A stretch of 9,626 bases of DNA, taken from the IMG/VR virus record IMGVR_UViG_3300014749_000041; one strand, written 5' to 3'. The translations under genes were made by a program, and so were the position numbers. Shown here piece after piece: positions 1-9,626 of the stretch (the first letter of the stretch is position 1; the number at the start of each line of letters is the position of its first letter). Source of the DNA: a virus. Its lineage: Duplodnaviria > Heunggongvirae > Uroviricota > Caudoviricetes. The notes under the pieces are model-generated. The model ran no database searches. It saw only the letters and a program-made list of their open reading frames with translations, and was not told the DNA's origin.

Positions 1-487
1 CAGCGGTAACTTTTATCGGCTCTGGTTGTTCTGAATCTTCAGCGGTATCTACATTTTGCGGTAAGCCCGTGTATGTGCCATTTTTTCGGGCAAAATATTC
101 TTCTTTTGTGATTTCAGTGGCGCCAGCAGCCAGTGCCTTATCCAGACCAGAGAGTTTGTTTGCGCGACCGTATTTTTCTCCGTCCTTATCTGCGAAGAGG
201 AAATAGAACGGCCCCTCACGCTCTACAGATGGTTCAGCTTCCGGCGCGGTTTCATTTTTTGGGATATCAGATACCTCAGTTTCCACTGCATCAGTTTGTG
301 TTTCTGATGACTGGAGAACATCAACAGTGCCCAGGTCTGTTTCTTCATTCTCAAACACGCCCTTTGTCGTCAGGTATTCGCAGATATATTTGTTCAGTGC
401 TACGGGATCTTTGTGAATGTCGATCGGACGCTCACGGACAAGGCCAAAAATAGTTTGGCGGGCGTAGCGAAGGGCATCAGGCTGTTT
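1..487 (-). CDS. YdfE-like prophage protein, C-terminal continuation (partial, runs off window start)
   Basis: Minus-strand frame of about 162 codons with no stop and no Met from 487 down to position 1 (…KQPDALRYARQTIFGLVRERPIDIHKDPVALNKYICEYL…EPIKVTA), acidic and protein-like. It lies directly beyond the 10-N gap from the ydfE-like N-terminal ORF. Frame relation across the gap is unresolvable because gap length is unknown. Confidence 0.5.
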
Positions 488-1367
488 GCNNNNNNNNNNA
501 ACTGATGCATGCGCGGTCGTTGTCGATAACTTCTTTTTTTGCCCAGCGATGGATGCTGCCGTCAATGTTTCCGGCATCCACATCACTAGGCCAGAGAGCG
601 TAGGCCAGTTCGTCATCCAGTGTTTTCCATGTCTGCTTGTATTCGCGATGAATGGCAGCAATGACCGGGCTGATTTTTCCTGTTGAATTTTCAGTGTACT
701 GTTGATTGGCTCTGGCGCGGGCGAGATCAACAACAGACGTGTATTTTCCGGTTTCCTTGCGTTCACCTTCGCGACGTTTTTTCCAGATGCGCATCTCTGC
801 CTGAATTTCGGGCCATTTGGCACCAGGCTTACATTTATGCTTAACCCACCCGATGGCATGCAGCTTAAGCTCCGGATACATGGCGTTAACTTCTGGCATT
901 TTCATCAACGCTTCAACGATATGTCCGTCGAATGTTGCCATGTCTTCCTGCAACAATTCCTGCGCGCTAATCACCATATCAACGGTGATGTTTTCACATG
1001 TGTCGAACTTAACCATGACAGCGTTCTGTACTTCAGGGGCCAGCTTGTCAAAAGTGACGTTCATCGGATCGGATTCAGTCTCAACCGGGACAAAAGAAGC
1101 AGACTCCTCATCCCAGCGGTTTTCCTGCATATATTCAGCATCCCATGAATCGAGGGCAGGGCGGGGTATGCCAGGTTTATCCTCGCAGACAATAAATTTA
1201 TAAGCGCAGTCCTGAGCAGCCGGATAATGTTCCAGGAATTGCCAGTGAAATTTTGCTCGAGCACGGCGTTCGTCGCCAGCTTCAATGGCTGTGGCTACAG
1301 CCACAGCGCCTTCTTCCCTTGTTGCCAGTTCGTCAGGAATAGCGGCGCAAATAAAGACTTTACTCAT
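477..1367 (-). CDS. ydfE: YdfE-like prophage protein, N-terminal portion (function unknown)
   Basis: ATG at 1365-1367 (reverse complement) preceded by GAGG Shine-Dalgarno; product starts MSKVFICAAIPDELATREEGAVAVA…, matching my recollection of K-12 YdfE and its position after ydfD. As written the frame crosses N-run 490-499 and stops at 477-479; the true end is uncertain. Confidence 0.6.
   Translation of the reverse strand: MSKVFICAAIPDELATREEGAVAVATAIEAGDERRARAKFHWQFLEHYPAAQDCAYKFIVCEDKPGIPRPALDSWDAEYMQENRWDEESASFVPVETESDPMNVTFDKLAPEVQNAVMVKFDTCENITVDMVISAQELLQEDMATFDGHIVEALMKMPEVNAMYPELKLHAIGWVKHKCKPGAKWPEIQAEMRIWKKRREGERKETGKYTSVVDLARARANQQYTENSTGKISPVIAAIHREYKQTWKTLDDELAYALWPSDVDAGNIDGSIHRWAKKEVIDNDRACISXXXXQTA
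490..499. other. Run of 10 N (assembly/scaffold gap of unknown true length) inside the ydfE-like gene
   Basis: Literal N characters in the sequence; coding frames on the two sides are offset by one base. Confidence 0.9.
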
Positions 1368-1459
1368 TTGTTTTAACCTCATGACAGATTTAAGGATGAA
1401 CAAATCCCTGCCATTGCTGGCATATAAGAATGAAACCGGATATTTATTACGGAACTGTT

Positions 1460-1651
1460 TTAAAGACCTGCCGGGATTTCGATATTATCCTGGTGAATAA
1501 CTTTATCGACCGGGTAACAGTTACCGGGAATTTTCTGTTCGGTTGCTGCAGTCATACACTCCTGCATTGTCCTGTGAACACTGACTGCAATATCAACTGG
1601 CTCTCCGGAAACAAGAAAAACTGTCAGAACAAGCACAAATGCTGAATTCAT
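1460..1651 (-). CDS. ydfD: YdfD, small prophage lysis-associated protein (63 aa)
   Basis: 63-aa ORF MNSAFVLVLTVFLVSGEPVDIAVSVHRTMQECMTAATEQKIPGNCYPVDKVIHQDNIEIPAGL with hydrophobic N-terminus; its ATG overlaps the dicB stop (ATGA); length and order match K-12 Qin ydfD as recalled. Confidence 0.75.
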   Translation of the reverse strand: MNSAFVLVLTVFLVSGEPVDIAVSVHRTMQECMTAATEQKIPGNCYPVDKVIHQDNIEIPAGL

Positions 1652-1836
1652 TGTGCACATCCTTTTGGCATCAGACGTAAACGAGCCAGCATTGAAACAA
1701 TGCATATTTTATTTAATAGCTCCCGTTCTTGTTTTCTCTTGTTAATGGCATCTTCAGTAAATACAGGGTTACTGATAGTGACACCAATTTCAAAACAACC
1801 TTCAGACGTATTAACGTTTGGTAATAACGTTTTCAT
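1648..1836 (-). CDS. dicB: DicB, cell-division inhibitor (MinC-dependent), 62 aa
   Basis: 62-aa ORF MKTLLPNVNTSEGCFEIGVTISNPVFTEDAINKRKQERELLNKICIVSMLARLRLMPKGCAQ matches recalled DicB; lies downstream of dicF in the same operon. The 97-aa upstream extension in the ORF track was not used. Confidence 0.85.
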   Translation of the reverse strand: MKTLLPNVNTSEGCFEIGVTISNPVFTEDAINKRKQERELLNKICIVSMLARLRLMPKGCAQ

Positions 1837-2010
1837 TATCGCGTCCTCAACAATGAATTTTGTGATGCAGTGCCTGGTGCCTCCAGGTGACGTTAACCAG
1901 TTAACAATTAACGCCGGATACAGAGAATCCACCCATAACACTGTTTTTGGTTTTAACTGTTCCGCGTGCGCTCAGCCGCATTCACCACATCACAAAATTC
2001 ACTTTAAAAA

Positions 2011-2063
2011 GGGCGGCAGAGCAGTCACGGAGTAAAACTGATACCGCCAAACGTCACCAGAAA
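2011..2063 (-). ncRNA. dicF: DicF small regulatory RNA (ftsZ-targeting, Hfq-dependent sRNA)
   Basis: Reverse complement of 2011-2063 reads TTTCTGGTGACGTTTGGCGGTATCAGTTTTACTCCGTGACTGCTCTGCCGCCC, the 53-nt DicF sequence as I recall it, followed on the transcript by a U-run (TTTTTAAAGT). Sits between ydfC and dicB as in K-12. Confidence 0.8.
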
Positions 2064-2404
2064 ATTGATAACAGAGGGCGTTGCAGCGGGGTTGTCACTT
2101 AAGCGTATGGTCAACCTGACAACCCGGTGTCCTCAACGGGGGAAGGAATAACCCCGCCATACTTACCGCCGCGCCATTTCGCGGGTTGCCACAACCGGAA
2201 GCGCACGGTCGACGAAAATTTAACGACAGGCTATCTATGAACCAGCTACCTCGCCGTGCGCTTTCGCGTTATGGTCTGACTTTTCAGGGAAATATCCTTT
2301 CAGTAAACTGTCAGTGCCGGATGCTCACCCGTGTCCGGCGCACGCACTCCACCTCACCCGTGGAGAACTCCTTAATTACCAACCTTAGCTTCGTTGGTTA
2401 GCTA

Positions 2405-2623
2405 TTAACGCGGGTATGTAATCATTCTGGCAATGCTTAATGCCGCTGCTTTTTCCAGATTGGTGATATCCTGCTCCAGAGCGGACAGATTTTCAGCCTG
2501 CTTAGCCCTGGCTTCATTAGCCCATTTCAGATCCTGCGCTGCATTAATTTTCTGGCGCATCCACTCATAAAGTTCATCATCGGTATAGTCTGGCGCGATG
2601 ATGACGGGTTCTCGTTTCTGCAT
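2405..2623 (-). CDS. ydfC: YdfC, small prophage protein (72 aa)
   Basis: 72-aa ORF MQKREPVIIAPDYTDDELYEWMRQKINAAQDLKWANEARAKQAENLSALEQDITNLEKAAALSIARMITYPR; GAGGAA Shine-Dalgarno 5 nt upstream of the ATG; third gene of the ydfABC cluster. Confidence 0.8.
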   Translation of the reverse strand: MQKREPVIIAPDYTDDELYEWMRQKINAAQDLKWANEARAKQAENLSALEQDITNLEKAAALSIARMITYPR

Positions 2624-2652
2624 ACTGATTCCTCGCGGTGCTGTTTCGCTTA

Positions 2653-2781
2653 TCAGCCGTTAGATTTTGCCGAACTGGAAAGCGCCTGTTTAAACTCACT
2701 GAAGCTGAGAGCTTCTTCGCCTTCGGCAAGGCCTTCGAAGTATTCTTCGTAAGCCTTTTCCATGATTGTGTCAAAATCCAT
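2653..2781 (-). CDS. ydfB: YdfB, small prophage protein (42 aa)
   Basis: 42-aa ORF MDFDTIMEKAYEEYFEGLAEGEEALSFSEFKQALSSSAKSNG starting 1 nt after the ydfA stop. An in-frame upstream ATG at 2823 would give 56 aa but overlaps ydfA, so the short form is preferred. Confidence 0.65.
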   Translation of the reverse strand: MDFDTIMEKAYEEYFEGLAEGEEALSFSEFKQALSSSAKSNG

Positions 2782-2782
2782 A

Positions 2783-2938
2783 TCACTCACCTGAGTTTCT
2801 TTCCAGCCAGCGACGGGCACCATTTTCGGTTTTAAACGTTTTGCTTTTGGTATACGTCATTGCGGTGAACGTGCCGTCCTGGTTTGGAAACACGCCGTAC
2901 ACCAGAGATTCGTTGTTGCCAAGATCGATAGTATCCAT
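2783..2938 (-). CDS. ydfA: YdfA, small prophage protein (51 aa)
   Basis: 51-aa ORF MDTIDLGNNESLVYGVFPNQDGTFTAMTYTKSKTFKTENGARRWLERNSGE with GAGGT Shine-Dalgarno 4 nt upstream; first gene downstream of dicA in the same orientation. The longer 77-aa start at 3016 was rejected. Confidence 0.7.
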   Translation of the reverse strand: MDTIDLGNNESLVYGVFPNQDGTFTAMTYTKSKTFKTENGARRWLERNSGE

Positions 2939-3015
2939 GCTGACCTCATTTCCCCTTAACGCTGGGGTAGCGGAACTGTTTGCTGAGAACACCGTGCGGT
3001 GTGTTGATGCAAACA

Positions 3016-3072
3016 AGATTAGCCATGACTAACATATCGGTCAAGTGATTTTGTATGCTATAGCTAACATAA
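3016..3072 (-). promoter_or_regulatory. Candidate promoter/operator of the ydfABC-dicF-dicB operon (dicB promoter, DicA-repressed)
   Basis: On the minus strand: -35 TTGACC (plus 3039-3044), 17-nt spacer, -10 TAATCT (plus 3016-3021). The spacer contains ATGACTAACA (3025-3034), identical to a 10-mer in the dicA-dicC operator palindrome; a related GCTATAGCTAACATAA sits at 3057-3072. Confidence 0.3.
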
Positions 3073-3082
3073 TTGATGTGGT

Positions 3083-3113
3083 AAAAGATAACTCATTGAT
3101 GATGTTATCTTTT
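3083..3113 (-). terminator. AT-rich hairpin overlapping the dicA stop codon (possible weak terminator or binding site)
   Basis: Inverted repeat AAAAGATAAC (3083-3092) / GTTATCTTTT (3104-3113) with 11-nt loop, followed on the dicA transcript by a short U-run. The stem is AU-rich, so termination efficiency is doubtful. Confidence 0.2.
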
Positions 3114-3512
3114 ATTTGTCCGCTGACGGGCTTTTAGTAATTCTTCAAAGAGTTTATTGAAGTTTTTTACTCGAGCTCGCATTTCGGCGAGCTGGGTATC
3201 CTGTTCTGATTCTGGCAGTGCATTAAACAGCTCAAGGAGCTCTAGTTCTTTGGGGGATAAGGCAACTGGCTTCTCAACAGGTGGTGTTGGTTGCTTGTCT
3301 TCATCGCCAAATAGAATCCATGTTGGTGAGCATTGCAATACTTTGCTGAGGGCAAAAAGGTTCTTCCCTGTAGGTTCACTATCACCCCGTTCCCATTGTG
3401 ATACAGACACATGGGAGATTTTCAGGGCTTTAGCAAGAGACCTTTGGGTGTGTTTGAGGTTTTTCCGACGATACCTGATGCGTTCGCCGATAGTTAAATT
3501 TTTTGTTTCCAT
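3105..3512 (-). CDS. dicA: DicA, HTH (XRE/cI-like) repressor of the dic division-inhibition operon
   Basis: 135-aa ORF METKNLTIGERIRYRRKNLKHTQRSLAKALKISHVSVSQWERGDSEPTGKNLFALSKVLQCSPTWILFGDEDK…; classic HTH_XRE signature (QxxLAxxLxxSxxxVSQWERG); divergent from dicC. Confidence 0.9.
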   Translation of the reverse strand: METKNLTIGERIRYRRKNLKHTQRSLAKALKISHVSVSQWERGDSEPTGKNLFALSKVLQCSPTWILFGDEDKQPTPPVEKPVALSPKELELLELFNALPESEQDTQLAEMRARVKNFNKLFEELLKARQRTNKR

Positions 3513-3595
3513 AGTTAGCTAATGCTAAATCGTATTGACTATGTTTTTGTTAACATCTATCTTGTTAGTTATGACTAACAATAAAGGTGTTTTAA
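3513..3595. promoter_or_regulatory. dicA-dicC divergent promoter/operator region
   Basis: 83-bp intergenic region with perfect palindrome TGTTAGT-TATG-ACTAACA (3563-3580), self-complementary TTAGCTAA (3515-3522) and TGTTAACA (3548-3555). Candidate dicC promoter: -35 TTGACT 3535-3540, -10 TATCTT 3558-3563; AAAGGTG Shine-Dalgarno before dicC ATG. Confidence 0.5.
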
Positions 3596-3826
3596 ATGCT
3601 TAAAACTGACGCTCTTTTGTATTTCGGTTCAAAAACAAAACTTGCACAAGCAGCAGGTATTCGTTTGGCTTCGCTTTATAGCTGGAAAGGGGATTTAGTT
3701 CCCGAAGGTCGCGCGATGCGTCTACAGGAGGCATCTGGCGGGGAGCTTCAGTATGATCCCAAAGTTTATGATGAATATCGTAAGACGAAGCGGGCGGGGC
3801 GTTTGAACAATGAAAATCACTCCTGA
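3596..3826 (+). CDS. dicC: DicC, Cro-like small regulator
   Basis: 76-aa ORF MLKTDALLYFGSKTKLAQAAGIRLASLYSWKGDLVPEGRAMRLQEASGGELQYDPKVYDEYRKTKRAGRLNNENHS, divergent from dicA; matches recalled DicC length and sequence. Confidence 0.85.
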   Translation: MLKTDALLYFGSKTKLAQAAGIRLASLYSWKGDLVPEGRAMRLQEASGGELQYDPKVYDEYRKTKRAGRLNNENHS

Positions 3827-4331
3827 ACAGGCTCGTGAGGCTCTGGATGCCTGGATATGTCGACCAGGAATGACACAGGAGCAGGCGACGATATTAATCA
3901 CTGAAGCATTCTGGGCTTTGAAAGAGCGCCCGAACATCGATGTTCAGCGTGTCACATATGAAGGTGGCGCGATTGATCAGCGAGCGCTTGGCGTTAATCG
4001 AGTGAAGATATTCGAACGCTGGAAGGCTATCGACACCAGGGATAAGCGTGAAAAGTTCACGGCGCTAGTGCCTGCAATTATGGAGGCTATCCGGATTAAT
4101 GATTTCAGGTTGTATCGTGAAATTACTGACGGAAAAAGCATCACGTGCATGATCGCCGGGTTAAACAAAGAATATGGCGATGTGGTGGAGTCCGGACTGC
4201 TTTTTGCTGATCCTGCCGTAGTGGATCGTGAAACTGACGAACTTATAGAAAAAGCAATTGCTTTCAAACTTGCGTATCGACAGCAATACCAACAAAAAGC
4301 TGGATGGAATTATGAGCCTTCTTTTTGCTGA
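3810..4331 (+). CDS. YdaT-family (CII-position) prophage regulatory protein, 173 aa
   Basis: ATG at 3810 overlaps the dicC 3' end by 17 nt. It occupies the cII position after the cro-like gene and loosely resembles Rac YdaT as I recall it (…WKAIDTRDKREKFTALVPAIMEAIR…). Family assignment is from memory and position only. Confidence 0.6.
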   Translation: MKITPEQAREALDAWICRPGMTQEQATILITEAFWALKERPNIDVQRVTYEGGAIDQRALGVNRVKIFERWKAIDTRDKREKFTALVPAIMEAIRINDFRLYREITDGKSITCMIAGLNKEYGDVVESGLLFADPAVVDRETDELIEKAIAFKLAYRQQYQQKAGWNYEPSFC

Positions 4332-5277
4332 ACGCCCACTGGTTATAAACACGCAGCTGGCAATGAAAATTGGCTTAAACGAAGCCATTGTTTTGCAACA
4401 ACTGCACTACTGGTTGAGAGATACCAACTCCGGCATGGAATGTGATGGTGTTCGCTGGATTTACAACACAACGGAACAATGGCTGGAACAGTTCCCATTC
4501 TGGTCAGAGTCAACGTTAAAGCGCGCGTTTGCAAGTCTGAAAACGCTGGGGCTTTTGCGTTGTGAAAAGCTCAATAAATCAAAGCGCGATATGACCAATT
4601 TCTACACGATCAACTATGGGAGCGAGCTTTTAGATGGTGGCAAATTGAGCGAATCCATCGGTTCAAAATGCGCCGCTCCATCAGGTCAAAATGACACGAT
4701 GGAAGAGGTCAAAATGAAACGCTCCATTGGTTCAAAACGACCCAATGTCATCGGGTCAAAATGGCCTGATGATCTTACAGAGAATACAACAGAGATTACT
4801 ACAGAGAATAAAAACACTTTTCGTCCGGAAGCTTCGCAACCGGACCCGCAGACGACTGAACAGGATTTTTTAACCCGGAACTCCGACGCGGTTGTGTTTA
4901 GTGCGAAAAAACGCCAGTGGGGTAGCAGGGAGGATTTGGCGTGTGCGCAGTGGATCTGGGGGCGGATCGTGGGTCTCTACGAACAGGCAGCCAGTGATGA
5001 TGGCGAGATCATGCGACCAAAAGAGCCTAACTGGACTGCCTGGGCCAATGACGTGCGCACAATGCGGATGCTGGATGGCAGAAGCCACAGACAAATTTGC
5101 GAAATGTTTGGTCGGGTTCAGCGAGATCCATTCTGGGTAAAAAACATCATGAGCCCGTCAAAGCTCCGCGAAAAATGGGACGAACTGGTCATCCGCCTGG
5201 GACGTTCACCTGTACAGCGTTGTGTTAATCATATTTCTGAACCGGATACAGAAATTCCGCCTGGTTTCAGAGGATAA
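4312..5277 (+). CDS. Phage replication initiator (O-like) with DnaT-like C-terminal domain; contains the origin iterons
   Basis: ATG at 4312 overlaps the preceding stop by 20 nt; the TTG at 4258 in the ORF track was not used. C-terminus …VNHISEPDTEIPPGFRG resembles the E. coli DnaT C-terminus (…VSEPDSQIPPGFRG) as recalled. The mid-gene linker is encoded by a direct-repeat array. Confidence 0.75.
   Translation: MSLLFAERPLVINTQLAMKIGLNEAIVLQQLHYWLRDTNSGMECDGVRWIYNTTEQWLEQFPFWSESTLKRAFASLKTLGLLRCEKLNKSKRDMTNFYTINYGSELLDGGKLSESIGSKCAAPSGQNDTMEEVKMKRSIGSKRPNVIGSKWPDDLTENTTEITTENKNTFRPEASQPDPQTTEQDFLTRNSDAVVFSAKKRQWGSREDLACAQWIWGRIVGLYEQAASDDGEIMRPKEPNWTAWANDVRTMRMLDGRSHRQICEMFGRVQRDPFWVKNIMSPSKLREKWDELVIRLGRSPVQRCVNHISEPDTEIPPGFRG
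4655..4765 (+). repeat. Iteron array (five direct repeats of about 11 bp, 22-24 bp spacing) - candidate replication origin
   Basis: Cores GGTTCAAAATG (4660-4670), GGTCAAAATGA (4684-4694), GGTCAAAATGA (4707-4717), GGTTCAAAACG (4729-4739), GGGTCAAAATG (4753-4763); spacing is close to two helical turns. Located inside the initiator gene as in ori-lambda. Confidence 0.65.
4777..4812 (+). repeat. Three tandem A-rich 12-mers next to the iterons (candidate DNA-unwinding element)
   Basis: ACAGAGAATACA (4777-4788), ACAGAGATTACT (4789-4800), ACAGAGAATAAA (4801-4812), immediately 3' of the iteron array. Confidence 0.5.
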
Positions 5278-5317
5278 GTGTTGATTTCAGGTCATGAGGT
5301 AATTTTAAGGGGGACTT

Positions 5318-5740
5318 GTGGCAAAAGTTTTTACACAAGAAGAGCGGGAAAAAATTAAATGGCAGGTGGTGGAACTCGTGCGCCAGAGCGGCCGTGAGAC
5401 GTTACGGCAACTGGAAGCTAAAACAGGTGCGACTAGATATCTGATGAGCGTTCTTGCCAGAGAGCGGGTAGCCAGTGGCGATGTATACAACTCCGGCTAC
5501 GGGTTATTCCCCTCTGAACAGGCGCGTAAGGACTGGCAAAACGCCCGCAAAAAACTCTCGAGGGCAAAGGTGAAGAAACCTGCTGTGGTTGATCCGGACC
5601 TTATCTGGTCATCACCTGACGGAGAAATACGTCGCTACGACAGTCGCCTAAACATAATCTGTCGCGAGTGCCGGAAGAGCGAAGTTATGCAGCGCATACT
5701 GGCTTTCTATCAGGGTAATTTTCAGGACGTGGCGCAGTGA
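5318..5740 (+). CDS. Ren-like protein (lambda Ren family), 140 aa
   Basis: GTG start at 5318 with AAGGGGG Shine-Dalgarno 4 nt upstream. C-terminal …ICRECRKSEVMQRILAFYQG resembles lambda Ren (…KECRQSAAMKRVLAVYGV…) as recalled; it follows the replication gene as ren follows O/P in lambda. Confidence 0.6.
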   Translation: MAKVFTQEEREKIKWQVVELVRQSGRETLRQLEAKTGATRYLMSVLARERVASGDVYNSGYGLFPSEQARKDWQNARKKLSRAKVKKPAVVDPDLIWSSPDGEIRRYDSRLNIICRECRKSEVMQRILAFYQGNFQDVAQ

Positions 5741-6093
5741 GTGCACCGGCAACCATTCTTGATATGTGCTGTGGCAGCCGCATGTTCTGGTTCGATAAGT
5801 CTGACGAACGGGCGATATTCAGCGATATCAGAAAAGAAGGATACACATTACGCAATGGGAGACGCTTGATTATCAGCCCTGACATTATCGCAGATTTTCG
5901 TGCATTATCATTTGCAGACGCATCTTTTTCGATGGTTGTATTAGACCCTCCGCATCTTGAGAGTGTTGGTGATAACGCCTGGATGGGAAAGAAATATGGA
6001 CGGCTGAATAAAGATGCCTGGCGTGATGATTCGCGACAGAGATTTAAAGAAGCCTTTCGGGTGTTGAGGCCGCACGGCGTTCTGATTTTTTAA
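5737..6093 (+). CDS. SAM-dependent amino-methyltransferase (DPPH motif), probably C-terminally truncated
   Basis: GTG start overlaps the upstream stop (GTGA). Motif I-like ILDMCCGSRMF, acidic beta-2 IFSDI, motif IV VVLDPPH and beta-5-like RVLRPHGVLIF are present. The ORF stops at TAA 6094-6096 but the same frame continues WNETQIPVSQILALTDRKPVICQRTGKKR. Confidence 0.55.
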   Translation: MSAPATILDMCCGSRMFWFDKSDERAIFSDIRKEGYTLRNGRRLIISPDIIADFRALSFADASFSMVVLDPPHLESVGDNAWMGKKYGRLNKDAWRDDSRQRFKEAFRVLRPHGVLIF

Positions 6094-6515
6094 TGGAATG
6101 AAACGCAAATACCGGTAAGCCAGATTCTGGCACTGACAGACAGAAAACCTGTTATCTGTCAACGAACAGGGAAAAAACGATAAAACCCACTGGATTATTT
6201 TTATGAAAGAGGCATCCAGTGAGTAGATTCGTAAGGCTACAGATACGTATATCTGAATAATTAAATTCAGTTCTGTAAATAAAATTTAATCCTTAACCGG
6301 ATGGATTTCTGCACCCTCAGAACATCAGGAGGCCGCCCGAAAGGGCGGTAGTGAAATGCGAAAGTTCAAAATTATTATTGAAACGGGAATAGCTGGTGGA
6401 GATTTTGAGGATGTATTCGAAGTGGACGATGACGCAACACCTGAGGAAATTCATGACGGAGCATAAGAAATTTTCTTTAACTACTGCAATTACTCATACC
6501 ACGAAATAAAAGACG

Positions 6516-6707
6516 ATGAGGAAGAACAAAGTGGCTGATTTTTGTTCAGCTAAATATAACATCAGTTTTGAAGAGCGGGATGAACTATTAATGGACTATG
6601 GTGAGTTACGCGGTGGAAGTGCTGCTGATGTCGAATCCTAGCGTGATGACTATGAAGCGGGAAAAACTCCGGTCGAAGCATATTGTGATGAGTGGGGCGA
6701 TGAATGA
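6516..6707 (+). pseudogene. Small ORF interrupted by an in-frame amber codon (TAG 6639-6641)
   Basis: MRKNKVADFCSAKYNISFEERDELLMDYGELRGGSAADVES-TAG-RDDYEAGKTPVEAYCDEWGDE-TGA; protein-like on both sides of the stop, weak ribosome-binding site. Confidence 0.25.
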
Positions 6708-6990
6708 GCGAGATTAATTATCAGGAAGGGCATGAAACGGCGGGGCAAGCAAAACCAGTGGCATGGCGATATCGCTACGTGAAAAAAGGCGTTACGGACT
6801 TTCAGGGGAAGTAGTGGTCTGGTGACTGGAAATATGTACCGAAAAAAGAGGATTGTAACGACAGGCCGAACTATCAAATTCAGGCCTTATTCACTGCCTC
6901 ACCAGTCCCAGTTACATCAGAAGAACTGGTTAAAGCTGTGCACTTTTATGAACAACTAAAACGCGAAAATCCACCAACATCCGGCAACTA
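6704..6990 (+). pseudogene. ORF of about 93 codons interrupted by an in-frame amber codon (TAG 6812-6814)
   Basis: MSEINYQEGHETAGQAKPVAWRYRYVKKGVTDFQGK-TAG-WSGDWKYVPKKEDCNDRPNYQIQALFTASPVPVTSEELVKAVHFYEQLKRENPPTSGN-TAG. The downstream 56 codons have no start codon of their own; GGGG SD-like element 7 nt upstream of the ATG. Confidence 0.3.
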
Positions 6991-7245
6991 GATTAATGGA
7001 TTAACTATGTCGGTTAAACGACCAGCCAACTGAAAAAGCGGAAACCTGATTACAGGTTGCCAGATAAGGCAATGAGCTACCTGGCGCGGAACGGACTGAT
7101 AAGTATGGGGAATGTTTTACGATGAACCTTTAGACTAAAGAGTTTGTAACGCTATGTAAGTGATTTTTTCTGGTTTAGATATTTATATGTCCGGCCAAAT
7201 TGAGGTGTGTTTAAATGTAATTGCACATTGATTGTAGGAGGAATA

Positions 7246-7425
7246 ATGAAAAACGCATTGCAGTTTTTGTTTGTTGCGTTCTGGTTGTTCGCATCATGTA
7301 TGCCCATCATCTTCACAGCAAGGTATATGGAAAAAGTTGATGTTTTGATATTAATATTTGGATATATAAATGCCCTTTTTTTAGGGGTGTTCATGGCGGT
7401 CATGTGCATTGAATACTGGCGGTAA
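7246..7425 (+). CDS. Small hydrophobic protein, two predicted transmembrane helices (59 aa), function unknown
   Basis: Consensus AGGAGG Shine-Dalgarno (7236-7241) 4 nt before the ATG; MKNALQFLFVAFWLFASCMPIIFTARYMEKVDVLILIFGYINALFLGVFMAVMCIEYWR has two hydrophobic segments; AT-rich codon usage unlike neighbours. Confidence 0.5.
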   Translation: MKNALQFLFVAFWLFASCMPIIFTARYMEKVDVLILIFGYINALFLGVFMAVMCIEYWR

Positions 7426-7480
7426 ATACAGCGAACTCCATTGGTTTAGTTGGATATTTACTGTGCTGGACAAAAACGGT

Positions 7481-7508
7481 TTGCGGGGAAATCTTAGTTA
7501 AGTAGAAT
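7481..7508 (+). promoter_or_regulatory. Candidate hok mRNA promoter
   Basis: -35 TTGCGG (7481-7486), 16-nt spacer, -10 TAGAAT (7503-7508). The implied start lies just before GGTGCTTGAGGCTATCTGCCTC, which resembles the 5' end of plasmid R1 hok mRNA (GGCGCUUGAGGCUUUCUGCCUC) as recalled. Confidence 0.3.
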
Positions 7509-7683
7509 GACTGCGGGTGCTTGAGGCTATCTGCCTCGGGCATGGACACCAACGGCAGATAGAGAAAAGCCCCAGTTAACATTACGCGTCCTGCAAGACG
7601 CTTAACATTAATCTGAGGCCAATTTCATGCTAGACACATGTAGGTTAGCCTCTTACGTGCCGAAAGGCAAGGAGAAGCAGGCT

Positions 7684-7725
7684 ATGAAGCAGCAAAAGGC
7701 GATGTTAATCGCCCTGATCGTCATC
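7684..7725 (+). CDS. hokD: Hok-family toxin (HokD/Gef-like), 5' fragment only - cut after codon 14 by the N-gap
   Basis: AAGGAG Shine-Dalgarno then ATG; MKQQKAMLIALIVI matches the HokD (RelF) N-terminus as recalled. The upstream leader resembles the hok/sok leader (GGTTAGCCTCTTAC…AAGGAGAAGCAGGCT ATG). The ORF is interrupted by N-run 7726-7735. Confidence 0.7.
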
Positions 7726-7735
7726 NNNNNNNNNN
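7726..7735. other. Run of 10 N (assembly/scaffold gap) inside the hok ORF
   Basis: Literal N characters; the 15-mer GGAGAAGCAGGCTAT occurs on both sides (7671-7685 and 7738-7752). Confidence 0.9.
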
Positions 7736-7752
7736 ACGGAGAAGCAGGCTAT

Positions 7753-9490
7753 TGTTAACACCAAGCTGTAATGTCCCCTTTGAACCATTCTAAAATGTCC
7801 CCAGACAATTCTCTGGGGGATTTTTCATGATCAAAGAGACTGTTACGATGAGTCATAAGGAACTCCACCGACTTCAGATTATTCAGGAACAAGCTGCGGC
7901 ACGCATTGGCATTTCTATTCGGCAGGTTAAACGTCTGGTGCAACGGTATAGAAATGAAGGGCCTTCTGGTCTGGTTTCCCACCGACGTGGAAAGCGTCCT
8001 AATAATTCCTTTTCTACTGAATTCAGAGCAACAGTAATTTCACTCCTCAAAGGCCGTTACGCTGATTTTGGACCTACGTTTGCGTGCGAAAAATTGCGCG
8101 AGATACACGGTTTATCTTTATCCGTTGAAACTCTCAGAAAGTGGATGATAGAAGAGGGGTTATGGCGTGAACGCCGTCGTAAAATTGCCCGTATATATCA
8201 ACGCCGCATGCGACGACCATCTTACGGTGAACTGATCCAGATTGATGGCTCACCTCATGACTGGTTTGAAAATCGAGGCCCCAGATGTACACTGATCGTT
8301 TTCATTGATGATGCCACCAGTGCGTTGATGGCGTTGCGTTTTGTGCCTGCTGAAACAACCCGGGCTTACATGGAAACCCTCCGGGGTTACCTTAATGATC
8401 ATGGCGTACCGCTCGCTCTCTACTCTGATAGACACAGTATATTCAGGGTAAATAACCCAGAGCGGGAAGGTGAGCTGACCCAGTTCACTCGTGCGATAAA
8501 GACACTGGGCATCGAGCCAATCCATGCCAACAGCCCGCAGGCAAAAGGGCGGGTAGAGCGCGCCAATCAGACACTACAGGACAGGCTGGTCAAAGAAATG
8601 CGGCTTCAGAATATCAGTGATATTGAAACAGCAAATGCATGGTTGCCGACCTTTATTGAAGCCTATAACAACCGGTTCGCTACGTCGCCTCGTACTACTG
8701 ATAATGCTCATCTTGATGTGCACCATTCTGAAGAGGAACTGGGTTATATCTTCAGCCTACAGGCGAAGCGCGTTCTGTCTAAAAATCTCACTTTCCAGTA
8801 CAAAAGCAGTGCGTTTCAGGTACGCAGTGAGGGCCGGGGATATCGACTTAGGCATTCGGTTGTTACTGTATGCGAGAACTTTGACGGTGAAATTAACGTT
8901 CTGTATGACGGGAAAGCGCTGGGCTGGGAAAAGTATGTTGATGGCCCGGAGCCTATACCACTGGATGATGAAAAGAGTGTCCATGAACGAGTGGATAATG
9001 CCCGTATTGATTTACGCTCAAAATACTATGTTAAACCTAAAGCTGACCATCCCTGGCTTACGCGCCGAACGCAAAGTCATCAGCAAGTTAAGCCCCCGAA
9101 GTTACCTAAAAAGAAGCCTGATCCCGATAAAAAAGATTGAAACCAAGATCGATTCGGTTGAGTGCATATCCATTCATAGGGTAGATTCTTAAGTCGCGTT
9201 TCTGGTGTTCATTTTCGGGTGGTTTGTTACTTGTTTTACCGGGGATATGCCAGAAACGCGCTGAGTCAGTCTGGGCGGTGCGCGTAATGAGGCGTTATGG
9301 TAAATAGCCTATGCTAATGTCCGCTAAGAGCAAGAAGCGGAAGTTGGCAGTTTTGTGGACTGTCCCCACAAAAGTGACTACAGAAATAGTTGCAATTCAT
9401 AATTGATCATGGGTTGTCAGTTAAACTCGTGGCGATTTAAATAGACTAATTGGGAGTGCGTCCATTACTTATATCTTGTAATGTTAACTA
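7753..9490 (+). mobile_element. Insertion-sequence-like element carrying the transposase (boundaries not resolved)
   Basis: Similarity to the hok region stops at 7752 and the next bases begin TGTTAACA…. A matching terminal inverted repeat was not found; only a weak TGTTAAC-like match near 9482-9489. Both ends are approximate and the element may extend beyond the window. Confidence 0.25.
7827..9140 (+). CDS. DDE transposase with integrase-core (rve-type) catalytic domain and N-terminal HTH; IS481/ISNCY-like
   Basis: 437-aa ORF with GGGGGA SD-like element 5 nt upstream. N-terminal HTH-like IGISIRQVKRLVQRY; catalytic candidates QIDGS, LYSDRHSIF and GRVERANQTLQ with D-(about 65)-D-(about 38)-E spacing; basic C-terminal tail. 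Family assignment is by motif only. Confidence 0.85.
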   Translation: MIKETVTMSHKELHRLQIIQEQAAARIGISIRQVKRLVQRYRNEGPSGLVSHRRGKRPNNSFSTEFRATVISLLKGRYADFGPTFACEKLREIHGLSLSVETLRKWMIEEGLWRERRRKIARIYQRRMRRPSYGELIQIDGSPHDWFENRGPRCTLIVFIDDATSALMALRFVPAETTRAYMETLRGYLNDHGVPLALYSDRHSIFRVNNPEREGELTQFTRAIKTLGIEPIHANSPQAKGRVERANQTLQDRLVKEMRLQNISDIETANAWLPTFIEAYNNRFATSPRTTDNAHLDVHHSEEELGYIFSLQAKRVLSKNLTFQYKSSAFQVRSEGRGYRLRHSVVTVCENFDGEINVLYDGKALGWEKYVDGPEPIPLDDEKSVHERVDNARIDLRSKYYVKPKADHPWLTRRTQSHQQVKPPKLPKKKPDPDKKD

Positions 9491-9626
9491 TCAGAAATGA
9501 TACAAAGATAATATGTCTTTAAAGAAAAGGCTGATGGCGAAAAGTGGCCCGATGAGGGAGCCTGTTCAGGATTCTGTGTAAATACCTTTTCTCAGAAGTG
9601 GCCGGCCCAGGGGGCACCGAAACCCG

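What the first reader, a model, noticed from the sequence alone, without database searches (positions are those of the whole stretch)
6094..6990. Run of protein-like frames each interrupted by a single in-frame stop codon (two amber, one ochre)
The methyltransferase frame continues as protein-like sequence past TAA 6094-6096. The frame from 6516 continues past TAG 6639-6641, and the frame from 6704 past TAG 6812-6814, where the downstream 56 codons have no start codon. Three adjacent genes each hit by a nonsense codon rather than by indels is unusual. The simplest reading is pseudogenisation of a nin-like region, but stop-codon suppression or sequencing error cannot be excluded from the sequence alone.
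Basis: seen in the sequence. Interest (0 to 1): 0.45.

Follow-up and report, generated by a model that had tools for sequence, protein, structure and literature searches.

The report
Decayed genes in Qin cryptic prophage
The in-frame stop codons are real, but they are ordinary mutational decay of four small, dispensable phage genes in the Qin-type defective prophage of E. coli; automatic annotation already flags most of them as pseudogenes, and nothing points to stop-codon read-through.

Summary
The window is the early-right ("nin-like") part of a Qin-type cryptic lambdoid prophage of E. coli: dicB/DicF/dicA/dicC, ydaT-like, O-like, DUF977, then the finding.

The stops are real. The 1.4-kb stretch is 100% identical in many independently finished E. 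coli genomes, and each stop replaces a sense codon of intact homologues:
- methyltransferase TAA, at 6091-6093 (not 6094-6096), = AAA
- gene B TAG 6639-6641 = TGG
- gene C TAG 6812-6814 = CAG/CCG

So "nonsense rather than indels" is wrong. Five stops among about 50 missense differences is close to the neutral expectation of about 3.

In the sampled IMG/VR copies the lesions travel as one haplotype, none of the 34 full-length copies has a stop reverted, and further lesions are polymorphic. No tRNA gene is present.

Verdict: already-known pseudogenisation of a silent cryptic prophage. Sequencing error is excluded and suppression is very unlikely. Low interest.

The parts
5737..6224 (+). Phage DNA-methyltransferase pseudogene (intact homologues 157 aa). 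It has a premature TAA at 6091-6093 (AAA Lys in homologues) and a +1 G insertion near 6169 that shifts the frame. The restored frame ends at TAG 6225-6227.
   Evidence: Alignment to the intact O111:H8 gene (L013 2001-2474) and an Stx2c phage. The repaired protein matches phrog_954 over residues 4-161. PGAP calls the sister copies 'frameshifted; internal stop', but annotates the 118-aa stub 5737-6093 as a CDS.
6356..6538 (+). DUF7167 pseudogene (intact 60 aa). It has a premature TAA at 6464-6466 (AAA Lys in homologues).
   Evidence: Alignment. Pfam PF23768 at 9.9e-14 and phrog_1997 at 1.6e-29 both align across the stop. PGAP: 'DUF7167 family protein, internal stop'. IMG/VR sample: AAA 101, TAA 38.
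6531..6707 (+). Gene B pseudogene (intact 58 aa, phrog_519, function unknown). The start codon is changed from ATG to GTG at 6531, and there is a premature TAG at 6639-6641 (TGG Trp in homologues).
   Evidence: Alignment. Nine lineage-specific missense changes, including a conserved Trp to Arg. phrog_519 at 1.6e-13 aligns over residues 1-58. IMG/VR sample: TGG 80, TAG 34, TAA 1.
6704..7125 (+). Gene C pseudogene (intact 171 aa, phrog_660, function unknown). Lesions: TAG 6812-6814 (CCG/CAG/ATG and other sense codons in homologues), a 90-bp in-frame deletion between the ENPP/DNPP repeats at 6967/6968, a second TAG at 6989-6991 (CAG in homologues), and a 4-bp deletion (TGGT) at 7022/7023. The original stop is TGA 7123-7125.
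   Evidence: Alignment to intact 171-aa genes from IMG/VR loci L204, L155 and L160. phrog_660 matches the N-terminal part in one frame and the peptide 7021-7122 in another. PGAP: 'frameshifted; internal stop'.
3105..3826 (.). Immunity region dicA (3105-3512, - strand) and dicC (3596-3826, + strand). It places the decayed genes downstream in the rightward early operon of a Qin-type prophage.
   Evidence: Annotation of matching records. Both ORFs are intact in the window.

Best explanation
Four small accessory genes between the replication genes and the Q antiterminator of a Qin-type cryptic lambdoid prophage of E. coli have become pseudogenes through ordinary point mutation and small deletions. 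They are a DNA methyltransferase, a DUF7167 protein and two proteins of unknown function.

Shown:
- The prophage can be identified from its flanking genes.
- Each stop replaces a sense codon of intact homologues.
- Frameshifts, a deletion and a start-codon change sit alongside the stops.
- The lesions form one fixed haplotype, found in many E. coli genomes and in a Shigella flexneri genome.

Inferred:
- In a prophage that no longer propagates as a virus, and whose rightward early operon is kept off by the DicA repressor, these genes give the host no benefit.
- Purifying selection therefore lapsed and mutations accumulated neutrally.
- The stops terminate translation, giving at most short non-functional stubs.
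For: Identity of the region: flanking genes are dicB, DicF, dicA, dicC, ydaT-like, O-like, DUF977, then flxA, relBE, hokD and ydfT. K-12 annotates the locus as 'cryptic prophage Qin'.

The sequence is real: the 1.4-kb stretch is 100% identical in many independent complete genomes, including W, ATCC 8739, IAI39, 042 and CE10. 375 genomes carry at least 80% of it.

Sense codons at each stop: AAA, AAA, TGG, CAG/CCG and CAG. In an IMG/VR sample the sense alleles are the majority at three of the four positions scored (79 AAA: 41 TAA; 101 AAA: 38 TAA; 80 TGG: 35 stop). At the gene C codon TAG is the commonest single codon (58 of 133).

Other lesion types are present in the same genes: a +1 insertion, a 90-bp deletion, a 4-bp deletion and ATG to GTG.

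The lesions are linked: the commonest complete combination was TAA/TAA/TAG/TAG in 33 loci. All four gene-C lesions co-occur in 41 copies.

Decay continues: none of 34 full-length copies has a stop reverted, while new lesions are polymorphic (TAG to TAA, delG 6788, insA 6781). Polymorphisms are 20 missense to 11 synonymous, somewhat below the roughly 3:1 neutral ratio.

Relaxed constraint on this lineage: dN between the window and intact homologues is about 2-5 times that among intact homologues.

Stop count fits neutral decay.

PGAP already labels these genes as pseudogenes.

The region is dispensable: K-12 MG1655 has deleted window 4090-8955 entirely.
Against: - dN/dS between the window and intact homologues is still well below 1 (0.10-0.35). 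This is expected, because most of that divergence predates inactivation, but the time of inactivation cannot be dated.
- Polymorphisms downstream of the stops are 5 missense to 6 synonymous. The count is too small to exclude residual constraint.
- PGAP annotates the 118-aa methyltransferase stub as an ordinary CDS. Whether it is made or does anything was not tested.
- Silencing by DicA is taken from knowledge of the Qin immunity region and was not tested here.
Confidence: 0.93

Rival explanations
1. Stop-codon read-through or suppression: the genes are still expressed as full-length proteins because TAG/TAA are read through at low level or by a suppressor tRNA, as proposed for conserved in-frame stops in prokaryotes (Belinky et al. 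2021, PMC7918605).
For: The stops are conserved in hundreds of genomes and none has reverted in the sampled copies. Downstream sequence is still recognisably homologous. The downstream polymorphism ratio of 5 missense to 6 synonymous is not clearly neutral. Phage 606R7 carries TAG at the same Trp codon of gene B in another haplotype.
Against: - Two of the five stops are TAA, the most efficient terminator in E. coli (established knowledge).
- The methyltransferase and gene C also carry frameshifts, and gene C a 90-bp deletion, which read-through cannot repair.
- No tRNA gene is in the window or in six related loci.
- TAA and TGA end intact genes in the same window, for example dicA, ydfC and the O-like gene with TAA.
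- Conservation of the stops matches the near-identity of the whole prophage among strains, about 1-2 differences per kb outside the recE-like segment.
- New frameshifts are polymorphic within the haplotype.
Confidence: 0.03
2. Sequencing or assembly error: the stops are artefacts of this one assembly.
For: The window comes from a record with two runs of 10 N (490-499 and 7726-7735), so it is not a flawless sequence.
Against: Window 5700-7100 is 100% identical in many independent finished genomes sequenced by different laboratories. The same four stops occur in a roughly 1%-diverged sister haplotype and in a Shigella flexneri genome.
Confidence: 0.005
3. Adaptive inactivation: knock-outs of these phage genes were positively selected in the host (for example because a phage methyltransferase or small early proteins are harmful when leaky) rather than fixed by drift. 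This would explain one stop early in each gene.
For: Every one of four adjacent genes is inactivated, while the upstream dicA, dicC, ydaT-like, O-like and DUF977 genes are intact. If only the 'excess' missense changes are treated as neutral-phase, five stops are marginally more than expected (lambda about 2, P about 0.05).
Against: - With all missense changes counted, the stop number is unremarkable (lambda about 3, P about 0.2).
- The gene-C lesions are shared with lineages in which A and B are intact, so the lesions did not arise as one event.
- Each gene has accumulated several lesions and many missense changes, the pattern of long neutral decay.
- K-12 simply deleted the region.
- No toxicity data exist for these genes.
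Confidence: 0.04

Closest known systems
Cryptic (defective) prophage Qin/Kim of Escherichia coli, as annotated in K-12 MG1655 and reviewed for its decay in PMC6379469
   Same: Same locus content and order: recE-like exonuclease, ydfD, dicB, DicF, ydfC/B/A, dicA, dicC, then flxA. Identity to MG1655 over the shared parts is 99.4-100%. It is a defective prophage in which point mutations, IS fragments and deletions are already documented.
   Different: The window carries the 4.9-kb stretch (4090-8955) that MG1655 has lost between ydfX and ydfW. The pseudogenes studied here are therefore absent from the K-12 reference, although they are present and annotated in many other E. coli genomes.
Intact accessory-gene cassette (DUF7167 / phrog_519 / phrog_660) of lambdoid phages and prophages, e.g. 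Escherichia phage vB_EcoS-689R5 and IMG/VR prophages L204, L155 and L160
   Same: Same three genes in the same order with overlapping start and stop codons. Nucleotide identity is 88-93%.
   Different: In those elements the genes are open (60, 58 and 119-171 aa). In the window each carries at least one premature stop, and gene C also carries two deletions.
Conserved in-frame stop codons interpreted as read-through events (Belinky et al. 2021, PMC7918605)
   Same: In-frame TAG at a position where orthologues have CAG or TGG, conserved among related genomes.
   Different: Here the stops come with frameshifts, deletions and elevated dN in a defective prophage. There is no evidence of maintained constraint downstream.

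Membership tests
Qin-type cryptic lambdoid prophage of E. coli | dicA-dicC immunity region with the dicB operon, including the DicF sRNA | tested here: met
   DicF RF00039 scores 76.7 bits at 2011-2062(-). dicA and dicC ORFs are intact. The annotation of matching records names dicA, dicC, dicB and ydfA-D.
Qin-type cryptic lambdoid prophage of E. coli | Near-identity and synteny with the region annotated 'cryptic prophage Qin' in K-12 MG1655 | tested here: met
   Window 601-4089 and 8956-9558 align to MG1655 1,646,757-1,650,844 at 99.4-100%.
Qin-type cryptic lambdoid prophage of E. coli | Defectiveness (cannot produce phage) | not testable with these tools
   Only pseudogenes and IS fragments are seen in this window. 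A 48.7-kb record with 99.9% identity is deposited as 'Escherichia phage PhiR42_1', but whether it is inducible is not known from the record.
Pseudogene (non-functional remnant of a protein-coding gene) | Homology to intact genes extends across the disabling lesion | tested here: met
   Profiles and alignments span every stop and frameshift.
Pseudogene (non-functional remnant of a protein-coding gene) | Disabling lesions correspond to sense codons or an intact frame in functional homologues | tested here: met
   AAA, AAA, TGG, CAG/CCG and CAG at the five stops. The +1, -4 and -90 bp indels are absent from intact genes.
Pseudogene (non-functional remnant of a protein-coding gene) | Relaxed selective constraint | tested here: inconclusive
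   dN on the window lineage is 2-5 times that among intact homologues. Polymorphisms are 20 missense to 11 synonymous. This fits relaxation, but the numbers are small and recombination confounds the polarity of changes.
Pseudogene (non-functional remnant of a protein-coding gene) | No full-length product made | not testable with these tools
   Needs proteomics or ribosome profiling.
Programmed stop-codon read-through / suppression or recoding | A suppressor tRNA or reassigned code in the element or host | tested here: not met
   No tRNA gene in the window or in six related loci. Intact genes of the window end in TAA or TGA.
Programmed stop-codon read-through / suppression or recoding | The frame is otherwise intact, so that read-through yields a full-length protein | tested here: not met
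   The methyltransferase and gene C also have frameshifts, and gene C a 90-bp deletion. This feature is met only for the DUF7167 gene and gene B.

The most novel reading that the evidence does not exclude
The DUF7167 gene and gene B each have a single stop and no indel. They might still be expressed at low level by natural read-through, or as split peptides, and be kept for a host or prophage function. The recurrence of TAG at the same Trp codon of gene B in an unrelated phage haplotype (606R7), and the hypervariable codon 37 of gene C (seven different sense codons plus TAG), might then reflect repeated stop-to-sense switching of the kind Belinky et al. proposed.
Probability: 0.03. Interest if true: 0.4.

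Novelty: already known. Interest (0 to 1): 0.08.

Why it matters
It matters little. The result documents normal decay of accessory genes in a well-known defective prophage, and reference annotation already flags it.

The practical value is negative: these stops should not be taken as evidence for recoding or suppression, and they are not errors to be "fixed" in assemblies.

The 118-aa "class I SAM-dependent methyltransferase" CDS that PGAP calls in many E. coli genomes is a truncated remnant and should be treated as a pseudogene.

Tried and rejected
- Suppressor tRNA: ARAGORN found none in the window or in six related loci.
- Known RNA elements: Rfam at gathering threshold gave only DicF and sok, both outside the finding.
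- Promoter and terminator scan of 5600-7300: nothing beyond shuffle expectation that bears on the stops.
- Excess of nonsense mutations: not significant.
- Special conservation of the pseudogene stretch: rejected. The whole prophage differs by only about 1-2 sites per kb between strains outside the recE-like segment.
- Sequencing error: rejected, given many identical independent genomes.
- Genetic-code reassignment: rejected, because TAA and TGA terminate the intact genes of the same window.
- Species-representative genomes: the scan found the cassette only in a Shigella flexneri genome (same four stops) and in a contig labelled as a Collinsella MAG (sense codons at the two positions that could be scored). 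This gave no deeper outgroup.
- Not run, because homology and annotation already settled the question: the large protein searches, structure prediction and fold search.

Full report
**Where the window comes from**

The window is the early region of a Qin (Kim)-type cryptic lambdoid prophage of Escherichia coli. Window 5700-7100 matches many complete E. coli genomes at 100% identity, among them W, ATCC 8739, IAI39, 042 and CE10. In all, 375 genomes carry at least 80% of the stretch.

The annotation of a matching record gives the gene order:
- recE-like exonuclease, ydfD, dicB, ydfC, ydfB, ydfA, dicA
- dicC, a YdaT-family gene, an O-like replication gene, a DUF977 (LygF) gene
- a methyltransferase, a DUF7167 pseudogene, a hypothetical pseudogene
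- an ISNCY transposase fragment, ydfW, flxA, ydfV, relBE, hokD, rem, ydfU
- the antiterminator ydfT

Rfam finds DicF at 2011-2062(-) and a sok RNA at 7515-7689(+).

In K-12 MG1655 the locus is annotated "cryptic prophage Qin". MG1655 lacks window 4090-8955, a deletion between ydfX and ydfW.

The finding lies between the replication genes and the Q-type antiterminator.

**Check of the observation**

The methyltransferase TAA is at 6091-6093, three bases upstream of the stated 6094-6096.

All three frames continue as real homologous coding sequence past the stops:
- The repaired methyltransferase matches phrog_954 (DNA methyltransferase) over residues 4-161.
- Gene B matches phrog_519 over residues 1-58.
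- Gene C matches phrog_660.

1. A fourth interrupted gene. The DUF7167 gene (6356-6538) has TAA at 6464-6466. Pfam PF23768 and phrog_1997 both align across it.
2. The true start of gene B. It begins at 6531, not 6516. Homologues have ATG there and the window has GTG.
3. The true extent of gene C. Intact homologues are 171 aa. Relative to them the window has TAG 6812-6814, a 90-bp in-frame deletion between the ENPP/DNPP repeats at 6967/6968, a second TAG at 6989-6991 and a 4-bp deletion at 7022/7023. The ancestral stop is TGA 7123-7125.
4. A frameshift in the methyltransferase. It carries a +1 G insertion near 6169 in addition to the TAA.

The region therefore holds five nonsense codons, three indels and one altered start codon in four adjacent genes. 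The premise "nonsense rather than indels" does not hold.

**What stands at the stop positions in intact homologues**

| Stop in window | Gene | Homologue codon | Homologues used |
|---|---|---|---|
| TAA 6091-6093 | methyltransferase | AAA (Lys) | intact 157-aa gene of an O111:H8 strain; an Stx2c phage |
| TAA 6464-6466 | DUF7167 | AAA (Lys) | five intact homologues |
| TAG 6639-6641 | gene B | TGG (Trp) | four of five homologues |
| TAG 6812-6814 | gene C | CAG or CCG | three homologues of the intact type |
| TAG 6989-6991 | gene C | CAG (Gln) | intact 171-aa genes |

I scanned IMG/VR for the sequence around two of the stops and then scored all four main positions in the roughly 200 loci returned:
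- methyltransferase: AAA 79, TAA 41
- DUF7167: AAA 101, TAA 38
- gene B: TGG 80, TAG 34, TAA 1
- gene C codon 37: TAG 58, CCG 42, ATG 14, CAG 9, CTG 5, TGG 3, GCG 1, TCG 1

The stops are linked. The commonest complete combination was TAA/TAA/TAG/TAG, in 33 loci. TAA in the methyltransferase and DUF7167 genes, and TAG in gene B, were never seen in this sample alongside a sense codon at any other scored stop position.

The gene-C lesions form their own linked set (41 copies with all four). That set also occurs in lineages whose DUF7167 gene and gene B are intact. The gene-C lesions therefore did not arise in the same event as the stops in those two genes.

**Is this more than chance?**

Between the window lineage and the unanimous state of intact homologues I counted 43 synonymous, 46 missense and 3 nonsense differences in the parts that could be polarised. 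The gene-B TAG and the second gene-C TAG were not scored by that rule.

For these coding sequences, random substitutions give about 4.5% nonsense. That is about 0.063 nonsense per missense change.
- If all 46 missense changes were neutral-phase, about 3 stops are expected against 5 observed (Poisson P about 0.2).
- If only the roughly 30 "excess" missense changes are counted, the expectation is about 2 (P about 0.05).

There is therefore no convincing excess.

dN between the window and intact homologues is 2-5 times that among intact homologues. The effect is clearest in gene B (0.07-0.085 against 0-0.03), as expected under relaxed constraint.

**State of the haplotype in the population**

I compared 34 full-length copies that are at least 97% identical.
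- There are two sub-haplotypes about 1% apart, and both carry all the stops.
- None of the 34 copies has a stop reverted.
- New lesions are polymorphic: TAG to TAA at 6641, a G deletion at 6788 in 7 copies, and an A insertion at 6781 in 2 copies.
- Polymorphisms in the repaired frames are 20 missense to 11 synonymous, somewhat below the roughly 3:1 neutral ratio.

The perfect identity of the 1.4-kb stretch among distant strains is not special. Outside the recE-like segment, the whole prophage differs by only about 1-2 sites per kb between the window and the other records.

A Shigella flexneri genome carries the same four stops.

**Rivals**

Sequencing error is excluded by the many identical independent genomes.

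Suppression or read-through is very unlikely:
- The lesions include two TAA codons.
- Two of the genes also carry frameshifts, and one of those a 90-bp deletion as well.
- No tRNA gene is in the window or in six related loci.
- Intact genes in the same window terminate with TAA or TGA.

Belinky et al. (PMC7918605) argue that some conserved in-frame stops in prokaryotes reflect read-through. Their criterion, maintained purifying selection, is not shown here.

Adaptive inactivation cannot be excluded, but nothing requires it.

**Mechanism**

Shown:
- These are remnants of four phage accessory genes.
- They are disabled by several independent lesions each, except the DUF7167 gene and gene B, which have one stop each (gene B also has a changed start codon).
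- The lesions are fixed as one haplotype in a widespread defective prophage.

Inferred from established knowledge of Qin and lambdoid immunity:
- The genes sit in the rightward early operon that the DicA repressor keeps silent.
- In a prophage that no longer replicates as a virus, selection on them is lost, so they drift.
- The truncated ORFs yield at most short stubs.

PGAP already annotates the DUF7167 gene and gene C as pseudogenes, and the methyltransferase too in sister copies. The finding is therefore already known and of low interest.

Noticed in passing
window 490-499 and 7726-7735: Two runs of exactly 10 N. The second sits inside a hok-like ORF. Its left flank (7670-7725) is 100% identical to the start of hokD elsewhere in Qin, and about 15 bp (GGAGAAGCAGGCTAT) is repeated on both sides. 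This looks like a scaffold join or masking at a repeat, not biology.
   Followed up: partly
window 7515-7689 (+): A full-length sok antitoxin RNA (RF01794, 114 bits) with a hok/mok-like reading frame beside it, immediately upstream of an ISNCY transposase fragment. This is a second hok/sok-type locus in this prophage, besides hokD.
   Followed up: no
window 2011-2062 (-): DicF small RNA (RF00039, 76.7 bits), in its usual place between ydfC and dicB.
   Followed up: no
window 4090-8955: This 4.9-kb stretch is missing from K-12 MG1655, where ydfX abuts ydfW. It contains the 3' part of the ydaT-like gene, the O-like and DUF977 genes, all four pseudogenes, sok/hok and the transposase fragment. The K-12 'genes' ydfX and ydfW are deletion-junction remnants.
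   Followed up: partly
window 6812-6814 (gene C codon 37) and IMG/VR loci L015-L230: This codon is hypervariable among homologues: CCG 42, ATG 14, CAG 9, CTG 5, TGG 3, GCG 1, TCG 1 and TAG 58. That is unusual for a single codon in an otherwise conserved small protein.
   Followed up: partly
L006 (Escherichia phage vB_EcoM-606R7), gene B, locus about 1880-1890: This phage record has TAG at the same Trp codon of gene B as the window, but in a different sequence context and with the DUF7167 gene and gene C intact. It is either an independent TGG-to-TAG change or a small recombination patch.
   Followed up: no
window 5737-6093: PGAP annotates the 118-aa N-terminal stub of the methyltransferase as an ordinary 'class I SAM-dependent methyltransferase' CDS (WP_001310834.1) in many genomes. 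Yet it lacks the last 39 residues of the intact 157-aa protein, and the same gene is called a pseudogene in sister copies.
   Followed up: partly
L002 (PV340562.1, Escherichia phage PhiR42_1 from ECOR13): A 48.7-kb record deposited as a complete phage genome carries the same pseudogene haplotype at 99.9% identity, together with dicB, relBE and hokD. It appears to be a Qin-type prophage region rather than a demonstrably viable phage.
   Followed up: no
L232 (JAIHTM010000290.1, labelled Collinsella sp. MAG): A 3-kb contig binned as Collinsella (Actinomycetota) is 89% identical to this E. coli prophage cassette, with sense codons at the two stop positions that could be scored (DUF7167 gene and gene C). 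It is probably a mis-binned enterobacterial phage contig.
   Followed up: no

Follow-up and report, generated by a model that had tools for sequence, protein, structure and literature searches.

A candidate small membrane protein gene adjoining hok in Qin-type prophages of Escherichia coli and Shigella

We describe a 59-codon open reading frame, here called ORF59, which we hold with high confidence to be a real protein-coding gene of Qin-type lambdoid prophages in Escherichia coli and Shigella. The explanation that best accounts for the evidence overall, in which we place a confidence of roughly 0.6, is that ORF59 is a real gene, that its product is a hairpin in the inner membrane, and, more tentatively, that this protein acts through helix-helix association in phage-host conflict.

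The ORF59 locus

The window, by which we mean the whole 9,626-nucleotide stretch of DNA analysed here, is a Qin-type lambdoid prophage of E. coli, and its features are collected in Table 1. After dicC, the plus strand carries a YdaT-like gene, an O-like replication gene, a DUF977 gene, a methyltransferase gene, and a series of decayed small genes that ends at position 7125. Complete genomes and the temperate phage PhiR42_1 share an identical gene arrangement.

Table 1. Features of the window and of the ORF59 locus, in order of position (position 1 is the first nucleotide of the window).
Feature	Position	Strand	Remarks
ydfE, ydfD, dicB, ydfC		-	genes of the window
DicF RNA	2011-2062	-	Rfam
dicA	3105-3512	-	
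dicC	3596-3826	+	
Decayed upstream gene	6704-7125	+	frameshifted, with an internal stop; intact in related prophages
AT-rich intergenic leader	7126-7235	+	from the stop of the decayed gene (TGA 7123-7125) to the ribosome-binding site
85-residue antisense 'shadow' ORF	7152-7409	-	not a gene
Shine-Dalgarno sequence AGGAGG	7236-7241	+	consensus; 4 nt 5' of the ATG
ORF59 coding sequence (lineage a)	7246-7425	+	reading frame, stop codon included
Hydrophobic helix 1 (predicted)	7255-7320	+	residues 4-25; invariant block S17-C18-x-P20-I21-I22-x-T24
Charged short loop	7321-7341	+	residues 26-32: RYMEKVD (lineage a), EYLTEAS (lineage b); Y27 invariant
Hydrophobic helix 2 (predicted)	7342-7410	+	residues 33-55; ladder G39-x3-A43-x3-G47, invariant N42
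T7 homopolymer within ORF59	7376-7382	+	recurrent frameshift site, giving 55-residue variants
Spacer, part of the ORF59 module	7426-7468	+	in hokW-type loci without ORF59, homology starts only at about 7469
Presumed hok promoter region	7469-7514	+	-35-like TTGCGG and -10 TAGAAT, read by eye; neighbour, outside ORF59
hok mRNA leader with sok antisense region	7515-7689	+	Rfam RF01794, 114 bits, E = 4.5e-26; hok ATG at 7685
ISNCY-family transposase	7827-9140		after the hok/sok leader

ORF59 runs from an ATG at 7246 to a TAA ending at 7425 and encodes the 59-residue protein MKNALQFLFVAFWLFASCMPIIFTARYMEKVDVLILIFGYINALFLGVFMAVMCIEYWR. A preliminary description of this DNA, made from the letters alone, had reported a 59-residue frame with a perfect AGGAGG ribosome-binding site in an AT-rich island between a decayed region and the hok locus. 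All of this held up on closer analysis: the Shine-Dalgarno sequence lies 4 nt upstream of the ATG, GC content is 0.345-0.38 across 7100-7499 against 0.43-0.51 in the flanks, and the frame sits between the end of the pseudogene and the hok/sok leader. The span given at the time, 7150 to 7425, is correct at its end, the TAA, and too generous at its start, which takes in upstream non-coding DNA.

The AGGAGG is the only one in the window that precedes a start codon, and it is unpaired in both the minimum free energy and the centroid fold predicted for the mRNA. An exposed consensus Shine-Dalgarno sequence of this kind should make translation efficient. A common allele reads AGGGGG instead (A to G at 7239, in 73 of 195 copies). 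The predicted fold of the ORF59 mRNA is not stable beyond that of shuffled sequences (z = -0.65).

By codon position, the GC content of ORF59 is 34%, 28%, and 50%. Since the low GC is confined to the first and second positions and spares the third, it reads as the coding signature of a hydrophobic protein and not as a mark of foreign DNA. The length of the frame is within chance by itself, because an ATG-initiated frame of at least 59 codons appears in 17% of dinucleotide shuffles of the 375-nt region, and such frames appear on both strands at once in 0.9%; the case beyond chance is comparative.

A scan of the plus strand from 6700 to 7800 found no sigma-70 promoter or terminator, with the limit that it is insensitive enough to miss the known hok and sok promoters too. 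Rfam, searched at the gathering threshold and at E <= 1, returned only sok and DicF, and nothing over 7126-7470.

A second lineage and selection on the protein

An exhaustive HMMER search of 1.84 billion representatives recovered a second lineage of the protein, which we call lineage b (P0101/P0106), the window's own type being lineage a. The lineage-b protein is also 59 residues long and aligns to lineage a without gaps at 41% identity (E = 1.2e-8): MRKILMYLCISIWIVISCVPIILTSEYLTEASIMALMFGHANALCIGVFISIIYIECWR. It is encoded in a decayed prophage remnant of B2-type E. coli, flanked by ttcA and an integrase pseudogene on one side and by uspF on the other; this ttcA site is where K-12 carries Rac. 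In LF82 and others the lineage-b frame is intact, in contrast to its neighbours: the integrase, the DUF1627 gene, and hok are all pseudogenes there. Upstream, the 3' end of the decayed gene that precedes ORF59 in the window can still be recognised, and the intergenic leader is partly alignable, with several indels.

Nucleotide identity between the lineages is 59%, with 35, 43, and 29 of 60 positions identical at the first, second, and third codon positions. Kept across this divergence are the open frame and its length, the hydrophobic pattern, and 22 residues. Nonsynonymous and synonymous divergence (pN 0.34, pS 0.72) give a dN/dS of about 0.19, and there are no indels in the 180 nt of the frame while the flanks need several gaps to align. 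In a neutral simulation in which the 73 observed mismatches were placed at random, the probability of encountering no stop codon was 0.034, that of reaching the observed amino acid identity or more was 0.013, and that of both together was 7e-4; none of 200,000 simulations retained hydrophobicity as well. The comparison of the lineages and the simulation together indicate that the frame is under selection at the protein level. Homologues lacking the frame had been named beforehand as grounds for doubting the gene, and the conservation in lineage b, the dN/dS, and the simulation favour it instead. Because the family comprises only two lineages, both restricted to E. coli and Shigella, this comparative case rests on one deep comparison.

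The same comparison settles how the locus should be annotated. The only start codon common to both lineages is the ATG at 7246, and in lineage b a stop codon lies in frame 5 codons before it, which rules out the 72-residue version with a GTG start that some pipelines call. The antisense frame listed in Table 1 appears as 'hornerin' in two phage records and as a hypothetical protein in one; it is unconserved in lineage b, where the longest antisense frame has 27-33 residues, and we rejected it as a gene. One further copy of ORF59, L011 (53% identity), was set aside as evidence because it is decayed or error-ridden, with many indels.

Searches for related proteins

Pfam, NCBIfam, PHROGs, and PADLOC gave no family match for either lineage, with Pfam, PHROGs, and NCBIfam followed up to E = 10, which agrees with the earlier statement that the protein matches nothing known. 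The 72-residue form and the antisense frame were likewise without a match in the family libraries whose searches included them. In the protein database, the close relatives of ORF59 are solely from E. coli and Shigella and are labelled 'hypothetical protein' or 'membrane protein'. A third lineage was found neither in species-representative genomes (searched with lineage-a peptide patterns), phage records (tblastn), and E. coli (distant blastn), nor by a profile search or a metagenome scan. The peptide strings of both lineages had no mention in the literature searched, and neither peptide is in the supplements of a small-gene study of O157 Sakai, a strain whose carriage of ORF59 is not established.

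As no described family matches, ORF59 cannot be filed under an existing name. It represents a family new to the curated libraries and familiar in kind, a small prophage membrane protein. The label 'orphan', applied to it in the preliminary description, is thus right as regards described families and wrong in suggesting isolation, for there is a second lineage at 41% identity and the adjacency to hok is conserved in both.

Protein features and predicted structure

Two hydrophobic segments had been read from the translation at the outset, and hydropathy bears them out, at residues ~4-25 and 33-55 around the charged loop RYMEKVD, with a GRAVY of 1.27 for the whole protein. AlphaFold2 also gives two helices, at residues 3-24 and 31-58 (pLDDT 82.6). 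A Foldseek search of this hairpin against the PDB returned only meaningless matches (E > 6). Eleven of the residues invariant across both lineages lie in the first half of the protein (M1, L5, L8, W13, S17, C18, P20, I21, I22, T24, and Y27) and the rest in the second (L36, F38, G39, N42, A43, L44, F49, I55, E56, W58, and R59). In the ladder of helix 2, G39 and A43 are invariant and G47 is present in all sequences except one, and the helix is followed by a conserved tail, I55-E56-x-W58-R59.

These features make a hairpin inner-membrane protein the likely product of ORF59. Its N- and C-termini would likely be cytoplasmic and its short loop, acidic or mixed in charge, periplasmic. Buried asparagines and small-xxx-small ladders favour tight helix-helix association in membrane proteins, and the mid-membrane N42 together with the G39/A43/G47 ladder points to self-association or to docking onto another membrane protein.

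A different fate for the first helix has to be weighed here. Residues 8-18 (LFVAFWLFASC) fit a PROSITE-type lipobox pattern, K2 could serve as the charged n-region, and both S17 and C18 are invariant, with residues at -3 and -2 that the pattern permits in either lineage (lineage a, F-A/V; lineage b, V-I). A lipobox with an invariant Ser-Cys makes lipoprotein processing a live alternative: residues 1-17 would be a signal peptide, signal peptidase II would cut before Cys18, and the 42-residue lipidated product would additionally be anchored by helix 2. The hydrophobic run, however, continues for 7 residues past the cysteine (MPIIFTA), so that the sequence is equally compatible with one continuous helix of 22 residues, and only ~14 residues separate the cysteine from helix 2. 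Lipoproteins seldom have a C-terminal membrane helix, and in the known example, the unimolecular spanin, a long periplasmic domain is required. We regard lipoprotein processing as unlikely.

Comparison with known small membrane proteins of phages

In its size and two membrane helices, and in being found in lambdoid phages, ORF59 resembles the pinholins, class II holins of ~60-70 residues such as S21-68 of phage 21. The differences are in position, sequence, and architecture. In the complete relative L001, ORF59 is not part of a lysis cassette: it has replication/nin-type genes on one side and hok on the other, and the antiterminator gene ydfT follows ~5.5 kb downstream. Its C-terminal tail, EYWR, has 4 residues and a net charge of 0 and is not basic. 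There is no dual start, only a single N-terminal methionine followed by K2, M1 being the sole shared start. Helix 1 is strongly hydrophobic, whereas that of the pinholin is weakly hydrophobic, rich in Gly and Ala, and releasable. Holin families in Pfam, PHROGs, and NCBIfam gave no match up to E = 10. The suggestion in the preliminary description that ORF59 is pinholin-like therefore fails on position, tail, start, and family match, and its observation that the gene is nowhere near a lysis cassette was sound: in an intact relative, more than 5 kb separates it from Q and the lysis genes downstream.

Hok/Gef and other type I toxins share with ORF59 a length of less than 60 residues, hydrophobicity, and membrane targeting, and ORF59 adjoins a hok/sok locus. 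Most type I toxins have one helix where ORF59 has two, and ORF59 has no similarity to Hok. It also lies outside the hok transcript, with its Shine-Dalgarno sequence exposed and with no antisense RNA or mok-like coupling frame seen. Because of the exposed Shine-Dalgarno sequence and the lack of a detected antisense RNA, a type-I-toxin-like role, as judged from sequence, appears weakened.

Taken more broadly, ORF59 could be a toxin or pore former that damages the membrane and, when made, collapses its potential, whether after the manner of type I toxins, viroporins, or pinholins. In favour are the small size and strong hydrophobicity of the protein, its two helices, the glycine-zipper-like ladder and buried asparagine of the second, and the position of the gene next to hok, itself a membrane toxin. 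We nevertheless consider it improbable. Neither Rfam nor fold prediction detected an antisense RNA or leader control over the exposed ribosome-binding site, the charged C-terminal tail and dual start are missing, the gene is outside the lysis cassette and without a match to a holin or toxin family, and lineage b persists in a decayed remnant with no visible antitoxin.

Superinfection-exclusion and immunity proteins such as T4 Imm, HK97 gp15, P22 SieA/SieB, and Rac SieB are, like ORF59, short and hydrophobic with one to few membrane helices. They too are genes of temperate or lytic phages outside the structural set, taxonomically narrow and fast-evolving, and a role that benefits the host would fit the survival of lineage b in a decayed remnant. 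ORF59 differs from them in having no sequence or profile similarity for either lineage (PHROGs, PADLOC) and in that no lysogen-active promoter was found for it, by the scan that also misses the known hok and sok promoters.

A last comparison is with phage morons, accessory genes acquired independently and lodged between conserved neighbours. Like them, ORF59 forms a discrete mosaic module of lower GC, between genes that are separated by something else in other prophages. It differs from a moron in that a scan of low sensitivity detected neither a promoter nor a terminator belonging to it, and in that its low GC comes from amino acid composition and not from foreign base composition.

The hok neighbourhood

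The extent of the module, ~7126-7468, follows from what replaces it. To the left, related prophages carry different genes, all ending at 7125. To the right, hok loci without ORF59 (933W hokW, Rac-SA53, HannyBb, and PPompW) share sequence only from at least 7469, where the region begins that we take, from the known anatomy of hok/sok loci, to be the hok promoter. The hok/sok leader starts 90 nt after the ORF59 stop codon, which places ORF59 outside the hok transcript and the mok/hok/sok unit.

ORF59 is directly upstream of hok on the same strand in both lineages. In lineage b, what remains of hok begins ~55 nt after the frame and matches hokD codons 23-45 (53 of 66 identities, E = 7e-14); neither the leader nor the 5' half of hok survives. 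The order of the two genes thus predates the split of the lineages. ORF59 is intact in prophages of the window's type, in which the ISNCY element cut hok at its start codon (65 of 195 sampled copies), and it outlives hok in lineage b, where hok is partly deleted. As hok loci also occur without ORF59, the link to Hok is not obligatory.

Other small frames occupy the same place. Among 120 sampled hok-bearing prophage contigs, ~58% have one of three unrelated small hydrophobic frames ending 42-90 nt before the start of the hok mRNA: ORF59, with its 59 residues and two helices; a 27-residue peptide of the form 'MTWPEAF..VYSICRW[GR]'; and a 29-30-residue peptide of the form '..AVMAIYCL.IVLMD.LSD'. 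The 27-residue peptide is translationally coupled to whichever gene precedes it, as in 933W. We considered whether the 27-residue frame upstream of hokW is a truncated ORF59 and found no demonstrable homology, with an hhalign probability of 0.3% and a local DNA alignment similar to those of shuffled sequences (p ~0.3).

These observations raise the idea that ORF59 is an accessory of hok/sok, either because its protein modulates Hok or because transcription and translation through ORF59 into the hok promoter set hok expression. The conserved order in two deeply diverged lineages and the frequency of small hydrophobic frames before hok speak for it. Some hok loci, on the other hand, have unrelated upstream neighbours and no such frame, ORF59 stays intact where hok has been destroyed by either route, and the adjacency may be mere shared ancestry of a block of DNA. 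An accessory role of this kind is, in our estimate, quite improbable. The broader proposal that prophage hok/sok loci have an unrecognised third element, a tiny same-strand membrane protein just upstream that modulates Hok damage or gates the hok promoter, is a long shot as well; under it, ORF59 may be the largest and most conserved example.

Distribution, annotation, and polymorphism

The 305-nt segment that holds lineage a was found in 1567 of 5426 complete E. coli genomes, never below 95% identity, and lineage b in 1045 of the same 5426 (LF82, EC958/ST131, ATCC 11775, and others). Carriers include ATCC 8739 and ECOR13 for lineage a and LF82, ST131/EC958, and ATCC 25922 for lineage b, and ORF59 is also carried by sequenced temperate-phage genomes such as that of PhiR42_1. 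RefSeq/PGAP annotates neither lineage at these loci. K-12 MG1655 has neither: a segment corresponding to about 4090-8950 of the window, ORF59 included, is gone from its Qin prophage, and its ttcA site holds Rac. This absence is probably the reason why small-protein screens based on K-12 missed ORF59.

When copies were sampled through an upstream 30-mer, a choice blind to the frame itself, 111 of 113 were intact, as would be expected anyway since the divergence of these close relatives is so low. Disrupted alleles do exist and comprise frameshifts in the T7 tract (P0019, P0022, P0024, and P0025; one T is deleted in 2 of 195 copies) and truncations near codon 41, which means that ORF59 is dispensable. 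The common lineage-a alleles M37 and H40 match lineage b and are, on that resemblance, probably ancestral.

Within lineage a there are 7 non-singleton polymorphic sites in the 180 nt of ORF59 against 15 in 156 nt of flanking sequence, and in lineage b the frame is likewise less polymorphic than its flanks. Lineage a contributes 12 and lineage b 4 of the 16 polymorphisms seen within the frame, and all 16 are nonsynonymous; with ~20% synonymous sites, the chance of drawing no synonymous change among 16 is ~3%. This excess could reflect a sampling effect, diversifying selection, or synonymous sites under constraint. The pattern is atypical of purifying selection, which the comparison between lineages does show.

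That ORF59 is a chance open frame in an AT-rich spacer, its apparent conservation being the recent descent of one mobile segment, would fit the near-identity of lineage-a copies, the length reached in 17% of shuffles, the wholly nonsynonymous polymorphism, and the lack of a PGAP call, but is very improbable given that lineage b, at a nucleotide identity of 59%, has the start and stop codons of lineage a along with its length and hydrophobic pattern, that the lineages differ with a dN/dS of ~0.19 and no indel (neutral simulation, P < 1e-3), and that the frame has a consensus Shine-Dalgarno sequence, low GC at the first two codon positions but not the third, and an unconserved antisense frame.

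Possible function

ORF59 would probably be made after induction, from the early-right transcript that runs from dicC through the O-like gene to the nin region. No promoter or terminator was detected and the gene is co-oriented with the early-right genes, so that co-transcription is probable, with a scan too insensitive to exclude a promoter of its own. In the membrane, the N42 and G39xxxA43xxxG47 positions of helix 2 and the Ser-Cys-x-Pro-Ile-Ile block of helix 1 would be the features of tightly packing helices, through which the protein may self-associate or dock on a membrane-protein partner. Either event could alter the activity of the partner or the permeability of the membrane during phage-host conflict. 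Candidate roles would be exclusion or abortive infection, or control of the timing of membrane damage together with the neighbouring Hok.

The confidence we place in these steps falls as they become more specific. A role in phage-host conflict exerted through helix-helix association is a tentative proposal, and Hok specifically as the partner seems doubtful.

Significance

A conserved gene for a small membrane protein appears to be missing from the reference annotation of E. coli. Exclusion, toxicity, and the timing of lysis are functions that small prophage membrane proteins often supply. Through its conserved position ORF59 is linked to hok, a classic membrane toxin with a role in prophages that is still under study. 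Should that link prove functional, a textbook toxin-antitoxin module would gain a component; otherwise ORF59 would be one more uncharacterised accessory gene of lambdoid prophages.

Structure and context of the ORF59 locus

The window seems to have been joined during assembly around the start of hok (7670–7760). There, 42 bases of the hok coding region lead into a run of ten Ns (7727–7736), followed by a repeat of 'acggagaagcaggctat' and then by the ISNCY element, whereas in complete genomes (L001, a complete relative) the hok start codon is directly abutted by the insertion sequence. The second hokD copy, which lies downstream of relBE, matches the 56 bases at 7670–7725 with 100% identity. 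A second N run, at about 486–500, falls within a ydfE-like gene (477–1403, minus strand) and appears as XXXX in translations.

In the Qin prophage of K-12 MG1655 (NC_000913.3), a deletion equivalent to approximately 4090–8950 of the window has fused ydfX to ydfW, the genes that form its edges. The O-like, DUF977 and methyltransferase genes were lost with it, as were ORF59, the truncated hok and the greater part of the ISNCY element. In LF82, the lineage-b homologue of ORF59 is carried by what is left of a prophage at the attachment site of Rac (see table). The rest of this locus has decayed, and its integrase, hok and metal ABC permease genes, along with a fragment of a DUF1627 gene, survive only as pseudogenes or remnants.

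Variation in ORF59

Within lineages, all 16 of the 16 ORF59 polymorphisms are nonsynonymous and none is synonymous, with 12 in lineage a (the type in the window, 7246–7425) and four in lineage b (L212 6001–6180 and relatives). This is despite a dN/dS of about 0.19 between the two lineages. Frameshift alleles encoding 55 aa recur (P0019, P0022, P0024 and P0025), arising from a T7 tract inside the gene (7376–7382). Several other alleles diverge abruptly past residue 40–41 (P0026, P0027 and P0029; L349 and L350), a pattern that points to indels in the AT-rich TATATAAAT stretch (approximately 7366–7370).

The Shine-Dalgarno sequence is also polymorphic at 7239, where AGGAGG is replaced by AGGGGG in 73 of 195 copies, making this a common allele; AGGGGG could still pair with the anti-Shine-Dalgarno sequence through G-U wobble. 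Public phage records annotate, in place of ORF59, an 85-aa shadow ORF on the opposite strand (7152–7409), named 'hornerin' in ON470612 and ON470619 and hypothetical protein in PV340562.

Alternative small ORFs upstream of hok

The site occupied by ORF59, immediately 5′ of the hok promoter, can instead hold a 27-aa or a 29–30-aa hydrophobic ORF. Among 120 hok-bearing IMG/VR contigs, approximately 20 carry ORF59, 27 the 27-aa ORF, 23 the 29–30-aa ORF and 46 none of the three. The 29–30-aa type (VLVLKC.LAI.AVMAIYCL.IVLMD.LSD) has a GTG start and an AGGAG Shine-Dalgarno sequence.

Locations of the lineage-b locus and the two alternative small ORFs
Feature	Location	Genome	Remarks
Lineage-b gene locus, prophage remnant	L366 2785–4971	E. 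coli LF82	NC_011993.1 1421223–1423409
27-aa hydrophobic ORF	L220 1422–1505	Phage 933W	Between L0139 and hokW
29–30-aa hydrophobic ORF, third small type	L222 1389–1478	Phage HannyBb	Also in L224, L233

The 27-aa ORF (MTWPEAF..VG..MAV.LVVYSICRW[GR]) is unannotated in the 933W record and recurs in L225, L232, L237, L248, L262, L303 and L320. It is intact in 28 of 28 copies, whose 13 haplotypes differ by 21 nonsynonymous and 15 synonymous changes. Its start overlaps the stop codon of the preceding gene as ATGA, whichever gene that is, and the hok −35 region lies directly at its 3′ end. Since the DNA 5′ of it is unrelated from one context to another, the 27-aa ORF travels with hok.

What the first reader, a model, noticed from the sequence alone, without database searches (positions are those of the whole stretch)
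7481..7752. hok/sok-type leader at a hokD-like locus with no relBE, and the toxin ORF broken at codon 14
The Hok N-terminus MKQQKAMLIALIVI is HokD/Gef-like, but it is preceded by a hok-mRNA-style leader and an in-frame upstream ATG (7627) in the mok position. I found no relB or relE in any frame upstream, whereas K-12 hokD is recalled as the third gene of relBEF. This may be a non-rearranged hok locus. The ORF is cut by the N-gap and a 15-bp repeat (GGAGAAGCAGGCTAT) brackets the gap, with a transposase gene immediately after. That is consistent with IS-associated inactivation, as at other chromosomal hok loci, or with an assembly collapse.
Basis: partly seen in the sequence, partly recalled or inferred. 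Interest (0 to 1): 0.6.

Follow-up and report, generated by a model that had tools for sequence, protein, structure and literature searches.

The report
hokD leader split by relBE-carrying transposon
The window holds the complete control region of a prophage hok/sok toxin gene; the apparent break at codon 14 is an assembly join, and the real interruption is a relBE-carrying transposon inserted at the hok start codon, the event that most likely created the classic E. coli relB-relE-hokD operon.

Summary
This includes a full hok mRNA leader (Rfam, 114 bits), an in-frame mok-type ATG at 7627, 14 HokD codons, a 10-N run, the 15-mer twice, a transposase gene, and no relBE in the window.

Codon 14 is not a biological breakpoint. 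Left of the Ns the sequence matches the uninterrupted hokD locus. Right of the Ns it matches, base for base, the junction found in 784 of 5426 complete E. coli genomes. There the leader ends at GGAGAAGCAGGCTAT (hok SD to the AT of ATG) and an IS1202-family element begins. These are two mutually exclusive continuations of one leader, so the Ns most likely mark an assembly join.

In complete genomes the same 15-mer flanks a 3.3-kb transposon. It has TGT-terminated inverted repeats (20/27), a transposase, and relB-relE next to the right end, and hokD follows it. So relBE probably lies a few kb beyond the window. MG1655 has lost the leader and the left end.

In 169 loci, the element's left end abuts the SD/start codon of at least 15 different hok leaders, with 15-16-bp duplications. 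I found no paper describing this targeting. The hok locus is ordinary; the transposon looks like a new variant.

The parts
7481..7508 (+). Putative hok promoter (-35 TTGCGG 7481-7486, 16-nt spacer, -10 TAGAAT 7503-7508), placing the start near G7515
   Evidence: Read from the sequence. The position fits the first base of the Rfam model. The simple consensus scan did not reach its threshold here, so this is inference.
7515..7689 (+). hok mRNA 5' leader (5' fold-back partner, mok translation start, Sok target, hok SD)
   Evidence: Rfam RF01794 over the full model, 114.3 bits, E 4.5e-26. In the uninterrupted relative L001 the same leader pairs with the 3' end of the mRNA.
7627..7725 (+). mok-type reading frame: ATG 7627 (SD GAGG 7615-7618), in frame with and running into hok
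   Evidence: Translation. The ATG and the frame are kept in other hok leaders (read from the flanks). In K-12-type loci the frame ends 6 codons into the transposon (read).
7552..7636 (-). Putative Sok antisense RNA: single-stranded 5' tail over the mok start, long hairpin, U-run
   Evidence: Fold -30.5 kcal/mol, z -3.98. Putative promoter on the minus strand: -35 TTGCCT = rc(7665-7670), 17-nt spacer, -10 TAACCT = rc(7642-7647), read from the sequence and kept in other leaders. Not detected by the consensus scan.
7671..7685 (+). 15-mer GGAGAAGCAGGCTAT, copy 1: hok SD through AT of the start codon, the transposon's target site
   Evidence: Single copy in the empty site L001; duplicated at both ends of the transposon in L004.
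7684..7725 (+). hokD codons 1-14 (uninterrupted-type continuation of the leader)
   Evidence: Window 7200-7725 is 100% identical to L001. Window 7670-7725 is also 100% identical to the hokD start downstream of relE in MG1655.
7726..7735 (.). Run of 10 N: join between two assembled pieces
   Evidence: The sequences on the two sides are alternative continuations of the same leader.
7736..7752 (+). Last 17 nt of a K-12-type leader (ac + 15-mer copy 2)
   Evidence: Identical to L003/L004 9000-9016, including the C that distinguishes them from the uninterrupted type.
7753..7779 (+). Left terminal inverted repeat of the IS1202-family transposon (TGTTAACACCAAGCTGTAATGTCCCCT)
   Evidence: 20/27 identical to the reverse complement of the right end in L004. 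Both ends start with TGT, and the match is found only in that register. The same end occurs in 173 loci from many hosts.
7827..9140 (+). Transposase ORF, 437 aa (its last 49 codons are annotated as ydfW in K-12)
   Evidence: NCBIfam NF033594 ISNCY transposase, 456 bits. HTH and rve_3 domains. 92% identical to 446-aa plasmid copies but lacking 9 aa in the N-terminal HTH region. YdfW equals its C-terminus.
9141..9558 (+). Interior of the transposon downstream of the transposase, as in Qin of other strains
   Evidence: 100% identical to L004 and to MG1655 apart from a 25-bp repeat polymorphism.
9559..9626 (.). End of an IS1414 (IS256 family) copy inserted inside the transposon; the window ends within it
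   Evidence: Same insertion point as in L003, where IS1414 is annotated at that position.

Best explanation
**What the region is.** Window 7481-7725 is the regulatory half of a hokD type I toxin-antitoxin locus of a Qin-like lambdoid prophage. It contains a promoter, a leader with the mok translation start, a Sok antisense gene and the hok SD/ATG.

**Ancestral state.** In the ancestral arrangement this leader runs straight into the 51-codon hokD and its 3' fold-back element, and there is no relBE nearby.

**K-12-lineage state.** In the lineage that includes K-12, a transposon of the IS1202 family (ISEsa1-like) inserted exactly at the hok start. It duplicated the 15 bp GGAGAAGCAGGCTAT. The element has terminal TGT inverted repeats, a transposase, a variable middle part, and relB-relE about 60 bp from its right end.

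**Inferred consequences.**
- The leader with mok and sok is left as an orphan upstream of the element.
- hokD keeps an SD and an ATG because of the duplication.
- hokD now sits behind relE and is co-transcribed with relBE, which is the known relBEF operon.

**What the window shows.** It holds this interrupted locus: leader, 15-mer, left inverted repeat, transposase, then a later IS1414. In addition, the left piece runs 56 nt (7670-7725) into an uninterrupted-type hokD start before the 10 Ns. The two sides of the Ns are alternative branches of one repeat. The likeliest source of the extra branch is a second hok locus in the same genome that the assembler or scaffolder joined here. Codon 14 is therefore not a biological breakpoint.

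**Shown versus inferred.**
- Shown: identity of the parts, empty and filled sites, inverted repeats, duplications, relBE as cargo, and recurrence at many hok loci.
- Inferred: the cause of the N join, Sok expression, and how the transposase picks its target.
For: **Leader and hok features.**
- Rfam hit over the full model and the in-frame mok ORF.
- Sok-like hairpin, z -3.98.
- 5'/3' fold-back pairing in the full L001 mRNA, z -6.4.

**Empty versus filled site.**
- L001 has one copy of the 15-mer between leader and CDS.
- L004 has leader-15-mer-IRL ... IRR-15-mer-hokD, 3299 bp apart.
- The inverted repeats are 20/27 identical, start with TGT and match in one register only.

**The window against these two types.**
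- Right of the Ns it is identical to the filled-site left junction. Left of the Ns it is identical to the empty site.
- The best matches to window 1-7725 are complete genomes in which 7670-7725 lies 3.3 kb beyond 7685.
- The filled junction is in 784 of 5426 genomes and the continuous junction in 4034 of 5426. The median is 2 places matching this 87-nt leader/hok query per genome.

**Evidence that the element moves, with relBE as cargo.**
- Complete elements with their own 15-16-bp duplications occur at other hok loci: L010/L021 15/15, L141 14/15, L165 and L162 16 bp, L011.
- They also occur at non-hok sites (L008, L017).
- RelB/RelE lie next to the right end wherever I checked complete elements, except the transposase-less L017.

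**Context in K-12 and the literature.**
- MG1655 lacks window 4090-8955, so it has lost the leader and the left end.
- relBE and relF/hokD are co-transcribed (PMC3598666).
- IS1202-family members have TGT ends and a subgroup makes 15-17-bp repeats (bioRxiv 10.1101/2022.12.17.520857).
Against: **The join is not resolved.**
- Base 7670 is A on the left piece and C on the right piece. The left piece therefore cannot be a simple jump across the 15-mer within one K-12-type locus, and a second template is needed. I could not show that this genome has one.
- No complete genome among the best 25 carries the window's left arm fused directly to hokD. Only one genome (H1) has this exact leader in uninterrupted form.

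**Limits on the functional claims.**
- The Sok and hok promoters did not pass the simple consensus scan.
- The transposase of the Qin copy lacks 9 aa, and RefSeq marks it as a pseudogene. The element here is probably immobile.
- The transposition was not observed. It is reconstructed from comparisons.
Confidence: 0.8

Rival explanations
1. The IS really inserted into hokD at about codon 14, and the 15-mer pair is its target duplication.
For: A transposase gene follows the gap, and the 15-mer occurs on both sides of it.
Against: Both copies lie to the left of the IS, whereas a target duplication flanks an element. The IS end is preceded by the 15-mer plus 'ac', exactly as in 784 genomes where the insertion is at the start codon and the second copy lies 3.3 kb away. 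The 41 nt between copy 1 and the Ns are plain hokD sequence.
Confidence: 0.03
2. The Qin-like prophage of this strain really has an uninterrupted hokD. The piece right of the Ns belongs to another hok locus elsewhere in the genome and was placed here by reference-guided scaffolding.
For: The left piece has A at 7670 and continues into hokD exactly as in L001. The right piece carries only 17 nt of leader, so its origin cannot be fixed. Several hok loci per genome are usual.
Against: Window 5491-7685 differs from K-12-type Qin (L003) at only 2 bases. All the best full-length matches are interrupted loci. The uninterrupted form of this exact leader occurs in 1 of 5426 genomes. The right piece is the Qin-type copy of the element (100% identical to L004).
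Confidence: 0.15
3. The culture or genome is mixed: most molecules carry the transposon, some have lost it, and both junctions were assembled.
For: Both junction types are present in one assembly. Tandem copies and recombinant elements show that the region is recombinationally active (L160, L084).
Against: Loss by recombination between the two 15-mers would keep the C at 7670 rather than the A seen. The Qin transposase looks defective.
Confidence: 0.05
4. The association of the element with hok start sites reflects spread by homologous recombination between hok loci, or a single old insertion, and not target choice by the transposase.
For: hok leaders and coding regions are similar enough to recombine, and one hybrid element (L084) shows such exchange.
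Against: The duplicated 15-16-mers differ between loci and match on both sides of each element. The flanking leaders differ much more than the element ends do. One insertion is in the opposite orientation in the same 15-bp window (L020). One used a target half made of an ISKpn28 end. Non-hok insertions also have 15-bp duplications.
Confidence: 0.1

Closest known systems
hok/sok of plasmid R1 and the chromosomal hok loci of E. coli (type I toxin-antitoxin)
   Same: Leader matching the Rfam model over its full length, an upstream mok frame with its own SD, a Sok-like antisense hairpin over the mok start, a Hok/Gef toxin, and 5'/3' fold-back in the full mRNA of the uninterrupted relative.
   Different: It is prophage-borne. 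The leader hairpin carries about 18 extra nt relative to the model. In this lineage the leader is cut off from the toxin gene. Activity was not tested.
relBEF (relB-relE-hokD) operon of E. coli K-12, Qin prophage
   Same: Same prophage, same hokD, and the same element interior (window 8956-9558 is 100% identical to MG1655). The arrangement leader-transposon(relBE)-hokD in L003/L004 and 784 genomes contains the K-12 operon.
   Different: MG1655 has lost the hok leader, the left inverted repeat and most of the transposase (deletion of window 4090-8955). The origin of the operon therefore cannot be read from K-12. The window keeps these parts but ends before relBE.
ISEsa1 and the IS1202 family (formerly ISNCY)
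   Same: Transposase family. RefSeq labels one copy 'IS1202-like element ISEsa1 family'. Ends start with TGT, the inverted repeats are imperfect and about 25 bp, and the long target repeats of 15-16 bp match the ISTde1 subgroup.
   Different: ISEsa1 is listed as 1609 bp with no detectable target duplication (PMC10132070). The elements here are 2.3-7.7 kb, carry relBE, and have clear duplications. I did not compare directly with the ISfinder ISEsa1 sequence.
dif/pdif-targeting IS of the ISAba32/ISAjo2 subgroup (IS1202 family)
   Same: Same family. Insertion at a fixed short distance from a specific sequence, recurring in many replicons.
   Different: The target is the hok SD/start region and not a XerC/D site. 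The duplication is 15-16 bp and not 3-6 bp. Both orientations occur. The recognition element is not defined.
IS elements next to chromosomal hok loci of K-12 (IS150, IS186), and hokD's 'major rearrangement' (Pedersen and Gerdes 1999, recalled from memory)
   Same: A hok locus separated from its control by a mobile element.
   Different: A different IS family, insertion exactly at the start codon, and a second toxin-antitoxin pair delivered as cargo. Ramisetty and Sudhakari 2019 (PMC6379469) already state that relBE integrated into hokD, without describing a transposon.
Toxin-antitoxin cargo in Tn3-family transposons (recalled from memory)
   Same: A type II toxin-antitoxin pair carried inside a transposon close to one end.
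   Different: A different transposon family and no known hok targeting.

Membership tests
[quoted passage not shown] | Hok/Gef family toxin ORF | tested here: met
   The window holds only codons 1-14, identical to HokD. The full 51-aa ORF of the 100%-identical relative L001 matches Pfam PF01848 (82.9 bits, cutoff 22).
[quoted passage not shown] | Conserved structured hok mRNA leader | tested here: met
   Rfam RF01794, 114.3 bits against a gathering score of 59, full model 1-157.
[quoted passage not shown] | Upstream overlapping mok reading frame with its own SD | tested here: met
   ATG 7627, GAGG 7615-7618, open and in frame into hok. The same holds in other leaders.
[quoted passage not shown] | Sok antisense RNA gene opposite the mok start | tested here: inconclusive
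   A hairpin plus U-run on the minus strand (z -3.98) and a conserved TTGCCT-17-TAACCT read by eye. The consensus promoter scan found nothing. There are no expression data.
[quoted passage not shown] | 3' fold-back element pairing with the 5' end | tested here: met
   Not in the window, because the 3' part is missing. In L001 the minimum-energy fold pairs the 5' end with the 3' end (z -6.4).
[quoted passage not shown] | Post-segregational killing or toxicity | not testable with these tools
   Needs an experiment.
IS1202 family (ISNCY) transposable element | Single DDE transposase of 400-500 aa of the family | tested here: met
   437 aa. NCBIfam NF033594, 456 bits against a cutoff of 250. Size range as given.
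IS1202 family (ISNCY) transposable element | Imperfect terminal inverted repeats beginning 5'-TGT | tested here: met
   20/27 identical, TGT at both ends, one register only. Seen in L004, L008, L010, L011 and L017. The right end lies outside the window.
IS1202 family (ISNCY) transposable element | Target duplication of a subgroup-typical length (5-6, 15-17 or 27-28 bp) | tested here: met
   15-16 bp at the Qin site and at other sites: hok loci of L010/L021, L141, L165 and L162, and non-hok sites in L008 and L017 (13/15 each). Exceptions are L011 (13 or 14/15) and L055 (6 bp).
IS1202 family (ISNCY) transposable element | Placement in a subgroup by transposase phylogeny or indels | not tested
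   No tree was built. The only pointer is the RefSeq label 'ISEsa1 family'.
relBE type II toxin-antitoxin | relB and relE genes present | tested here: not met
   None in the window at E<=10. They are present inside the element in related loci and are expected beyond the window's right end.

The most novel reading that the evidence does not exclude
ISEsa1-like IS1202-family transposons may be 'hok hunters'. They would insert at a fixed position in the SD/start codon of hok genes, in either orientation, with a 15-16-bp duplication. They carry relBE as built-in cargo, so each insertion disconnects hok from mok/Sok control and wires it behind relBE. On this reading the textbook E. coli relBE(F) locus is the decayed remnant of one such insertion. 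This would also correct the published description of ISEsa1 as an IS without target duplication. Both the claim being right and its being undescribed elsewhere are uncertain, because ISfinder/TnCentral and Ramisetty and Santhosh 2016 could not be read.
Probability: 0.55. Interest if true: 0.65.

Novelty: new variant of a known kind. Interest (0 to 1): 0.5.

Why it matters
**For this finding.** It removes a false lead. There is no toxin gene broken at codon 14, and the hok leader without relBE is an ordinary, widely annotated prophage feature.

**Beyond it.**
- relBE of E. coli K-12 is the founding example of its toxin-antitoxin family and is usually treated as a chromosomal or prophage gene pair. 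The comparisons here indicate it is cargo of a transposon.
- The odd third gene of the operon, hokD/relF, is explained by the transposon's choice of the hok start site.
- A transposon that seeks out one toxin-antitoxin system while carrying another suggests competition or hitch-hiking between addiction modules.
- It adds a second kind of sequence-specific targeting to the IS1202 family.
- In about 14% of complete E. coli genomes an orphan mok/sok leader lies unannotated upstream of the element.

Tried and rejected
- **mok frame.** I first miscounted the hok ATG as 7685 and noted that ATG 7627 was out of frame. Translation showed it is in frame, and I corrected this in the notebook.
- **K-12 gene order.** I first misremembered it and thought the window contradicted it. 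The MG1655 annotation shows the same order.
- **A jump across the 15-mer.** I considered that the left piece is a chimera formed across the 15-mer within one K-12-type locus. I rejected this because 7670 is A and not C.
- **k-mer size.** I tried to derive the assembler's k from the 56-nt overhang. It fits k of about 55 only to within one base, and the right piece lacks the expected overlap, so this stays unresolved.
- **Right end on plasmids.** The plasmid copies L005-L007 are cut by other IS (ISCfr4, ISEsa2, an IS903-like end). They gave left junctions only.
- **Promoter scan.** The consensus scan found nothing in 7420-7830.
- **Literature.** One search (sokD/mokD/hokD as word starts) returned only unrelated papers. 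Ramisetty and Santhosh 2016 is not held.
- **Target motif.** The test for a hok-like motif upstream of non-hok targets was only weakly positive (p about 0.025). I do not rely on it.
- **Co-occurrence of both junctions.** I could not check whether single complete genomes hold both junction types, because results cannot be filtered by accession.

Full report
**1. What is in the window**

The window is part of a Qin-like lambdoid prophage of E. coli. DicF lies at 2011-2062 on the minus strand. The gene order follows annotated relatives: exonuclease, ydfD, dicB, dicF, ydfCBA, dicA, dicC, replication and nin-type genes, then hokD.

- 7515-7689 (+) matches the Rfam hok-leader model RF01794 end to end (114.3 bits, E 4.5e-26).
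- The hok ATG is at 7684. Codons 1-14 read MKQQKAMLIALIVI, as in HokD.
- The upstream ATG at 7627 is in frame and has GAGG 9 nt before it. This gives the 19-codon mok-type extension.
- The Ns occupy 7726-7735.
- GGAGAAGCAGGCTAT occurs at 7671-7685 and 7738-7752, which no shuffle reproduces.
- A 437-aa ISNCY/IS1202-family transposase ORF follows at 7827-9140.
- RelB and RelE are absent from all six frames.

**2. Two arrangements in complete genomes**

*(A) Uninterrupted.* In L001 and L002 the leader runs into the 51-codon hokD. rem follows in L001, along with the nin/Q region, and no relBE lies within 9 kb in either locus. Window 7200-7725 is 100% identical to L001. The full L001 mRNA folds with its 5' end paired to its 3' end and ends in a terminator (z -6.4). 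A continuous leader-hok junction occurs in 4034 of 5426 genomes.

*(B) K-12 type.* In L003 and L004 the leader ends ...ggcaC-GGAGAAGCAGGCTAT. It is followed by TGTTAACACC..., the transposase (its 3' end is annotated ydfW), flxA, ydfV, relB and relE. Then comes ...GCGTTGACA-GGAGAAGCAGGCTAT-GAAGCAG..., that is hokD, and then rem. This junction occurs in 784 of 5426 genomes.

Aligning the empty site with the two filled-site junctions shows a single 15-mer in A and one copy at each end of a 3299-bp insert in B.

**3. The insert is a transposon**

- Its ends are imperfect inverted repeats, 20/27 identical. Both begin with TGT, and the match exists only in that register. These are the hallmarks described for the IS1202 family, one subgroup of which makes 15-17-bp repeats.
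- Scans for the left end in species-representative genomes, viral contigs and metagenomes, together with the loci fetched earlier, gave 173 loci with the left end. Of these, 169 had usable left flanks.
- Complete elements of 1.9-7.7 kb share the same right end. Each has its own flanking repeat:

| Site | Flanking repeat |
|---|---|
| Enterobacter plasmid hok (L010/L021) | 15/15 |
| L141 | 14/15 |
| L165, L162 | 16 bp |
| Kluyvera hok locus (L011) | 13 bp, or 14/15 |
| Non-hok sites (L008, L017) | 13/15 each |

- relB-relE sit about 60 bp inside the right end wherever I checked complete elements. The exception is L017, which also lacks a transposase. relBE therefore travels with the element.

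**4. Target choice**

The 169 left flanks fall into 39 classes. About 25 of them, covering at least 15 clearly different hok leaders, end at the hok SD...AT(G), within 1-2 nt.
- Rfam finds full hok leaders abutting the element in L007, L009, L011, L015, L019 and L023.
- L020 has the element in the opposite orientation, in the same 15-bp window, next to a Hok ORF.
- L160 has two elements in tandem that share one repeat.
- Where ISKpn28 had already inserted after GGAG, the element used GGAGATGTATGGGTCC as its target. That target is half hok SD and half ISKpn28 end. This points to recognition at or upstream of GGAG.
- Fourteen classes are non-hok. They resemble the hok upstream motif only weakly (p about 0.025).

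Spread by homologous recombination alone does not explain locus-specific matching repeats, the inverted insertion, or the non-hok sites. It does occur, though: L084 is a hybrid.

**5. Consequences (inference)**

- The duplication leaves hokD with an SD and an ATG, but without its leader, mok and Sok target. It sits directly behind relE.
- relBE and relF/hokD are known to be co-transcribed (PMC3598666).
- The orphan leader keeps a truncated mok frame that ends 6 codons into the transposon (read).
- It also keeps a Sok-like gene with a 5' tail over the mok start, a long hairpin and a U-run.
- The A-to-C change at 7670 in most K-12-type loci falls on the first base of the putative Sok -35 box, TTGCCT.
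- MG1655 itself has deleted window 4090-8955, so it has no leader, no left inverted repeat and only the transposase tail (ydfW). This is probably why the origin of relBEF is not obvious from K-12.

**6. The N-run**

- The right piece (7736 onwards) is the type B junction, including the C.
- The left piece is identical to the type B leader up to 7669. It then has A and 55 more bases of hokD, which is the type A continuation.
- A single molecule cannot have both continuations 10 bp apart.
- The best full-length matches to window 1-7725 are type B genomes in which 7670-7725 lies 3.3 kb further on.
- The A at 7670 rules out a simple jump across the 15-mer inside one type B locus.
- The likeliest cause is a second, uninterrupted hok locus in the same genome. 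Two places matching this 87-nt leader/hok query per genome is the median. Its last stretch of leader would be identical, so the assembly graph branches at 7670 and the two branches were joined with 10 Ns.
- The window also ends inside IS1414, which is another repeat boundary.
- I could not prove this. The alternatives are listed as rivals.

**7. Literature**

- hok enrichment in prophages is documented (bioRxiv 10.1101/2025.08.07.668861).
- That relBE integrated into hokD has been stated (PMC6379469).
- From memory, Pedersen and Gerdes (1999) attributed hokD's lack of control elements to a major rearrangement.
- The two IS1202-family surveys list ISEsa1 as 1609 bp without a detectable duplication. 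They describe targeting only of dif-like sites by another subgroup.
- Searches for ISEsa1, relBEF/hokD with IS terms, and relBE with transposase terms found no description of a relBE-carrying IS1202-family transposon or of hok targeting.
- The library is incomplete, so this is absence of evidence only.

**8. Verdict**

The hok locus itself is ordinary. The worthwhile result is the transposon that explains it.

Noticed in passing
window 2011-2062 (-) and 1804-2013 (-): Full-length DicF sRNA (76.7 bits). A sub-threshold STnc100 match (34 bits against a gathering score of 47) lies directly downstream of it on the same strand.
   Followed up: no
window 9559-9626: The window ends inside an IS1414 copy inserted at the same point as in L003. 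The last 30 nt or so differ from the L003 copy at several bases. This could be contig-end noise or another IS variant.
   Followed up: partly
window ~9474 / L004 10737-10761: L004 and many genomes carry a 25-bp tandem duplication (TCTTGTAATGTTAACTATCAGAAAT) inside the transposon that the window lacks.
   Followed up: no
window 7827-9140: The Qin copy of the transposase lacks 9 aa (SLNRHITQE) in the N-terminal HTH region that the 446-aa plasmid copies have. RefSeq marks it as an incomplete pseudogene and separately annotates its last 49 codons as ydfW.
   Followed up: partly
window 7670: A on the left piece and in uninterrupted loci, but C in most transposon-bearing loci. The base is the first position of the putative Sok -35 box (TTGCCT becomes GTGCCT).
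   Followed up: partly
L006 ~213, L118, L139, L090, L174: ISKpn28 (IS481 family; end TGTATGGGTCC...) is repeatedly inserted right after GGAG(A/T) of hok SD copies. One such site is the right-hand repeat of the Qin transposon. It is a second IS with the same hot spot.
   Followed up: partly
L160 (flank class 36): Right inverted repeat, GGAGAAAAAGGCTAT, then left inverted repeat: two elements in tandem sharing one 15-bp repeat.
   Followed up: no
L024 6628-6741 (-): An Rfam isrO match (58.8 bits against a gathering score of 42) overlaps the left inverted repeat of the element at a non-hok site. The isrO model may include part of this IS end.
   Followed up: no
L006 4360-4882: A more distant relative of the transposase (79% aa identity) on a K. 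pneumoniae plasmid is followed by a convergent RelE/ParE-family toxin-antitoxin pair in place of relBE.
   Followed up: no
L055 and L084: L055 is a non-hok insertion with only a 6-bp repeat (CGCCTT). L084 has a left flank from one hok leader and a right repeat of the Qin type, which indicates recombination between elements.
   Followed up: no
window 7207-7425 (+): A 72-aa ORF with hydrophobic stretches lies just upstream of the hok promoter. It has no Pfam or NCBIfam match.
   Followed up: no
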